Shown: piece by piece, positions 1 to 46,454 of the stretch
Position numbering within the stretch: position 1 is the stretch's first letter
Layout of the letters: the number at the start of each line of letters is the position of its first letter
DNA from: Shigella phage Sf11 SMD-2017
Sequence record: MF158038
Direction: 5' to 3' (one strand)
Length of the DNA stretch: 46,454 nucleotides
The notes under the pieces: generated by a model
Databases searched by the model: none
Seen by the model: only the letters and a program-made list of their open reading frames with translations
What the model was told of the DNA's origin: nothing
Program-made: the position numbers and the translations under genes

Positions 1-335
1 TTTTTTTGCTCGGGAAGCGAACACCTAAATTACTGATTTTGCTTAATATTGGCTTCCCGAGAATTTTTCTCATTTACCTATATACTATTGAAAGATAAAG
101 GAAAAATTAATCTCTGAAATATTAATACGCTTTTTCGGGAAGCGTGTCAACTCAGGAGGTAAAGTATGTAGGTTGCTATTAAGTGTTTCTTCGTGTGCTT
201 GCTGAATTATAGAAAAGTTGATATATTAAATTGAGTTTACTGTTGATTGATTGTCTGGAGGTTGTCATGTACAGGTTTGGTAGCGCAATGGCTGAGGTGT
301 ATGAGTTTGTTAGCGGGATGTCGATTGGAGAGGTG
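1..335. repeat. Left copy of 335-bp exact direct terminal repeat (identical to 46120..46454)
   Basis: Bases 1..335 match the last 335 bases of the window exactly; AT-rich non-coding context with CGGGAAGCG-type repeats. Confidence 0.9.
199..227 (+). promoter_or_regulatory. Candidate sigma70 promoter for rightward early operon (TTGCTG-N17-TATATT)
   Basis: -35-like ttgctg at 199-204 and -10 tatatt at 222-227 with 17-bp spacer, upstream of the first plus-strand gene. Confidence 0.4.
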
Positions 336-482
336 CGATTTTTTGTGGTAGATGATTTCCGTGCCAATAACAGTATTGAAAAATTCAGGGCGAGCCTGTG
401 CTGTGTTGCGAAAGATAATTCGTGGCTTTTTGTAACCAGAAAGATGGAAGAAGGCGAAGTGTCTGTTCGGAGAATTAAATGA
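231..482 (+). CDS. Hypothetical early protein (likely start at ATG 258 after a GGAGG RBS)
   Basis: ORF track; ctggaggttgtcATG at 258; first gene of the plus-strand early block. Confidence 0.5.
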   Translation: MSLLLIDCLEVVMYRFGSAMAEVYEFVSGMSIGEVRFFVVDDFRANNSIEKFRASLCCVAKDNSWLFVTRKMEEGEVSVRRIK

Positions 483-2812
483 TGATTGGTTATGAAGATT
501 ACCGCAAATGTGGCTTCCCTATTATTGGAATCCATGCAATGGATATCGACCGCAATTGCACATGCGGTGATCCAGAATGCAATGCTGCCGGTAAGCATCC
601 GGTTATGAGTAACTGGCAGCTTGGAGTTATATGGGCTGATGACCAGATTGAAAATATGGCTGAATATGGTCAATTGCAGTCATTCGGTGTCCTTGTGAAT
701 GGTTATCTGGTAGTTGATATTGATCCACGCAACGGAGGTAATGATGGATATGAATCACTTTGTGATGCCTTAGACGTAGAGCTTGCTGACGAAGCTGGCT
801 TTACTGTTAAGACTGGTGGTGGTGGTCGCCACATCTATTACAAACTTCCTGAAGGAATAAAGCTGCGCTCTCATGACAGAAGGTTTAAGGGTATTGACTT
901 TAAATCATCTGGTTTTGTTGTTGGCTGCGGCTCATTCCATAAGTCAGGTAACTTTTATGAAGCTGAGCATGGCTCCCCTTCAGAGATAACTGAATGTCCA
1001 TCTGAACTTATTGAGCTTTTGTCGCGCCCTGAGAGAACGGAAGACGAAGTTTTCACGCTTGATAGTAAAAATTACAGCATTGCCGAAATGGAGGATATGC
1101 TCAAATACATCAAAGATGGTGATGAGTATGACCCATGGCTTCATGTAGGTATGGCTATCCACGAAGCTACAGAAGGCAATGGTTTTGAGCTTTGGGATAG
1201 ATGGTCATCGCAGTTCAGCAAATACAGAGCTGAAGAGATGGACGCAAAATGGCATTCCTTTGGAAAGGACGGTGTTAGCGAAAAGATAACAGAAGCAACG
1301 CTGGTTTATCTCGCGCAAGAGGGAGGGTGGGTAAGGCAAGTAACTTTTGAGGCTACGCCAGAGGAAATTGAGAAACTTGAGTCTTTCGAACGAGAGATGG
1401 CAATGGGTGTTGGTGAATGCCCTGTAGAGTACAAAAGTGTTGATGTCCGTTATCCCCCTGGATTTGTTGGTCGCCTTACGGCGTGGATTAATAAGAACTG
1501 TGCAGAGAAGCGAGAGAACATTGCAGCACTTGCCGCATTGCATGCCGCATCCATGATTTGCGGAGCGTCATCTGATATTTATCTTACAAACAGGAAAGCC
1601 TTACCAAACCTGTTTGCTGTTGGCATAGCTGGTTCAGGTTCAGGTAAGGGTGATGTCCTTGCTGCGCTACAAAAGATAATTGATTGCTCAGGATTGAGTA
1701 AGACAGTTGCCGGTAAGATACGTTCAGAGCGTGCGATATATGAAGGTCTTTGCGCTAACCAGATGTTTAATATCATCATGGATGAGATTGGGATAAAACT
1801 TGGTAGTGTTGTTGGTCAGAAAGTAAGCGAGTACAACATGGCAACCGCTGGTGCAATCATGGAGGCTTACACGTCAGAAGTTCTTTATTGTGACCAGCGG
1901 GTTACTGAGGATTTCATTAAGTCTTTCGAAAAGAGAAAGGCTATGCTGTTGATGGCTATTGAGGAAAATGAGATACAGGCAGACCCAGTTGACATTAAGT
2001 GTCAGTTTGATGATGTGATAAACAGAATTGATGGAGCTATAAGGAATCCATTTTTTTCAATCTTTGGTGTGTCTACTGATGATCAGTTTAAGCGACTTAT
2101 CACTGAAGAAAACATTAAGTCAGGTCTTATGGGTCGCGCAATGATTATGCAGGAGTTGCAGGAGATTGCTGACGAAAACGAAAACGTTAACTACTGTGAT
2201 CTACCTATGGATATGCAACTGACCATAAAAACAATAATAAATGGCGGAACGGCTGGGCACAAAAACTGGACAGACTCAATAATCAGTCAAAAAGAAAGAC
2301 GGATTATAAAAGCTACGCCTGAAGTTTCTCAGCTCGCTAAGGAGTTCTTCTCATGGATTAAAACCGTTGCAAGAAAGCATGTAGAAAATGGTACTGGTTA
2401 TCACCCATTGATAAACAGATGCGCCGTGAAGGTGGCAAAGATTGCTGGCATTCTCGCGTGCGATACTGGCGTCATAACCATGGAGCACTTGAGGTATGCG
2501 GTAGCATTAACAATTAAATCAACAAGCGATCTGATGATGCGTGCTGACAGTATCGCCGGAGCGAAGTCTAAAGCTATGGAAGAAAGAATTGAAGGTATTT
2601 TCTCCATGGTTAAAGAATATGTGAAGCGTGGAATGACCAAAACAGCAATGGTTAGAGGGGTAGCAAAAGAAGGTGGGTATAAACGTGCTGATGTCGAGAG
2701 GTGCGTAGAGAAGTTGTTATCAGATGGTATTATTTGCATTGATGAAAATGCAAAAAGAACATCTCACAACGTAATAATTTACAAATTAACAAATGATGAG
2801 GTTGAGATATGA
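479..2812 (+). CDS. DNA primase-polymerase (AEP prim-pol N-terminal domain, PriCT-like middle, P-loop NTPase/helicase-like C-terminal domain)
   Basis: 777-aa ORF; prim-pol-like motifs (LVVDIDPRNGG, GGGRHIYY, GIDFKSSGFVV), W..W..KW.SF primase C-terminal motif, Walker A GIAGSGSGKGD. Confidence 0.8.
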   Translation: MMIGYEDYRKCGFPIIGIHAMDIDRNCTCGDPECNAAGKHPVMSNWQLGVIWADDQIENMAEYGQLQSFGVLVNGYLVVDIDPRNGGNDGYESLCDALDVELADEAGFTVKTGGGGRHIYYKLPEGIKLRSHDRRFKGIDFKSSGFVVGCGSFHKSGNFYEAEHGSPSEITECPSELIELLSRPERTEDEVFTLDSKNYSIAEMEDMLKYIKDGDEYDPWLHVGMAIHEATEGNGFELWDRWSSQFSKYRAEEMDAKWHSFGKDGVSEKITEATLVYLAQEGGWVRQVTFEATPEEIEKLESFEREMAMGVGECPVEYKSVDVRYPPGFVGRLTAWINKNCAEKRENIAALAALHAASMICGASSDIYLTNRKALPNLFAVGIAGSGSGKGDVLAALQKIIDCSGLSKTVAGKIRSERAIYEGLCANQMFNIIMDEIGIKLGSVVGQKVSEYNMATAGAIMEAYTSEVLYCDQRVTEDFIKSFEKRKAMLLMAIEENEIQADPVDIKCQFDDVINRIDGAIRNPFFSIFGVSTDDQFKRLITEENIKSGLMGRAMIMQELQEIADENENVNYCDLPMDMQLTIKTIINGGTAGHKNWTDSIISQKERRIIKATPEVSQLAKEFFSWIKTVARKHVENGTGYHPLINRCAVKVAKIAGILACDTGVITMEHLRYAVALTIKSTSDLMMRADSIAGAKSKAMEERIEGIFSMVKEYVKRGMTKTAMVRGVAKEGGYKRADVERCVEKLLSDGIICIDENAKRTSHNVIIYKLTNDEVEI

Positions 2813-3231
2813 TTAATTACAAGTATCTGGTGATGAGAGGTTTGTATGACTATTTTGAGTCAGAAAATCCTGAGCGCGCACACGATAACGCAATATCCAT
2901 GATGACAGGAAAGCACCTGATGGAAGTTTACTACTGGAAAATGCCTGTATTCCGCTGCAATATGGGTATCTGCATTGATGATGACGTACTGTTTTGTCGA
3001 ATACAATATGAAAACAATGTTGGCATAGTGACAGCGTCGTACAGGGATGTTGCAAGGAAATCCGGAAACTGGCATCCAAGCGAAGTATTTGCTGGTGACG
3101 CACTATTTAATTTCTGCAAGGCGTTTGGTGTTTTGTATGAGGATGTAAGCAAAGAGTATAGCGGAAGGCGTGAGAAAGATAGCTTGAGTTCCAAGGGTGT
3201 GATTAACTACAAGGATAAAAACCATGTGTAA
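2809..3231 (+). CDS. Hypothetical protein
   Basis: ORF track; start overlaps primase stop (ATGA), consistent with operon coupling. Confidence 0.5.
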   Translation: MINYKYLVMRGLYDYFESENPERAHDNAISMMTGKHLMEVYYWKMPVFRCNMGICIDDDVLFCRIQYENNVGIVTASYRDVARKSGNWHPSEVFAGDALFNFCKAFGVLYEDVSKEYSGRREKDSLSSKGVINYKDKNHV

Positions 3232-3427
3232 CACAATGAGAACAATATCAGGCGAACTTTGTCGCTCAGAAGGTTCATGGCATTTCATGCCGAATGGTTA
3301 TTCGCCATGGTTTTTCTGGAGCGGGATTAACAAAGCATGGATTCTATCTAATTACCACGTGATTGATGATTACTGGCACAGATTTTGTGTTGGTTATGTT
3401 GATATTTCAAAATTGATGATTAAGTGA
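3224..3427 (+). CDS. Hypothetical protein
   Basis: ORF track; tight packing within the early operon. Confidence 0.4.
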   Translation: MCNTMRTISGELCRSEGSWHFMPNGYSPWFFWSGINKAWILSNYHVIDDYWHRFCVGYVDISKLMIK

Positions 3428-3437
3428 GGATAAGAAA

Positions 3438-3695
3438 ATGAATGTGAAAGATAAAGTTTTATACGTGATGAGAAAGAGAAAATCCATTGAGGAGGAGACA
3501 CTTGGGATTTGTCGCAAGTTCTCCGTGGCTACGTGGAATCTCCGTCTATCGATGGTGAATGAATTTCCTGATGATGAATGGACAACAGCAAAGTTACGGA
3601 AGGTTCTGATTTCTCTTTGTAAGGATGGCATTGTATCAAAGGATTTAAATAACAGTCGCATTGGTAATTCAGTTTGGATTCTGGAGGAAAACTGA
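3438..3695 (+). CDS. Hypothetical protein
   Basis: ORF track; RBS-like aggataagaaaATG. Confidence 0.45.
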   Translation: MNVKDKVLYVMRKRKSIEEETLGICRKFSVATWNLRLSMVNEFPDDEWTTAKLRKVLISLCKDGIVSKDLNNSRIGNSVWILEEN

Positions 3696-3976
3696 TGGCT
3701 AACTTGCAACTTGCCGTCAAAGGCGAATACTTCGATGCCATGATTCGTGGAGAGAAAACGGAAGAGTATCGCCTGTGCAATGACTACTGGAATAAACGAA
3801 TTATGTTCCGGGAATATGACCGCCTGATTATCACAAAGGGATATCCGAAGCGCGACGATTCCAGTCGAAGAATTGATGTTCTGTATGGCGGATATGAAAT
3901 CAAGACAATCACACACCCCCACTTCGGCGATAAACCGGTAAAGGTATACGCAATAAAAGTTAACATCAAAGCATAA
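3674..3976 (+). CDS. ASCH-domain protein (likely start ATG 3695)
   Basis: Contains ASCH-like GxKxxExR motif (RGEKTEEYR) near the N-terminus; about 93 aa from the ATG at 3695. Confidence 0.6.
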   Translation: MDSGGKLMANLQLAVKGEYFDAMIRGEKTEEYRLCNDYWNKRIMFREYDRLIITKGYPKRDDSSRRIDVLYGGYEIKTITHPHFGDKPVKVYAIKVNIKA

Positions 3977-3978
3977 CA

Positions 3979-4001
3979 AAAAGCCCGCAAACGCGGGCTT
4001 T
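3979..4001. terminator. Bidirectional intrinsic terminator (agcccgcaaacgcgggct + T-run)
   Basis: GC hairpin flanked by A-run and T-run between convergent genes. Confidence 0.7.
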
Positions 4002-4002
4002 A

Positions 4003-4287
4003 TTATTTAACAATCCATTTTGTAACAGCTGGCCTTAAATCTTCCTTTCTGAAGAGTCCACCAGTAAGTTTTTCGGCATCAATTGCTGCTGTAGCGCTAA
4101 TTCTTCCCCTTGACACCCACTGATTGACAGCCTGTTTTGACACACCAAGAAACCTTGCTAGTTGTGATTGCCCTCCAACATAATCAATCAGCTCTGATAG
4201 CTTCGTCTGTTCCATTTCTCTTATCTGTTCTGCGATGCTTTTCATGTGTTTACCTCTGCTATCTGTATGCAGCAATAATGAACTCAA
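4003..4287 (-). CDS. HTH (Cro/CI-type) DNA-binding regulator; probable start at 4245
   Basis: Small protein with helix-turn-helix-like segment (QSQLARFLGVSKQAVNQWVSRGR); only minus-strand gene in the early block; own promoter 4275-4303. Confidence 0.7.
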   Translation of the reverse strand: MSSLLLHTDSRGKHMKSIAEQIREMEQTKLSELIDYVGGQSQLARFLGVSKQAVNQWVSRGRISATAAIDAEKLTGGLFRKEDLRPAVTKWIVK

Positions 4288-4303
4288 AAAAAATTTTCGT
4301 CAA
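4275..4303 (-). promoter_or_regulatory. Candidate promoter for the Cro-like gene (TTGACG-N17-CATTAT), divergent from the plus-strand TTGACG at 4325
   Basis: cgtcaa at 4298-4303 and ataatg at 4275-4280 on plus strand give a minus-strand -35/-10 pair with 17-bp spacer; inverted TTGACG copies 22 bp apart. Confidence 0.45.
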
Positions 4304-4379
4304 GGTATTGCGTTTACCATCACGTTGACGTATCTTTAAGTCACACCAGCGATATGCTGAGTTAAATCGAGAGGACACT

Positions 4380-5222
4380 ATGAGCTTATCAATGATTCAA
4401 AAACCAAAACCAGCTGCACCAATCATAACATTGGTTGGTACTCCAGGTGTAGGCAAGACAACTCTTGCTGCGCTATTCCCAAACCCAGTGTTTATTCAGG
4501 CTGAAGAGATCACTGGTGTTTTTGACGACTGGGATGATGAAAAGAAACCAGATTCATTTCCTGTACTGAAGCGAGCTGATGCTAAACGCAAAACAAGCAC
4601 AAAGGATGATTTGCTGTCACAGCTACGCGCATTAATTACTGAGGAACATAATTACAAAACGCTTGTAATTGACTCAATCACAAGCCTGCATTCAATGTTT
4701 GAGCATGAGGTTTGTGAAAACTACGGTGTTGACAATGTGGGTTCTGCGGCTGGTGGTTACAACAAAGGATATATTGTTGTTTCTGAAATGCACGCTGAAA
4801 TAATAAATGCATGTAAGTATCTTCGCAAAGAAAAAGGGATGAGCATTATTTATCTTGCACACGCAGGTGTTAAAAAGATGAAGAATCGCCCTGATGCTGA
4901 TGAATACACCGTTTACACACTTGACATGCATGACGCTTCAGTTTCTGGTTATGTGAATCTGAGTGATGCTGTTATTTACATCAGGAATGAGGAGTTTGTG
5001 AAAGGGACTGAGACTGATAAGAAAGGGCAAGTCACCAAGTTTGGGAAGGTTGTTCAGACTGGTCAGCGAGTTCTTATTACCTCTGGCGACGGTCGGGTTG
5101 GATATGTTAATGCAAAAAACAGATACAACCTTGAGCCTGAAATTCCTTTTGAAAAAGGTGAGAACCCACTTTTGAGTGATATTAAATATTATGCATCTCT
5201 ACGAGATAACCAAACAGCTTAA
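4380..5222 (+). CDS. Sak4-like RecA-fold AAA ATPase (recombination/annealing-associated)
   Basis: Walker A GTPGVGKTT near N-terminus, about 280 aa, followed by Gp157-like and SSB-like genes. Confidence 0.7.
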   Translation: MSLSMIQKPKPAAPIITLVGTPGVGKTTLAALFPNPVFIQAEEITGVFDDWDDEKKPDSFPVLKRADAKRKTSTKDDLLSQLRALITEEHNYKTLVIDSITSLHSMFEHEVCENYGVDNVGSAAGGYNKGYIVVSEMHAEIINACKYLRKEKGMSIIYLAHAGVKKMKNRPDADEYTVYTLDMHDASVSGYVNLSDAVIYIRNEEFVKGTETDKKGQVTKFGKVVQTGQRVLITSGDGRVGYVNAKNRYNLEPEIPFEKGENPLLSDIKYYASLRDNQTA

Positions 5223-5670
5223 TGAACTGCTGGCGATGGAGGATATTCCACGGGATCAGATTGAAGATACCATCAATCTTATTGAAGAGGAGTTTGAAGG
5301 AAAGGCTGAAATGGTCGCTGCTTACATTCGTGAGCTTGAAGCTGATGAAGCTGGACTTAAATCCGAGATTGACCGTCTTTCTGAGCGTAAGCGTGTTTTA
5401 GTTGCTAAGATTGATAACCTTAAAGATTATCTTCGTCAGAACATGATGGCGTCAGGAAAGACAAACATCAAAGGTAAGTTGTTCAGTATCACGCTTGGAA
5501 AACCATCACCAGTTCTTGATGTGTTTGTCCCTGTTGAGCAGCTTCCTGAGCAGTACCGCGTTGTGAAAGTGTCGGCAGATAACGCAGCAATTAAAAATGC
5601 GATAAAAGCCGGGATTGAAATTAATGGTTGCGCCATCACCGACGGCAAACCGAAACTGATCATCAAATAA
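5176..5670 (+). CDS. Siphovirus Gp157-like protein (likely start 5191)
   Basis: About 160-aa coiled-coil-rich protein immediately after Sak4-like ATPase, the typical module arrangement. Confidence 0.55.
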   Translation: MILNIMHLYEITKQLNELLAMEDIPRDQIEDTINLIEEEFEGKAEMVAAYIRELEADEAGLKSEIDRLSERKRVLVAKIDNLKDYLRQNMMASGKTNIKGKLFSITLGKPSPVLDVFVPVEQLPEQYRVVKVSADNAAIKNAIKAGIEINGCAITDGKPKLIIK

Positions 5671-6209
5671 ATCGAGAGGACACAAAAATGGGTTTCTGGA
5701 ATCTTTCTGACGGTAAAGCTGTTGAATCTAAATCTGAATTTGAACTGGGTGGTGGTTTCGAAGTAATTCCTGATGGTAGCCGCGTTCTTGCTGCCGTTGA
5801 AGAATGTAAAGACGACCAGTGGGAAGGTGAGCGATTCTTCAATCTTAAGTGGCGAATCCTTGAGGGTGAGTATAAAAATCGCATCATCTTTCAGAAGCTG
5901 AAGGTATTTAGTTCAAAAGAGAAACAGCGTGATAATGCTATCACTATGCTTGCAGCAATTGACGCAAACGCTGGTGGTAAGCTGATGGCATCAGGGAAAG
6001 AGCCGACTGATTTTGCTATTGCCAGCGCGCTTGCAAATCGCCCGATGATTCTTCTTCTGCGCGTTTGGGAGTCTGAGGATAAGCAAAAAACTGGCAACTA
6101 TGTGGCTGGTGTTTTCAGTCGTCAACAGACAAAAGCAGCGCCTGCTCCTAAGCAATCAGCGCCATCTAACGAGCCGCCGATGGACTTCGACGACGACATT
6201 CCGTTTTAA
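5628..6209 (+). CDS. SSB-like protein carrying a host-type SSB C-terminal acidic tip (PPMDFDDDIPF); likely start ATG 5688
   Basis: C-terminus ...SAPSNEPPMDFDDDIPF matches the conserved E. coli SSB tip; RBS tcgagaggacac upstream of ATG 5688. Confidence 0.7.
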   Translation: MRHHRRQTETDHQINREDTKMGFWNLSDGKAVESKSEFELGGGFEVIPDGSRVLAAVEECKDDQWEGERFFNLKWRILEGEYKNRIIFQKLKVFSSKEKQRDNAITMLAAIDANAGGKLMASGKEPTDFAIASALANRPMILLLRVWESEDKQKTGNYVAGVFSRQQTKAAPAPKQSAPSNEPPMDFDDDIPF

Positions 6210-6220
6210 TTTAGATTGTA

Positions 6221-8131
6221 ATGACAGGGCCATTCGTGGCCCTTTTTATTCGAGAGGACACTATGAAAGTACAGCTTAGAACATACCAACAAGAAGCTGT
6301 TGATTCTGTTATAGGTCATATTCGTTCAAGCGTTTCATCGTGCATGATCATCTTGCCTACAGGGTCTGGAAAAAGCGTTGTTGTTGCATCAATCGCCGAT
6401 TGGGTATTTAAAAATACTGGAAAGCGCGTTCTGTGTGTTGCACCAACAAGCGAGTTAGTTGTTCAAAACAGGCAGCGGTATCTTTCTCTAACAGGAGAGC
6501 CAGCCAGCATGTTCAGTGCAAAGGCTGGACCAAAAAACCTGCGTCATCCGGTGGTGTTTGGTTCACCAGTTACAATCAAGAACTCAATAGAGATGTTTGG
6601 TGATAAGTATGGCGCTGTCATTATTGATGAATGTGATGGAATAACACCAACCATTAAATTTATTATTAATGAAATGAAGCGTCGCAATCCAAAACTGCGT
6701 GTTATTGGAATGACCGCTACTCCTTATCGCCTTGGAACTGGATACATCTACAAAGAGCACTATTTAGACGGTCCCACAGATGAAGAAACGGCAATTGACC
6801 CATATTACGACAAAGTCGTTTATGAGCTTGAGGCTAAATTCCTCATTGAACACGGATACCTTACGCCGCCAGTTACAGAGCCTGTTTTTGATGAATATGA
6901 TACGTCTTGTCTTGAAAAGGATAAGTTGGGTCGTTACACGACAGCTTCAGTTGAAAAGGCAATGGTTGGAAAAGGAAGGAAAACATCACGTATTGTTGAA
7001 GATATTATCCGTCGCTCTGTTAATCGGCGCGGAACGATGATTTTTGCCAGCACCAAGAAACACGCTATGGAGATAATGGAGTCACTTCCTCCCGGTTCTT
7101 ATAGTTATGTTTTTGGTGATATGCCGACAGCGGAACGCAATAAGGCAATATCAGACTTCAAGACGCAAAAAGTTAAATACATCGTCAACCAGAATATCCT
7201 TACTGTAGGGGTTGATGTTCCTCATTGTGATCACATAGCAGTAATGAGAGCCACAGAATCACCAAGGCTCTACCAGCAAATAATTGGCAGGGGGACGCGT
7301 CTTTATGAAGGAAAGGAAGATTTTCTTGTCAGCGATTACGCAGGCAACATCCAGCGCCACTTTTCCGAGACTGGGGACTTGTTTACTCCAGAAATAAAAG
7401 CAACAAGGAAAAAACCATCAGTGCCAATGGATGTAAAATGCCCGTTATGTGGTTTTATCAATGAATTTGGCGTGCGCCCAAATCCGGAAAATCTGGAAGT
7501 TGACAAAGAAGGTTACTGGCTTGATTTGGCTGGTGACAGAGTGATGATTGATATTTTTGATAAGTCAGGTGAAAAAATTGGAAGCAAGCCTATGCCTGCT
7601 CATTTTGGCAGAAGATGTAAAAACTACGTTATGCAAGGTCCACTAAGGGAAATGCACAGATGTACTTATAAATGGTCGGTAAAAGAGTGTCCTGATTGTG
7701 GGTTTGAAAATGATATAGCAGCAAGAAATTGCACATCATGCGGAGCTGAAATCATTGACCCCAATCAAAAGCTAAAGGAAGAAGCTGACAGGCTTGATTC
7801 TTCTCCTTATGCAACCAAGCAATCAAGCGTAACTATGATGAACATTATGAAGCATTACGTTTCAAGTGGCGAGGATTTGGTGCACGTAAAATTTGCTATT
7901 GAACAGAAGCCATTTTTTGTTAGCAAGTTCTACAATCCAAACTCTGAGAAGGAATGGATGAAGAAGGAGTGGGAAGAGTTTTGCGGTAAGTGCTTTGGTG
8001 AATCCGATATGTCAATTGATGATGCAATAGCAAAAAGAGATGAAGCTGTCGCACCATCGGTGATCATGTTCAGAAGAGATAAAGGAAGTAAATATTTCAA
8101 CGTTAAAGGCATGTATTGGGGGGTATTATGA
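6221..8131 (+). CDS. SF2 (DEAD/DEAH-type) helicase with C-terminal zinc ribbons; likely start ATG 6263
   Basis: Motifs LPTGSGKS (Walker A), IIDECD (DExD), TATP, QQIIGRGTR; three CxxC...CxxC pairs in the C-terminal region. Confidence 0.8.
   Translation: MTGPFVALFIREDTMKVQLRTYQQEAVDSVIGHIRSSVSSCMIILPTGSGKSVVVASIADWVFKNTGKRVLCVAPTSELVVQNRQRYLSLTGEPASMFSAKAGPKNLRHPVVFGSPVTIKNSIEMFGDKYGAVIIDECDGITPTIKFIINEMKRRNPKLRVIGMTATPYRLGTGYIYKEHYLDGPTDEETAIDPYYDKVVYELEAKFLIEHGYLTPPVTEPVFDEYDTSCLEKDKLGRYTTASVEKAMVGKGRKTSRIVEDIIRRSVNRRGTMIFASTKKHAMEIMESLPPGSYSYVFGDMPTAERNKAISDFKTQKVKYIVNQNILTVGVDVPHCDHIAVMRATESPRLYQQIIGRGTRLYEGKEDFLVSDYAGNIQRHFSETGDLFTPEIKATRKKPSVPMDVKCPLCGFINEFGVRPNPENLEVDKEGYWLDLAGDRVMIDIFDKSGEKIGSKPMPAHFGRRCKNYVMQGPLREMHRCTYKWSVKECPDCGFENDIAARNCTSCGAEIIDPNQKLKEEADRLDSSPYATKQSSVTMMNIMKHYVSSGEDLVHVKFAIEQKPFFVSKFYNPNSEKEWMKKEWEEFCGKCFGESDMSIDDAIAKRDEAVAPSVIMFRRDKGSKYFNVKGMYWGVL
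6226..6250 (+). terminator. Intrinsic terminator (gggccattcgtggccc + T-run)
   Basis: GC hairpin followed by tttttatt. Confidence 0.6.
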
Positions 8132-8583
8132 TTTTTCCAGAAGGCATTAAGGTATATGGAAATTTAGATTACAGGAACAAAAAGTGTCCGTCAGAAGATG
8201 CTGAACTGGAGACTTTTGTCAATCAGATAAGGAAGCTATATCCTGACTTTGCAAGAGTTATGATTCATGTGCCAAATGAAGGAAAGCGTAAAGGGTATGA
8301 AGTTGAAAACCTGAAGAAAAAAGGCTCGCTAAACTTCGGGGCGTCAGACATCATTATCATCGGAAAGCAATCATTCGTTATGGAGATGAAGAGAATGGAT
8401 CATACTTTATCAAAATGGCAGCCCGGTCAAATGGCATACCTTAAGGCAGCAAAAGAATTAGGTTCCTTCGCGTGTGTATGCCTTGGTTGGGAAGCTGCAA
8501 TAATGGCATTTAACGACTGGAGAGCAATGAATTACCCAAACTATAAAAAAACATCAGATCCATTGATATTTGATGGTTTTTAA
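8116..8583 (+). CDS. VRR-NUC domain nuclease
   Basis: Motifs HVPNEGKRKG, GASDIIIIGK and EMK consistent with the VRR-NUC / PD-(D/E)xK fold. Confidence 0.7.
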   Translation: MGGIMIFPEGIKVYGNLDYRNKKCPSEDAELETFVNQIRKLYPDFARVMIHVPNEGKRKGYEVENLKKKGSLNFGASDIIIIGKQSFVMEMKRMDHTLSKWQPGQMAYLKAAKELGSFACVCLGWEAAIMAFNDWRAMNYPNYKKTSDPLIFDGF

Positions 8584-8700
8584 CAGCCACGCCAGCAATC
8601 AGGCCAACAACCGCAACGACAACAACAGCCGCCAAAACAACAAGTCCCACAAGGAGGCAATGAGCCCCCAATGGACTTCGACGACGACATTCCGTTCTGA
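8584..8700 (+). other. In-frame extension after the VRR-NUC TAA stop that encodes a Q/P-rich linker plus SSB C-terminal tip (…GGNEPPMDFDDDIPF*)
   Basis: Direct translation of 8584..8700 in the VRR-NUC frame; 26 nt (atggacttcgacgacgacattccgtt) identical to the 3' end of the SSB-like gene at 6184-6209. Confidence 0.6.
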
Positions 8701-8707
8701 TGATAAA

Positions 8708-8735
8708 ACTAACCCCGCCGAAGCGGGGTTTATTG
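8708..8735. terminator. Bidirectional terminator between early operon and tailspike gene (aaccccgccgaagcggggtt)
   Basis: GC hairpin with flanking A/T runs between convergent genes. Confidence 0.7.
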
Positions 8736-8738
8736 TTG

Positions 8739-21714: not shown

Positions 21715-22088
21715 TATGTCACCAGTGCAAAATCAGGCGGCTCTGCGCGATTAAACGTATTGCCATAGTTAATCACATTCAGAATCTGGTTAGCGCCAGC
21801 AGCCAGCGGGTCGGCTTCTGTAACCGTACCAATCATGATGTAATCACCAACATTAGCACCGACATACTCTGTCCAGAAGGTATTCTTCTGCACAATCTCA
21901 TTGCCTTTTGCGTCAGTAGATACATCATCATTGAAGCCGTAATCACACATGATGCTCACTGGCGCGCCAAAGGTCGGCTTGCCGTACTTGTCGGTTCCGG
22001 TCTTGTGCCAGATAGTGCATGTCTGCGTGTAAGAAAACCGAGCAAGTGAAGTCATTTGCATCTGCTCCCACGAACAACCGCAAACCAC
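21714..22088 (-). CDS. Head-tail joining protein
   Basis: Synteny; ATGA-coupled with neighbours. Confidence 0.45.
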   Translation of the reverse strand: MVCGCSWEQMQMTSLARFSYTQTCTIWHKTGTDKYGKPTFGAPVSIMCDYGFNDDVSTDAKGNEIVQKNTFWTEYVGANVGDYIMIGTVTEADPLAAGANQILNVINYGNTFNRAEPPDFALVT

Positions 22089-22480
22089 GGCTTACTACCG
22101 CCGTCAGGGTCTTCCACCAAATCGCCAGTGCATCCCGAGCTGTCCAGTAATTTCATCTGGTTATAAAGCGCAACCCACGGCTTACTGCCATAAGCGAATG
22201 ACTGCGAAGCGCCAGACGGCGCACTCTGACTAGTGACGTAGCGGCCTGCGGTATTAGCTCCAATCAGGATTGAAGCCCACAGCATGATCGCATTCTGTCG
22301 GCATTCATCATTGGGGTAGTTCAGTTCAAGGCATTCGCTGATTGATGCCACAAGGCACAGAATACCGGACGCATCCGTTGTGGTGATAGTCATTCCACGG
22401 GATGCCATCTGGCTTACTAATTCTTCAGGTGTTGGTGCTGCCATTTTTCTTCGACTCCCGTACCTTCCACCACATTTCAA
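22052..22480 (-). CDS. Head-tail adaptor (gp6-like, likely start 22444)
   Basis: N-terminal MAAPTPEEL motif resembling head-to-tail adaptor proteins; synteny. Confidence 0.5.
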   Translation of the reverse strand: MKCGGRYGSRRKMAAPTPEELVSQMASRGMTITTTDASGILCLVASISECLELNYPNDECRQNAIMLWASILIGANTAGRYVTSQSAPSGASQSFAYGSKPWVALYNQMKLLDSSGCTGDLVEDPDGGSKPWFAVVRGSRCK

Positions 22481-22709
22481 AGAGGTTTTTTATTACCAGA
22501 GACAGCGCGCCAAGTATTGATGCCACTGCCGCCCACTCTGTTAATGAGTGTGGAATCATTGCTTCAAAATACGATTGCGTGACAGGTGTTTGTTCTGCAA
22601 CTTTAAGGCCGATACCAGTGCCAATGGAAGCATAGCCAGCTTTGTCAATCACCTGACCTGTCGTTCCGCTTATGATCTGCTCTGCGACTTGTCTTAGTGT
22701 TCCGTTCAT
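22425..22709 (-). CDS. Hypothetical protein with C-terminal transmembrane helix
   Basis: ORF track; hydrophobic C-terminal segment. Confidence 0.4.
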   Translation of the reverse strand: MNGTLRQVAEQIISGTTGQVIDKAGYASIGTGIGLKVAEQTPVTQSYFEAMIPHSLTEWAAVASILGALSLVIKNLFEMWWKVRESKKNGSTNT

Positions 22710-22741
22710 TGCGAGTCTCGCTGATGATATGTTTCCAGCAC

Positions 22742-23182
22742 TTATAGATTTGAATCAGCGAAAAAACGATGGCGACCACGCCAAGAATAATATCCAATTT
22801 CGCCGCCCCATTTAAAAGTGATGGAAAGGATGAACAGATGGATGCCGATAATAATAAATGCGTACTGCGCATGAAGCGGCGTTTCTACAGGCGTGATAAA
22901 TTCCCATACGAATGACTCTATCGCTACCAGCCATTCGTAAAGGCTCATCGTCAGCACGCAGAGCGCCATTTTTGTACTTTTACGCAGCGCAATAGCCGGG
23001 AACAACCAGACCATAGACTGCGCAAGGTAATACAGATATTCGGCGGGAAATGAATCAACAAGCACCCATCCAAGATACACAGACATCGCCATTGCCGGAA
23101 TTAACACCAGAAACGCGACCATGCCCGTGCAGGCAAATCCCAGCACATACATGATCATGATAGCAACGTCTGCGCCGAACAT
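22742..23182 (-). CDS. Multi-pass membrane protein
   Basis: 146 aa with about four hydrophobic helices. Confidence 0.5.
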   Translation of the reverse strand: MFGADVAIMIMYVLGFACTGMVAFLVLIPAMAMSVYLGWVLVDSFPAEYLYYLAQSMVWLFPAIALRKSTKMALCVLTMSLYEWLVAIESFVWEFITPVETPLHAQYAFIIIGIHLFILSITFKWGGEIGYYSWRGRHRFFADSNL

Positions 23183-23302
23183 TATTTTTTACCGCGCGAT
23201 GGTGAACGAGTGGAACCGTTTGGCTTCACTGCACCAGTTTTCCCGCCAGTTTTGGTGTTGCCAGCGGCGCGTGAACGAGACGGACCGTTTGTTGAACCCA
23301 TG
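23183..23302 (-). CDS. Small highly basic Ser/Thr/Gly-rich protein (39 aa)
   Basis: Strong RBS aggagatttaaacATG; ORF MGSTNGPSRSRAAGNTKTGGKTGAVKPNGSTRSPSRGKK; below ORF-track cutoff. Confidence 0.4.
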
Positions 23303-23349
23303 TTTAAATCTCCTGTTGTTTGATTAGCATGATTTTAGCATATTCCTGT

Positions 23350-23378
23350 TGACGTAGATTGAGAGGGTGTTTATAGTA
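23350..23378 (+). promoter_or_regulatory. Island promoter TTGACG-N17-TATAGT with TGACGTAGA operator-like motifs
   Basis: ttgacg 23350-23355, tatagt 23373-23378; motif gacgtagattgag inside the spacer and gacgtagaaac at 23382. Confidence 0.6.
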
Positions 23379-23399
23379 ATGACGTAGAAACAACAATAA

Positions 23400-23735
23400 A
23401 TGTTAGAGGTGATGAAGATGAAAGATGAATTCAAAGGCACAAAGGGTCCGTGGGCATTCAAGAAAGAAAAAGGCGAGCAAGAGTGGTTTGTGTTTCAGGC
23501 TGGAACGTTAAAGAAAAGATATGGCGGGACTATCCGAACTCCAGTGGCGGAAGAAATTAATGATAAACATGACGCCCAACTTATCGCCTCAGCACCAGAG
23601 TTACTTGAGTCTCTTTGTCAGCTTCGCGATTATGTTGAGGATGTTTGCGCAGTATCGTCGGATGATTGTCATGAAGATCATCCATTAAATCTGGCGAACA
23701 AAACAATTAAGAAAGCATTAGGAAAGAAACAATGA
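23400..23735 (+). CDS. Hypothetical protein
   Basis: ORF track; first gene after the island promoter. Confidence 0.5.
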   Translation: MLEVMKMKDEFKGTKGPWAFKKEKGEQEWFVFQAGTLKKRYGGTIRTPVAEEINDKHDAQLIASAPELLESLCQLRDYVEDVCAVSSDDCHEDHPLNLANKTIKKALGKKQ

Positions 23736-24541
23736 AAACACTAAGCAAAATCTATTCAGACAAAGAAACGCGCAACGGAATCGCTGTCAATAAAACCTAT
23801 CTCGTGCCAGTGGAGCGAATCTATCTGGAGCCGGGATATAACATCCGTGAAGCAGACGAGCAACACGTTGAATATTTCGCGCAGTGCTGGGAATCAGGTC
23901 AGCCACTGCCAGCATTAACAGTTATTCCTGACGAGAAGGGAATCCGCATTCTTGATGGTCAGCATCGCTATCTCGGCGCATTGCGTGCCATTGAGCGTGG
24001 CGCACCAATAGTTCGCATTGAGTGCAAAGATTTCACTGGCGACGAGGCTGATAAAATTGCCTTCATGGTGTCATCAAGTCAGGGTAAGCAACTTGACCCA
24101 TTTGAGCGCGCAAAGGCTTACACGCGACTGAAAGGTTTTGGCTGGACGAATGAAGAAATCGCCAAGAAGGTAGGTCGTTCAGTATCTGACGTGCAGATGC
24201 ATCTGTCACTGGGTGATGTGCCTGCGGAAGTAAAAGCGCGAATCAGTGCCGGGCAAATCAGCTATGCAAATGCCGTAGCAGTAACGCGTGAGCATGGCGA
24301 TGATGCTGTTAAAGTTATCGACGAGGCGGTAGAGGAAGCAAAAGCACAAGGCAAAGATAAGGTTACAGCAAAGGTGCTGAAATCGAAAAAGATTAAGCCG
24401 GTAGACCGTCTGATTGAACTGTTGAAGCCAGCAGACCATGTGATTCTACCTGCTGGTCATGTGGTGACAGAGGATGAGGAGTTTATCCAGATTCCTGTTG
24501 CTGATATTCACGAGGTTATGGCAATTCTGGAGAAGATGTGA
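23732..24541 (+). CDS. ParB-like nuclease-domain (ParB/Srx fold) protein
   Basis: ILDGQHRYLGA motif (the DGxHR signature of ParB N-terminal domains); 269 aa. Confidence 0.65.
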   Translation: MKTLSKIYSDKETRNGIAVNKTYLVPVERIYLEPGYNIREADEQHVEYFAQCWESGQPLPALTVIPDEKGIRILDGQHRYLGALRAIERGAPIVRIECKDFTGDEADKIAFMVSSSQGKQLDPFERAKAYTRLKGFGWTNEEIAKKVGRSVSDVQMHLSLGDVPAEVKARISAGQISYANAVAVTREHGDDAVKVIDEAVEEAKAQGKDKVTAKVLKSKKIKPVDRLIELLKPADHVILPAGHVVTEDEEFIQIPVADIHEVMAILEKM

Positions 24542-24744
24542 TGAATGAGCGTTATGATAAATTAATTGCAGGATGGGGAGGACCCCTGCTGGCCAAGAAA
24601 GTTCACTATTTCCGCGATGGGGAAATTATCAGTGAATGTGGGAAATGGATGTTTGGTGGAGGAAGAGAAGATATATCGGCATGGAAACCTGATGCAGTAT
24701 GCAAACAGTGTCTTAAGAAGCACGAGAAGATGGAGAAGATGTGA
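24538..24744 (+). CDS. Hypothetical small protein
   Basis: ORF track; ATGA coupling with upstream gene; Cys-containing. Confidence 0.4.
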   Translation: MMNERYDKLIAGWGGPLLAKKVHYFRDGEIISECGKWMFGGGREDISAWKPDAVCKQCLKKHEKMEKM

Positions 24745-24918
24745 TGACTCCTGAACAATTCATCGAAAAACAACTGCGAACCAAACTACCTGACATTGAC
24801 AAGATGGCAATTGATGCGGCAATTCAGTATTACAAGCGCAATCAGAGCGCAAAGAAGGGCGGCATTTTTGAGGAATGCCTGAAGGTTGCAAAACAGCACA
24901 TGATTAAGGTGAAGTGAT
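24745..24918 (+). CDS. Hypothetical small protein (57 aa)
   Basis: ATG 24745 overlapping previous stop; fills the gap before the DnaN-like gene. Confidence 0.35.
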
Positions 24919-25453
24919 GAAACTAAAAATCAGCAAATTATTACTTGAATCAGCGTTAATCTTTCAGGCACGCAATGATGTGCGCTACTACCTGAACGGC
25001 ATCTGCTTTATGCCTGATGGTCGCATTGCATCAACTGACGGTCATCGCGCATTCATTGGTGGCAGCCATGACAACGAACTTGCTGAAAATGTGATTGTAA
25101 AGGTCAGCAAGTCTCCGACAAAACGCTATGACTACGCCATCATTGATACCAAGTCGAAAATTGCAACGTATCATGATGAAGATGGCGTGATGGTTGGTGC
25201 TGGCATCTGCGAAGAGATTGATGGTCGATTCCCTGATATTGATCGCGTGATACCAAAGGAAACGAGAGCAGCAGAGGAAATTGGCTTCAATGCTGGATAT
25301 CTGGTTGATATTGAGAAAGCTGCGAAGCTATTTAATCCTAAATTCTGTGGTGTTAAGTTTGAATTGAATGGAAATACAAATGCCGCGGTTTGCTGTCTTA
25401 GTGCGCCATCTGGCGAGACTGCAAAGATTGTTGTTATGCCTATGCGACTATAG
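24914..25453 (+). CDS. Truncated DnaN (DNA polymerase III beta sliding clamp)-like protein, 179 aa
   Basis: Segments DVRYYLNGICF...ASTDGHRAF, DGRFPDIDRVIPKE, EIGFNAGYLVD and C-terminal VVMPMRL closely parallel E. coli DnaN (DVRYYLNGMLFE...ATDGHRLAV, DGRFPDYRRVLPKN, EIGFNVSYVLD, ...VVMPMRL), recalled from memory. Confidence 0.75.
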   Translation: MMKLKISKLLLESALIFQARNDVRYYLNGICFMPDGRIASTDGHRAFIGGSHDNELAENVIVKVSKSPTKRYDYAIIDTKSKIATYHDEDGVMVGAGICEEIDGRFPDIDRVIPKETRAAEEIGFNAGYLVDIEKAAKLFNPKFCGVKFELNGNTNAAVCCLSAPSGETAKIVVMPMRL

Positions 25454-25456
25454 CAA

Positions 25457-25485
25457 TAAAAAGCCCCTTTCGGGGCTTTTCTTTT
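25457..25485. terminator. Bidirectional terminator (agcccctttcggggct), near-identical to the one at 19276
   Basis: Same hairpin sequence as at 19280-19295, flanked by A/T runs. Confidence 0.7.
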
Positions 25486-25486
25486 A

Positions 25487-26347
25487 TCACGCCAGATAAG
25501 TATCATCCTCAAACCATGAAACGTAAGCATTGATATTCTGCGCCGCAGTATCCAGTGATGTTATGCGAAGCAGATACGTTGTGTTTGGTGCCATGATTAT
25601 TTGCTCGCCTAATCTAGCCTGCGAGTTACCCTGCCCCTGATTCGATGCGTTACCCTCGCTATATGTTGCTGCGACCGTCAGCTGTCCAATACTTGTGATC
25701 GTAGAGCCAGTAAGAAGCTGTGCCGTAGCTGCTTGTGGCGTTATATCGTTTGGGTTGTTAATCTCTGCCGCCGCACCTCCAGTGGCAACTGCACCGCGAT
25801 AGATTGATGCAACAACACCTTTCCCTGTGTAACCAATAATGCGCTGGTTGAATATCACCTGCTTTGTTCCGGTGATAAAAATGCTGTCAAGGTTTGAGCT
25901 GCCAGCGACATCAGTTACTCTGCGCGACGCAGTGAACAGCTTACCTTGTTTGTTGGCGCGCTCAATATATGACTGAGTGGTAATATCGCTTAACGCCACG
26001 TCAGGCTGAAGGTTTACCACCGATTGCGGAGACACGCCAGCTCGCCACACCGAAACGCGCAGCGAACTTACCGCTGCTGGCAATTCAGTTTTTATTATCT
26101 TCAGGCGCAATGCCACGCCGTAATAATTATTATTGTTGACGTCAATCCAGTAATCACCGGACTCAAATGGCGACACCTTCACGGATACGGTTCCGCTAAC
26201 CAGTGGCGTGTATGCACCAGATGAATCAAGTGGCATCACGTTAACCTGTAGTGCCGTCCAGTCAGCAGACATCAGTTCATCAAGCATTACCTCGCCGTCA
26301 TCACGCGTGGTGAATATGTCGTATCTTACAGCCATAGGAACCCCCAA
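25487..26347 (-). CDS. Hypothetical virion-associated protein (possible decoration/fibre)
   Basis: 286 aa Gly/Thr/Ser/Ala-rich ORF downstream of capsid gene. Confidence 0.4.
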   Translation of the reverse strand: MGVPMAVRYDIFTTRDDGEVMLDELMSADWTALQVNVMPLDSSGAYTPLVSGTVSVKVSPFESGDYWIDVNNNNYYGVALRLKIIKTELPAAVSSLRVSVWRAGVSPQSVVNLQPDVALSDITTQSYIERANKQGKLFTASRRVTDVAGSSNLDSIFITGTKQVIFNQRIIGYTGKGVVASIYRGAVATGGAAAEINNPNDITPQAATAQLLTGSTITSIGQLTVAATYSEGNASNQGQGNSQARLGEQIIMAPNTTYLLRITSLDTAAQNINAYVSWFEDDTYLA

Positions 26348-26375
26348 TAAAAAACCCGCATTATGCGGGTTCAGT

Positions 26376-26573
26376 TTACTCTGCTTTCTTTTTCTTTGTC
26401 GTCTTTTCTTGCGGGGTTGCGACTTCGAAAGACTTTTCCAGTTCTGGCATGATGCGCAGCTTTGGTAGCAGATGCTCGGCTGGTTCGGTAATCACCTCGC
26501 CAAGCTGCAACTCACGAATCTTGCCTTTCTCTTTTACAAAGATTCCTCGCGCGATCACTTCGTATTTAGCCAT
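26376..26573 (-). CDS. Hypothetical small protein
   Basis: ORF track; Lys-rich C-terminus. Confidence 0.4.
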   Translation of the reverse strand: MAKYEVIARGIFVKEKGKIRELQLGEVITEPAEHLLPKLRIMPELEKSFEVATPQEKTTKKKKAE

Positions 26574-26614
26574 TATTCACCTCAAATTCACAAAGGGGCC
26601 GAAGCCCCTTTTTA

Positions 26615-29645
<3,031 letters not shown>

Positions 29646-29904
29646 ATAATGGCGAATCAGTGAGCGCGTAGAGCGTGAGAAAGTAAGTGATAGGGATTAT
29701 GTTCATGGGCTACCTCCTGATTAAATGATAGCAGCCCATGATGAACAAAAGATATACGGTGTTAGTCTGAAATCACATCATCCATGAATGCAAGCGCAGC
29801 ACCTGACAGGCAGAACATAGCGCCATAGCAAATCATCTGGTACAGAGTGTCAGCCTCAAATACTCTCGCGAATGCGTATGCTGATAATATCCACAGTAAT
29901 GGAA

Positions 29905-30231
29905 TCATAACCCAGCCTCCTGTTTTGCCCGGTGCACGTATGTCATAAACTTACCAATCGGCATTTCCTTGCGGATTTGCGCCAGAATCGCGCCGTGCAG
30001 CATCCTTTCTTCGCCGAAATACAATTTATCAAGTCGAGTTTTAATAAGTGCTCGTGTGCGCTTCATGTGGTCGCGTGCTTTAAGTGCTTTCTCGTACCAG
30101 ACGCGATCATTCTTCTTATCCGCATATTGCAGTTGACGCTCAACTGTTTCTATTTCAAACGCCAGTTGCACGTCATAATCTTCAAGCTGAATGATGTCTG
30201 CTTTCATGATGTCGTTTAACTGGATAATCAT
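29905..30231 (-). CDS. Hypothetical protein
   Basis: ORF track. Confidence 0.45.
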   Translation of the reverse strand: MIIQLNDIMKADIIQLEDYDVQLAFEIETVERQLQYADKKNDRVWYEKALKARDHMKRTRALIKTRLDKLYFGEERMLHGAILAQIRKEMPIGKFMTYVHRAKQEAGL

Positions 30232-30581
30232 TTTTTCACCTTTAATCCTGCTTGTTCAATTGCCTCAACAACATCTTCTGCATAGTAAATAGCGTGGCAT
30301 CCCAAACTTTCTTCCTCTGGCAATTCAATCTCAATTTCTGCGCGCGATGCAACCCAAAATTCCCATAGGTCAGCTGTTATCCAGTTAACGTAATCACCAT
30401 CATCATTAACTGTCAGATAATCTTCCCCATACGCGTGCTGAATCTTCTGCTCAAACTGCTCTCTACTCGTCATCTTCACTTCCTCCACTATCCAGCCCAT
30501 CTTTCTACGGTTATTGGCAATAAACTCATCCGATGTTACAAACAGAGTTCTGCCGGATTTATGCTTAATAGCCCATCTCAT
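30228..30581 (-). CDS. Hypothetical protein
   Basis: ORF track; coupled to neighbour. Confidence 0.45.
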   Translation of the reverse strand: MRWAIKHKSGRTLFVTSDEFIANNRRKMGWIVEEVKMTSREQFEQKIQHAYGEDYLTVNDDGDYVNWITADLWEFWVASRAEIEIELPEEESLGCHAIYYAEDVVEAIEQAGLKVKK

Positions 30582-30706
30582 TTAGTACGTCCTCAGCAAG
30601 CTTGCGGAACATGATTTGCACTCTTGCCACCTTGCGCCATTCAGCCTCGGTGAGAATCACATCCTCCTGCTGCGGCATTCCTGACATTTCGCATGGCGGT
30701 AGTGGC

Positions 30707-31405
30707 TCATACTCTTTCTTCTTGCGTTTTGTTTTTCCCATGATAGCCTCTTGCGCTGCGAAGAAGTGAATTAAACAGATTGCTCACATTTACTTCCTGA
30801 CCCTTCCATGAGTAAGACCACAGCTTCTTGTGGTTGTCATAGCTTCGCGTCACATCACCGTTGTGAAACATGATGCGTATTCGGCTTTTCACGATTCGGT
30901 AATCAATGCCAGTGGCAGCGCTGATTTCTTTCACTTCCGCGCCAGCGTTATCAAGCAAATGGCACTTAATCGCATCATCAATACCAGCGGCATCATCAGA
31001 GATGAAGTATTTATACTGCCACTTACCACCACGAATCACTGACTTCTCGCGGCGAATAAAGCCAAGCGCAAGCATCTCATGCAAACGATGTGTTGTGGTG
31101 CTTGAATGCTTTCCTCCGCAATGCTTTTCAATGTATGCACGCGTTGCGCCGGGATGCATCATAATCACGCGCATGATTTGTGATTTATAGTCCATAATCA
31201 CGCTCCTCTGCCGCCTGATTGAAGTCATCGGCGGTGTAGAGGTGTCCGTTGCGTGTGTTCCATTTCCTTGTTGCGCACATTTTATCCATGCACGACTTTG
31301 ACCTTGCATCACACTCATTGCATTCTGCGTGCCATCCATCATCGTATTCAAGGCAATCAACATCTGGCGAACCGCAGAATGGACACTCCAGCAATCCTTC
31401 ATCAT
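30707..31405 (-). CDS. Putative winged-helix DNA-binding protein (likely start near 31195)
   Basis: HTH-like segments (RAYIEKHCGG...HRLHEMLALGFIRRE; EISAATGIDYRIVKSR); the ORF-track N-terminus overlaps the upstream gene in another frame. Confidence 0.4.
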   Translation of the reverse strand: MMKDCWSVHSAVRQMLIALNTMMDGTQNAMSVMQGQSRAWIKCAQQGNGTHATDTSTPPMTSIRRQRSVIMDYKSQIMRVIMMHPGATRAYIEKHCGGKHSSTTTHRLHEMLALGFIRREKSVIRGGKWQYKYFISDDAAGIDDAIKCHLLDNAGAEVKEISAATGIDYRIVKSRIRIMFHNGDVTRSYDNHKKLWSYSWKGQEVNVSNLFNSLLRSARGYHGKNKTQEERV

Positions 31406-31442
31406 TCATCATTGGCATATATGGCGCTGTCATTTTAACCAT
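31185..31442 (-). CDS. Zinc-ribbon protein resembling Lar-type restriction-alleviation proteins
   Basis: CPFCG...HAECNECDAR...WNTR pattern (CxxC...CxxC zinc ribbon) in an 85-aa protein. Confidence 0.4.
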   Translation of the reverse strand: MVKMTAPYMPMMNDEGLLECPFCGSPDVDCLEYDDGWHAECNECDARSKSCMDKMCATRKWNTRNGHLYTADDFNQAAEERDYGL

Positions 31443-31624
31443 TCTCCTAAGTTGTTAAATTTAGGCACATCACCAGACCAGTCGATAACATCTTTCTGCT
31501 GGCTGCGCTTGCGTTGCAGGCGGTTGCGCACTTCACGAAGTTCGCACTCAAGCCATTCTCGCGTGCGCTCAACTTCATTAAGTCGCTGGATTAGCGAGTT
31601 TTCGTACAGTTCGTCATGCGCCAT
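31430..31624 (-). CDS. Hypothetical coiled-coil protein
   Basis: ORF track. Confidence 0.4.
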   Translation of the reverse strand: MAHDELYENSLIQRLNEVERTREWLECELREVRNRLQRKRSQQKDVIDWSGDVPKFNNLGEWLK

Positions 31625-31684
31625 TTGTAATTTCTCCCGTAGAATTTTATAACAACGTGCTCAACGCACAGATAACCTTCATCT

Positions 31685-31912
31685 TCAACCGTTACTGGTT
31701 GAACTATAAACCACCGCAGATATAAGTTCGTCGGCCTTTTCACGACCGGCAACCTCCGCTTCAAGCGCCAGTGAACACATGGCAGTTTCCACATACTTAA
31801 TGGTATCCTCGCGAACGTTAAGGATTTCCATAACCTCGCGCACTTCTTTCTGATATCTCGCTGCTATTTCTTTGTATCGCATTTCCACATCACCTTTTCC
31901 GTTGTGGTACAA
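31685..31912 (-). CDS. Hypothetical small protein (likely start at internal ATG near 31879)
   Basis: RBS aaaaggtga upstream of ATG MRYKEIA; ORF-track N-terminus would overlap the promoter motif. Confidence 0.4.
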   Translation of the reverse strand: MYHNGKGDVEMRYKEIAARYQKEVREVMEILNVREDTIKYVETAMCSLALEAEVAGREKADELISAVVYSSTSNG

Positions 31913-31981
31913 TCTACGTCAATAAGTATTGACTAAGTGACGTAGAAACGTCAAGATGTTTTTCGAGAAGGAGTAGTAAAT

Positions 31982-32176
31982 ATGCCAAGACCACGACGAG
32001 AGCCGATGGACATTATCACCAGCATTGTGGAGAAGCGACAGCCGCTGACACTCCGTGATGTTCGCTACTTTGCCCGTTGCTACGTGGCACTGGCTGATAT
32101 GCCAAAGGATGAGATGTATGATTTGATTCGCGACAACTTCAGTGTTGATGAAAATAATCGAGTGAGGATGAAATGA
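31982..32176 (+). CDS. Hypothetical protein
   Basis: RBS gaaggag upstream of ATG 31982; first gene of a plus-strand island. Confidence 0.5.
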   Translation: MPRPRREPMDIITSIVEKRQPLTLRDVRYFARCYVALADMPKDEMYDLIRDNFSVDENNRVRMK

Positions 32177-32781
32177 AAAAGTGGAAATACCTGAAAGGTT
32201 GCGAGAATGATTTTAACGGCCATAACACGGCTGTCCTTGTGGTTAAGTCAGGACGAACCGGTATGATTCACTATTTAAGTTGCTGTTACGCAGGGAGAAT
32301 CAGCGACATCGAAGGTGCTGGAGATATCGTAATTGCCATTCGCGTACCGGTGAATGACGAACAAGACCTCAACGAATGCATTGGCGCACCGGAAGCTGAT
32401 GTGAAGCGAGGCGGCTTTACTCCCAACACCACATTTGTTGGCGGCCTCAACCCTGATCCATCAATTATGGGTGTTCCATTGCGGGAAATCGATGGCGCAG
32501 AAACCGTAACTTACCCAGGCGTTGATGCGCTAATCACCGAACGCGGCAGCCGTTACGGCAAATTCAAAGATGGCGCTGACATCATGCAGTCATTGAAAGA
32601 TGTTATGCGCGAAGTTGATGGCTGGCACAACCTGACGCCAAGCCAACGCGAGGCGCTAGACATGATTCAGCACAAAATTGGACGCATCCTGAACGGCGAC
32701 CCGAAATATGATGATAGCTGGAAGGATATTGCTGGCTATGCGACGTTAATTGTTAATGAACTGAACGGAGAGATTAAATAA
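32173..32781 (+). CDS. Hypothetical protein with conserved C-terminal helical region
   Basis: ORF track; ATGA coupling; C-terminal segment SQREALDMIQHKIGRILNGDP...DSWKDIAGYATL. Confidence 0.5.
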   Translation: MKKWKYLKGCENDFNGHNTAVLVVKSGRTGMIHYLSCCYAGRISDIEGAGDIVIAIRVPVNDEQDLNECIGAPEADVKRGGFTPNTTFVGGLNPDPSIMGVPLREIDGAETVTYPGVDALITERGSRYGKFKDGADIMQSLKDVMREVDGWHNLTPSQREALDMIQHKIGRILNGDPKYDDSWKDIAGYATLIVNELNGEIK

Positions 32782-33089
32782 TGTCATTCTGCGACATCAC
32801 CATCGCGCAACGAAACGCGAACTACACCAACATTGCTGACACATCAGCGCAACTGGTATCACTGAACAGCGACGGCAGCGCAGTGCTAAAAATCGGCACA
32901 GAGACAGCGCAATTCATCGTGCAGAATCTGTCGCAGGAGAACGCAAAGCAGGTGCTGATTAGTACGGGAAGCGTTCTGTTTCTGGCTGGTAATTACAATG
33001 CACCGAACCTTGAGTGCTCACTAGTGCGCATCGTTGAAACTGCGACCGAGGAATCTGTTGATGAGCCAACAACACTGCCAGCAGAGTGA
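32781..33089 (+). CDS. Hypothetical protein
   Basis: ORF track; TAATG coupling. Confidence 0.45.
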   Translation: MSFCDITIAQRNANYTNIADTSAQLVSLNSDGSAVLKIGTETAQFIVQNLSQENAKQVLISTGSVLFLAGNYNAPNLECSLVRIVETATEESVDEPTTLPAE

Positions 33090-33224
33090 GCCATCAAAAC
33101 CATCTGCATGGTGTGAGCAAATGGAGCGCAATGCGAAAGATGGTGATGAGGCGTATGCTTATTTTCAGCTGAAGCAGATGTGGAAGCAACGAGAAAGTTC
33201 TGAGCAGGCCAGTTAAACATAAAG

Positions 33225-33250
33225 CCCCATTGCGGGGCTTTTTTCATCCC
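33225..33250. terminator. Bidirectional terminator (agccccattgcggggct + T-run)
   Basis: GC hairpin with T-run. Confidence 0.65.
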
Positions 33251-33585
33251 TTAAACTTTATCCAGCCGAACATCCTGACACCAAGCCACATAACGCCAGC
33301 CCTCAACGATGATACTCCGCTATCCTTCAGCGCCTGCCTGAAGCAATCATCAGCGAAATGCCTGTCTGAATGGGTTGCATACAGATAATCATGAACGGCT
33401 GCCGCTTTCTGCCCCACATCACCAATAAAAGCAAACAGGTAAGGAAATCGCGGAACGCTGGCGAAATCAGTGCGAAATCCTGCTGGCACTTTTATTTCCT
33501 GATGCCGAAACTCATAGATTAGCGGCTCAATTAGTGTCCACGTTGAGTTTTTGTTCAGCTTGACGATAAGGTCTGATTTGAACAT
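33244..33585 (-). CDS. DUF1353-like protein
   Basis: GFRTDFASVP motif typical of DUF1353 phage proteins; 113 aa. Confidence 0.5.
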   Translation of the reverse strand: MFKSDLIVKLNKNSTWTLIEPLIYEFRHQEIKVPAGFRTDFASVPRFPYLFAFIGDVGQKAAAVHDYLYATHSDRHFADDCFRQALKDSGVSSLRAGVMWLGVRMFGWIKFKG

Positions 33586-34074
33586 TTATTTTTGTCTCCT
33601 TGTCAGTGATTCGTATTGCTTCTGGCAAGTCAATCCTGCTTCTCTTGCCTTGTCAGCGTAATCTGCCAGCTGTCGATTTCTTTCGACAGATTTGCCGAGC
33701 ACGTCGGCAAGCAAAATTCCGGTATCTGCGACTGGGTTGCCAATGGACTCAGCGGTGGAATATCCAACGAGCTGCTTGCGGATATTTGCGAGCTGTTGCT
33801 GCAACCTGCCAGACTTAGCAGCAGCATTAATGGCATCATTGCGCGCAGCATCAATCCTTTGCCGGGCATCAGCCTGAATTTTCTGTAGTTCTGCATTGCG
33901 CCGTTGCTCCTCTTGTTCATCTGCGGCCTTCTGTTCTGCGATGGCTTTTGCATATCCAGCGGCATATTGCTGTTCACCATAACTGGATACTTTATTTGCT
34001 GCCCAAAGCGCGCCAGCGGCAACAATTATAATAATTGCCAGTGGTCGCCAGTATTTAGCGAGAATCGATATCAT
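33586..34074 (-). CDS. i-spanin (Rz-like)
   Basis: N-terminal TM helix, long coiled-coil periplasmic region; follows endolysin and holin genes. Confidence 0.7.
   Translation of the reverse strand: MISILAKYWRPLAIIIIVAAGALWAANKVSSYGEQQYAAGYAKAIAEQKAADEQEEQRRNAELQKIQADARQRIDAARNDAINAAAKSGRLQQQLANIRKQLVGYSTAESIGNPVADTGILLADVLGKSVERNRQLADYADKAREAGLTCQKQYESLTRRQK
33630..33851 (-). CDS. o-spanin (Rz1-like lipoprotein) embedded in the +1 frame of the Rz-like gene
   Basis: Embedded ORF with lipoprotein signal MLRAMMPLMLLLSLAGC and Pro-rich mature region. Confidence 0.6.
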   Translation of the reverse strand: MLRAMMPLMLLLSLAGCSNSSQISASSSLDIPPLSPLATQSQIPEFCLPTCSANLSKEIDSWQITLTRQEKQD

Positions 34075-34294
34075 CGCGCAGCCTCCGGTTTTCCTTCCTC
34101 ATGCCGTGCATCTTGCCGAGAATACCAACCAGCATGATTGAATAGCTCACACCTTTGACCACGATTGGCGGTAGTGCCGCTTTCAGGTCGTCCGGCATCA
34201 TTACCCACACATGCATCATTGCATCAGGCCATAGCTGCAACAGCGAGCAGAACGAAATCCACGCGCCGAGCAGCCAGTTGCTTAGCTTTTTCAT
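34055..34294 (-). CDS. Holin (two TM segments, charged C-terminus)
   Basis: 79 aa with two hydrophobic helices and RKENRRLRDDIDSR tail; adjacent to endolysin. Confidence 0.6.
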   Translation of the reverse strand: MKKLSNWLLGAWISFCSLLQLWPDAMMHVWVMMPDDLKAALPPIVVKGVSYSIMLVGILGKMHGMRKENRRLRDDIDSR

Positions 34295-34836
34295 GCCACA
34301 ACTCCACCGGCATTCTTGTATACCTGAATCAGCTTATCCAGTTTCTGCTCATGCTGACCATAGCCAGCGCCCGGCAGTGAAGCCCAGCGGGAACGGCATT
34401 TATGAATAGCATCAGCAATGCGCCCAGCCTCAATATCTGCGGTTGCTTTGCATTCTAGGATTAGCTGCATTGCAATAGCGTCCTGCGATGCGGGGGAGAA
34501 GTCAGGCAGGCGCAGTTGCTTTTTGTACGCGTCATAAAACTTAGCCAGCACCTGATAGCGACCGGCGGCAGTGGACTTGATACCCAGCTTTGGCAGACTA
34601 ATCAGCTTGCGCGGATGGCCGGAATAGTCGGTAAACAGCGAGCCACCAACAATCACATCATAACCATGATTATTGGTTTTCTGTCGCCCGTTATCCGTGC
34701 CCTCGCTGTACGCCAGCATATCCAGAAACGCTTTCATGTTTTTGCTAATAGCCATACCAGTAAACCTCTTTTTCAGCTTTGCGTTTTGCTTTGTCGCCAG
34801 TCTTCTCGCCCCATACGATGAAATGCGCAACAGCAC
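34291..34836 (-). CDS. Endolysin, lambda R-like lytic transglycosylase (likely start near 34758)
   Basis: FLDMLAYSEGTDNGRQKTNNHGYDVIVGG...GRYQ...WASLPGAGYGQHE closely resembles phage lambda R. Confidence 0.85.
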   Translation of the reverse strand: MLLRISSYGARRLATKQNAKLKKRFTGMAISKNMKAFLDMLAYSEGTDNGRQKTNNHGYDVIVGGSLFTDYSGHPRKLISLPKLGIKSTAAGRYQVLAKFYDAYKKQLRLPDFSPASQDAIAMQLILECKATADIEAGRIADAIHKCRSRWASLPGAGYGQHEQKLDKLIQVYKNAGGVVA

Positions 34837-35023
34837 ATGAGAAGCAGCGGAGATTGTGCTTCTTCAGAAGTGTTGATTTGCGGAACACGTCAATGCCAAT
34901 GTCGGTGGCAAGACCGGTAAGCGCATCAAACTGATTCTGTGTTGTCTCGGTAGTGATGTAAGGCGATATATCCACGGCATCGGTGATTCCAAGCATCTCT
35001 TTGCCGCGTTGCGATGGTTTCAT
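34745..35023 (-). CDS. Hypothetical protein upstream of the lysis cassette
   Basis: ORF track; no clear TM segment, so not called a holin. Confidence 0.4.
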   Translation of the reverse strand: MKPSQRGKEMLGITDAVDISPYITTETTQNQFDALTGLATDIGIDVFRKSTLLKKHNLRCFSCAVAHFIVWGEKTGDKAKRKAEKEVYWYGY

Positions 35024-35067
35024 TCTGCCTCCTGTTCAAATAATGATTAATTCTATCACAATGGCTA

Positions 35068-35096
35068 TTGACGTAGATTGAGTGGTGGTGCATAGT
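35068..35096 (+). promoter_or_regulatory. Island promoter TTGACG-N17-CATAGT with TGACGTAGATTGAG motif
   Basis: ttgacg 35068-35073, catagt 35091-35096; spacer nearly identical to that of the promoter at 23350. Confidence 0.55.
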
Positions 35097-35115
35097 ATCT
35101 ACATCAAATAGAGAG

Positions 35116-35316
35116 GTGGTAAACATGAGTGCACTTGAGTTGGTTTCTCGTTCGATAATTACGCTGTGGGTTATTTCTTTGGCTTTCGGTCTATGTTCAT
35201 TCTATACGCCATGGGCGTGGCAAAGAAAAAACTACTTCGCCATAATTTACGGCCCATTCTGTGTTATGAGCATGATTGCGGCGCTATTCTTCGTTATTGT
35301 TGGAGTATGGTCATGA
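35116..35316 (+). CDS. Small membrane protein (two TM helices)
   Basis: 66 aa, two hydrophobic segments; RBS agagaggtggtaaacATG. Confidence 0.5.
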   Translation: MVNMSALELVSRSIITLWVISLAFGLCSFYTPWAWQRKNYFAIIYGPFCVMSMIAALFFVIVGVWS

Positions 35317-35455
35317 TGGTAATGATCAAATTCAAAGAAAACGGACGTTGCGGAGTATTCGACCTTGAGCAAATCAAAATCCGTCCGTGCGGGAAGGTGG
35401 TTGCGCCATTTGGTTTGGTGCAAATGCGCGAGTGTGAGATTATGGAGTACATCAA

Positions 35456-35752
35456 ATGACTGGCGGCAATAATCTGTATGCAGAGCGGGATATAGATATC
35501 CTTGATGAAACTGGTGGCTTTTATTCCCAGCACGTTAGCGCCATGACCTCTGAATCATTACACTCAAAATCAGCTATTGCTGCTGAGTTAGCATATCGCG
35601 ACATGCTTATTAACGAGTTAGTTATTGCCGTGCAACAGGTAATTGAATGCTACGATTCTGCGGGTGGCAAAGTCTGGACAACATCAAGCAAGCGTCGTGC
35701 TCTGGATAATGCTCGTGCGGCGGTTAATAAAGCATTGGGAGAAACAAAATGA
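35456..35752 (+). CDS. Hypothetical protein
   Basis: ORF track; ATGA coupling. Confidence 0.45.
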   Translation: MTGGNNLYAERDIDILDETGGFYSQHVSAMTSESLHSKSAIAAELAYRDMLINELVIAVQQVIECYDSAGGKVWTTSSKRRALDNARAAVNKALGETK

Positions 35753-36234
35753 AACAATGCGATCTTTTCCGTGTTCTTAGTTATAACCCTGAATCTGGTG
35801 AATTCACGTGGATTAAATCAAGAAGACATGGGTTTAGCGGTCGAAAGGCTGGGTCGGTAAATGGGAAAGGGTACATACAGATCTGCATTGATGGAAAGCT
35901 TTACCTTGCGCACAGGCTTGCTCTTCTATACGTGACAGGAGAGATGCCAAAGGAGGTGGACCATATTAACAGGGTGAGAGATGACAATAGATTATGCAAC
36001 TTAAGGCCATGCACTTCATCTGAAAATAAGCACAACAAGGATATCACATCCAGAAACAAAACAGGGATAAAGGGCGTCAGCTGGTATCCTGCCGGAAATT
36101 CATGGAGAGTAAGGATATGCGTAAATAAAACACAGATTCATCTGGGCTACTACGAAGACATTGAGCTGGCAGAGCTTGTGTCACAAGAGGCGAGAATTAA
36201 ATACGCAGGAGATTTTAATTATGAAGCTTATTGA
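35749..36234 (+). CDS. HNH homing endonuclease with AP2-like DNA-binding domain
   Basis: HRLALLY...EVDHINRVRDDNRLCNLR...ENKHN HNH motif; GIKGVSWYPAGNSWRVRI AP2-like motif; paralogue of 42818..43348. Confidence 0.75.
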   Translation: MKQCDLFRVLSYNPESGEFTWIKSRRHGFSGRKAGSVNGKGYIQICIDGKLYLAHRLALLYVTGEMPKEVDHINRVRDDNRLCNLRPCTSSENKHNKDITSRNKTGIKGVSWYPAGNSWRVRICVNKTQIHLGYYEDIELAELVSQEARIKYAGDFNYEAY

Positions 36235-37060
36235 TTTACTGGTTAAAGAATTGCCTAAGCGTGGCGGGTGGCCTGATGGTGCTGAGTACGCAAGGGTAAC
36301 AGGATTTGGTGGTGAGAAAATTTTGGTAGATTTTCTTTTTCCAGAAGCATACAACAAGCTCAGCTACTCTATTGGAATTATTGCATGTCACCTTGTTGAT
36401 GCAGGTGCGGATGTTGATTATCACATGATACGTCGCGATTCGTATGAATCCGCACTCGCGGCATCGAAAAAGCCAGCATGGAACGGCGAGGGCCTGCCGC
36501 CTGTTGGGTGCGAGTGCGAGGTGTCAGTGGATGGCGGCCGCTCATGGTGTACATACAGAGCAGAGAAAATTTTGGTAGATTTTCTTTTTCCAGAAGCATA
36601 CAACAAGCTCAGCTACTCTATTGGAATTATTGCATGTCACCTTGTTGATGCAGGTGCGGATGTTGATTATCACATGATACGTCGCGATTCGTATGAATCC
36701 GCACTCGCGGCATCGAAAAAGCCAGCATGGAACGGCGAGGGCCTGCCGCCTGTTGGGTGCGAGTGCGAGGTGTCAGTGGATGGCGGCCGCTCATGGTGTA
36801 CATACAGAGCGATAAACGAGAAAAATGGAGTTCGGCTAATTGAAATTGGTAACTTAACGGAAGAATTTCAAAATAACAACTGGATTTTCCGCCCACTCCG
36901 CACTGAAGCGGAAAGGAAGCGTGAAGCTGCGGCGAAAGAAATGGCTCGCCACGCCAACGAAGATGCACATCGCAAATTCAATGCTGGATTAAGAAATTGC
37001 CTGTCAATTTACGACGCAATCGCAGCAGGCAAGATTCCTGGCGTGAAACTGGAGGATTGA
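36161..37060 (+). CDS. Hypothetical protein containing a perfect 83-aa tandem duplication (likely start ATG 36221)
   Basis: Protein segment EKILVDFLFPEAYNK...GGRSWCTYRA occurs twice consecutively; DNA 36314-36561 equals 36563-36810. Confidence 0.55.
   Translation: MSWQSLCHKRRELNTQEILIMKLIDLLVKELPKRGGWPDGAEYARVTGFGGEKILVDFLFPEAYNKLSYSIGIIACHLVDAGADVDYHMIRRDSYESALAASKKPAWNGEGLPPVGCECEVSVDGGRSWCTYRAEKILVDFLFPEAYNKLSYSIGIIACHLVDAGADVDYHMIRRDSYESALAASKKPAWNGEGLPPVGCECEVSVDGGRSWCTYRAINEKNGVRLIEIGNLTEEFQNNNWIFRPLRTEAERKREAAAKEMARHANEDAHRKFNAGLRNCLSIYDAIAAGKIPGVKLED
36314..36811 (+). repeat. Perfect 2 x 249-bp in-frame tandem duplication
   Basis: Direct comparison: period 249 bp, 248/248 identical positions in the core. 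Confidence 0.9.
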
Positions 37061-37265
37061 TATGTATAAAATGAGCAAGAAAAGCCTCATTGGCAGGATT
37101 GCACTTCTTCCTGTGTTTTTACCGGTCATCGCACTTGAATTGATTTTAAATAAGGCTGACGACTGGAGTTTTTCTATCAGAAGGCTAAGAAGGCGAATGG
37201 AAAAGTTTGCTGATGATAAGTTTTCATTGGCAAACGATAAAAGACAAACATTTAAACCCAAGCCC

Positions 37266-39612
<2,347 letters not shown>

Positions 39613-39657
39613 TCACCAATAAAAAATCCCATCACGTTGGATGGGATTATAGCATGG

Positions 39658-39954
39658 TCACTTGTTGCGATTTCGATTTCTGTATGCCGGATAGGATTTT
39701 GACAGAGGCCACACCCAGAATTTACAAAGCATTTCATCGTAGCTTGGTAGCACCTCATGGAATCGCTTACCAGCCGCGTATCCATCATGGTCTTCTTCAT
39801 AGAAGTAGTCTATAAATTTTCCCCTGATAATATAAACAAGTTGATTTCTTATCAGGATGTAAACGAAGAACACCGTAACGATAAGAGTAAGAATCATAGC
39901 TGCCATTGTCTCACCTTTATTTAATGCATTGATACAACAGGAGCGGCACAACAC
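39658..39954 (-). CDS. Hypothetical membrane protein (likely start near 39906)
   Basis: N-terminal TM helix MAAMILTLIVTVFFVYILI. Confidence 0.4.
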   Translation of the reverse strand: MLCRSCCINALNKGETMAAMILTLIVTVFFVYILIRNQLVYIIRGKFIDYFYEEDHDGYAAGKRFHEVLPSYDEMLCKFWVWPLSKSYPAYRNRNRNK

Positions 39955-40077
39955 CAGTCACCACAGCGAAAAATGAACCAACTATAAAGTGAATCCATCT
40001 TGGCTCATTCACTCTGGCAGCCATAGCCCACCAGAACATAAAGCTCAATGGAATCCAGAACGACCAGAATAGTGTCA

Positions 40078-40263
40078 TCACTCCACCTTTTCGAATTTAT
40101 CAATGATAACGTCACGACCGTCGCTTTCGTATTTTTCTACCATTGCTGATTCAAAAAACCAGTCAAATGCTTCTTGAGGGCTAGAGGCATCGCCAATTGC
40201 GCATACCTTAGTAACAACATTGCCACCATTAAGCACTTCAGCATGAATAAAATAAACGCTCAT
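40078..40263 (-). CDS. Hypothetical small protein
   Basis: ORF track. Confidence 0.4.
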   Translation of the reverse strand: MSVYFIHAEVLNGGNVVTKVCAIGDASSPQEAFDWFFESAMVEKYESDGRDVIIDKFEKVE

Positions 40264-40434
40264 TACTCAATCTCCTCACCATTAACCCATCGTTGCAGGA
40301 CTTCTATTAACTGAGCGGCTTGGTGTTTATCAATCCTGACATAATCGCCAGTGAAATCCTGCACGCAAATGGTATCGTAATCCGTGAACACATTAATTGC
40401 CATGCAGTTAACTGTTTCCTCAATTTTCATAACA

Positions 40435-40641
40435 TCACCCCCTCAAAAAATCATTCTTGCAGCAGATACCCTTGTACCCACGTTTCTCTTGCAGGTTAAC
40501 GAAAACATCATCCAGAACGCGCAGTAAAAAATCCTCGTCGATATCATACCGACGGCAAATCACATCATCAGGCACACCAGCCCGCGCCAGTGAATAAACC
40601 TGCTCTTTTTCCTCCTGTGTGAATCCTGCATAGCTGCGCAT
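40435..40641 (-). CDS. Hypothetical small protein
   Basis: ORF track; downstream of minus-strand promoter 40672-40700. Confidence 0.45.
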   Translation of the reverse strand: MRSYAGFTQEEKEQVYSLARAGVPDDVICRRYDIDEDFLLRVLDDVFVNLQEKRGYKGICCKNDFLRG

Positions 40642-40671
40642 AATGATATCTCCGATAAGCCTGATGTAGAT

Positions 40672-40700
40672 ATACTATGCGCTCGGTGTAGATTGGTCAA
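40672..40700 (-). promoter_or_regulatory. Minus-strand promoter (TTGACC-N17-TAGTAT) divergent from the plus promoter at 40735
   Basis: ggtcaa 40695-40700 and atacta 40672-40677 on plus strand; region dense in GTAGAT motifs. Confidence 0.5.
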
Positions 40701-40734
40701 GTGTGGTGATGAGGATTTGTCAACAATAATAAAT

Positions 40735-40764
40735 GTTGACGTAGATATGTGAGTGATGTAGATT
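40735..40764 (+). promoter_or_regulatory. Island promoter TTGACG-N18-TAGATT
   Basis: ttgacg 40735-40740, tagatt 40759-40764. Confidence 0.55.
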
Positions 40765-40808
40765 GTAATCATTGATGCAGCAATGGTGCTGCTGAAAAAG
40801 AGGGCTGG

Positions 40809-41369
40809 ATGATGGGATGCGATATTCATTTATACAAAGAGAAAATGATTGATGGGAAATGGGTTTCCGCTGACACATGGGTTAAGGAAGAGGACTGGGA
40901 TGGCGCAGAATACTTTGAGGTGCCTTGGCGCGAAAGATTCACCGATCGCAACTACAATCTCTTTGCTGAGCATCCTTACTCATTCACCGAGCGTGGAATA
41001 CCGTTTGATGTATGCACAGAGATTGCAGAAAATATTAATCGCTGTGGTTGTGACGGCCATTCTCATAGCTATCTTTATCTGCATGAGTTGAAATGCATGT
41101 TGGAATTTCTTGAAACTGTCACGGTGAATGTTTCAGGAATGAAAGATAAAGACCAACTGGAAGAGCTGCGTAAGTCAATCGCAAGCGGCAACCCTGACTG
41201 GAACCTATTGTGGCCATACTGTGGGTGGGCAAGCAGTGATAAATACGAAGAGTTCGACATTGATGTTCCAGCAAATGTAATGCTTGGTGATGGCCTGAAA
41301 AAAATCATCTCTGGATTTGATGGCATTGATGGCGAAAATCATCGAATCGTGTTCTGGTTCGATAACTAA
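40809..41369 (+). CDS. Hypothetical protein (single-gene plus-strand island)
   Basis: 186 aa ORF with own promoter and terminator; Cys/His-rich segment CGCDGHSHSY. Confidence 0.55.
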   Translation: MMGCDIHLYKEKMIDGKWVSADTWVKEEDWDGAEYFEVPWRERFTDRNYNLFAEHPYSFTERGIPFDVCTEIAENINRCGCDGHSHSYLYLHELKCMLEFLETVTVNVSGMKDKDQLEELRKSIASGNPDWNLLWPYCGWASSDKYEEFDIDVPANVMLGDGLKKIISGFDGIDGENHRIVFWFDN

Positions 41370-41375
41370 AAAATA

Positions 41376-41398
41376 AAGCCCTCAATCGAGGGCTTTAT
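41376..41398. terminator. Bidirectional terminator (agccctcaatcgagggct)
   Basis: GC hairpin with flanking A/T runs between convergent genes. Confidence 0.65.
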
Positions 41399-41400
41399 TT

Positions 41401-42825
41401 TTATCGCCTGCGACGGATTAGCATTCCGCTACCGCGCTGAACGATATGGTCTCCAAGGCCATATCGTAAACTATCAATCGCGTGATTGTATTTATCAACT
41501 ATGTCGGGGAGTATGTTCCCTGTTAATTTATCCACCTTGTAGCTGTACATTGTCATTTCTTCAATAACGTGCTTGCATCTTGAGTGTACGTAAATCCTGT
41601 CACACCCACGAAGCCATGTAATACCATCTTCAATACTCCCCGGCCATTTTGCGCACGGATGAATATCGAATCCAGATCGGCGTATATGGCTTATTGTCTC
41701 AGGGCGAGCGCAATCCCCATACCATCTGTACTTTTCTGAATTTGGGAAGGCCGAGCGCATCGCCTCCGGTGTGTCAGTTATCTCGAGACCAACCTTTGCA
41801 AAGTCGCGGTAGATATACAGGTTTCTTCTTCCGCCGCCCAAATCCTCGACATAAGATTCAGTTGCTGCCGTAGCATCCTGTGAGAAACCAAAGTCAATAC
41901 CATAGTAAGGCCCGCCCCAATCTGGCGACGGCTCAAAATCAAGAGTCTGCCATTTACCCCCAAGCACAGCTTCATCTGAACGCCGGTTAAATAACCCCTC
42001 ATAAACCCACAGATAGCGATCATAATCAACCGCCTTCATCTGGTTCATATGCTGTTTAAGTTCCTCGGTAAACCAGGGGTTATGGATGTAGTTAACGTTC
42101 ACAACGACAATATCATCATCCTGATATATCCCATCAACCATCTTATCCACATACGGCTCAACAAAGTTTGTCCACGTGGGATCGGTTTCCCGATTGGGGT
42201 TAAAAACAATAATAATTTCAGAGCCAGAGGCGCGAACTGTAGGAATGAGTGTATCCCATGACACCTGACTAATGTTCTCCGACTCCTCGCAGAACACATC
42301 GGTAAGTCCAGCCATCCCTTTAATGGCCGTGATGTTGCGCCACATGCCCCGGAATACGAACTTTGACCGCGTGCCGTGGTGGGTTATCTCGCCATCGACG
42401 CACCGGTATTCCTGAGCGTGTCCCTTCCTGTTAATTTCATCGACCAGCTCGGCGTAGCTGGACTCCTTGATTGAGTTCTGAATTTCCCGGAAGCAGCCAA
42501 CCCTGCAATTTCTGAATCTTGCCTTTTCGATAAGATAGGAAACGACGTTAGCCGTTTTGCCGCTGCCCCTTCCGCCATAGAAGACCTTAAACCGGCGCGG
42601 ATAAAGCAAAAGCTCCATGCGTTCAGGGATTAATATTGTTGGCTCTTCAGTTGTCTCTGATACGCCATCTTGAGTCATTTTAAGTCGCTTGATAACATTT
42701 GGCGTGCCATCATCAAGCAGCTTATCGACAATGCCGAAAACAGCAGAGTCTGGCTTCTCCATGGAGTTACCAACCGCTTCTTCCAGCTTTTCGATTGCCA
42801 CACTTGAGAGTCTTTTTCTAGCCAT
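41401..42825 (-). CDS. terL: Terminase large subunit
   Basis: Walker A YGGRGSGKT; C-terminal nuclease motifs (GIDFG, DKYNHAIDSLRY); 474 aa. Confidence 0.9.
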   Translation of the reverse strand: MARKRLSSVAIEKLEEAVGNSMEKPDSAVFGIVDKLLDDGTPNVIKRLKMTQDGVSETTEEPTILIPERMELLLYPRRFKVFYGGRGSGKTANVVSYLIEKARFRNCRVGCFREIQNSIKESSYAELVDEINRKGHAQEYRCVDGEITHHGTRSKFVFRGMWRNITAIKGMAGLTDVFCEESENISQVSWDTLIPTVRASGSEIIIVFNPNRETDPTWTNFVEPYVDKMVDGIYQDDDIVVVNVNYIHNPWFTEELKQHMNQMKAVDYDRYLWVYEGLFNRRSDEAVLGGKWQTLDFEPSPDWGGPYYGIDFGFSQDATAATESYVEDLGGGRRNLYIYRDFAKVGLEITDTPEAMRSAFPNSEKYRWYGDCARPETISHIRRSGFDIHPCAKWPGSIEDGITWLRGCDRIYVHSRCKHVIEEMTMYSYKVDKLTGNILPDIVDKYNHAIDSLRYGLGDHIVQRGSGMLIRRRR

Positions 42826-43348
42826 GATTAAAAAACTCCCCGTGATGTTTCTCTCTTTCTTCCATTATCTTTTTGACTGCATCTTCAATGTTGGCGAACC
42901 TGCCAAGATTAACCATCCTGCCATTTATATTTAATCTTGCCATCCACTTGCATCTTGATTTATCCCAATACACACCCTTAACCCCTGACGTGTTGTTTGC
43001 CTGTAGCTTTTTGTTGTAACCATTTTGTTGATGGTCAGCCTCTCGCAGATTAACAAAACGATTATCAAGCGTATTGTTGTTTATGTGGTCTATTTCTTTT
43101 TCAGGCCAACTACCAGTCATATAAAGCCAAGCCAGCCTATGCGATCTATACCACTTTCTTCCAAAATGAATATAGTGATACGGTCGCTTGCTACCAACGG
43201 TGCCGCATAATTTTATTGTTCCTGCTGGCTTCCCGGGCTTAGCCCTTCCCTGCTTGTGTGGGTTTTTCCATGTAAAAATTCCGGTGTCAGGATTGTAATC
43301 AAGGATGTGTTTTAATTCTGCTTGCGTAAGCATATATAGATTCCTCAT
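42818..43348 (-). CDS. HNH homing endonuclease with AP2-like domain, between terS and terL
   Basis: HRLAWLY...EIDHINNNTLDNRFVNLR...DHQQN HNH motif; GVKGVYWDKSRCKWMARL AP2-like motif. Confidence 0.75.
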   Translation of the reverse strand: MRNLYMLTQAELKHILDYNPDTGIFTWKNPHKQGRAKPGKPAGTIKLCGTVGSKRPYHYIHFGRKWYRSHRLAWLYMTGSWPEKEIDHINNNTLDNRFVNLREADHQQNGYNKKLQANNTSGVKGVYWDKSRCKWMARLNINGRMVNLGRFANIEDAVKKIMEEREKHHGEFFNHG

Positions 43349-43432
43349 CAGGGCATCATTGAAGTGAATGCGGCAGGCGGTGATGAGTCGCTTTTCGGGT
43401 GCCCCCTAGCCGCATTAATTATTATAAATCAG

Positions 43433-43876
43433 TTACTGTTGTTGCTCCAGTAACTTCTCCAGTCGCTCAAGGCGCGCGGCGAGTTCGGTTAACTCTTTCA
43501 CGTCAAGCCCAACCTTAATCATAGATACAACCTGAGACGCCACGTCAATTGGAAGTTCTCCACTGGAAACTGATTGAATGACGTCCTCTATCTGCTCTAC
43601 TGGCGTGGCATCTTTGCGGTATTTAAAATTAACCGGAGGCGCCATGCTTTTTTGTACGGGGCTGATGCGCAGGAATATTTCCTTCAGCATTTGCACGCCT
43701 TGAGTCGGGTTTTCCTCAGTCATCTTGATTGACGTCCTGATGAATGCGTCAAGGAATTCCTCCTCGCCAAGCCCGCAGCGCTTTAATGCTTCAATGAGCC
43801 TGTTTCTGTAGCTTAATCCTCTGCCAGCAGGCTGGTATTCAGAGGAAAATTTCATTACTGGGTTTGGATTAGCCAT
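43433..43876 (-). CDS. terS: Terminase small subunit (positional)
   Basis: 147 aa upstream of terL (separated by the HNH gene), C-terminal coiled coil. Confidence 0.55.
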   Translation of the reverse strand: MANPNPVMKFSSEYQPAGRGLSYRNRLIEALKRCGLGEEEFLDAFIRTSIKMTEENPTQGVQMLKEIFLRISPVQKSMAPPVNFKYRKDATPVEQIEDVIQSVSSGELPIDVASQVVSMIKVGLDVKELTELAARLERLEKLLEQQQ

Positions 43877-43923
43877 TTCTTTTCGTCTTTTCGTATTTCG
43901 ATATCGTTAGTTTAACACAGATA

Positions 43924-43950
43924 AAAAAGAACCCGCACAAGGCGGGTTAA
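43924..43950 (-). terminator. Intrinsic terminator ending the leftward early operon (aacccgccttgtgcgggtt + T-run on minus strand)
   Basis: Hairpin followed by T-run when read on the minus strand. Confidence 0.6.
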
Positions 43951-43992
43951 AGGTTGGGTGATGATATGAGTGAAGCAATGGTGGTTATGCGA

Positions 43993-44232
43993 TTATTGTA
44001 CACCATCATTATCACGCTTGCCAGCATAGCACCATGCGTTTTCATCACGAGTCTGCACATGAACGATTTCAAGCGCATCAGGGAATGTCTTTGCCACCTT
44101 CGCGATGAAGTCATCCAGTTCGTGCTGCTTTGCGAGGTGCCAGACTTTCGCTTTAGTGGTTTGCATTAGCAAAAGCCCTCGTTGAGCACATGCACTTAAT
44201 GTCATGAACACCAGCAGCAGGAACAACCTCAA
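43993..44232 (-). CDS. Putative lipoprotein (start uncertain; overlaps neighbouring ORF)
   Basis: N-terminal MRLFLLLVFMTLSAC lipobox-like signal. Confidence 0.35.
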   Translation of the reverse strand: MRLFLLLVFMTLSACAQRGLLLMQTTKAKVWHLAKQHELDDFIAKVAKTFPDALEIVHVQTRDENAWCYAGKRDNDGVQ

Positions 44233-44383
44233 TGTAATTACCTATCTGTACCATCATGTAGTGACACGTTTTCATGCTATCCCAGTAGCGTTCCCACATG
44301 TTTTGCATTGCGTCGCCAATGTCGTTAAACATAATACAAAACTCCTGAGATAGCTTCCACCAGTGCCAGAGCATAAACAGCAA
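44153..44383 (-). CDS. Hypothetical protein
   Basis: ORF track; Trp/Met-rich. Confidence 0.35.
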   Translation of the reverse strand: MLFMLWHWWKLSQEFCIMFNDIGDAMQNMWERYWDSMKTCHYMMVQIGNYIEVVPAAGVHDIKCMCSTRAFANANH

Positions 44384-44428
44384 GGAAGATTTTAGCGCCA
44401 GTAGTGTATCGGCGTCGTTGGTGTCTGG

Positions 44429-44629
44429 TCATTTGTCATTCTCCCGACCGAGGTATGAAAGAGACGTAACCGCATGGACTGCGAATCCATCACGATTAAT
44501 TAAACCTTTCAGCACCTCAAGGTCTTCTTGTGATTTAATCCTGAAGTTAATCTGAGCAATCCCTGACATTGAGGCCGCTCCACCTTTTGTTATGGCGTTG
44601 TAATGATAAATATATCTATTGCTCATCAA
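44429..44629 (-). CDS. Hypothetical protein
   Basis: ORF track. Confidence 0.4.
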   Translation of the reverse strand: MMSNRYIYHYNAITKGGAASMSGIAQINFRIKSQEDLEVLKGLINRDGFAVHAVTSLSYLGRENDK

Positions 44630-44689
44630 TACATCTCCACTAAAGCGTGCGCCACATATAGCGCACTGATAATTAATATGAACGGGTAG

Positions 44690-44956
44690 CTATTCACTTT
44701 TCAGGCACTCTACGCAAGTGCCGTTGATGAAGTGATGCTTGTGATCGCTGAGACTTTCGAATTGCTGGTGGGTAGTGTCATGATTCACCTCAAGAAGCCA
44801 TGAAGCAAACTTCTTGCTGATAGAAATCTCATTAACAATTCTGTTGAATTCAGCATCATCATTAACAGGGACTGGCACAAACCTGATGCCTGCTGATGCA
44901 AGCGCATTAGCCATCTCAAGTGATTGCCTTAATTCAACTGGCGATGCTCTGTTCAT
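44690..44956 (-). CDS. Hypothetical protein with C-terminal Cys/His cluster
   Basis: ORF track; HxxxxxGTCVEC motif. Confidence 0.4.
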   Translation of the reverse strand: MNRASPVELRQSLEMANALASAGIRFVPVPVNDDAEFNRIVNEISISKKFASWLLEVNHDTTHQQFESLSDHKHHFINGTCVECLKSE

Positions 44957-45186
44957 ACCCTAACCCCAATAATCTCTTCGTAATAGCCATCTTCTTCAAA
45001 CTCAATCTTTGCGATTGTGAATGCATCCTTGTCTGTGATGTCAATCGCTTTGAATTTGCACTTTGCCAGCACAATGCAGCCTGAAATGATTAACCACTTA
45101 TTCCACCAGCGCACTCGCTTGATTGTCTTGATTGCATATATCTTGTTCTGAGTAAACCAGAACTCGTATGTTTTTACTTTTGCCAT
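44953..45186 (-). CDS. Hypothetical protein
   Basis: ORF track; ATGA coupling. Confidence 0.4.
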   Translation of the reverse strand: MAKVKTYEFWFTQNKIYAIKTIKRVRWWNKWLIISGCIVLAKCKFKAIDITDKDAFTIAKIEFEEDGYYEEIIGVRV

Positions 45187-45222
45187 ATCATCACCATTGA
45201 AAATAAGAGCGCTGAATCGAGG

Positions 45223-45405
45223 TCAGAACACGATAATCAGCTCATCCATTACTCTTCGCTTGCCTTCACCGTTAAACACACGCACAACGCGATTTACGCG
45301 GATAGATTCCATTGCATTGCGTGCCTGCTTGCTCATGAAGTTCTGCGCGCCAACGTGACCAAGTTCTTGTTCCAGCTTTTCGCGACGATAGATAGTCTTT
45401 GCCAT
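45223..45405 (-). CDS. Hypothetical protein
   Basis: ORF track. Confidence 0.35.
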   Translation of the reverse strand: MAKTIYRREKLEQELGHVGAQNFMSKQARNAMESIRVNRVVRVFNGEGKRRVMDELIIVF

Positions 45406-45752
45406 TTGTTACGCCTCGTATGAATTAATGATTGCCTTAATGCGCCGACGATACCACTGCATGATGTGCTCGTTATGCCAGTTGCTCATTTTGCTACTCC
45501 TTATACCCTGATTTAGAAACTGCCACTGCGATAATGATGAATGCCACGATAACCAGACTGGCGATAAGTTCGAATGCTGCGCCAGTCATTTGTTGATTCC
45601 ATAAGCTGAGATTAAAGCCTGCATTGCTGCGTTCCAGAATGCCTCAGCATGAATGCTGTTGTTCTGGCGATTAACTGCAATGCGCGCCATAGCCTGTGCA
45701 TCTTCAAATTCTTCACGGTCTTTGATTTTCATTTCTTCACCCTCAGTTGTTT

Positions 45753-45781
45753 CGATGAGTTCAATCTACATCAATGGTTAT
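45753..45781 (-). promoter_or_regulatory. Leftward early promoter TTGACG-N17-TAGATT
   Basis: cgtcaa 45776-45781 and aatcta 45753-45758 on plus strand; same motif family as the island promoters. Confidence 0.55.
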
Positions 45782-46119
45782 TCTACGTCAACACACAGAG
45801 AAAGAAAAAGCACGGCTAAATGTTAGTGAACGTTAGCTTACATATATAGTTACATACATTACTAATAGTAGCCTTTGTTTATTACATCTATAAAGTATAT
45901 TAAGATCTTCTTTATATTTATTATATATATTAATACCTTACGCTACATAAACACGAAAACCAGCAATTAAGCTGGTTGATTTGTTAATGAATTTCGTTGA
46001 TTTTGAATACCGAGTTATCTGGAAGCGAAATTCCTTTTGTTTTCAGTATCTTCCGTTCGCTTCCCGGCTTCCCGAAAATACCCCCCCCTTTTTTTATGAT
46101 GAGCTTTTTGTTTATCCAT

Positions 46120-46454
46120 TTTTTTTGCTCGGGAAGCGAACACCTAAATTACTGATTTTGCTTAATATTGGCTTCCCGAGAATTTTTCTCATTTACCTAT
46201 ATACTATTGAAAGATAAAGGAAAAATTAATCTCTGAAATATTAATACGCTTTTTCGGGAAGCGTGTCAACTCAGGAGGTAAAGTATGTAGGTTGCTATTA
46301 AGTGTTTCTTCGTGTGCTTGCTGAATTATAGAAAAGTTGATATATTAAATTGAGTTTACTGTTGATTGATTGTCTGGAGGTTGTCATGTACAGGTTTGGT
46401 AGCGCAATGGCTGAGGTGTATGAGTTTGTTAGCGGGATGTCGATTGGAGAGGTG
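46120..46454. repeat. Right copy of 335-bp exact direct terminal repeat
   Basis: Identical to 1..335. Confidence 0.9.

Follow-up and report, generated by a model that had tools for sequence, protein, structure and literature searches.

The window, by which we mean the whole 46,454-nucleotide sequence recorded for Shigella phage Sf11 SMD-2017 (MF158038), begins and ends with the same bases. Positions 1–335 are identical to 46120–46454, and 335 nt is the longest exact prefix of the whole window that is also its suffix, confirming the redundancy described in a first-pass annotation of this sequence. The unit (non-redundant) genome is 46119 bp. Over long stretches the window shares 88–91% identity with Escherichia phage Sa179lw (Buchananvirus), ECO95 1-6-1, Skate-group Salmonella phages, and others, relatives that are lytic siphophages of 46–48 kb. 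A prophage or plasmid module was considered and rejected: the region has no match in E. coli genomes, and the only match of the primase to plasmids is weak (27%, on a Shewanella plasmid). Far from the contig ends, this lytic phage also encodes a 269-aa protein with ParB/KorB helix-turn-helix domains (23732–24541, + strand).

The two ends of the contig meet inside a 650-bp divergent intergenic region that runs from 45733 through the junction (46119|1) to 266. On the leftward side, an operon of small genes continues on to an HNH endonuclease and the large terminase (Pfam Terminase_3/Terminase_3C; 41401–42825, − strand). The endonuclease, which has an AP2-like domain (42818–43348, − strand), lies between a putative small-terminase ORF (43433–43876) and the large terminase; its gene is present in YX3973 and L027 and missing in Sa179lw. 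The rightward operon opens with a small ORF of 71 aa (Sf11_gp1/phrog_28700; 267–482, + strand), followed by a 777-aa primase-helicase (479–2812, + strand), a 140-aa ORF (2809–3231, + strand) found after the primase in all relatives, and, more distally, a Cro-like gene. Three extra small ORFs (3224–3976, + strand), absent from Sa179lw, separate the 140-aa ORF from the Cro-like gene, and one of them, an 85-aa ORF (3438–3695, phrog_2814), reads like another small winged-helix protein.

Each operon has a likely promoter. The rightward one (46318–46346, equivalent to 199–227, + strand) would consist of a −35 element TTGCTG at 46318–46323, a 17-nt spacer, and a −10 element TATATT at 46341–46346; five relatives with a small-ORF homologue conserve these hexamers. 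The leftward one, for the small-gene operon toward the terminases (45763–45791, − strand; TTGACG, 17-nt spacer, TAGATT), comes from a consensus scan only. The AT-rich stretch at 45800–45990, which falls to 20% GC, is ~90% conserved among relatives whose repeats, described below, are completely different; it holds a 28-nt imperfect direct repeat (45882–45909 and 45912–45939), a GATC site, and a terminator-like hairpin that reads on both strands (45958–45977). The intergenic region has neither DnaA boxes (TTWTNCACA) nor IHF sites, and an Rfam scan of 45500–46454 at E≤1 returned nothing.

Between the hairpin and the rightward promoter lies a dense array of short repeats. A search that allowed one or two mismatches to TCGGGAAGCGAA identified six unique sites, in both orientations, within 248 bp of non-coding DNA, 214–461 nt upstream of the primase start at 479 in circular coordinates. 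This density is far above chance: the core 7-mer GGGAAGC/GCTTCCC occurs five times in 260 bp as against four times in the other 45.9 kb (Poisson P ~5e-11), and those four copies are scattered, at chance level. The first-pass annotation had proposed at least five copies per ~200 bp in both orientations. The clustering and the mixed orientation stand, but the exact 9-mer has only three unique copies (CGGGAAGCG at 46130 and 46255 on the + strand, duplicated at 11 and 136, and CGCTTCCCG at 46058 on the − strand), and a count of at least five requires that one mismatch be tolerated.

Read from left to right, the array begins with iteron 1 (TCTGGAAGCGAA; 46018–46029, + strand), which differs by one mismatch and was found by the mismatch-tolerant search. 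Iterons 2 (46056–46067) and 3 (46064–46075), both on the − strand and overlapping at an offset of 8 nt, read TTCGCTTCCCGG and CCGGCTTCCCGA on the + strand. Iteron 4 (46129–46140, equivalent to 10–21, + strand) is TCGGGAAGCGAA itself; iteron 5 (46168–46179, or 49–60, − strand) reads TTGGCTTCCCGA on the + strand; and iteron 6 (46254–46265, or 135–146, + strand) is TCGGGAAGCGTG. The last of these ends ~50 nt before the rightward promoter. Iterons 2 and 4 form the left and right arms of the innermost inverted pair, a perfect 12-nt match (46055–46066 and 46130–46141) with arms 63 nt apart; the pair gctcgggaagc/gcttcccgag singled out earlier is real as well. The resulting order is forward, reverse, reverse, spacer, forward, reverse, forward, with opposed inner repeats flanking a central spacer (46076–46128) that contains the previously noted C8T7 tract (46081–46095), a T8 tract (46119–46126), and the contig junction. 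This spacer is a candidate melting or priming zone, and ‘iteron-like’ is an apt label for the repeats around it. The minimum of the cumulative GC skew also falls at the array, a position confounded by the switch in gene orientation there.

Homopolymer tracts recur at the same place in related phages. Of 24 related loci, 14 have poly-C/G tracts of 6–11 nt within the array and seldom have them outside it; often there are two tracts, ~41 bp apart (L027:3520 and 3562; L030:2517 and 2558; L006:5183 and 5224; L013:5898 and 5939; L035:5819 and 5861). Tracts in the array centres may be priming or melting signals. We dropped, as a firm claim, the idea that paired C-runs and G-runs mark divergent priming, since their orientation varies by locus (C..G, G..C, C..C).

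The first-pass annotation offered two readings of the 335-nt redundancy, a physical direct terminal repeat or a circular-assembly overlap, and treated the iteron-like repeats as its boundary. Under the first reading, the 335 nt would be a true direct terminal repeat of virion DNA, and the repeats and homopolymers at its left edge a site of terminase recognition or cutting. The redundancy is exact, its length corresponds to no usual k-mer size or known k value, and its left boundary is non-coding, rich in repeats, and at the centre of an inverted-repeat structure; in addition, the related contigs 071939 and 054408 start, and 076658 ends, within their own repeat regions. Several observations weigh against this reading. 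On both sides the limits of the 335-nt repeat are the contig's own ends, and the sequence gives no independent boundary. The left copy (1–335) contains iterons 4–6, the rightward promoter, and the small ORF as far as its 69th nucleotide; position 335 falls within that ORF (ATG 267 to stop 482), so that the right-hand copy of the gene is truncated. Two IMG/VR contigs (3300045988_017815 and 3300045988_031864), whose primases are 99.6% identical to that of the window, align with it at ~95% identity across 45519–600 without a break at 46119|1. The right copy (46120–46454) accordingly reads as the true continuation of the circular map over the junction, and the idea of a real genome end bounded by the repeats is not supported.

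The ends of these close relatives, moreover, are not those of the window. Contig _031864 has an exact end overlap of its own, 119 nt long, at window position ~4286, which is ~1.5 kb past the primase and 4.3 kb from the window's junction, and the more distantly related contig _071939 has one of 89 nt. Each of the three sequences has an A/T 8-mer run as its start: TTTTTTTGCT for the window, and ATTTTTTTTGAG and ATTTTTTTTGGA for the two contigs (L025:1–10 and L038:1–10). The window contains exactly two such runs, at 46119–46126 (over the junction with 1–7) and at 4286–4293, and these are the start points of the window itself and of its 95%-identical sibling. That near-identical genomes start at different homopolymers points to an assembler or sequencing artefact rather than to a choice made by terminase. 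A rule of the form ‘smallest k-mer read backwards’ picks the observed run in all three contigs, with the IMG/VR pair judged on their visible parts only and the window's start shifted 2 nt relative to the other two. Starts at the longest A/T homopolymers, with overlaps of 335, 119, and 89 nt, suggest a homopolymer artefact or some ordering rule of the assembler. IMG/VR contains no match to the start sequence of the window itself.

The packaging enzyme points the same way. The closest solved relatives of the large terminase, from which we infer the mode of packaging, are Sf6 gp2 (E 4.5e-36) and the SPP1 G2P nuclease domain. Sf6 and SPP1 are headful packagers, and the terminase is in this respect not of the type that makes exact ends. 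In related groups, PhageTerm found no termini for KlebP_265, whose genome was read as terminally redundant and permuted and whose cluster is sister to the Buchananvirus/Skatevirus phages, together one putative family according to its authors (PMC11769527); nor did it find termini in the more distant Kagunavirus fBC-Eco01 (PMC9825357). Direct terminal repeats of the T7, T5, and N4 type are, like the redundancy here, exact repeats of a few hundred bases at both linear ends, but the ends of the window are not conserved among near-identical genomes, its terminase is of the wrong type, and its boundary cuts a gene. We therefore regard a physical terminal repeat as highly improbable. The evidence favours an assembly overlap on a linearised circular map, which removes a false genome-end call for Sf11, and a terminal-repeat flag on a contig of this phage group should be taken to mean a permuted genome with a circular map.

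What, then, are the repeats? The gene beside them suggests one answer. Pfam assigns to the 777-aa protein an AEP primase domain (Prim-Pol), PriCT_2, and DUF3987, an SF6/MCM-like helicase domain. In an AlphaFold model of aa 618–777 (pLDDT 89.7), the C-terminal end is a textbook winged helix, made up of helix 1 (aa 700–716), helix 2 (aa 721–732), a recognition helix (aa 736–749), and two strands (aa 752–754 and 767–770) that enclose a wing (aa 755–766). On the domain assignments and the model, a helicase and a sequence-reading DNA-binding domain would be combined in one initiator. The C-terminus alone, used as a protein query, gave just three hits. DUF3987 proteins have been described as SF6, MCM-related helicases whose last domain is a winged helix-turn-helix; an AEP primase is either part of the same polypeptide or encoded next to it (PMC4889955). 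For a PriCT-DUF3987 protein, 5′–3′ helicase activity is reported (PMC11724360).

Comparison with relatives shows that the homologous intergenic slot holds short repeats of a different sequence and the same layout, always in both orientations. The repeat is CTATTTGCC(A) in Sa179lw and L023, CTAAATGCC in YX3973, CTATTTCCCG in gmqsjt-1 and ECO111 5-P, TCTAAAGTC in the Klebsiella phages VLCpiS13c and 6991 and several metagenomic contigs, and CTCTGTAAA in L034. Even members of the family that are only 34–39% identical, Vibrio phage pYD21-A (CTTATGATCAC) and contig L044 (AGCTTATCC), have an array beside the primase module. Repeat classes 2, 3, and 4 have equivalent inner inverted pairs around spacers of 44–64 nt, and the polarity is common to classes 1–3. 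In L014, L016, L018, and L042 there are only degenerate GACTTT/CTAAAG sites, and Proteus phage RS51pmB (L037), the C-terminal 80 aa of whose primase are 43% identical to the window's, shows no clear array in the 5 kb that flank the primase on each side. In several relatives (L031–L036 and L042) the block of Cro, primase, and ORF, corresponding to window 267–4287, is inverted relative to the intergenic region and terminase operon; the array is then downstream rather than upstream of the primase and still adjoins the block.

We aligned 24 primases and sought columns that separate the repeat classes, a comparison that rests on three well-sampled classes and a few single examples. The class to which the window belongs (class 1, GGGAAGCG) has seven loci, five with primases at least 99.5% identical to the window's and two with primases only 71% identical. 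The sole residues common to all seven and found in none of the 17 others are H763 and N764, in the wing, whereas primases that are 93–94% identical overall and have wings N-A or N-K accompany other repeats. Residues that mark the CTAWWTGCC class are K740, E748, K754, and A764; for the CTATTTCCCG class they are L707, K726, D744, K764, and A765. Over the 13 loci of classes 1–3, 9/9 class-diagnostic columns fall in aa 700–777, as against none of the 299 variable columns elsewhere, although that domain contributes only 30 of 329 variable columns (Fisher p 1.3e-10, a value made optimistic by the kinship of the sequences). Repeat and DNA-binding domain thus change together between elements, with the same kinship inflating the significance. 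We propose the winged-helix domain (aa 700–777, encoded at 2576–2809, + strand; diagnostic residues E740, H763, and N764) as the putative reader of the iterons.

Simple linkage is a poor account of this pattern. The part of the gene that codes for the winged helix is the one most distant from the repeats, 2.3 kb away, yet it tracks them; the nearer N-terminal part does not. The association also held in a forward test: P0008, a primase 74% identical to the window's that was picked solely for its wing SHNV, was predicted to lie beside GGGAAGC repeats, and seven such cores, of mixed orientation, do precede the primase operon on its contig, together with a C7 run. A second test, P0006, yielded only degenerate CTAAAG/CTTTAG sites. 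The same winged helix tolerates some variation in the repeat, as L023 and L007 have identical C-termini and the repeats CTATTTGCCA and CTAAATGCCA, respectively. Outside the primase, the 140-aa ORF has three columns specific to class 1 only, with Y6, D26, and M31 restricted to GGGAAGCG loci; on this sequence pattern its product may have a helper role, as an accessory origin factor.

Other proteins could in principle read the array. The repeats might be operators at which a transcription regulator, such as the Cro-like repressor or the product of the small ORF, acts on divergent early promoters, with no role in replication. They do lie between the two likely promoters, most relatives examined carry a Cro/P22_Cro-type gene in the same module, and inverted copies are frequent among operators. 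Yet the Cro-like protein is 97.5–98.8% identical between phages with unrelated repeats, and neither it nor the small ORF (compared for classes 1 and 2), nor the first leftward gene, has columns that separate the classes. A gap of ~50 nt separates the closest repeat from the rightward −35 downstream of it, the distance to the leftward promoter exceeds 220 nt, the majority of sites lie clear of any promoter, and the array follows the primase module where that module is inverted. Operators for a separate regulator are accordingly an unlikely account of the array. Autoregulation by the primase-helicase itself, which would be compatible with an origin, is possible but not indicated.

The first-pass annotation had left terminase recognition and a replication origin side by side as candidate functions. 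Small terminases bind arrays of short repeats, and the array stands at the head of the leftward operon that ends in the terminase genes, so the repeats could be pac sites at which a headful packager's small terminase binds. The ORF annotated as small terminase in Sa179lw, 43433–43876 here, is however 2.1 kb and about ten small ORFs away from the array, and the class of repeat tracks residues of the primase winged helix. Among the proteins compared, variation in the repeats follows the primase and nothing in the packaging module, which counts against a terminase site at a physical terminus as well. We give very little weight to a pac function; the correspondence between repeat sequence and the winged helix at the C-terminus of the neighbouring primase-helicase favours an origin over terminase recognition.

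With the sum of this evidence, we read the window as the complete circular map of a lytic siphophage near Sa179lw, in the Buchananvirus/Skatevirus group, with a 335-nt overlap, and the CGGGAAGCG repeats as the iterons of its replication origin, with a probability of roughly 0.7. It is plausible, from the co-variation and by analogy with characterised systems, that this iteron-type origin owes its specificity to the winged helix of the primase-helicase next to it. The origin would comprise the homopolymer spacer of ~50 bp and the six 12-nt sites of mixed orientation that flank it, directly upstream of the primase-helicase operon. The C-terminal winged helix would read each iteron through its recognition helix and wing, hexamers of the enzyme would self-load at the inward-facing sites that flank the spacer, the spacer itself would melt, and the enzyme's own AEP Prim-Pol domain would lay the first primers, perhaps for forks that leave in both directions.

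The natural variants could be taken a step further, to a two-part recognition code for the winged helix, a speculative reading that as a whole we think rather doubtful. In it, residue 740 (E or K) would track the inner half-site (TTCCCG or TTTGCC) and residues 763–764 (HN or N-A/K) the outer half-site (TCGC or CTAT); related phages of the same host would keep private origins by swapping a few residues; and the paired C/G tracts ~41 bp apart would be the start sites for the first primers of the AEP domain. Whether or not such a code applies, the natural variation is a ready-made specificity-swap experiment. The window supplies a concrete candidate origin (46018–46265) and a proposed reader (aa 700–777) for a widespread family of phage AEP-primase/SF6-helicase fusions with at least 120 members, which might help in building or minimising the genomes of small coliphages and Salmonella phages.

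The primase-helicase shares its AEP-helicase domain logic with pRN1 ORF904, the PriCT-DUF3987 helicase AgaPH, and DUF3987 phage helicases. In the passages that we searched, neither the papers on these proteins (PMC4889955, PMC11724360) nor other literature on phage AEP-primase/SF6-helicase enzymes reports an origin that the phage enzymes recognise or a preference of theirs for particular iterons. The domain architecture was already known; the addition made by the window is the origin, together with its co-variation with the wing.

Two better-known systems resemble the candidate origin in how they work. The alpha protein of phage P4 combines primase, helicase, and a C-terminal origin-binding winged helix in one polypeptide, and its ori and crr contain type I iterons in both orientations. 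The P4 primase is Toprim/DnaG-like and its helicase belongs to SF3, whereas Pfam gives AEP Prim-Pol and DUF3987 for the protein of the window; no chain of the PDB library searched, which may lack P4 alpha, matches the latter by sequence at E≤1. On these grounds membership of the P4 alpha family was rejected. The window also has no second, crr-like cluster, and the shared length of 777 aa is a coincidence.

The origins of Staphylococcus aureus pathogenicity islands (SaPIs) offer the second parallel. At these origins, iterons that lie on either side of an AT-rich centre and point in opposite directions are bound by the winged helix of Rep, which is self-loading, or of PriRep5, a fusion of primase and Rep (PMC9371898). 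[quoted passage not shown] The differences are several. The helicase of the window is of the DUF3987/SF6-MCM-like clade rather than the SaPI Rep family, and its primase is a fused AEP Prim-Pol with PriCT_2, unlike that of the SaPI system; its iterons are ~10–12 nt long as against 5–6; its array lies upstream of the gene and has homopolymer C/G tracts at the centre; and its host element is a lytic coliphage and not a satellite. By analogy, the array and its neighbouring enzyme would work like SaPI Rep/ori and P4 alpha/ori while belonging to neither family.

Follow-up and report, generated by a model that had tools for sequence, protein, structure and literature searches.

Proteins of the DUF669 family have been predicted to be diverged OB-fold single-strand DNA binding proteins (SSBs) with acidic tails of the kind usual in SSBs (Kazlauskas et al. 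2016, PMC4889955), and the DUF669 / PHROG 9002 and 378 SSBs have been linked to the SSB of phage N4 (PMC4889955). In phage HK620, the non-canonical SSB HkaK needs its last six residues for the adjacent Sak4 annealase to be loaded onto ssDNA coated with this SSB, and its tip is also required for annealing (Hutinet et al. 2018, PMC5928155). PrgE of plasmid pCF10 (PDB 8s4s, 8s4t), the product of a conjugation-operon gene, assembles head-to-tail on DNA by means of its N-terminal arm, and the paper on it describes no SSB-Ct-like tip (PMC11137577). T7 gp2.5 and Bas52_0087, an SSB-like trigger of DRT10, are other phage ssDNA-binding proteins in which an acidic tail ending in Phe docks partners, and the FDDDIPF tip of Bas52_0087 also copies that of E. 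coli.

Here we describe an SSB gene of Shigella phage Sf11 SMD-2017 (sequence record MF158038), carried on a stretch of 46,454 nucleotides that was analysed as a whole and is hereafter called the window. Escherichia phage Sa179lw, of the genus Buchananvirus, and Klebsiella phage YX3973 are colinear with the whole window and share about 90-94% nucleotide identity with it. An earlier note, made from the sequence alone, had presented the product of this gene as a chimera in which a phage ssDNA-binding body unlike that of E. coli SSB had acquired the tip of a host SSB, thereby gaining access to the host SSB interactome. In itself the Sf11 SSB is ordinary; what the locus adds is a second, truncated ssb tail, evidence for exchange of tips and a polymorphism of the tip among close relatives.

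The Sf11 SSB and its gene neighbourhood

The gene and its surroundings comprise the following features.

479-2812, plus strand: Prim-Pol / PriCT_2 / DUF3987 primase, the only polymerase-like replication enzyme found
4380-5222, plus strand: Sak4-like (AAA_24) ssDNA-annealing ATPase (PF13479, E=1.9e-27; PHROG 124, E=5.8e-46)
5191-5670, plus strand: Gp157 / Gam-like protein (PF05565, E=2.5e-38; PHROG 253), start set by analogy with YX3973 gp12
5672-5683, plus strand: translation-initiation motif TCGAGAGGACAC, which contains GAGAGG, 4 nt upstream of the ssb ATG
5688-6209, plus strand: ssb gene, ATG to TAA, encoding 173 amino acids
5760-6122, plus strand: predicted divergent OB-fold core, approximately residues 25-145, with a helical insert at residues 78-115
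6123-6158, plus strand: disordered linker, residues 146-157, delimited by pLDDT and site variation among homologs
6159-6206, plus strand: SSB-Ct-type tip APSNEPPMDFDDDIPF, the same as the C-terminus of E. coli SSB
6226-6243, plus strand: hairpin resembling an intrinsic terminator, with a T run after it, separating ssb from the helicase gene
6263-8131, plus strand: SF2 DNA helicase with ResIII, DEAD and Helicase_C domains (PHROG 16)
8128-8583, plus strand: nuclease-like gene ending in TAA (PHROG 824, E=4e-39; no Pfam match)

The start codon of ssb can be fixed at position 5688 because the homologs all begin with M[GS]FWN. Searches with the product returned 199 homologs, a match to Pfam PF05037 (DUF669) over residues 23-141 that lies above the curated cut-off (25.9 bits versus 21, E=1.2e-5), and a match over residues 1-173 of 173 to PHROG 9002, annotated 'single strand DNA binding protein' (E=2e-70). 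Judging from these matches, the Sf11 protein belongs, as a regular member, to the phage SSB family DUF669 / PHROG 9002. It shares with this family a diverged OB fold, an acidic tail, the status of lone complete SSB and a location in a replication/recombination module; nothing essential sets the Sf11 clade apart, except that some of its alleles carry an unusually long exact copy of the host tip (16 aa).

Two observations of the earlier note were borne out. The body is indeed unlike the OB domain of E. coli SSB, since BLASTP found no match at E<=100 and no Pfam family of canonical SSBs was recognized. Likewise, the last 16 residues (APSNEPPMDFDDDIPF) are identical to those of E. coli SSB, the 17th residue from the end being the first to differ (S vs A). 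When the PDB was searched with phmmer, the alignment was confined to residues 127-173, which matched residues 136-178 of E. coli SSB (1eqq, E=3.4e-5). The Sf11 protein and the SSBs of E. coli and other Enterobacterales thus have in common the ...DFDDDIPF tip and the disordered linker that precedes it, whereas the N-terminal OB domain of E. coli SSB has no homologous counterpart in the phage protein. In the structure prediction, pLDDT stays below 50 across residues 148-169, and 10 of the 12 linker sites vary among 60 close homologs.

The fold of the N-terminal part, which the earlier note had proposed to verify, is not that of a canonical SSB as far as sequence goes, but the predicted body is nevertheless a divergent OB fold whose closest match is PrgE of pCF10. 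The core of PrgE is structurally similar to the predicted Sf11 core, although the two share only 12-15% sequence identity, and PrgE was not matched by a profile of 55 homologs run against all PDB sequences. Neither phmmer nor this profile provided a sequence link to any solved structure in the PDB, returning only the tail and chance matches. Invariant aromatic and basic residues in the body fit ssDNA binding, and the conserved N-terminal segment (F3, F18, G22, G23) could, by analogy with PrgE, support head-to-tail assembly. A T7 gp2.5-type fold was considered and rejected, being absent from the top structural matches; the architectures of T7 gp2.5 (gp2.5-type OB) and Bas52_0087 (double OB) differ from that of the Sf11 SSB. 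No other complete SSB was found in the window by tblastn using the OB domain of E. coli SSB, the two matches obtained with the E. coli protein being confined to tails, and a single SSB is annotated in the colinear relative Sa179lw.

The gene neighbourhood recalls that of HK620. Both phages encode a non-canonical SSB with a DDDIPF-like tip near a Sak4 (AAA_24) gene; however, the HK620 tip reads NDYPPF, and in the window the Gp157 gene separates ssb from the Sak4-like gene (4380-5222). By this analogy, the Sak4-like ATPase is a likely partner of the Sf11 tip. The resemblance is not one of detectable homology: hhalign comparison of the homolog alignment with HkaK gave a probability of 0.1, HkaK has no Pfam match at E<=0.01 in the current release, DUF669 included, and the literature reports only a remote, HHpred-level link for the HK620 SSB. 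The exact 12-mer TCGAGAGGACAC occurs three times, at 4367-4378, 5672-5683 and 6250-6261, in each case 1-4 nt before the ATG of, respectively, the Sak4-like, ssb and helicase genes. The three genes share it as a translation-initiation cassette, and it is possibly also a common regulatory site. Downstream of ssb, the hairpin at 6226-6243 is conserved in ECO111 5-P, YX3973 and Sa179lw, and is replaced by a different hairpin in ECO95 and gmqsjt-1. In relatives, the nuclease-like gene is annotated as VRR-NUC or type III restriction endonuclease. No phage DNA polymerase is annotated in Sa179lw, nor was any found in scans of part of the window, and dependence on host Pol III is likely because the colinear relative has no annotated polymerase.

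Several regions of the window have no counterpart in Sa179lw. Two HNH endonuclease genes of PHROG 99 (35749-36234, plus strand; 42818-43348, minus strand) probably represent mobile homing endonucleases; one of them adjoins the large terminase gene (41401-42825). Three small ORFs at 3198-3974, belonging to PHROGs 33005, 2814 and 625 (function-unknown PHROGs), lie just upstream of a bidirectional terminator (3980-4001) and of a divergent Cro/YdaS-like repressor gene (4003-4287, minus strand). The window also carries genes for tRNA-Ser(GCU) and tRNA-Arg(UCU), located within 20558-20727.

Distribution and variation of the tip

The acidic tip is not peculiar to Sf11. Among 61 homologs below approximately 90% identity, 55 end with [IVLMF][PG]F, most commonly as DFDDDIPF or DFDDDVGF. 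A search blind to the tail, using residues 1-145 only against 1.84 billion cluster representatives, yielded 550 matches at E<=1e-3. Of the best 150 of these 550 matches, counted as representatives at 50% identity, 111 carry [IVLMF][PG]F at the C-terminus and 124 a terminal F, and in 116 three or more of the last ten residues are acidic. The idea of a special chimera with a grafted tip is therefore not upheld, because acidic tips occur family-wide in DUF669 SSBs, as the literature already recorded (PMC4889955).

More distant homologs display a graded likeness to the host tip (EPPVDFDDDIPF, SNEPLVDFDDDIPF, DFDDDVGF). The homolog of Brucella phage Pr ends with HDLDDEIPF, and DLDDEIPF is the SSB tip of alpha-proteobacteria (PMC13490951). 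The tip of DUF669 SSBs follows host class, with inexact matches such as AFDDSEDIPF in Proteus phage ZX7 and VDYDEDIGF in Yersinia phage P400. The enterobacterial host proposed in the earlier note agrees with the hosts of related phages, which infect E. coli, Klebsiella and Salmonella, and with the presence of the 16-residue motif in Enterobacterales genomes. In three relatives of 194-195 aa (P0060, P0066 and P0067), ...DFDDDIPF is followed by 15 additional residues (APVGLQYANHAIYVL), so that Phe is no longer C-terminal; this extension is either a stop-codon loss or an assembly variant.

Among close relatives, the tail is far more variable than the core. Per-site variability over the last 28 residues is approximately 20-fold that of the core in 60 proteins with at least 95% identity. 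The host-identical DDDIPF occurs only in a minority of these homologs, DSDVPF and SDDVPF being common; the alleles found in close relatives are DDDIPF, DSDVPF, SDDVPF, DDDVPF, SDDIPF and EEDVPF. They do not track host genus, and exact identity with the host tip is not required for growth, because relatives with the same host carry DSDVPF or SDDVPF. Where the window has GAC, the Ser residues of these alleles are encoded by TCT, AGT or TCA, which indicates that the variants are allele replacements, not single mutations.

Comparison of six sequenced relatives revealed 305 synonymous versus 10 non-synonymous codon differences in the body (145 codons), indicative of very strong purifying selection, and 94 synonymous versus 54 non-synonymous differences in the tail (28 codons). 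Nucleotide divergence in this set reaches 0.156 per site in the tail versus 0.02-0.07 in the body. Directly 3′ of the ssb stop codon, the sequences of the relatives belong to two classes unrelated to each other, and the tail therefore adjoins a mosaic junction.

A second SSB tail next to the tailspike gene

A tblastn search using residues 135-178 of E. coli SSB returned, besides the tip of the DUF669 gene, a second match at 8575-8697 (E=1.8e-7). The features of this region are as follows.

8584-8703, plus strand: second SSB tail of 38 sense codons (QPRQQSGQQPQRQQQPPKQQVPQGGNEPPMDFDDDIPF) followed by TGA TGA, in frame directly after the nuclease TAA (8581-8583)
8711-8730, both strands: bidirectional terminator that separates the ssb fragment from the convergent tailspike gene
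8739-10496, minus strand: tailspike gene, convergent with the ssb fragment

The encoded sequence ends with …GGNEPPMDFDDDIPF, immediately before the double TGA. Nucleotides 8582-8737 are 90-91% identical to the ssb 3′ end and terminator of phages ZCEC08, HC6, Akira, BS5, LPST10 and others, the homology reaching approximately position 8737, terminator included. These are Escherichia and Salmonella siphophages (Jersey-like) in which a complete, bacterial-type ssb gene faces a convergent tail-fibre or tailspike gene. The segment 8584-8703 is evidently the linker and tip of such a canonical phage ssb gene, minus its OB domain. The receptor-binding part of the neighbouring tailspike (8840-10017) is a swapped host-range cassette: it is missing from Sa179lw and shows 81.5% identity to the tailspike of phage Sf101, a P22-like phage of Shigella flexneri.

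We compared eight distinct natural variants of the fragment (the window, ECO111 5-P, YX3973, Sa179lw, three IMG/VR contigs and one Logan contig). All eight keep the upstream stop (TAA or TAG), the 38 codons free of indels and nonsense mutations, and the double TGA; two of the eight end with DDSIPF. In the frame of the tail, pN/pS is 0.10 versus 0.08 in the nuclease gene and 0.24-3.2 in the five other frames, and synonymous divergence climbs toward the tailspike, from 0.20 in the nuclease gene to 0.31 in the linker and 0.89 in the tip. We read the fragment as a recombination scar kept as a homology arm for the exchange of tailspike cassettes with phages bearing an intact ssb, a role that would account for a low pN combined with a very high pS rising toward the tailspike cassette. 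A minus-strand ORF at 8510-8758 was rejected as a real gene: the third codon positions of the plus strand are its second codon positions, the reverse frames have higher pN/pS, and the terminator lies inside it.

Alternatively, leaky termination at the conserved TAA/TAG-C stop of the nuclease gene could yield a minor isoform with the complete SSB linker and tip, which would target this isoform to SSB-Ct-binding proteins or SSB-coated DNA; the Asp/Ser variants of both tails (DDDIPF, DSDVPF, SDDVPF, DDSIPF) would then be selected, for example by partner tuning or escape from an SSB-sensing defence. We consider this scenario unlikely. None of the nuclease homologs, all 49 of which measure 119-152 aa, has an uninterrupted SSB tail, and the phage encodes no stop-suppressor tRNA, its only tRNAs being the two mentioned above. 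A metagenome scan for the junction between the nuclease gene and the fragment gave no matches. In a sister lineage devoid of the ssb fragment, the 3′ end of the nuclease gene has TAG in ECO95 1-6-1 and GAG in gmqsjt-1; ten in-frame codons follow the TAG in ECO95 1-6-1 before another stop is reached, so that an in-frame stop close to the 3′ end of this gene is seen for a second time.

The tail of the DUF669 gene and the fragment are linked by a 43-nt repeat, 88% identical, that includes an exact run of 26 nt (6180-6205 = 8671-8696). This run is made of GAC codons, which represent about a third of the Asp codons of the phage. Across seven partly related genomes, the two tips are more alike within than between genomes, the observed sum being reached by 12 of 5040 permutations. 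Lineage codon bias was rejected as the source of this likeness, the GAT fraction being 0.68-0.72 in all three genomes tested and their genome-wide usage of Asp and Phe codons being alike. In ECO111 5-P, the closest relative, the DUF669 tip reads GAC TCT GAC GTG, which is the sequence of the fragment, versus GAC GAC GAC ATT in the window. These data suggest gene conversion between the DUF669 tail and the fragment, a lead drawn from a small sample of seven partly related genomes, in which the signal lies mainly in the choice among GAY and TTY codons. Canonical phage ssb tails of bacterial type are a more likely source of the exact tip than the host chromosome.

Origin and role of the tip

We propose, with a probability of roughly 0.78, that the gene encodes the phage's own DUF669 / PHROG 9002 SSB, that its tip docks partners, and that the exact host-type tip is a circulating allele kept or renewed by recombination with phage ssb tails. 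The divergent OB-fold core would coat ssDNA during replication and recombination, leaving exposed the acidic tip, a copy of the bacterial SSB tip with its final ...I-P-F, as a docking peptide. Following the example of HK620, the tip may recruit the Sak4-like annealase encoded two genes upstream. It would probably also dock host partners of SSB, such as the chi subunit of Pol III, PriA and ExoI, because it equals that of the host and checks of parts of the genome revealed no replicative DNA polymerase. The connection to the host interactome advanced in the earlier note is therefore plausible, but is not expected to be the sole role of the tip, given that the HK620 tip serves to recruit the phage's own Sak4 (PMC5928155). 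An SSB-Ct-like tip matched to host class would be ancestral to the DUF669 family, the exact 16-residue enterobacterial tip being one of several alleles that circulate in Buchananvirus-like phages. Recombination or gene conversion with the tails of canonical phage ssb genes would most likely keep or renew this allele, and 8584-8703 would be one such tail that survives.

The identity of all 16 residues with the E. coli SSB tip cannot have arisen by chance, and since it reaches beyond the minimal partner-binding tip, it would also be expected if a phage ssDNA-binding module had recently taken over the 3′ end of a host chromosomal ssb gene to form a chimera. The comparison with host ssb 3′ ends called for by the earlier note does reveal some host-like traits. 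Nucleotides 6157-6212 are 89% identical (50/56 nt) to the ssb 3′ end of most of 5,426 E. coli genomes (best 93%) and share with the E. coli gene an exact run of 23 nt; the tip matches K-12 ssb at 43/48 nt and at 11/16 codons when 6.9 would be expected from the codon usage of the phage (P=0.023), and the tail uses codons that are in the minority in the phage (TCT, CCG three times, GAC four times). Using a degenerate pattern, we retrieved 120 genomes, mostly of Enterobacterales, that encode the same 16 residues; their tails are identical to the phage tip at 34-45 of 48 nt, with a mean codon identity of 9.2 versus 6.8±1.1 under the null (P about 0.02). This codon signal is weak, however, and no donor emerged. 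No exact copy of the 42-mer for SNEPPMDFDDDIPF occurs in one genome from each of 185,579 species, the best bacterial match is 45/48 nt, the maximum codon identity of 13 is not significant (P=0.065), and bacterial tails are closer to each other (10.7/16 codons) than to the phage tail (9.2). Phage ssb tails are at least as close, the canonical one of ZCEC08 being identical to the Sf11 tail at 37 of 38 nt and the fragment in the same genome sharing the 26-nt exact run, and the family-wide occurrence of the tip makes it older than the Sf11 lineage. Direct or recent capture from a host chromosome is thus not supported, and we regard the chimera as quite unlikely.

Convergence by point mutation, driven by selection for the same binding pockets without any exchange of DNA, would fit the graded likeness to the host tip in distant homologs and the match to host class even in Brucella phages. 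In complexes of SSB-Ct, it is generally the last few residues that are seen bound. The identity nonetheless includes APSNEPP, which lies outside the terminal seven or eight residues reported as functionally relevant in SSB-Ct, allele changes need 2-3 nt per codon (GAC versus TCT, AGT or TCA), synonymous divergence is raised in the tail as well, and the correlation between the two tips within genomes is not anticipated from mutation alone, all of which makes pure convergence unlikely. We also considered that the protein might not be mainly a replication/recombination SSB: its host-identical tip could compete for ExoI, RecQ, PriA or chi, so that it would act as a decoy titrating host SSB-binding proteins (another phage SSB-like protein with FDDDIPF has been proposed to interfere with SbcB; bioRxiv 10.64898/2026.04.29.721553), or it might be an annealing protein, the annotation ('ssDNA annealing protein') given to the relative in Yersinia phage P400. 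Such roles are very improbable, since the predicted OB fold with its invariant aromatic and basic residues fits ssDNA binding, the protein is the lone complete SSB by tblastn in the window and by annotation in Sa179lw, and its body is under the purifying selection described above.

A phage-owned DUF669 SSB with a circulating, exchangeable tip therefore remains our preferred reading. It shows the well-known docking tip of SSB carried by a family of phage SSBs unrelated in sequence to bacterial SSB. This has a bearing on which host and phage proteins can be recruited to phage ssDNA, and is relevant to the choice of SSB/annealase pairs for recombineering. Less expected is that tail-coding DNA would act as a small module able to move and to be converted. 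Should many genomes confirm it, this would be a clear case of a protein-interaction motif shaped in phages by gene conversion on a micro-scale, and of a conserved coding fragment that provides a homology arm for the exchange of host-range modules.

Follow-up and report, generated by a model that had tools for sequence, protein, structure and literature searches.

Layout of the locus

The stretch under study, positions 8584-8700, lies in a Buchananvirus-like siphovirus, Sf11, whose region is 94.7% identical to that of Escherichia phage Sa179lw. It separates the last gene of the early operon from a terminator and a convergent tailspike gene. Throughout the text, the window is the whole 46,454-nt stretch of DNA that was analysed. 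The features that matter here are the following:

5688..6209, plus strand: DUF669-type SSB, 173 aa (Pfam DUF669; phrog_9002, 'single strand DNA binding protein', over its full length)
8128..8583, plus strand: nuclease of predicted VRR-NUC fold, 151 aa, last gene of the early/replication operon (open reading frame, profile and fold), native stop TAA at 8581-8583
8584..8700, plus strand: probable remnant of an ssb 3' end, 38 codons plus TGA (homology to full-length ssb 3' ends; PHROG matches to the tail only)
8651..8657, plus strand: AAGGAGG, which is CAA-GGA-GG(N), Q-G-G codons inherited from ssb and kept in ssb tails
8671..8697, plus strand: codons of the SSB tip MDFDDDIPF, containing one copy of a 26-nt repeat (8671-8696)
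8711..8730, both strands: bidirectional intrinsic terminator of the early operon and the convergent tailspike, a 20-nt G+C-rich hairpin plus T-run
8739..10496, minus strand: convergent tailspike, 585 aa (Pfam Tail_spike_N), an exchangeable cassette with the remnant on its 3' flank

Positions 8584-8697 form 38 sense codons (QPRQQSGQQPQRQQQPPKQQVPQGGNEPPMDFDDDIPF) in the same frame as the nuclease gene and are closed by TGA at 8698-8700. The stop-free frame that an earlier note had described directly past the TAA at 8581-8583 is present, its 39 codons being 38 sense codons plus the stop. The terminator that it had placed past the TGA was likewise found, as the hairpin AACCCCGCCGAAGCGGGGTT at 8711-8730, and so was an AAGGAGG 13 nt upstream of an ATG, at 8651-8657 and 8671, respectively. 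The encoded extension, QPRQQ...GGNEPPMDFDDDIPF, consists of a Gln/Pro linker and an acidic tip. When aligned with full-length tails, 8584-8697 shows the disordered linker ending in D-D-D-I-P-F, and the tip is identical to the E. coli SSB C-terminus (PDB 1eqq_A, matched to the last residue). The likeness to the C-terminal tail of bacterial SSB, the hub for SSB-interacting proteins, lies in the 38-residue Gln/Pro linker ending in NEPPMDFDDDIPF; the tip is common to the E. coli SSB terminus and to phage SSBs of the PF00436 family. In contrast to a bacterial SSB, the Sf11 stretch has no OB-fold, no start codon and no ribosome-binding site, and it follows a stop codon: it is a gene fragment, not a gene. 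The PHROG matches cover only the C-terminal ends of SSB profiles, the stretch begins right after the nuclease TAA with no ATG, GTG or TTG before codon 30 of its frame, no ribosome-binding site of its own for an ssb gene was found in 8584-8700, and neither was a promoter-like site. No other 78-nt stretch of the early operon is as C>G-skewed as positions 8584-8661, with 37% C and 18% G, a skew at the 98th percentile for the window. The segment is most likely an untranslated 3' UTR. An antisense ORF of 82 aa (8510..8758) runs across the terminator, with the variable sites at the first positions of its codons.

The upstream nuclease

The gene at 8128-8583 had been labelled VRR-NUC from its sequence, a label for which Pfam offers no support: no family matched even at E<=10, the VRR-NUC model included. 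At default thresholds, Pfam, PDB sequence searches and Rfam returned nothing for the nuclease or the region. The PHROG match was to phrog_824, annotated as 'unknown function', and a look-up of the exact Sf11 nuclease protein returned no record. Support came from other sources. A profile of the nuclease matched the VRR-NUC structure 4qbl_A in the PDB with an E-value of 0.011. The AlphaFold (AF2) model (pLDDT 85.9) retrieved 4qbl, 4qbo, 4qbn and FAN1 as the top PDB folds in Foldseek, with probability 1.00 and TM-scores of 0.62/0.76 to 4qbl. Residues D74, E86 and K88 are invariant across 31 nuclease homologues. Because of the profile match, the modelled fold and these invariant residues, and despite the lack of a Pfam match, the gene is predicted to encode a VRR-NUC-fold PD-(D/E)xK nuclease.

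The SSB of the phage and the 26-nt repeat

The DUF669-type SSB ends in a tail of its own, ...SNEPPMDFDDDIPF, which holds the other copy of the repeat. Two exact copies of the 26-mer ATGGACTTCGACGACGACATTCCGTT are present, one at 6180-6205 and the other at 8671-8696, where shuffling gives an expectation of 0. The identity with the SSB-like gene reported earlier therefore exists, at 6180-6205 and not at 6184-6209. All relatives, ECO95 1-6-1 with no remnant among them, conserve the DUF669 tail, SNEPPMDFD[DS]D[IV]PF, and within single genomes this tail varies independently of the remnant (in L010, for example, DFDSDVPF in the former and DFDDSIPF in the latter). Gene conversion between the two tail copies was considered and rejected on these two grounds. 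The DUF669 SSB is neither the source of the remnant nor its conversion partner, and the 26-nt match is coincidental, a matter of codon choice for the same nine residues. As judged from its annotation and tail, the DUF669 protein would be the working SSB of the phage; it is already tailed and would not need the remnant tail.

Homology to full-length ssb genes at the same position

The wider search retrieved 263 phage records matching any part of the query. From 8582 to 8735, nucleotide identity is 86-91% to annotated full-length ssb genes, over their 3' ends and the terminator, in Akira (Akiravirus), HC6 (HC6-like phages), DS8 (Deseoctovirus), ViII-E1 (Macdonaldcampvirus) and KFS-SE2 (Skatevirus); ssb 3' ends from many others are likewise ~90% identical. 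The Akira ssb protein is a PF00436 SSB, and full-length relatives carry PF00436 at residues 5-106. In the sister genera, the early operon ends with genes for a helicase, a small nuclease-like protein, an exonuclease, an ERF-type recombinase and ssb, followed by the same terminator and a convergent tailspike. In the Sf11 group, the order is AAA_24, Gp157, DUF669 SSB, helicase and VRR-NUC, then the ssb tail only and the same terminator. The nuclease stop codon is where every alignment to ssb-bearing loci begins, so that homology has an abrupt edge at the joint. The homology to ssb 3' ends, the intact ssb in the equivalent position and the edge at the stop codon together identify 8584-8700 as an ssb remnant at a module joint. 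Among the possibilities raised earlier, that of a relic of a deleted ssb gene was essentially right: intact PF00436 ssb genes at this place are homologous to the segment over their final ~39 codons and the terminator. The suggested comparison with related phages returned the intact ssb at this position and no VRR-NUC::SSB-tail fusion.

The terminator and the tailspike cassette

The hairpin at 8711-8730 scores on both strands. The same hairpin adjoins tailspike genes in Akira, HC6, DS8, KFS-SE2, ECO95, phiG17 and PBM-3, which represent several unrelated genera and include both sipho- and podoviruses. The Sf11 tailspike has a receptor-binding part ~81% identical to that of the P22-like Sf101 tailspike and an N-terminal anchor ~78-83% identical to those of Akira-, Skate- and Bas77-80-type phages. 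Close relatives of Sf11 carry three different terminators and different tailspikes at this position, and one identical nuclease protein (P0010) adjoins three different terminator/tailspike cassettes. The terminator zone is likely the crossover zone.

A conserved 20-nt terminator motif in non-coding DNA downstream of coliphage receptor-binding protein (RBP) genes was previously proposed as a recombination hotspot in Gamaleya-, Kutter-, Justusliebig-, Kayfuna- and Nouzillyviruses, genera that do not include Buchananvirus (Virol J 2023, PMC10408124). Its likeness to the Sf11 element lies in a conserved terminator immediately 3' of tailspike genes, across genera and morphotypes; the motif, whose sequence is given in that paper as an image only, may be the same as the 8711-8730 hairpin. 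The words 'ssb', 'single-strand' and 'remnant' do not occur in the main text of that paper, and the titles and abstracts of papers mentioning Sa179lw do not describe the feature.

Conservation of the stop codon between the nuclease and the tail

Eleven Buchananvirus-like genomes were compared: Sf11, Sa179lw, ECO111 5-P, YX3973, five IMG/VR genomes, one metagenome contig and one Logan contig. All 11 keep a stop at the nuclease end, TAA in two (Sf11 and Sa179lw) and TAG in nine, and in all of them the next base is C. The remnant frame is open in 10; the exception, L012, is interrupted in frame by a TAG at codon 8 of the remnant. Scanning metagenomes for the junction added only one further locus. 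In a collection of 5.8 billion proteins, all 49 clusters of nuclease homologues are 119-152 aa long, with neither a nuclease-tail fusion nor a sense-codon variant among them; the 15 listed members of the 341-member cluster (90% identity) are 151 aa long, except for one fragment of 109 aa. All nuclease lineages terminate at the same ...F-stop position.

An assembly or sequencing error concealing a nuclease-tail fusion or an intact ssb, for which nothing speaks beyond the in-frame arrangement, can hardly be entertained: the same junction recurs in 11 independently sequenced genomes and contigs with two different stop codons, at the native ...F-stop position common to all nuclease lineages. The suspicion that such an error hides a fusion is refuted by these stops and by homologue clusters that never exceed 152 aa.

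Apparent selection and probable import from functional genes

The remnant has the look of a coding sequence under constraint. Across nine genomes, pN/pS is 0.13 in the tail frame and >2 in the other two frames. Among close genomes, indel lengths are divisible by three, and the tip reads MDFDD[DS]IPF throughout, except for MEFDDSIPF in L102. However, several observations indicate that this synonymous bias was generated elsewhere, namely discordant divergence, variants shared with functional genes and exchange of the adjoining block. Between L011 and L012, the nuclease genes are 98.5% identical (pS 0.033) and the remnants only 80.7% (22 differences in 114 nt), and a remnant more diverged than the adjoining nuclease gene is a pattern repeated over many genome pairs. 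For each independent remnant lineage (YX3973 and L014 counted as one), the nearest sequence is the full-length ssb tail of another genus and not another remnant. Thirty-seven of the 47 remnant variants also segregate in functional ssb tails, including a five-base DDSIPF block, a +3 insertion and a CCA->CAA change, and the distribution of remnant variants is incongruent with the similarities among nuclease genes. Finally, when L016, which carries a remnant, is compared with L045, which carries ssb, the terminator and about 600 nt of tailspike 3' sequence are 94-99% identical, the last ~300 nt compared are 85-91% identical, and the identity inside the remnant is 79-92%. This profile places a crossover near the ssb stop and terminator. 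The most parsimonious reading of these comparisons is that remnants have been patched repeatedly from functional ssb genes during tailspike exchange.

Some observations pull the other way. The frame is intact in 10 of the 11 genomes, and the tip, MDF/EFDD[DS]IPF, carries no remnant-private change, though the latter is not significant: about 2.4 such changes would be expected, and the probability of seeing none is about 0.07. Had the nuclease genes been homogenised recently, and not the remnants, the low pN/pS would point to selection acting in place; this is made less likely by the multi-base variants shared with functional tails and by the L016/L045 block.

A McDonald-Kreitman-like test was also tried. 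Shared variants numbered 27 synonymous to 10 non-synonymous and remnant-private variants 1 to 9 (Fisher p 0.0005). The relaxed constraint first read from the private variants, which include a nonsense codon, was withdrawn, as singletons in functional tails show a similar ratio of 5 to 20 (p 0.65).

Remnants in other lineages and a reciprocal scar

Other nuclease lineages carry remnants of their own. In the P0010/P0007 lineage (64-66% amino acid identity), the nuclease gene ends in TGA, directly followed by ATG and ~20 codons of a different ssb-tail type; this remnant, MKPSNT[SP]KPP[AE]N[ED]PPMDFDDDIPF, matches the ssb type of L047-L059, with homology starting 4-5 nt past the TGA. The remnant of the P0004/P0011 lineage is 15 codons long, lies in the +1 frame and ends in a tip shortened to MEDDIPF (QQ[TP]PNS[PQ]PMEDDIPF). 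In P0008, a P0010-type remnant is found whose tip has been replaced by unrelated sequence. No remnant was detected in P0002, P0015, P0016 and ECO95 1-6-1, where only the terminator follows, 4-17 nt past the stop. Taken together, the nuclease lineages display every stage expected of a neutral scar.

The fragment is also found outside siphoviruses. In three N4-like Gamaleyaviruses, 17-22 codons of this tail and the same terminators occur between genes, immediately 3' of tailspike genes and on the strand opposite to every neighbouring gene. The tip is intact in PBM-3 and SP5M but reads MGFSDDIPL, a decayed form, in phiG17, and the sequence downstream of the PBM-3 fragment is that of HC6. The reciprocal scar exists as well: ViII-E1 and a related UViG, L036, carry a 3' fragment of an ECO95-type nuclease between an intact ssb and the tailspike, frameshifted and running ..GWEEAMMAFNDWRSKNYPKQNEP into two stops. 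Therefore, a piece of the donor's last early-operon gene, whichever that gene is, is carried along with the tailspike cassette.

Novel joints of mosaic phage genomes are said to arise by illegitimate recombination followed by selection (the model of Hendrix and Juhala). The Sf11 remnant resembles the remnants at such mosaic joints in its abrupt edge at a gene boundary, with modules unrelated on one side and related on the other, in its decay variants and in its reciprocal scar. The features of such a joint seen here are homology to the 3' end of a gene that is intact at the corresponding place in related genomes, independent and reciprocal scars, and variants in decay. It differs from a typical pseudogene fragment in that the Sf11-type remnant has been repeatedly refreshed from functional copies and is, for this reason, better preserved, with an open frame and a synonymous bias.

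One aspect is not predicted by a scar. Remnants adjoin the nuclease stop within 0-5 nt in three independent lineages, and in P0010/P0007 an ATG directly follows the TGA; both speak against it. A native spacer of only 4-17 nt between stop and terminator is part of the explanation for the abutment. It is also possible that joints keeping the ssb start signal, and so expressing a tail-only fragment, were selected against. We considered whether the ATG of P0010 is a retained ssb start and found this unsupported, since homology to the donor-type ssb begins 4-5 nt after the TGA. No relative with a full ssb directly after this nuclease was found among the genomes compared.

Alternative readings

Translation of the tail as part of the nuclease would require programmed stop readthrough or another form of recoding, yielding a minor VRR-NUC::SSB-tail fusion tethered to proteins that bind the SSB tip. 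Known cases of programmed recoding are the UGA readthrough that produces Q-beta A1 and the +1 frameshift at CUU-UGA in prfB. The Sf11 locus shares with these the layout only, a stop followed by an open extension in frame (or +1). Such an extension lies right past the stop in 10 of the 11 close genomes, with the invariant C after it; the P0010 lineage has TGA and then an in-frame tail; and the +1 remnant of P0004/P0011 stands behind TTT TGA A/C, which we take to be a formal resemblance to the prfB shift site. Unlike Q-beta A1 and prfB, Sf11 has no leaky stop, no stimulatory element and no mechanism shared across lineages, and sister lineages dispense with the extension. Its stop is TAA, the least leaky stop in E. 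coli. No suppressor tRNA was found, as only tRNA-Ser(gct) and tRNA-Arg(tct) are encoded in the window; the downstream RNA structure is not significant apart from the terminator (fold z -1.5); and no Rfam match above threshold occurs in the region. Each lineage would need a mechanism of its own, be it readthrough of TAA or TAG, readthrough of or re-initiation at TGA-ATG, or a +1 shift at TTT-TGA. Coding conservation beyond what ancestry and imports supply was not seen: L012 has a second in-frame stop, the frame is +1 in P0004/P0011, the tip is lost in the P0008 lineage and four lineages have no remnant. The 49 homologue clusters hold neither a sense-codon variant nor a fused homologue, and the listed members of the 341-member cluster do not exceed 151 aa. 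The readthrough or recoding proposed in the earlier note is left without positive support, and we regard it as very improbable. A separately translated micro-peptide acting as a decoy for the host SSB interactome, either the 9-aa MDFDDDIPF starting at ATG 8671 or, in the P0010 lineage, a 24-aa M-KPSNTSKPP..DDDIPF, fares no better and has just as slight a chance of being right. The AAGGAGG 13 nt upstream of the ATG, the 'TGA ATG' adjacency in P0010/P0007, which would allow translational coupling, and a tip intact in 11 of 11 close genomes speak for it. Yet AAGGAGG is the Q-G-G codons, equally conserved in full-length ssb genes, and CAAGGAGG is found in nearly all aligned full-length ssb tails; seen in this alignment, the motif need not indicate a ribosome-binding site. 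Shine-Dalgarno (SD) spacing usually has its optimum at 5-9 nt, which 13 nt exceeds. The internal ATG has no SD sequence before it in the P0010 and P0004 lineages, and the ATG after the TGA persists in the P0008 lineage despite the loss of the tip. Equally intact tips occur in antisense intergenic DNA of podoviruses, where one of them has decayed, and tip variation in the remnants mirrors that in functional tails. The 9-aa tip mimic has no positive support. That these phages make small amounts of a tail-only peptide, or of a tail-tagged Holliday-junction-type nuclease, is improbable overall; if they did, the product would bind to the host partners of the SSB tip, among them RecQ, ExoI, PriA and the chi subunit, or compete for these partners.

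A role as nucleic acid has somewhat better prospects, though we still consider it unlikely. The remnant would be kept as a cross-genus homology arm, or 'boundary sequence', for tailspike exchange, or as an untranslated C-rich, G-poor stretch that would load Rho before the terminator, in a zone of convergent transcription. Crossovers map to the zone of the tip and terminator, the fragment travels with tailspike genes into unrelated phages, 8584-8661 has a strong C>G skew, and a recombination hotspot has been proposed at the terminator motif that follows RBP genes (PMC10408124). Against this, selection that acts through recombination yet to come would be a second-order effect and difficult to sustain, the terminator alone suffices for four nuclease lineages, and the composition follows automatically from Gln/Pro codons.

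Probable origin and meaning of the remnant

The reading that we favour, and hold to be very probably correct, is that 8584-8700 is an untranslated ssb remnant at the left boundary of a mobile tailspike cassette, kept 'alive'-looking by imports. An illegitimate joint or a deletion would have created the junction between the nuclease and the ssb tail once, in the ancestor of the group. Since then, the remnant may have been partly overwritten, repeatedly, by homologous recombination with ssb-bearing phages during exchange of the tailspike cassette, with crossovers presumably falling in the zone of the ssb tip and terminator. As these imports came from functional ssb genes, the open frame and the synonymous-looking variation would be borrowed and not a product of translation at 8584-8700. 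As a protein, the remnant probably does nothing. Its only plausible role would be passive, that of providing an extra ~150 bp of cross-genus homology, together with the terminator, to the left of the tailspike cassette.

The locus is probably a new example of an already known phenomenon, a mosaic-joint scar left by ordinary recombination, and not a new recoded protein. For annotation, this means that no fusion, recoding site or micro-gene is to be called at 8584-8700. More broadly, phage mosaicism can fake selection: a dead fragment may keep an open frame and a low dN/dS by being overwritten from live copies. With single-base precision, the remnant locates where a tailspike cassette begins on its left side, a cassette passed among siphovirus genera and on to N4-like podoviruses, and knowing this edge would be useful for understanding and engineering host-range swaps.

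Tail remnants and nuclease-gene ends in related lineages

An ssb 3' end lying directly behind a nuclease stop codon, as at 8584-8700 (+) in the window, was also found in other lineages of homologous nucleases. In the P0010/P0007 lineage (L108-L114), the nuclease TGA is followed at once by the ATG of a 24-codon ORF (TGA ATG AAA CCA ...), which encodes MKPSNT[SP]KPP[AE]N[ED]PPMDFDDDIPF. This ORF is what remains of the tail of another ssb type and, given the arrangement of stop and start codons, could in principle be translationally coupled. The remnant starts in the same way in the P0008 lineage (L118-L123; ~1660-1845 of L118), with the SSB tip replaced and the frame running on into an uncalled 61-codon ORF that ends in MAALMLFALPVGVVARYMDRAIGLLYILASLFLLFVALNVCYEIMQ before its stop; the C-terminal part is strongly hydrophobic and two-helix-like, and the product is possibly a small membrane protein. 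At the nuclease stop region of the P0004/P0011 lineage (L107, L116), TTT TGA A/C is followed in the +1 frame by a 15-codon remnant, QQ[TP]PNS[PQ]PMEDDIPF; this context bears a formal resemblance to the prfB CUU UGA C shift site.

The reciprocal of the window scar is present in Salmonella phage ViII-E1 (AM491472; ~3330-3465) and in L036 (~1900-2020). Both carry a decayed, frameshifted 3' piece of an ECO95-type VRR-NUC gene, which ends in GWEEAMMAFNDWRSKNYPKQNEP followed by two stops. The pieces lie in a 'non-coding' gap, with an intact ssb and its own terminator on one side and the tailspike gene on the other. In ECO95 1-6-1 itself (~3540-3600), the nuclease has an in-frame stop (NYPKQN-stop-PSSPITISHF-stop); because this stop falls 11 codons short of the ancestral C-terminus, either the conserved I-x-x-F end is dispensable or the ECO95 copy is impaired.

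VRR-NUC proteins, including that of the window (8560-8583), end in FDGF, IDSF, IKEF or IESF, and the genes directly upstream of ssb in ssb-bearing uncultivated virus genomes (L024/L033/L044/L047, ~1170-1200), presumably ERF-type recombinases, end in IEGF or IENF. The ending common to both groups, [I/F]-[D/E/K]-x-F-stop, recalls an acidic/hydrophobic Phe-COOH docking motif, and the underlying GG(A/T)TTTTAA could have offered microhomology for joints.

ssb-tail sequences beside tailspike and fibre genes

Siphovirus ssb tails of 17-22 codons, together with the terminator, were detected in intergenic DNA of N4-like Gamaleyaviruses, 3' of tailspike or endosialidase genes.

ssb-tail fragments in Gamaleyaviruses
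PBM-3, ~4000-4090, antisense to all neighbours
SP5M, ~4000-4067, antisense to all neighbours
phi G17, ~4001-4102, antisense to all neighbours

The PBM-3 fragment shares its flank with siphovirus HC6, and the phi G17 copy has decayed (tip MGFSDDIPL). Klebsiella phage FBKp34 (MW394390), a 141-kb myovirus, encodes at 2180-3040 a 286-aa 'hypothetical protein' ending in AEPPMDFDDDIPF, with codons identical to the window 26-mer (6180-6205 and 8671-8696). This gene faces, in convergent orientation, one for a tail fibre with an endosialidase-chaperone domain. Two candidate readings are a further non-canonical SSB with such a tail, and a tail captured beside the fibre cassette.

The window tailspike gene, 8739-10496 (-), is a mosaic: its receptor-binding part (~8840-10017) matches the Sf101 tailspike, from a P22-like Shigella phage, at 81.5% identity, and its N-terminal anchor (~10113-10560) has 78-83% identity to Akira-, Skate- and Bas77-80-type siphoviruses.

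Composition, early operon and replication modules

On the + strand of the early operon, no other 78-nt stretch is as C-rich and G-poor as 8584-8661 (37% C, 18% G; within the whole window, 98th percentile), a segment that is unstructured and probably untranslated. Rho-loading sites typically have such a composition, though here it follows automatically from the Gln/Pro codons. Neither of the two tRNA genes at 20558-20727 is a suppressor.

tRNA genes of the window
20558-20727, tRNA-Ser(gct) and tRNA-Arg(tct), adjacent

Within the early operon, immediately 3' of the DUF669 SSB gene, a hairpin followed by T5 (6210-6262; GGGCCATTCGTGGCCC) looks like a terminator or attenuator. At this position, the close relative Sa179lw has an additional 216-nt gene that the window lacks.

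Right behind the helicase in ssb-bearing genera, Akira (3238-3678) and DS8 (353-793) encode unannotated 146-aa 'hypothetical proteins' that are distant homologues of the window VRR-NUC (31-37% aa). A helicase-nuclease core is therefore common to both replication modules, and the difference between them is the exo-ERF-ssb block.

Follow-up and report, generated by a model that had tools for sequence, protein, structure and literature searches.

An orphan ParB-family gene in an early accessory operon of the Skatevirus-like Shigella phage Sf11 SMD-2017

Results

Organisation of the operon

The window (the whole stretch of DNA analysed, 46,454 nt) is the sequence of Shigella phage Sf11 SMD-2017 (record MF158038), the complete genome of a Skatevirus-like lytic siphophage. 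Within the late structural genes, and antisense to them (the flanking genes lie on the opposite strand), a five-gene operon extends from its own promoter to its own terminator, and consecutive genes overlap by 4 nt at every junction (ATGA or GTGA). All features are listed in Table 1. A preliminary description had placed a ParB-like gene and a clamp-like gene in one promoter-driven island: the promoter, the terminator and the coupling of the five genes were confirmed, both genes lie in this single transcription unit, and the ORF list gave the ParB-like gene as an ATG-initiated frame with exactly the coordinates first reported.

Table 1. Features of the accessory operon (positions in the window)
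Feature	Position	Strand	Remarks
Sigma-70-type early promoter	23349..23377	+	TTGACG, 17-nt spacer, TATAGT; consensus scan 10/12
Two direct copies of TGACGTAGA	23350..23388	+	23350-23358 over the -35; 23380-23388 near the predicted transcription start
First operon gene, 111 aa	23400..23735	+	PHROG 1273; stop overlaps ParB start (ATGA)
ParB-family protein, 269 aa	23732..24541	+	Second operon gene
N-terminal ParB/sulfiredoxin-fold domain	23795..24091	+	~aa 22-120
Box I, G-Y-N-I-R	23834-23848	+	N-terminal domain
Box II, D-G-Q-H-R-Y	23954-23971	+	N-terminal domain
Box III, S-S-S-Q-G-K	24071-24088	+	N-terminal domain
[quoted passage not shown]
Putative recognition helix, R-S-V-S-D-V-Q-M-H-L-S-L	24176-24211	+	HTH domain
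Lysine-rich linker (GKDKVTAKVLKSKKIKP) and small C-terminal domain	24344..24538	+	AF2 secondary structure
68-aa ORF	24538..24744	+	PHROG 2358; variable slot of the island
58-aa ORF	24741..24917	+	PHROG 4439; always directly upstream of the DnaN-like gene
DnaN-like (beta-clamp-derived) protein, 179 aa	24914..25453	+	TIGR00663, PHROG 947, PHROG 3007; last operon gene
Bidirectional intrinsic terminator closing the island	25459..25480	.	AAAAGCCCCTTTCGGGGCTTTT followed by a T-run

The island promoter is kept in swi2, ZX4 and Tbat1_6; together with the 5' UTR it is conserved across four genomes in which the ParB proteins are only ~80% identical. Its class is common to other antisense islands of the genome, and -35 regions of the TGTTGACGTAGAT type were also located at 31912(-), 35066(+), 40734(+) and 45781(-). 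Hairpins resembling the island terminator were found at 19277 and 13813.

The 9-mer TGAYGTAGA occurs 12 times in the genome (0.59 expected) and is paired at early promoters. Both copies of TGACGTAGA persist in relatives from which the ParB gene has been deleted, and the repeat is therefore a feature of the promoter class. TGAYGTAGA was rejected as a ParB operator: it is kept where ParB is missing and is absent from lambdoid loci that carry ParB homologues. Separately, a single copy was seen upstream of the Jilinvirus ParB operon, an observation that is suggestive and insufficient.

The gene content around ParB is variable. The 111-aa first gene diverges fast (27-56% identity in relatives) and is swapped for other genes in some genomes. 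In relatives, the slot before ParB can hold an ORF annotated 'anti-restriction', and the slot after it extra small ORFs, a C5-methylase or endonuclease VII. The 58-aa ORF persists in the deletion variants L012 and L013. The clamp-like nature of the last gene was upheld by matches to TIGR00663 (dnaN, E=1.1e-8) and PHROG 947 ('processivity factor', E=1.4e-11). The protein also matches PHROG 3007 (E=7.6e-64), whose 'RusA-like' name is probably wrong; its structure model (pLDDT 41.8, from a shallow alignment) was unusable.

Domain architecture of the ParB-family protein

The 269-aa protein matched PHROG 1033 along its full length (E=1.1e-90) and has hundreds of homologues; judged by its sequence, the ORF is real, with matches that far exceed chance. 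Profile and fold methods concur on three domains: a divergent N-terminal domain with the alpha/beta ParB/sulfiredoxin fold, a ParB/KorB-type HTH and a small C-terminal domain. The nearest solved structures are Spo0J/ParB, Noc and KorB, and stand-alone nucleases are not among them.

The DGQHRY motif, on which the N-terminal assignment had originally been based, is present at aa 75-80 (GAT GGT CAG CAT CGC TAT). The proposed check of the fold assignment was run, and the ParB fold was detected by profile and fold methods, though not by the Pfam ParB_N model (PF02195), which gave no match for the protein at E<=1 and matched only one of 31 relatives (E=0.0075). The fold is nonetheless present, and the model misses it because the domain is too divergent. 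The HTH was recognised by Pfam HTH_ParB (PF17762; 44 bits, cut-off 22.6), as in all 31 aligned relatives. The KorB DNA-binding domain model (PF08535) also matched (25.8 bits, cut-off 22.3), as it did in 17 of the 31 relatives; because it overlaps the generic ParB HTH, this match is a weak guide to subfamily. The score for TIGR00180 was 38.9 bits (below the cut-off of 58.45), that for TIGR04285 was likewise below its cut-off, and PF14072 was matched weakly by 2/31 family members.

Behind the linker, the C-terminal domain adopts a helix/two-strand/helix arrangement in the AF2 model (pLDDT 80-88). The sequence of the C-terminal region is variable across the family apart from G207, K210 and T212, and by analogy with ParB family architecture the domain would mediate dimerisation. 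At the other end, residues 1-21 are conserved yet predicted to be flexible (pLDDT 63-65).

A divergent nucleotide-type pocket

Conservation was counted over 46 family members of 25-52% identity. The three pocket motifs are the best-conserved positions across the large family: N37 (box I) and G76 (box II) are the only invariant residues (46/46), followed by R39 (45/46), R79 (44/46), D75 (41/46), G118 (39/46), H78 (38/46) and S115 (35/46), with S115 and G118 belonging to box III. Such a pattern across divergent sequences indicates that the pocket is under selection.

Box II contains the G-x-x-R phosphate-binding loop, its G76 and R79 aligning with G77 and R80 of Bacillus subtilis Spo0J. Box II, which is of the DG(H/Q)HR kind, reads DGQHRYLGA against the canonical GERRxRAA, and box III SSSQGK against the canonical ENLQRE. 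In the alignment, B. subtilis E111 and N112 (Mg2+ coordination/hydrolysis) are replaced by Ser-Ser in the phage protein, and the first Arg of GERR (B. subtilis R79) is replaced by His; hydrolysis of the CTP type may therefore be absent. The ParB fold is able to bind CTP, ATP or GTP, and its nucleotide specificity is predicted neither by sequence nor by AlphaFold3; in the same survey, 17 of the 28 purified proteins bound no NTP (PMC12704722).

Searches for a ParA partner and a binding site

The expectation that this is not a conventional partition protein was borne out: no ParA, no LG(R/K)GL motif and no parS-, OB- or NBS-like site was found. A six-frame scan of the genome for the deviant Walker A motif (KGGxxK[ST]) returned nothing, the only P-loops in the genome being those of a Sak4-like protein and the large terminase, and no ParA is annotated in the relatives. 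The ParA-activating motif LG(R/K)GL is absent from the N-terminus (MKTLSKIYSDKETRNGIAVNKTY) and from the family consensus.

Canonical parS gave 0 matches in the genome with up to 3 mismatches, which leaves a non-canonical site possible. The KorB operator OB (TTTAGCSGCTAAA) gave two matches at 2 mismatches, a chance-level number, both inside genes, and the Noc NBS site was absent from the genome or at chance level. Perfect palindromes in the genome were terminators or occurred at about chance frequency. Near the ParB gene, no inverted repeat, half-site or k-mer was common to the Skate-like, Jilinvirus and lambdoid loci. Three inverted repeats were conserved in four divergent genomes, and each was rejected as a site: one is a terminator stem, AGTTCATGAACT lies inside a tail gene, and GTTGAC-N4-GTCAAC at 28407 falls within the 496-aa head-gene ORF and is not evidence of a site because its conserved arms encode a conserved peptide.

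Distribution and dispensability

The family comprises 1312 clusters at 50% identity (E<=1e-10), with proteins of ~270-320 aa encoded by phages, prophages and plasmids. Its pocket is of the DGHHR type. As the family is invisible to Pfam ParB_N, surveys based on PF02195 have probably missed it. Plasmid records with a member number 1049, of which 685 are conjugative; the family also occurs in the early regions of lambdoid prophages, either after N or between cII and O/P. In the capsid lineage of the phage, ~194 of ~201 phage records carry the ParB gene. Both the ParB-like and the DnaN-like gene have been deleted in two related phages; of ParB, a 46-aa C-terminal remnant behind the same promoter is all that is left in two Macdonaldcampvirus isolates. 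The ParB gene is thus dispensable in relatives and best read as an accessory fitness factor outside the core lytic programme.

Phage genes of this kind are common and already annotated; this one encodes a ParB-family orphan without ParA. In the literature searched, the protein and its close homologues appeared in annotation tables only, and no experimental paper on them was found.

Discussion

A candidate ligand-gated DNA-binding protein

The best overall explanation, to which we assign a probability of about 0.5, is that the gene encodes an orphan, ParA-less ParB protein, made from an early accessory operon and acting as a ligand-gated regulator or organiser that binds DNA. Taken separately, its nature as an orphan ParB-family DNA-binding protein with no partition role is very probable, and the ligand-gated mechanism has somewhat less than even odds. 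Host RNA polymerase would transcribe the ParB gene early, as the second gene of the five-gene operon. The protein would then bind DNA as a dimer through its HTH, with the N-terminal pocket serving as an NTP-responsive switch for self-association or clamp closure, and by occupying stretches of phage or host DNA it could modulate transcription or DNA organisation. This mode of action is likened to those of KorB, Noc, VirB, BisD and the plasmid protein HerB.

A bolder version, which we regard as possible and rather doubtful, is that these proteins make up a class of their own, nucleotide-gated DNA clamps that work without ParA, and that a lytic phage would bring one into play within the first minutes of infection, silencing or remodelling the chromatin of host or phage. 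Such a protein would be a viral counterpart of KorB and HerB; its ligand might not be CTP, and its hydrolysis, with Ser-Ser in place of Glu-Asn, might be non-canonical.

Alternative explanations

The database name 'ParB-like partition protein', together with chromosomal Spo0J/ParB as the nearest solved relatives, would suit a genuine partition function in a carrier state in which the phage is maintained like a plasmid. This reading is already refuted as far as sequence analysis can refute it, and its probability is next to negligible: the genome offers neither ParA, nor a deviant Walker A motif, nor parS, and the protein has no ParA-activating N-terminal motif; integrase and repressor are annotated nowhere in the closest relative, and the group is described as lytic; moreover, homologues reside in integrated lambdoid prophages, which need no partition system. 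The label 'nuclease-domain protein' used in the preliminary description did not hold up either, as it is a legacy name for what is a DNA-binding architecture of the ParB/Noc/KorB kind with no sign of nuclease chemistry. That the protein is an enzyme working on DNA as a nuclease or NTPase, in the way of Osa or the archaeal ParB nucleases, is highly improbable: every match to those families fell below cut-off (TIGR03187, 16.2 bits against 58.85), the best full-length matches are non-nuclease DNA-binding ParB, Noc and KorB proteins, no nuclease active-site motif was identified, and a dedicated HTH with a probable dimerisation domain fits a DNA-binding switch. Treating the ParB-like and DnaN-like genes as one small system fails because the two are distributed separately outside the lineage. 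Lambdoid prophages and Jilinvirus myophages carry ParB homologues with no DnaN-like neighbour, and Hafnia phage yong1 and Dhillonvirus EP23 carry the DnaN-like gene with no ParB in the parts of their genomes examined; the two genes never occur together at any examined locus outside the Skatevirus-like lineage. Within that lineage, ~194 records have ParB against ~144 with the DnaN-like gene, an excess of ~50, and a variable cargo slot separates the two genes, the travelling companion of the DnaN-like gene being the 58-aa ORF and not ParB. A two-part DNA-targeting or replication module, with ParB as the marker of phage DNA and the clamp-like protein as its link to the host Pol III replisome, is given a very low probability, even though one translationally coupled operon encodes both proteins, no phage DNA polymerase was seen among the large early ORFs scanned, and the lambdoid slot just upstream of O/P is taken by ParB in Morganella and by the DnaN-like gene in Hafnia phage yong1.

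The suggested link to DNA modification or anti-defence drew only indirect support, in that neighbouring slots of the relatives hold a C5-methylase, endonuclease VII or an annotated anti-restriction ORF. An anti-defence or host-takeover effector would act against a host immune system or nucleoid protein and not as a regulator of phage genes; it might coat or mask phage DNA, or titrate a factor of the host. The moron-like character of the accessory cassette, which has a promoter and a terminator of its own, and the fact that the ParB gene can be lost are consistent with such a role, as is the abundance of the family on conjugative plasmids, whose ParB-like leading-region genes function on entry (PMC13370423); the conserved, predicted-flexible first 21 residues would suit a partner-binding peptide. 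BASEL phenotyping, however, reports a marked sensitivity of Skatevirus isolates to restriction-modification and to Old (PMC11990801), and a broad anti-restriction effect is therefore absent. PADLOC, whose models cover defence and not anti-defence, gave no match, and no specific target can be named. We consider this explanation unlikely. A ParB-like cofactor that recruits or activates a DNA-modifying enzyme on double-stranded DNA, as phage ParB-methyltransferase fusions and the ParB activator of phage thymine dioxygenases do, appears more unlikely still. In its favour, Klebsiella phage ZX4 and Salmonella phage ST1UNAM have a C5-cytosine methylase gene that begins at the stop codon of ParB, several other relatives have methyltransferases annotated in the island, phages are enriched in ParB-fold/methyltransferase fusions (PMC12704722), and 5mYOX176 is activated on dsDNA by a ParB protein (PMC13229309). 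Neither methylase nor dioxygenase was found, however, in the island or in the ten large + strand replication and other early ORFs scanned, none is listed in the whole genome of swi2, the closest annotated relative, and most relatives keep ParB without a methylase. The ParB proteins associated with 5mYOX have no HTH, and the Sf11 protein has one; the 5mYOX-ParB analogy was rejected as the main model because of this HTH and the lack of a dioxygenase in the scanned ORFs.

Significance

The ParB gene is near-universal in a widespread phage group of Salmonella, E. coli and Klebsiella that is under development for biocontrol and therapy, where the database name 'partition protein' can mislead as a sign of lysogeny; recognising the gene as ParA-less, early and dispensable corrects this misreading. 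It is now recognised that orphan ParB-fold proteins serve mobile elements as versatile nucleotide switches, and to our knowledge hardly any lytic-phage member has been characterised. Function is directly testable, since BASEL includes Skatevirus isolates (Bas77-81) and phages with natural deletions (CHRF_10034 and CHRF_10023.1) are known. Unless the protein proves to be a new clamp type or a host-reprogramming factor, the gain would be modest.

Comparison with known systems

The phage protein differs from the CTP-dependent DNA clamps chromosomal ParB/Spo0J and Noc in several respects: it lacks a ParA partner and the LG(R/K)GL peptide, neither a parS nor an NBS site accompanies it, the catalytic Glu and the Mg-binding Asn are missing, and a lytic phage encodes it. 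DndB and other DGQHR-domain proteins are ATP-responsive repressors of dnd operons built on the ParB/Srx fold. The DGQHR box II motif is common to DndB and the phage protein, and DndB uses the fold for nucleotide-responsive DNA binding; the phage protein differs by its ParB-type HTH, and no dnd genes were found in the phage genome or its relatives.

KorB of plasmid RK2, a sliding clamp of the ParB family, acts as a transcriptional repressor (PMC11790492). KorB possesses the canonical CTP motifs, whereas the phage genome is without an OB-like operator, no KorA- or IncC-like partner was identified for the phage protein, and its regulatory role is a putative one. HerB/YfjB of the F-plasmid leading region is, like the phage protein, an orphan ParB-like protein on a mobile element; it is made immediately on entry, combines a nucleotide-binding domain with an HTH, acts on the host nucleoid and has no consensus site resembling parS (PMC13370423). 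Homology between the two is remote: hhalign reported a probability of 86% (E=5e-6) over the N-terminal domain and HTH only, and BLASTP was not significant. HerB has 652 aa, with the extra domains D3 and D4 (a dimerisation module) and a canonical CTP pocket, against the 269 aa of the phage protein, which is not a HerB/YfjB orthologue.

Phage ParB-methyltransferase fusions and the ParB activators of 5mYOX thymine dioxygenases (PMC13229309) differ from the Sf11 protein, which has its own HTH and no enzyme fusion; they resemble it in being phage-encoded and ParA-independent, and in some relatives of Sf11 a C5-methylase lies directly downstream of the ParB gene.

Genome context and layout of the island

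The two ends of the 46,454-bp window are identical over 335 bp (either a terminal repeat or a circular-assembly overlap), so that the window represents a complete phage genome. By megablast and tblastn, it falls among the Skatevirus-like small siphoviruses of Salmonella, E. coli and Klebsiella (relatives include Vi II-E1, seszw, KFS-SE2, Skate, swi2 and BASEL Bas77-81), a group described as lytic, O-antigen-dependent and markedly sensitive to restriction-modification systems and Old (PMC11990801). The late structural genes occupy the minus strand and are interspersed with several short plus-strand islands, each under a promoter of its own.

The ParB-like gene is the second of five genes in one such island, linked by 4-nt start/stop overlaps (ATGA or GTGA). 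The preliminary description had placed an ORF with a DGQHRY motif in a promoter-driven island: ORF listing and sequence inspection confirmed its coordinates exactly, and the promoter, terminator and five overlapping genes were found. Across four genomes, the island promoter and 5' UTR hardly vary, although identity among the ParB proteins is just ~80%.

Elsewhere in the genome, a perfect 248-nt tandem duplication (period 249 nt, 83 codons) sits within an ORF of unknown function (PHROG 7798) whose counterpart in swi2, the closest annotated relative, has ~216 aa; either an assembly artefact or a recent duplication in frame may explain it. A 43-nt repeat (..GAGCCGCCGATGGACTTCGACGACGACATTCCGTT.., 88% identity) has one copy in the 3' end of the SSB gene and another ~2.5 kb downstream. 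Its translation terminates in DDDIPF, the tip typical of SSB C-termini, and thereby suggests that another ORF has a tail like that of SSB. A strong early-type promoter faces ~600 bp without a convincing ORF (20040-20700 region); swi2 carries a tRNA-Met in the matching region.

Coordinates of the features discussed (window positions unless another record is named)
Feature	Position	Strand	Remark
Identical ends	1-335; 46120-46454		exact
43-nt repeat	6168-6210; 8659-8701		
Early-type promoter	20070-20103		TTGACA-17-TAGATT
Island promoter	23349-23377		TTGACG-17-TATAGT, 5' of the five genes
Island gene 1	23400-23735	+	111-aa ORF
ParB-like ORF (gene 2)	23732-24541	+	269 aa
DGQHRY motif	23954-23971	+	aa 75-80
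Island gene 3	24538-24744	+	68-aa ORF
Island gene 4	24741-24917	+	58-aa ORF
Island gene 5, DnaN-like	24914-25453	+	179 aa
Hairpin terminator	25459-25480		strong, 3' of the five genes
PHROG 7798 ORF	36161-37060	+	299 aa
Tandem duplication	36314-36561; 36563-36810		
TGAYGTAGA	18370; 23350/23380; 31913/31938; 35069/35098; 40662/40737/40754; 45765/45782		
Island cargo, Klebsiella phage ZX4 (L007)	14643-15638		
Island cargo, Salmonella phage ST1UNAM (L015)	1855-2652		
Island cargo, phage Sa179lw (L014)	419-679		
DnaN-like locus, Hafnia phage yong1 (L010)	12623-13159		
DnaN-like locus, Shigella phage EP23 (L011)	20007-20519		
Deletion-variant island, Salmonella phage CHRF_10034 (L012)	3294-3811		
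Deletion-variant island, CHRF_10023.1 (L013)	2350-2666		
Rts1 homologue (L016)	6815-7882		

Protein family and N-terminal pocket

The ParB assignment made earlier was upheld in part by Pfam: the ParB HTH domain (E=2.5e-11) and the KorB domain (E=1e-5) both exceeded gathering scores, and ParB_N (PF02195) gave no match. PHROG 1033 ('ParB-like partition protein') matched end to end (1e-90); TIGR00180 (38.9 bits) and Noc (38 bits) stayed under their cut-offs, and the DGQHR domain model TIGR03187 reached just 16 bits. Pocket residues were mapped by alignment to B. subtilis Spo0J numbering, with a Spo0J sequence that fits the published residue numbers G77, R80, E111 and N112. Box I (Spo0J Q37-P-R39) reads N37-I-R39 in the ParB-like protein, box II (G77-E-R-R80-F-R-A-A) reads G76-Q-H-R79-Y-L-G-A, and box III (E111-N-L-Q-R-E) reads S114-S-S-Q-G-K.

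When 1.84 billion cluster representatives were searched exhaustively, 1312 relatives emerged at E<=1e-10, mostly of 250-350 aa and matching residues 1-225. In an alignment of 46 of these (25-52% identity), N37 and G76 were the sole invariant residues of the whole protein, followed by R39 (45/46), R79 (44/46), D75 (41/46), G118 (39/46), H78 (38/46) and S115 (35/46); the family consensus is GFNxR ... DGHHR ... SxQGxPL. Judged from this conservation, the N-terminal pocket is under stronger selection than any other part of the protein, an argument for its being a functional ligand site. By comparison with Spo0J, the canonical Mg2+ and hydrolysis residues are missing, so the sequence reveals neither the ligand nor any catalysis, as holds for the ParB fold in general (PMC12704722). 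Because PF02195 misses this family, we infer that it probably fell outside the domain-centric part of that survey.

Search for a DNA target

Searches with inverted repeats, half-sites and k-mers found no DNA target for the ParB-like protein, and no half-site or k-mer around its gene was common to distant loci. Three inverted repeats conserved in four divergent genomes were rejected as ParB sites: one is a terminator stem, and two are intragenic, with arms encoding conserved peptide. The 9-mer TGAYGTAGA occurs 12 times in the window (0.59 expected) and 10-14 times in related genomes, paired at sigma-70-like early promoters where it overlaps the -35, the -10 or the inferred start site; at the island promoter, it lies at the -35 and at the inferred start site. 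It was rejected as a ParB operator, being retained in ParB-deleted relatives and not found in lambdoid loci carrying ParB homologues, and was therefore treated as an early-promoter signature of the phage group. It has the look of a promoter-class signature or of a regulator's operator.

Island variation and natural deletion variants

Across the lineage, the island runs from a variable first gene (the 111-aa protein, an 'anti-restriction' ORF with a small ORF, or EaC) through ParB, a variable slot (the 68-aa ORF, extra small ORFs, C5-methylase or endonuclease VII) and the 58-aa ORF to the DnaN-like gene. In relatives, the island is a hotspot for cargo: the C5-cytosine methylase start coincides with the ParB stop codon, endonuclease VII lies downstream of ParB, and an 86-aa 'anti-restriction' ORF or a 207-aa EaC protein substitutes for the first gene.

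The DnaN-like protein is derived from a beta-clamp, is about half as long as DnaN and in many records is named, probably wrongly, 'RusA-like Holliday junction resolvase' (PHROG 3007); its AF2 model, built from a shallow alignment, failed at a pLDDT of 41.8. In a lambdoid phage, its gene lies between cII and the O/P replication genes; in Dhillonvirus, it once more occupies an antisense island within the head-gene region. The large early ORFs of the window yielded no DNA polymerase.

The same promoter, 5' UTR and flanking structural genes are also present in two Macdonaldcampvirus isolates, CHRF_10034 and CHRF_10023.1. Their islands hold a 46-aa ORF that keeps only the ParB C-terminus (in CHRF_10034 it starts MEGEAEVVVVDAGHAVTEDEEF... 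and matches just the final 44 ParB residues), followed by the 58-aa ORF; neither the ParB body nor the DnaN-like gene was found in the fetched island region, and a collection-wide search gave no other ParB match in either record. CHRF_10023.1 has an HNH endonuclease upstream. ParB is thus near-universal in the lineage yet not required for a viable lytic phage, which argues against an indispensable role such as the sole early-to-late switch.

Weighing of the explanations

The product is an orphan ParB-family DNA-binding protein that does not act in partition (probability about 0.9). True partition, the least likely of five alternatives, had already been doubted in the preliminary description, and rightly: the six-frame scan of the window found no deviant Walker A motif (P-loops were confined to a Sak4-like ORF and the large terminase), LG(R/K)GL was not found at the N-terminus, canonical parS, KorB OB and Noc NBS sites were absent or at chance level, and homologues reside in integrated lambdoid prophages, elements that need no partition system. 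A nuclease is fourth in likelihood.

A module with the DnaN-like protein ranks third. The common promoter-driven operon, from which one DNA-targeting system had been proposed, stands, but the genes occur apart outside the lineage. ParB homologues (43-48% identity) follow N in a Chimaeribacter prophage, lie between cII and O/P in Morganella prophages and adjoin tail genes in Jilinvirus myophages, with no DnaN-like, 58-aa or 111-aa neighbour; DnaN-like genes (39-53% identity) occur in yong1 (between cII and O) and in the Dhillonvirus EP23, with no ParB in the genome parts fetched. In the phage collection, the capsid protein (at least 60% identity) is present in ~201 records, ParB in ~194 and the DnaN-like gene in ~144. 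Together, these data argue against the two genes behaving as a system, although they share an operon here. A cofactor for DNA-modifying enzymes is the second likeliest alternative, and an anti-defence or host-factor-titrating role, favoured by the island cargo but weakened by the measured restriction sensitivity of the group, the likeliest.

Comparison with known systems

Hundreds of genomes already have an annotation for the gene, which encodes an uncharacterised member of a known superfamily; its interest is modest, and the natural deletion variants make its function testable. Somewhat unusual are the combination of a DGHHR-type pocket with a canonical ParB HTH, the failure of Pfam ParB_N to see the protein, and the near-universal retention in a lytic lineage. 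The family is also found in 1049 plasmid records, 685 of them conjugative (~32% identity over 93% of the phage protein length), and on Rts1 the homologue is part of a long row of small hypothetical genes that share one strand; such frequent carriage is in keeping with an 'establishment' role that the family may play on mobile elements in general.

KorB (PMC11790492), VirB, BisD, Noc and above all HerB/YfjB serve as analogues: judged by them, the protein would most likely be a dimeric, HTH-mediated DNA binder whose N-terminal pocket may gate self-association or clamping, affecting transcription or DNA organisation early in infection. This ligand-gated regulator or organiser is proposed tentatively, at slightly under even odds. 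Encoded in the leading region of F, the orphan ParB-like protein HerB/YfjB is produced on entry, reprograms transcription and binds to the host nucleoid with no parS-like consensus (PMC13370423); its relationship to the phage protein is remote (hhalign 86%), so the likeness is one of mechanism and not of HerB family membership.

Follow-up and report, generated by a model that had tools for sequence, protein, structure and literature searches.

We found that Shigella phage Sf11 SMD-2017 encodes a half-length relative of the bacterial beta sliding clamp (DnaN), here called the mini-clamp, in which the docking pocket of the clamp appears to have been kept nearly residue for residue while the ring-closing parts were lost. 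The window analysed was the whole stretch of 46,454 nucleotides of record MF158038. The likeness to DnaN, which the sequence-only reading of this DNA had proposed, was already on record: many GenBank phage records name the family product 'DNA polymerase III beta subunit', so the clamp homology is not new, and the new point is the putative pocket kept without the ring. Our best reading of the mini-clamp is a docking module for host clamp clients that forms no ring, may self-associate and would act either as a recruiter or as a decoy. We tentatively favour, with a probability of roughly 0.4, a stand-alone pocket module serving as an open docking hub that would bring host clamp clients to phage replication.

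The mini-clamp is a true but truncated DnaN homologue

The mini-clamp gene lies on the plus strand at 24917-25453 (stop codon included) and encodes 178 aa from an ATG at 24917; a GTG at 24914 is also possible and gives an open reading frame of 24914-25453 with a product of 179 aa. The ATG is probably the true start because it overlaps the stop codon of the upstream gene (TGATG) and because an equivalent Met starts 92% of the family. Comparison with 34 relatives gave a dN/dS of ~0.10, and the gene is under strong purifying selection.

Using phmmer against PDB sequences, we matched the product to the beta clamps of E. coli and Enterobacter with E-values of 1.7e-13 to 6e-13 (6e-13 for E. coli beta); query residues 8-155 paired with beta 136-289, and residues 119-179 with beta 313-366. 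The dnaN profile TIGR00663 matched at E 1e-8 with 34.5 bits, which is below its cutoff of 137.65, and Pfam beta_2 (16 bits) and beta_3 (15.1 bits) both fell under the cutoff of 27, while the Pfam profile search returned no match to DNA_pol3_beta_1. In addition, PHROG 947, 'processivity factor', matched at E 1e-11, and a Foldseek comparison of the AlphaFold2 (AF2) monomer model with E. coli beta gave E 3e-8 (TMq 0.64-0.68). The mini-clamp is thus a true DnaN homologue that shares common ancestry and fold with clamp domains. At 178-179 aa it falls short of a DnaN proper, which has three clamp-fold domains (~366 aa) and scores above the curated cutoffs. The sequence-only reading had proposed a half-length DnaN homologue with an E. 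coli-like C-terminus, and both the profile search and the monomer prediction bore out this resemblance: the truncated relative is genuine, and its alignment to beta was well past chance and ran over long stretches instead of being confined to short low-complexity ones.

The family is large and widespread. PHROG 3007 matched over the full length (E 7.6e-64), with residues 2-179 paired to positions 1-186 of the 190-position profile, and 288 phage records contain relatives; proteins of phages swi2, IME207, C1 and Skate are 90-93% identical to the mini-clamp. Among 50%-identity clusters there were 2102 matches, nearly all of 165-215 aa, from phages whose hosts range from Escherichia and Salmonella to Vibrio, Burkholderia and Acinetobacter; some of the carriers are E. 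coli phages in culture, e.g. the BASEL phage Bas80. A literature search for functional work on the family, or on truncated clamps from phages, gave genome-annotation mentions only.

PHROG 3007 and RefSeq label the family 'RusA-like Holliday junction resolvase'. This name, together with the DnaN Pfam and TIGR cutoffs that were not reached, would favour a RusA-type resolvase or a decaying dnaN remnant, but either is extremely improbable. A resolvase was ruled out because the mini-clamp had no match to RusA (Pfam PF05866) even at E-values up to 10 and its fold is that of a clamp, and a remnant was ruled out by the low dN/dS, by the existence of thousands of equally sized, full-length relatives and by the confident, compact fold. 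The RusA-like label is therefore wrong. At one related locus (L085), a genuine RusA (PF05866, E 3.6e-15) is encoded by a separate gene adjoining the family member, and such a neighbour may be where the spread of the label began.

The docking pocket is the best-conserved part of the protein

In the bacterial clamp, the QLxLF-type motifs of Pol III alpha, epsilon and delta, Hda, Pol II, IV and V, MutS/L and ligase dock in a cleft between domains II and III. We mapped 17 residues of this pocket, as listed in a review (PMC11139829), onto the mini-clamp, and 16 were identical to E. coli beta at an overall identity of ~29%. The single change was L177 to A, and V344 lay outside the mapping.

The motifs picked out in the sequence-only reading (DVRYYLNG, TDGHR, DGRFPDIDRVIPK, EIGFNAGYLVD and the C-terminal VVMPMRL) are all present in the product, and their codons all lie on the plus strand. 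DVRYYLNG (24977-25000; beta 150-157) carries pocket residues R152 and L155, and across the family its R, Y and L are kept in 98%, 96% and 92% of members. TDGHR (25034-25048) corresponds to beta T172-R176, that is, subsite I and the bridging His, with T at 91%, G at 99% and H at 94%. The linker between domains II and III, DGRFPDIDRVIPK (25220-25258; beta 238-250), holds pocket residues P242, R246 and V247, of which the P is kept in 99%. EIGFNAGYL (25277-25303; beta 316-324) supplies N320 and Y323 of subsite II (N 76%, Y 90%), and VVMPMRL (25430-25450; beta 360-366) supplies V360, M362, P363, M364 and R365 (M 96%, P 92%, R 86%).

Furthermore, among 130 diverged members the mean conservation was 0.76 for pocket positions versus 0.37 elsewhere (Mann-Whitney p 9e-8), a contrast that is somewhat inflated, the pocket being most conserved in all DnaN and the homologues having been picked by sequence similarity. 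Of the 20 positions that the family conserves best, 10 belong to the pocket (hypergeometric p 3e-7). Judged from its sequence, the mini-clamp retains the hydrophobic cleft for clamp-binding motifs, with both subsites I and II. When a consensus peptide was fused to the protein in an AF2 construct, it docked weakly, with a pLDDT of 43 (at least 50 for DLF) versus 28 for a scrambled control. The earlier suggestion that the fragment could serve as a decoy for clamp-binding proteins fits a pocket that is both its best-conserved part and nearly the same as that of E. coli.

The predicted fold lacks both ring-closing surfaces

The AF2 monomer was predicted as a compact unit with high confidence (pLDDT 97.1, pTM 0.91) and had only two long helices, versus four expected for complete domains II and III. 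All of domain II but its second helix remains, together with the native II-III linker and a single beta-alpha-beta-beta-beta half of domain III. Domain I is absent, with no residues aligned to beta 1-129, and so is the rest of domain III. On the preferred alignment, which retains N320/Y323 and the C-terminus, beta ~251-312 are missing, and the lost half of domain III is the first one, with the I272/L273 helix and the strand bearing I305. The protein thus amounts to ~1.5 clamp domains, and the description of it as roughly single-domain had to be revised.

The normal beta dimer is built head to tail, with the edge of domain I pairing with the first half of domain III, and the title of PDB entry 3pwe cites an R103C/I305C pair at this interface. 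The loss of domain I and of half of domain III therefore removes both ring-closing surfaces, and a normal beta2 ring cannot form, in agreement with the sequence-only reading. That reading had also supposed that the fragment might co-assemble with host beta or poison it, and this idea gained no positive evidence. A poison subunit would cap the interface of a host beta monomer or a loader-opened ring and block its closure; by pseudo-symmetry, the free sheet edge of the domain II half would resemble the edge by which domain I meets domain III in beta2, and the sequence is closest to enterobacterial beta. However, both native interface elements are absent, the conserved positions fall in the pocket and not in the interface, the beta dimer is very stable, and Sf11, having no polymerase itself, depends on a functional clamp of the host. 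We consider poisoning very unlikely.

Charge and possible self-association

The family is far less acidic than beta, with a median pI of 8.25 versus 5.25; the Sf11 protein itself is slightly acidic (pI 6.3). Conserved Lys/Arg residues lie on or beside the two helices, at positions 20, 135, 138 and 143. These basic residues and the family pI hint at contact with DNA.

A fused two-copy AF2 model gave a pTM of 0.73 versus ~0.43 estimated for independent copies, which hints at self-association, with the caveat that linker fusion can produce artefactual contacts. When this model was compared with the beta arc by Foldseek, TMq was 0.28 and only one copy superposed; a symmetric dimer would not be sequentially alignable in any case. 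Strand 122-126 became regular in the two-copy model. Since the shallower alignment could equally account for this change, we did not rely on it as a sign of a strand-swapped interface.

Self-association raises the possibility of a self-assembling minimal clamp, in which several copies (e.g. two dimers, 4 x 1.5 = 6 domain equivalents) would form a closed or C-shaped processivity factor on phage DNA. The two-copy pTM implies a confident mutual arrangement, the internal pseudo-two-fold symmetry of the clamp fold would permit symmetric edge-to-edge pairing, and E. coli beta* (domains II and III) is said to be active as an oligomer. Against this, the two-copy model does not follow the beta arc, its contacts may be produced by the linker, no loader is encoded, and a ring of subunits with two helices each would be without a third of its DNA-facing lining; we regard such a clamp as improbable. 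A slightly better, though still poor, chance is given to a novel processivity or docking device, in which a symmetric self-assembly would sit on phage DNA without help from the host loader. It would be either a C-shaped dimer or a ring built from four 1.5-domain subunits, with both faces bearing pockets, and it would pass the host Pol III core and further clamp clients, e.g. Pol I and ligase, to the replisome of the phage.

Genomic context of the mini-clamp gene

The mini-clamp gene is the last of a five-gene island on the plus strand. The island is headed by a sigma70-like promoter, TTGACG-17-TATAGT, at 23349-23377 (10 of 12 matches in a consensus scan), which is a pattern match of a kind no commoner in this region than shuffled expectation. 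The first gene (23400-23735) encodes 111 aa of unknown function (PHROG 1273). It is followed by a gene for a 269-aa ParB-like protein (23732-24541; HTH_ParB, KorB; DGQHR motif) that matched PHROG 1033 at E 1e-90, Pfam HTH_ParB at E 2.5e-11, and TIGR00180 under its cutoff. Next come a small Cys-containing protein of 68 aa (24538-24744; PHROG 2358), which only some relatives have, and a 58-aa protein (24741-24917; PHROG 4439) whose gene is translationally coupled to that of the mini-clamp via the TGATG overlap. A GC-rich hairpin followed by a T-run at 25459-25480 (plus strand) forms a terminator that ends the island between convergent genes. None of the five island proteins had a PADLOC defence-system match. 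Among relatives with an identity of 66% or more and a long enough locus, nearly all have the ParB-like gene upstream of the mini-clamp gene; at 69% identity or more, every relative has the PHROG 4439 gene 155-394 bases upstream, mostly ~173.

The proposal of a promoter-driven island next to a ParB-like gene thus stood. The added claim that it sits apart from the replication module held for Sf11 but not for distant relatives, in which the gene lies inside replication modules. Our search for related loci with a sub-alignment returned mostly close relatives. In lambdoid loci, the mini-clamp gene has cII on one side and an O-like gene plus a DnaB or DnaC-like gene on the other; in PrimPol-Sak4-SSB modules, it directly follows an SF2 helicase and a nuclease; and at another locus it stands beside a DnaT-domain gene and RusA. 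These positions in distant relatives point to a role in replication.

Replication equipment of Sf11 and other carriers

Sf11 has genes for a PrimPol/D5-like protein, Sak4, SSB and an SF2 helicase. We found no DNA polymerase in Sf11, with all open reading frames of at least 400 aa otherwise accounted for, and the phage is predicted to depend on the host polymerase. The Sf11 SSB-like protein ends in APSNEPPMDFDDDIPF, the exact tip of E. coli SSB. Other carriers, such as Dhillonvirus 'rolling' and Burkholderia phage AH2, encode their own DNA polymerases, which rules out a family restricted to polymerase-less phages and means that recruitment of host Pol III is not its universal role.

No convincing clamp-binding motif was found in the real coding frames of Sf11 proteins, and none was found in the DNA polymerase of 'rolling'; an evident phage-encoded client of the mini-clamp was therefore rejected. 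The only matches in those frames, QMHLSL in the ParB helix-turn-helix and QMKLL in an open reading frame of the structural region, were considered as client motifs and set aside, as chance or structure explains them better.

The presence of the family with or without a phage polymerase fits a host-directed role, in which the free pocket would compete with host beta as a decoy or sponge that titrates Hda, translesion polymerases, MutS/MutL, delta or Pol III, and host replication and repair would be shut down or re-tuned without any recruitment to phage DNA. The pocket is almost identical to that of the host, the ring-forming parts are lost, and in Sf11 the gene sits outside the replication module, in its own promoter-driven island; there is also a precedent for phage interference at the clamp pocket, e.g. 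MuC of phage Mu. However, a general sponge would starve phages that rely on host Pol III and beta, such as Sf11 and the lambdoid carriers, so a decoy would have to be client-selective. In addition, the conserved basic helix residues and the predicted self-association would be superfluous for a simple decoy, and in many cases the gene forms part of a replication operon. We consider the decoy doubtful, though well ahead of a self-assembled clamp.

Proposed role of the mini-clamp

We therefore prefer the open docking hub. The mini-clamp would be expressed early, from its own promoter in Sf11 and from the replication operon in other phages, and it would bind QLxLF-type motifs off the ring. It probably self-associates, and as a hub that does not depend on the loader it would deliver clamp clients of the host to phage DNA or to the replication complex of the phage. 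The main client in Sf11 would be the host Pol III machinery, because this phage has no DNA polymerase. By analogy with herpesvirus UL42/UL44, the polymerase would be tethered without DNA being encircled. The same strategy may be used elsewhere in Sf11, whose SSB-like protein exactly copies the C-terminal docking tail of host SSB.

The clamp pocket is the central place of docking in bacterial replication and repair, and it is also an antibiotic target; here a widespread phage family with thousands of sequence clusters has apparently stripped the clamp down to this pocket. If so, the family would offer a natural, minimal and soluble pocket domain for structural work and inhibitor screening, would point to an undescribed phage route for taking over or re-routing the host replisome, and would explain a gene that is annotated uninformatively or wrongly in hundreds of phage genomes. 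It may also help to explain how helicase and primase are coupled to host Pol III in phages without a DNA polymerase. If symmetric self-assembly were true, the phage, with its SSB-tail mimic, would possess its own version of each of the two interaction hubs in the bacterial replisome. Bas80 and other cultured carriers make the idea directly testable.

Comparison with known systems

The proteins of PHROG 3007 and the 'DNA polymerase III beta subunit' of Swiduovirus, Skatevirus-like phages, Dhillonvirus and other siphophages belong to the same family as the mini-clamp, with no difference in kind. Full-length phage DnaN proteins (345-390 aa; e.g. Burkholderia phage KL1 gp28 and Pseudomonas phage 73 ORF027) are likewise phage-borne and encoded near replication genes. 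Unlike the mini-clamp, they have three domains, and their genes usually adjoin that of a phage DNA polymerase; they can thus be presumed to be ring clamps proper. The mini-clamp model matched them at a TMq of 0.4-0.6, worse than short phage proteins (0.7-0.88).

With E. coli beta (PDB 2POL/1MMI), the mini-clamp shares beta ~130-250 and 313-366, the fold, the interdomain linker, the C-terminal MPMRL and all but one of the mapped pocket residues. It differs in being half as long, in lacking domain I, the second helix of domain II, half of domain III and both ring-closing surfaces, in belonging to a far less acidic family and in scoring under the Pfam and TIGR00663 cutoffs. Another shortened clamp is E. 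coli beta*, a product of the host gene that starts at ~Met135 and has no domain I but complete domains II and III. This ~26-kDa protein reportedly arises from an internal dnaN* start, as Skaliter, Paz-Elizur and Livneh are said to have described in 1996. The N-terminal boundaries are nearly equal, with phage residue 8 corresponding to beta 136. However, the mini-clamp belongs to a separate gene family and has two further internal deletions, and its AF2 model shows neither helix 2 of domain II nor a complete domain III; it is not a protein of the beta* type.

The herpesvirus processivity factors UL42, a monomer, and UL44, a C-shaped dimer, have the clamp fold but form no closed ring and use no loader, and they tether a polymerase by way of a peptide-binding site that corresponds to the clamp pocket. 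Unlike the mini-clamp, each consists of two complete domains; the polymerase bound is that of the virus itself, and DNA binding has been demonstrated. With no detectable sequence relationship to the mini-clamp, UL42 and UL44 offer a functional analogy to the proposed mechanism.

The mini-clamp gene and its relationship to DnaN

The ORF with the motifs quoted in the sequence-only reading was found at 24914-25453 (+), with a listed GTG start and a product of 179 aa. The Shine-Dalgarno-like sequence AAGGTG precedes an ATG at 24917, which overlaps the stop codon of the upstream gene as TGATG, and the Met equivalent to this ATG is the first residue in 92% of the members of the family (short phage DnaN-like proteins, PHROG 3007). 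Because of these features, the product, here termed the mini-clamp, is most likely a protein of 178 aa starting at ATG 24917, and GTG 24914 is probably not used. The gene showed a median dN/dS of 0.096 against 34 relatives, demonstrating strong purifying selection and ruling out a decaying fragment.

When all PDB sequences were searched with phmmer, the mini-clamp matched enterobacterial beta clamps at E 1.7e-13 to 6e-13, and BLASTP against E. coli DnaN (beta) gave E 4e-13 with 29% identity. In addition, PHROG 947 ('processivity factor') was matched at E 1e-11. The DnaN resemblance claimed from the sequence was recovered by both profile (TIGR00663, E 1e-8) and structure searches (Foldseek, E 3e-8), and judging from these E-values the likeness is far above chance. 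Length, domain count, interface and curated cutoffs all set the mini-clamp apart from bona fide DnaN, from which it is nonetheless clearly derived and whose client pocket it keeps.

Architecture and self-association

The alignment starts at mini-clamp residue 8 (beta 136), spans domain II together with the linker between domains II and III (DGRFPDxxRVxPK, beta 238-250), and picks up again at EIGFN (beta 316-320) to run to the C-terminal VVMPMRL (beta 360-366). Since the clamp domain is an internal duplication, the alignment of segment 119-155 is ambiguous: it can alternatively be placed on the first half of domain III, and N320, Y323 and the C-terminus are retained only if it is aligned to the second half. 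Residues 133-149 (KAAKLFNPKFCGVKF, window 25310-25360) resemble RAAILSNEKFRGVRL from the first half of domain III in E. coli, and the segments on either side (EIGFNxxYL and the C-terminus) correspond to the second half; this half-domain looks mixed, or may retain an ancestral loop. An AlphaFold2 model built from a 135-sequence alignment was compact (pLDDT 97.1, pTM 0.91), with ~12 strands and only two long helices (8-17 and 127-140), and its top Foldseek match was E. coli beta (TMq 0.64-0.68). Alignment and model together show that the mini-clamp comprises domain II minus its second helix, the linker and one beta-alpha-beta-beta-beta half of domain III; the earlier description as a half-length clamp fragment holds, but with ~1.5 domains it is not 'roughly single-domain'.

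In beta2, the head-to-tail dimeric ring of beta, the sides of the dimer interface come from domain I and from the other half of domain III, and the mini-clamp lacks both; the PDB title of 3pwe names an R103C/I305C cross-link across this interface. As the interface elements are absent on both sides, a normal beta2-type ring is predicted to be impossible, as the sequence-only reading had proposed. That the mini-clamp, with neither side of the interface, caps host beta is very unlikely. We also folded a single chain of consensus peptide-linker-mini-clamp-linker-scrambled peptide-linker-mini-clamp (alignment A3). Its pTM of 0.73 over 439 residues (81 of them linker or peptide) exceeded our own estimate of ~0.43 for two independent copies; AlphaFold thus sets the two copies in a confident mutual arrangement, which may be an artefact of the fusion. 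Against beta, only one copy of this model superposed in Foldseek (TMq 0.28). It is unlikely that the mini-clamp self-assembles into a ring or C-clamp with the role of a genuine processivity factor, to which such an arrangement might point. The consensus peptide in the fused chain gave a weak signal, with a pLDDT of 43 (residues DLF at least 50), where the scrambled control reached 28 and the linkers 29-34.

Conservation of the docking pocket

The pocket, the cleft at the domain II/III junction that docks clamp-binding motifs, is formed in beta by R152, L155, T172, G174, H175, R176, L177, P242, R246, V247, N320, Y323, V344, V360, M362, P363, M364 and R365 according to a 2024 review (PMC11139829). 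Sixteen of the 17 mapped pocket residues are identical to E. coli in the mini-clamp (the exception is L177, replaced by A), at an overall identity of ~29%. Among 130 diverged family members, mean conservation was 0.76 in the pocket versus 0.37 at other positions (Mann-Whitney p 9e-8), a contrast somewhat inflated because the pocket is best conserved in all DnaN and the homologues were gathered by sequence similarity. Furthermore, pocket residues occupy 10 of the 20 most conserved family positions (hypergeometric p 3e-7), and the pocket-flanking D150, Y154, G157, D238, G239 and D243 make up most of the remainder. At the sequence level, what the mini-clamp has kept from beta is thus the docking pocket.

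Distribution and annotation of the family

An exhaustive HMMER scan of 1.84 billion cluster representatives returned 2102 matches to the family, 202 of them at E <=1e-10. Among the 150 matches listed, nearly all are 165-215 aa long, short fragments apart, and full-length DnaN (373-378 aa) enters only at ~E 1e-12. Relatives were present in 288 GenBank phage records, from hosts including Salmonella, Escherichia, Vibrio, Klebsiella, Proteus, Acinetobacter and Burkholderia. Among the phage proteins in BFVD, short ones of 163-250 aa have the mini-clamp fold (TMq 0.7-0.88), whereas full-length phage DnaN proteins fit the model worse. A PDB sequence search found no solved structure of a short family member, and we found no functional study of the family in the literature, where it is mentioned only in annotations, for example as gp20 (209 aa) of Burkholderia phage AH2.

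Many records already label relatives 'DNA polymerase III beta subunit', so the DnaN homology of the family is visible in databases and not in itself a novelty; what appears to be undescribed so far is the 'pocket-only' architecture, with its implications. PHROG 3007 and RefSeq (e.g. NC_054649.1 gp73) instead carry the label 'RusA-like Holliday junction resolvase'. The mini-clamp has no RusA profile match and its fold is that of a clamp; together with the purifying selection, this effectively refutes both a RusA resolvase and a remnant. A genuine RusA gene lies immediately upstream of one family member (locus L085, 9561-9923), which may be how the label spread.

Genomic setting

Replication and DNA metabolism are the recurrent setting of mini-clamp genes, as seen from their neighbours in relatives. 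In lambdoid loci the gene has cII on one side and, on the other, an O-like gene that precedes DnaB or a DnaC-like loader; in L085 it follows a DnaT-domain gene and RusA; and in Pantoea phage Nafs113 and Vibrio phage 1.087.A it comes directly after an SF2 helicase and a PHROG 824 protein, in a replication module of the same kind as that of Sf11. In Dhillonvirus-type phages (L003, 5138-5947; L087, 10601-11365) it adjoins an Nmad5 (nucleotide modification associated domain 5) gene, not ParB.

In Sf11, whose window is a complete IMG/VR contig, the region shares ~90% identity with Escherichia phage vB_EcoS_swi2 (Swiduovirus) and with relatives whose hosts are Salmonella, Klebsiella and E. coli. The mini-clamp gene is the last of five genes in an island that runs on the other strand from the structural genes around it, and the promoter-driven island with a ParB-like neighbour described earlier was indeed seen: a putative sigma70-like promoter (23349-23377) heads a PHROG 1273 gene, the ParB-like gene (23732-24541; HTH_ParB, DGQHR motif), a PHROG 2358 gene (24538-24744, +; 68 aa) and a PHROG 4439 gene (24741-24917; 58 aa). 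The PHROG 2358 gene occurs in only some relatives of the island, and Cys pairs in its product (SECGKW and CKQC) are suggestive of a zinc ribbon. A hairpin terminator (25459-25480) at the 3' end separates the mini-clamp gene from a convergent structural gene ending at 25487 (-) and may work in both directions. The PHROG 4439-mini-clamp linkage is kept without exception down to 69% identity, and both the ParB-like and PHROG 4439 genes lie upstream in nearly all relatives of at least 66% identity with a long enough locus; relatives below 60% lack both. ParB proteins are themselves DNA clamps, and for this reason a functional pairing with the mini-clamp is possible.

Within the replication module (479-8583) lie genes for PrimPol/PriCT/D5-like and PHROG 824 proteins, a Sak4-like ATPase, a DUF669 SSB and an SF2 helicase. 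Every window ORF of at least 400 aa was assigned as primase, helicase, tail, tape measure, portal, terminase or virion protein, so no conventional DNA polymerase is found among them and Sf11 must, by its gene content, depend on that of the host. The C-terminus of the SSB-like protein (5628-6209, +) reads ...SAPSNEPPMDFDDDIPF; its terminal APSNEPPMDFDDDIPF matches the E. coli SSB tip exactly, and identity to that C-terminal tip holds for the last 16 residues. In E. coli SSB this tip is the tail on which chi, primase, RecQ and other proteins dock, and the phage protein is a second mimic of a host replisome hub in this genome. The module differs from that of swi2, the closest named phage (NC_054649.1 38770-47206), annotated with primase, helicase, exonuclease VIII and recombinase as opposed to PrimPol/D5-like, Sak4, DUF669 SSB and SF2 helicase; replication modules appear to have been swapped by mosaic exchange around the conserved island.

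Possible function of the mini-clamp

Taken together, these results show that the mini-clamp is a compact clamp fragment of non-ring type, which is conserved and whose pocket signature is intact. The sequence-only reading was right in what it observed, and its interpretation as a poison or decoy is supported in part. Such a protein would bind host proteins off the ring through their clamp-binding motifs. The family also occurs outside polymerase-less phages, since Dhillonvirus 'rolling' and AH2 encode their own polymerases; no clamp-binding motif was found in the 'rolling' polymerase. Occurrence in phages with their own polymerase fits the main rival, in which the mini-clamp is a client-selective decoy and adjusts replication or repair in the host; we consider this possible if somewhat doubtful. 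We tentatively prefer, at a probability of roughly 40%, an open docking hub that would deliver host clamp clients to the phage replication complex or phage DNA. A hub is favoured over a general sponge because a sponge would harm phages needing Pol III and beta, and it is preferred because basic residues on or beside the two helices are conserved in the family (positions 20, 135, 138 and 143) and acidity in the family is far lower than in beta (median pI 8.25 versus 5.25). This reading of the mini-clamp is directly testable in cultured E. coli phages. Among known systems, herpesvirus UL42/UL44 may offer an analogue of the proposed open docking hub.

Follow-up and report, generated by a model that had tools for sequence, protein, structure and literature searches.

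The window, by which we mean the whole stretch of 46,454 nucleotides analysed here (Shigella phage Sf11 SMD-2017, MF158038), is essentially a complete virulent siphophage genome of ~46 kb from the Skatevirus/Swiduovirus/Saltrevirus cluster. Escherichia phages swi2, Sa179lw and C1, the BASEL phages Bas77-81 and many Salmonella phages are its relatives, and the DNA flanking the gene under study is ~87-91% identical to theirs. This gene, which encodes a small predicted zinc-ribbon protein of the Lar restriction-alleviation family, is the third of eight small, tightly packed and mostly overlapping minus-strand genes that extend from ~31912 down to 29762. The leftward operon begins at a divergent intergenic region of 70 bp and heads toward the head-gene block; a previous, sequence-only reading of this DNA had placed the gene in a cluster of small minus-strand genes. 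Apart from a MarR-like gene, the remaining operon genes fall in PHROGs of unknown function. The position and the translational coupling of the Lar-like gene are kept in relatives. The features at the locus are:

31925..31954 (-), candidate weak sigma-70-like promoter, TTGACG-18-AATACT, in the divergent intergenic region at the operon head
31430..31624 (-), upstream gene of 64 aa, phrog_15697, unknown function; its stop overlaps the start of the Lar-like gene as ATGA, as it does in swi2
31185..31433 (-), coding sequence of the Lar-family protein with a predicted zinc ribbon, 82 aa plus stop, from the ORF, PF14354, PHROG 599, Rac Lar/RalR homology and an AF2 model
31371..31433 (-), conserved N-terminal segment, residues 1-21 (MTAPYMPMMNDEGLLECPFCG), from column entropy and pN/pS
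31374-31385 (-), first predicted zinc knuckle, C17-P-F-C20, within the N-terminal segment
31263..31370 (-), hypervariable centre, residues 22-57, from entropy, indels and 47 distinct centres in 61 loci
31311-31322 (-), second predicted zinc knuckle, C38-N-E-C41, within the centre
31251..31262 (-), WNTR motif, residues 58-61, from alignments; invariant in the subfamily and equivalent to WNKR in Rac Lar/RalR
31188..31250 (-), conserved C-terminal tail, residues 62-82 (NGHLYTADDFNQAAEERDYGL), from low entropy, pN/pS and AF2
30707..31195 (-), downstream MarR-like winged-helix gene of 162 aa, phrog_1687; its start overlaps the 3' end of the Lar-like gene by 11 nt

The 85-aa minus-strand ORF at 31185..31442 that the sequence-only reading had described does translate to MVKMTAPYMPMMNDEGLLECPFCGSPDVDCLEYDDGWHAECNECDARSKSCMDKMCATRKWNTRNGHLYTADDFNQAAEERDYGL and contains CPFCG, ECNEC and WNTR, but initiation most likely occurs 9 nt further in. 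The upstream ATG at 31442 yields 85 aa and a second in-frame ATG at 31433 yields 82 aa. We prefer the start at 31433 because this ATG shares ATGA with the TGA of the upstream 64-aa ORF and has a GGAG 10 nt before it, because homologues in databases start at the equivalent MTAP/MSAP, and because the orthologue of phage swi2 is annotated with the identical 4-nt overlap. The winged-helix regulator suspected next to the gene was also found: 30707..31195 matches phrog_1687 ('MarR family transcription regulator') at 1.3e-57, and Pfam MarR_2 at 19.2 bits, which is under the 27-bit cut-off. In the mechanical ORF list this 162-aa gene is over-extended to a 232-aa ORF, 30707..31405. In a promoter and terminator scan of the region, counts were not above shuffled expectation, and the promoter assignment at the operon head is for this reason tentative and no more than a lead.

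The proposed Lar-family identity of the protein was upheld by several lines of comparison. Pfam PF14354 (Lar_restr_allev) matched over profile positions 2-58 of 58 with 29.3 bits against a gathering score of 28.6 (E 1e-6), that is, by a margin of only 0.7 bit, and PHROG 599 ('Lar-like restriction alleviation protein') matched residues 9-83 at 4.9e-15. The NCBIfam models, in contrast, did not reach their cut-offs: the TIGR03655 anti_R_Lar subfamily scored 33.6 bits against 39.6, and the NF007260 RalR equivalog, the second-best NCBIfam match, 26.7 bits against 113. As comparison protein served Lar/RalR of the Rac prophage of E. coli K-12 (gene lar/ralR, b1348, 64 aa). BLASTP aligned the two proteins without gaps over 53 aa with 32% identity (E 4e-10), pairing both CxxC knuckles and the WN[TK]R motif, and hhalign of a profile of 28 subfamily members against Rac Lar/RalR gave a probability of 97.5% (E 8e-12). 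Because of these profile and alignment matches, the protein is assigned to the broad Lar family (PF14354), and not to the narrower NCBIfam subfamily or the RalR equivalog. We found 104 homologues at E<=1e-3, nearly all of 78-89 aa and on contigs of 45-49 kb; about 95 of the 104 carry a precomputed PF14354 match. Orthologues at the same locus are already called 'Lar-like restriction alleviation protein' in RefSeq, and the gene of the window is a rather divergent allele. A profile search of the six-frame translation detected no second Lar-like gene in the window.

The predicted structure agrees with this assignment. An AF2 model of the 82-aa protein has a mean pLDDT of 85, with values >90 for residues 11-60, and shows two beta hairpins and a helix at residues 51-59 (pLDDT >90); a helix at residues 68-80 of the C-terminal tail is modelled with low confidence. 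We can confidently predict a single C4 zinc ribbon (CxxC...CxxC), followed by a helix that ends in W-N-x-R. Across the subfamily alignments W58-N-T-R61 never varies, and the cysteines C17/C20 and C38/C41 vary hardly or not at all. Foldseek neighbours in BFVD are mostly named 'restriction alleviation protein, Lar family', with weak E-values (>=4.5e-3) that are explained by a query of only 82 aa. The PDB sequence search returned no homologue, its sole match being the aIF2-beta zinc ribbon at E 0.16.

Rac Lar/RalR, the founding member of PF14354 and TIGR03655, shares with the window protein the single C4 ribbon and the arrangement CPFCG...C-x2-C...WN[TK]R at the same spacing, and both are encoded by small accessory phage genes. 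In contrast to Rac Lar, the window protein is extended by 8 residues at the N-terminus and by a tail of 21 residues at the C-terminus, both of them conserved. The window gene belongs to a virulent phage and lies beside a MarR-like gene, whereas Rac Lar lies downstream of recET and has an antisense sRNA, ralA. Much closer are the Lar-like genes of Skatevirus, Swiduovirus, Saltrevirus and others (swi2 gp62, Vi II-E1, IME207, Bas77-81), which are orthologues in PHROG 599 and occupy the same slot between the phrog_15697 gene and the MarR-like gene, with the same overlaps and the same conserved termini. The window allele differs from them in its rare centre cassette with three extra cysteines.

For Rac RalR, a toxic, non-specific DNase activity that depends on Mg/Ca has been reported, with an sRNA as the antitoxin (PMC4041452). 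The homology to RalR, whose equivalog is the second-best NCBIfam match, and the reported toxicity and in vitro DNA cleavage of RalR could indicate that the window protein, too, is a non-specific DNase, either a toxin or a factor that degrades host DNA. We consider this improbable. A K52Q change abolished the DNase activity of RalR (PMC4041452), and the residue that pairs with K52 in the window protein is Thr60, at a position held by T in 101 and by S in 3 of the 104 subfamily members. Six RalR positions are relevant to toxicity: the window protein is identical at N51 alone and similar at T37, and three of the six lie in hypervariable columns. The equivalog score stays far from its cut-off, and a zinc ribbon of 60 residues would offer no recognisable nuclease active site. 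Rfam found no RNA near the Lar-like gene and no RalA-like or other antitoxin RNA family anywhere in the window, a result that has to be read with the caveat that Rfam may lack a RalA model. The DNase reading is rated low because the K52 equivalent is Thr60 and no antitoxin-like RNA was found; of the marks of a RalR type I toxin, namely equivalog score, K52 and cognate antisense sRNA, none was found here.

The Lar-like gene is under strong purifying selection. Nei-Gojobori proportions were calculated for 61 IMG/VR loci and for metagenomic loci of the closest alleles. Over all pairs, pN/pS was 0.16 in the N-terminal segment (pS 0.72) and 0.23 in WNTR plus tail (pS 0.55), and within centre-cassette types it was 0.12 in the N-terminal segment, 0.21 in the centre and 0.16 in the C-terminal segment. 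Between the window and its nearest allele, P0001 (94% amino-acid identity), the centre has accumulated 7 synonymous changes in 19.3 sites and 2 non-synonymous changes in 88.7 sites, which corresponds to a pN/pS of ~0.06. A chance ORF or a decaying remnant devoid of function, for which nothing but the small size of the gene could speak, is excluded by this selection analysis: pN/pS stays at 0.06-0.23 in all three segments despite nearly saturated synonymous divergence. The 104 homologues with their conserved cysteines, the conservation of position and translational coupling in relatives, and alleles that keep a complete frame even where an HNH gene has replaced their tail (see below) point the same way.

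This constraint is combined with an unexpected partition of variability. Among the 104 homologues, column entropy is mostly <1.5 bits at residues 1-21 and 58-78, but 2-3.5 bits, with indels, in the ribbon body at residues 22-57, where only C38, C41, T/S45, A54 and two hydrophobic positions are retained. The conserved termini fall outside the 58-residue Pfam domain and are absent from Rac Lar. The 47 distinct centres of the 61 loci form ~15-20 deeply diverged types. Identical centres occur with different terminus types, as in locus L020 compared with L041/L064, and hybrid centres exist, such as that of P0008, in which a first half of the window type is joined at the CxxC knuckle to the second half of another type; each of these patterns shows recombinational shuffling. 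Relaxed constraint was considered as the cause of the variable centre and rejected, given the within-type pN/pS of 0.21, and we found no pN/pS >1 within cassette types that would signal positive selection on the centre. Since each type is under purifying selection, the centre types are old, maintained variants rather than products of relaxed drift.

The centre cassette of the window (SPDVDCLEYDDGWHAECNECDARSKSCMDKMCATRK) is rare, with a best match of 73% in GenBank phages and no counterpart among the 61 IMG/VR loci; the closest match to the window allele anywhere is P0001 at 94%. The three extra cysteines of this cassette type, C27, C48 and C53, are kept in P0001, P0002 and P0006, and together with H35 they are conserved in the same-type alleles P0001, P0002, P0006 and 64795_sal3. 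These cysteines and H35 might constitute a second metal site or disulfides.

Several relatives have a free-standing gene for an HNH_3 homing endonuclease of 173 aa inserted directly after WNT(R). The insertion point corresponds to the R61/N62 codons, at ~31248-31253 of the window. The related loci that bear it are:

L072:2504-3251
L061:2462-3248
L063:2495-3230
L077:3001-3748
L078
L079

The invaded Lar ORFs end in a diverged replacement tail, GGFVYSxxDYEDINxEV(RS), and their reading frame stays complete, while the HNH ORF terminates in frame with the original Lar tail of the lineage (...GHIYTAEDFNQAAEERDYVL or ...GHLYTADDYKQDAMERANGL). Alleles with the insertion have various centre cassettes and come from Salmonella-type as well as Klebsiella-type lineages. 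In the window, the allele lacks the homing-endonuclease gene and retains the presumed target site. Co-conversion associated with homing could help to shuffle the neighbouring centre cassettes. In the closest relatives, L073, L074 and L075, which carry the window-type allele P0001, an HNH_3/AP2 endonuclease gene at 557-1057 lies between Rz and the rightward small-gene operon; the corresponding place in the window holds a different ORF of 113 aa, 33244..33585. Around the Lar-like locus, mosaicism thus arises repeatedly from mobile endonucleases. In our literature searches, no earlier description of the cassette-type variation, of the subfamily-specific conserved termini or of the HNH insertion was found.

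What this protein does is best approached through its relative in the Rac prophage. According to King & Murray (1995), Rac Lar reduces EcoKI restriction and raises the modification of unmodified DNA, as does lambda Ral, to which it is unrelated. [quoted passage not shown] We propose, with a probability of roughly 0.45, that the window protein is small and Lar/Ral-like, is directed at the host and modulates type I (family IA) restriction-modification. It is translated as the third cistron of the translationally coupled leftward operon of small accessory genes and would target the type I methyltransferase/HsdM complex. The consequence may be partial alleviation and faster modification instead of a block of restriction. 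The conserved N- and C-terminal segments could hold a function common to all alleles, and the variable ribbon surface (residues 22-57) might set partner specificity. Cassette diversity shuffled between lineages counts in favour of this proposal, because such diversity would be expected of a protein that touches variable host partners. Lambda Ral would be a functional analogue only: to our knowledge, its sequence is unrelated to the Lar family and contains no zinc ribbon.

The phenotypes of related phages set limits to the strength of such an effect. Bas77-80 carry orthologues, with other centre cassettes. In the BASEL work, their efficiencies of plating were 0.02-0.2 on EcoKI (for which Bas77 and Bas78 have one site each), about 2e-4 to 1e-3 on EcoCFT_I, and no higher than 1e-5 on type II and III systems. 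[quoted passage not shown] Any protection is therefore at most partial, or specific to systems outside the BASEL panel. The orthologue is, by these phenotypes, not a strong general anti-restriction device, and a Ral-like partial or allele-specific effect is not disproved by the same values.

The genome itself carries traces of restriction. Over the whole window there is 1 EcoKI site (AACN6GTGC) where 6.8 are expected (P ~0.01), and there are 4 StySPI sites where 9.9 are expected; EcoBI sites, with 14, occur about as often as expected. Type IA restriction is, by this shortage, a real selective pressure on the phage, and selective site avoidance is part of its answer to it; the single EcoKI site also counts in favour of the modulator proposal. 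For other recognition sequences, the whole window holds 5 EcoRI sites (16.2 expected), EcoAI (5) and EcoRV (11) sites at expectation, and 9 StyLTIII-type sites, which are over-represented (4.1 expected).

The anti-restriction role would derive from one characterised homologue, Rac Lar, at 32% identity, and literature searches for biochemical or structural Lar studies returned none beyond King & Murray 1995 and Guo et al. 2014. It is quite possible that the protein is a Lar-fold zinc-ribbon adaptor with a target other than type I restriction-modification, such as a defence system of a different kind, a transaction on host DNA or RNA or some process of the phage itself, and that 'restriction alleviation' is annotation transfer only. 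The homology to Rac Lar is significant and spans the whole ribbon, which argues against this alternative, and positive evidence for any specific other target is lacking. As it stands, the gene bears out a routine annotation and is one further allele of a family that was named from a single genetic study of 1995. The BASEL members of this phage group, however, grow on E. coli K-12, and the group provides natural variants of the cassette while the scaffold stays constant. Knockouts and the exchange of cassettes in these phages could show what Lar-like proteins bind and whether the name 'restriction alleviation' fits.

A more far-reaching reading, which we regard as rather unlikely, is that specificity is modular and the gene a polymorphic anti-defence locus. 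A constant scaffold, consisting of the N-terminal segment, the zinc knuckles, WNTR and the C-terminal tail, would carry exchangeable centre cassettes, each matched to a different host partner, for example different type I restriction-modification families or other defence proteins. The cassettes would be swapped by recombination, possibly promoted by the HNH homing endonuclease if this enzyme targets the WNTR/NGH junction. If true, the locus would be a phage-side analogue of target-recognition-domain shuffling in HsdS.

Several observations elsewhere in the genome deserve mention. The divergent rightward operon includes a 202-aa protein at 32173-32781 (+), with a DUF6378-like C-terminal domain (26.3 bits against a cut-off of 27.1), that is ~40 residues longer than the 163-aa phrog_17775 and swi2 versions. 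Two adjacent tRNA genes, Ser(GCT) and Arg(TCT), lie at 20558-20727 (+) and are probably the reason for megablast matches to unrelated phages, Stx-converting ones among them; the supplementary table of the BASEL collection gives 0 tRNAs for the related Skatevirus isolates. At 43353-43416 (-), adjoining the start of the ORF 42818..43348, we found an Rfam int-alpA RNA (RF02996) with 42.6 bits against a gathering score of 35.8, which is unexpected in a virulent siphophage.

Follow-up and report, generated by a model that had tools for sequence, protein, structure and literature searches.

A perfect in-frame tandem repeat of 83 codons within a phrog_7798 gene of Shigella phage Sf11 SMD-2017

Spontaneous tandem duplications in phage genomes are known from the classical duplication mutants of T4 rII and lambda, and gene "accordion" amplifications under defence pressure are known from poxvirus K3L and from T4 tifA versus toxIN. 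We studied the genome sequence of Shigella phage Sf11 SMD-2017 (sequence record MF158038; the whole stretch of 46,454 nucleotides is called the window here), in which one gene presents an internal direct repeat of 83 codons. The T4 and lambda duplications resemble this one in several respects: they are head-to-tail repeats, from a few hundred bp up to several kb long, ascribed to illegitimate exchange with little or no homology at the junction, tolerated within the packaging limit and unstable as the copies can recombine. They were, however, genetically selected and usually comprised whole genes or fusions, whereas the Sf11 repeat is in-frame and intragenic, belongs to a natural sequence and is known from assembled sequence alone. 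The accordion amplifications share with Sf11 the recent tandem copies of zero divergence in a viral accessory locus, but they involve whole genes whose dosage is raised; in Sf11 the repeated segment is an internal piece of 83 codons with breakpoints inside predicted domains. Within the same protein family (see below), the members P0170, P0178 and P0155 also contain tandem pieces of ~85-100 aa with the rest of the protein intact; their copies are 35-41% identical and start at a module boundary (MKLIDLLV...), whereas in Sf11 the identity is 100% and the repeated segment begins at residue 32, which the predicted fold places in the turn that links the first strand to the second. An exact direct repeat is also what an untrimmed circular-assembly overlap leaves behind, and the window ends appear to carry such an overlap (335 bp); in contrast, the two copies of the 249-bp repeat adjoin each other away from the ends, they are identical over one base less than the period, and neither flank explains the junction base. 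Set against these systems, the Sf11 repeat is probably an ordinary kind of spontaneous mutation or, with less likelihood, an assembly error, and not a new biological system.

The window corresponded to the complete genome of a Skatevirus-like siphophage. In the phage collection, the top match was Escherichia phage ECO111 5-P (OR844768), to which 68% of a 22-kb query aligned at ~91% identity, followed by Salmonella and Escherichia phages of the Skatevirus type with genomes of 44.9-47.6 kb. Complete E. coli genomes, searched with megablast, contained no match, and the sequence is thus not a resident prophage there. An exact terminal direct repeat of 335 bp (1-335 = 46120-46454) left a unique genome of 46,119 bp, and these 46.1 kb fall within the size range of the relatives. 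The right terminal copy ends inside a small ORF (start at ~46386, equivalent to 267); the repeat suggests an untrimmed overlap of a circular or permuted assembly rather than defined physical ends. In another part of the window (8116-8700), a 155-aa ORF (8116-8583) ends in ...PLIFDGF followed by TAA. Past 8583 the same frame stays open for 38 codons, with no start codon before an internal Met, and reads QPRQQSGQQPQRQQQPPKQQVPQGGNEPPMDFDDDIPF followed by a stop. This extension consists of a Q/P-rich linker and an acidic tail of the SSB type, which recurs identically at the end of the ORF at 5628-6209, and it could represent read-through, a sequencing error or a gene remnant.

The gene carrying the repeat belongs to a short operon of the + strand, flanked on one side by lysis genes and on the other by head-morphogenesis/portal genes, both groups leftward. 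A sigma-70-like promoter candidate, recognized by its match to the consensus only (35068-35096, + strand; TTGACG-17-CATAGT), heads the operon, and a terminator-like hairpin (37260-37280, + strand) ends it. A 33-nt element, CTnTTGACGTAGATTGAG...ATAGTA, is repeated at 23346-23378 and 35065-35097, at the heads of two + strand blocks, and with its sigma-70-like -35/-10 pair it is probably a shared promoter. Another repeated element of the window is the hairpin AAAGCCCCTTTCGGGGCTTTT, present at 19272-19306 and 25455-25489 and, in a weaker form, at 13813-13847; the three look like intrinsic terminators of one family. Downstream of the duplicated gene, the ATG of a small gene of 89 aa (phrog_20630; 37062-37331, + strand) is positioned 1 nt past the stop. 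The sequence there reads GGATTGATATG, and with this spacing the two genes may be translationally coupled.

The duplicated gene itself (36221-37060, + strand) starts with a plausible ATG at 36221, ends with the stop codon 37058-37060 and encodes 279 aa (196 aa minus one copy). Tandem Repeats Finder reported one long array in the window, at 36314-36810, with a period of 249, 2.0 copies, 100% matches and a score of 994. A base-by-base check located the period-249 identity exactly at 36314-36561 (copy 1) against 36563-36810 (copy 2), both in the + strand, i.e., 248 nt at 100%, a match that cannot have a chance origin. The copies are adjacent, direct and head to tail, with 1 nt between them and no unrelated spacer. 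Position 36314 is the first base of codon 32, hence the repeat unit comprises codons 32-114, of which copy 1 as delimited here lacks the last base; its final Ala codon is GCA in copy 1 and GCG in copy 2, so that the 83-aa peptide EKILVDF...WCTYRA is repeated exactly. Because the period of 249 nt amounts to 83 codons, the frame is maintained, with the same stop codon and the same short distance to the start of the next gene, and the ORF runs uninterrupted from 36221 to 37060. Both methods confirmed what the sequence-only reading had claimed about adjacent identical copies that maintain the frame and give an exact 83-aa repeat. The identity over 248 bp also stood, but the clean layout of 249 + 249 did not: the structure is 248 + 1 + 248, with one odd base. 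A template/variable pair of a diversity-generating retroelement was rejected as a candidate, because the copies are in tandem and show zero differences where adenine differences would be expected.

The odd base is an A at 36562 (+ strand), the third base of the Ala codon GCA, and it is templated by neither flank of the Sf11 genome, since the left flank has T (36313) and the right flank has G (36811). The junction string reads ...ACATACAGAGC-A-GAGAAAATTTTGG.... At the right flank, G occupies the corresponding position in all five aligned relatives (AGAGC-G-ATAAAC). At the left flank, the third base of the Gly codon is polymorphic, being T in the window, A in the related locus L009 and G in L008. 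Given this variation among relatives, the junction A could derive from an ancestral GGA with a later silent change at 36313; a one-base filler and an error are its other possible origins. The only sequence common to both breakpoint regions is the 7-mer GAGAAAA, which is out of register by 7 nt; had the join used it, the period would be 255, the junction would differ and GATAAAC would be retained. Three readings of the junction fit the sequence alike: a 248-nt duplication with a 2-nt GA microhomology and a filler of 1 nt; a 249-nt duplication that took place when codon 31 was still GGA, the state of L009, and then a silent A>T at 36313; or a 244-nt duplication mediated by GAG, with a 5-nt CAGAG stutter. 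Depending on the reading, the homology at the junction is 0-3 nt, and all three would imply illegitimate recombination or template switching, not homologous exchange. Short quasi-palindromes found at both breakpoints (36315-36336 and 36788-36811) are weak (73% complementary), and no weight was placed on them.

A search of 5.8 billion proteins retrieved 3505 homologues of the gene product, and the best 120 of the 3505 were all 178-212 aa long. The corresponding genes of OR844768, PQ465216 (196 aa) and BS5 (210 aa) contain one copy each. Proteins P0001-P0007, which share both the left and the right alleles with the Sf11 gene, read through the two breakpoints unduplicated: ...TGFGGEKILVDF... at the left one and ...WCTYRAINEKNG... 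(...CTYRAINEKNG...) at the right one. The DNA of L009, L008, L010 and L001 was likewise continuous across whichever breakpoints aligned. The 33-nt junction string had no match in viral_contigs, metagenome_contigs and genome_contigs, and when the 279-aa product and the proteins of three neighbours were looked up as exact sequences, the HNH protein (see below) alone was on record, so that no second assembly of Sf11 turned up for comparison. Comparison with related phages, by which the sequence-only reading had proposed to look for single-copy versions, found them in all the listed homologues, with both breakpoints read through in close relatives, and the Sf11 duplication is unique among the listed relatives.

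A single-copy reconstruction of the protein matched phrog_7798, of unknown function, along its whole length (E 5.3e-69, residues 1-196 against profile positions 1-221 of 221); in Pfam and NCBIfam neither the protein nor its longer relatives had a significant match. The phrog_7798-type family comprises at least 3505 clusters at 90% identity. Its alignment is mosaic, with four conserved blocks (1-22, 73-100, 141-153 and 179-196) around three variable cassettes that combine in many ways. The Sf11 gene is itself a mosaic at the DNA level: the 5' part is nearest to L009 (82-92%), and over approximately codons 100-150 the identity is highest with L010 (100%, and 95-98% beyond). Both copies of the duplicated unit contain this mosaic joint, which is therefore older than the duplication. 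Long members occur in the family, 15 of the 150 best 50%-identity representatives having at least 260 aa. Smith-Waterman comparisons with shuffling controls revealed two tandem N modules in P0170 and three in P0178 (35-36% identity between the copies that align at full length), and two copies of an inserted "WIxWGGGxCPV...DIIAYRL" module in P0155 (41% identity). As these old repeats and long members show, the family tolerates module multiplication and has fixed it historically. The repeats of P0170, P0178 and P0155 respect module boundaries and that of Sf11 does not; a natural phrog_7798 repeat-domain architecture was discarded as an explanation for Sf11, because its copies span residues 32-114, cut the N module and the beta-barrel, and are 100% rather than 35-41% identical. 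Another relative, P0240, has 3718 aa and 11 matches to the small beta-barrel region. A homologue with 43-48% identity, Seszw_64 of phage seszw, is missing almost entirely (a 526-bp deletion) from seszw_30L, a viable mutant of reduced genome that originates from the CiPGr study (PMC9825161), so by analogy the gene appears to be dispensable in the laboratory.

The protein structure was predicted with AlphaFold2 for the single-copy homologue P0001, 82% identical to the reconstruction, using a 120-sequence alignment (mean pLDDT 78.7). The model presented an N module at residues 1-82 (three strands preceded and followed by a helix), a conserved linker rich in Gly and Pro, a small barrel of five strands (98-142) and a helical hairpin (146-183). 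Residues 32-114 begin in the turn after the first strand and finish inside the second barrel strand of this model, so both breakpoints are predicted to cut inside domains, i.e., the N-terminal alpha/beta module and the small beta-barrel. The second copy of the N module is without residues 1-31, which hold the most conserved motif of the family. The model of the doubled protein was confident at 1-103 and 181-279 and had pLDDT <50 at 106-155 and 165-180, although the low confidence at 106-180 may partly reflect the alignment, in which the homologues cover one copy only. Single versus doubled prediction, a check suggested by the sequence-only reading, thus retained one intact copy of each domain; in the modelled doubled protein these would be joined by ~75-83 extra residues, predicted at low confidence and probably poorly ordered.

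Directly upstream of the duplicated gene, as had been claimed from the sequence, we found a free-standing HNH endonuclease gene of 161 aa (35749-36234, + strand; Pfam HNH_3, E 3.3e-12; phrog_99, E 2.9e-66), whose product also had an AP2 match below cut-off. The gene is inserted precisely between two overlapping genes: it overlaps the stop of the upstream gene by 4 nt and the start of the duplicated gene by 14 nt. An identical 161-aa HNH protein was present at the same site in at least seven other metagenomic phage contigs with differing flanking alleles or genes, and there the gene downstream of it, where complete, is single copy and encodes 200-209 aa. L009 also has the HNH gene, followed by a gene of 194 aa; it is absent from L001, L002, L003, L008 and L010. 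An HNH domain and presence/absence polymorphism at one fixed site are the features by which a homing endonuclease is recognized, and this gene shows both. In blastn alignments of the window with L013-L018, a block of high identity (97-98%) amid diverged or unalignable flanks runs from 35666 to 36274-36288, and Bas80 matches 36100-36274 at 96%. The block (35666-36288, + strand) takes in ~83 nt upstream and ~40-55 nt downstream of the HNH gene, and judging from its conservation it is a mobile cassette whose short flanks were co-converted. On the right it stops 26-40 nt before the left end of the duplication at 36314. Other genes of this kind were observed around the locus: L013 and L017 carry a second HNH gene downstream of the phrog_7798 gene, and L008, L010, L013 and L015 carry a T5orf172/MUG113/DUF723 gene beside a Mu-F-like gene, both of them absent in the window. 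By its gene content, the locus (homologous to window positions 35000-38300) is a hot spot for different homing-type genes. To call the context recombination-prone was fair, as the locus is highly mosaic and different homing-endonuclease genes flank it in different relatives.

The alternatives named beforehand, a very recent duplication or an assembly artefact, agree with the comparative evidence (homologues in single copy, breakpoints read through, zero divergence), and the evidence as a whole leans to a real junction. We regard it as probable that the repeat is a genuine, very recent intragenic tandem duplication, a tolerated spontaneous mutation in a dispensable, hypermosaic accessory gene. 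During phage DNA replication, template switching, or illegitimate recombination of sister or concatemeric molecules, would have joined 36561/36562 back to 36314, with almost no homology (0-3 nt) and one odd base, and codons 32-114 of a 196-aa accessory gene would have been copied again. The extra junction base needs a further assumption, namely that a filler nucleotide was added, that a silent substitution followed, or that the base is wrong. As the gene would be non-essential and the family tolerates changes in length and module number, the duplication would probably be neutral or mildly deleterious and not yet lost. We infer the molecular mechanism, the neutrality and the presence of the duplication in the real phage population; if real, it may be fixed or may occur in a subpopulation of the stock only. 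An artefact of assembly or consensus, in which the assembler, the polishing or a manual joining of contigs made a second copy from a single true one, seems unlikely but deserves some weight. The copies are perfectly identical, the duplication was found in this sequence alone, an error at a contig end might account for the odd junction base, and the contig looks raw and uncurated, with its untrimmed terminal overlap ending inside a small ORF. The duplication, however, is ~10 kb from either contig end, and the 335-bp overlap still present at these ends shows that no cutting and re-joining took place where the duplication lies. We rejected an untrimmed circular overlap at this position because the repeat is internal, the terminal overlap is a separate one, and such an overlap predicts an identity as long as the period, against the observed 248 nt for 249. 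A false cycle in a de Bruijn graph was rejected as well: it needs a common k-mer with k of at least ~21, and as the breakpoints share only the 7 nt of GAGAAAA, in the wrong register (period 255), a k-mer graph could not have invented the junction, whose string must have been present in the data. Short-read assemblers, moreover, usually collapse tandem repeats and do not expand them, and for an artefact an in-frame outcome would be a one-in-three coincidence.

If the duplication is real, the neighbouring HNH gene might have triggered it, by an aberrant repair of a double-strand break near the homing site in which the segment was copied twice. We give this possibility somewhat less credit than an artefact. 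The mobility of the cassette, shown by the identical protein at the same site among different flanking genes and by the closest relative without HNH, would favour it, as would the short distance from the conserved block to the left breakpoint and the other endonuclease genes that relatives carry around the homologue of the duplicated gene. But every other recovered genome with this HNH has the gene in single copy, and repair from a donor copy predicts donor- and recipient-type differences between the copies, none of which was seen. A genome carrying an HNH gene is normally not a substrate of its own homing enzyme, and nearness alone says little in a gene of 0.8 kb; the HNH gene is linked to the duplication circumstantially only. 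More doubtful still is that the duplication was adaptive, i.e., that a longer inter-domain region or a doubled binding surface was selected, for instance against a host defence, or that we see an early stage of the module multiplication present in older family members. The reading frame was kept, and the family is hypermosaic, combines conserved linkers with variable cassettes, and includes members with two to three N modules or a doubled inserted module; a perfect repeat of 248 bp is, besides, quickly lost by homologous recombination unless recent or selected. Against selection, the breakpoints cut both predicted domains and frame neither, the second N module lacks its most conserved motif, the extra segment is predicted at low confidence, there is no other occurrence among the listed matches, and the homologue of the gene is dispensable. 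The most elaborate version, a selected functional expansion caught at time zero as the first step of module multiplication, possibly combining HNH break repair with host-defence pressure, we hold to be the least probable. The spontaneous, tolerated duplication thus remains the preferred reading.

If the duplication is real, it provides a natural snapshot of an in-frame internal duplication at zero divergence in a phage accessory gene, an example with almost no junction homology, a one-base filler and no regard for domain boundaries, which would be useful although unsurprising. It merits mention in the annotation of the genome. The locus holds more interesting biology than the duplication itself: a very large, uncharacterised, extremely mosaic and, by analogy, dispensable family, whose gene sits between homing-endonuclease insertion sites in Skatevirus-like phages.
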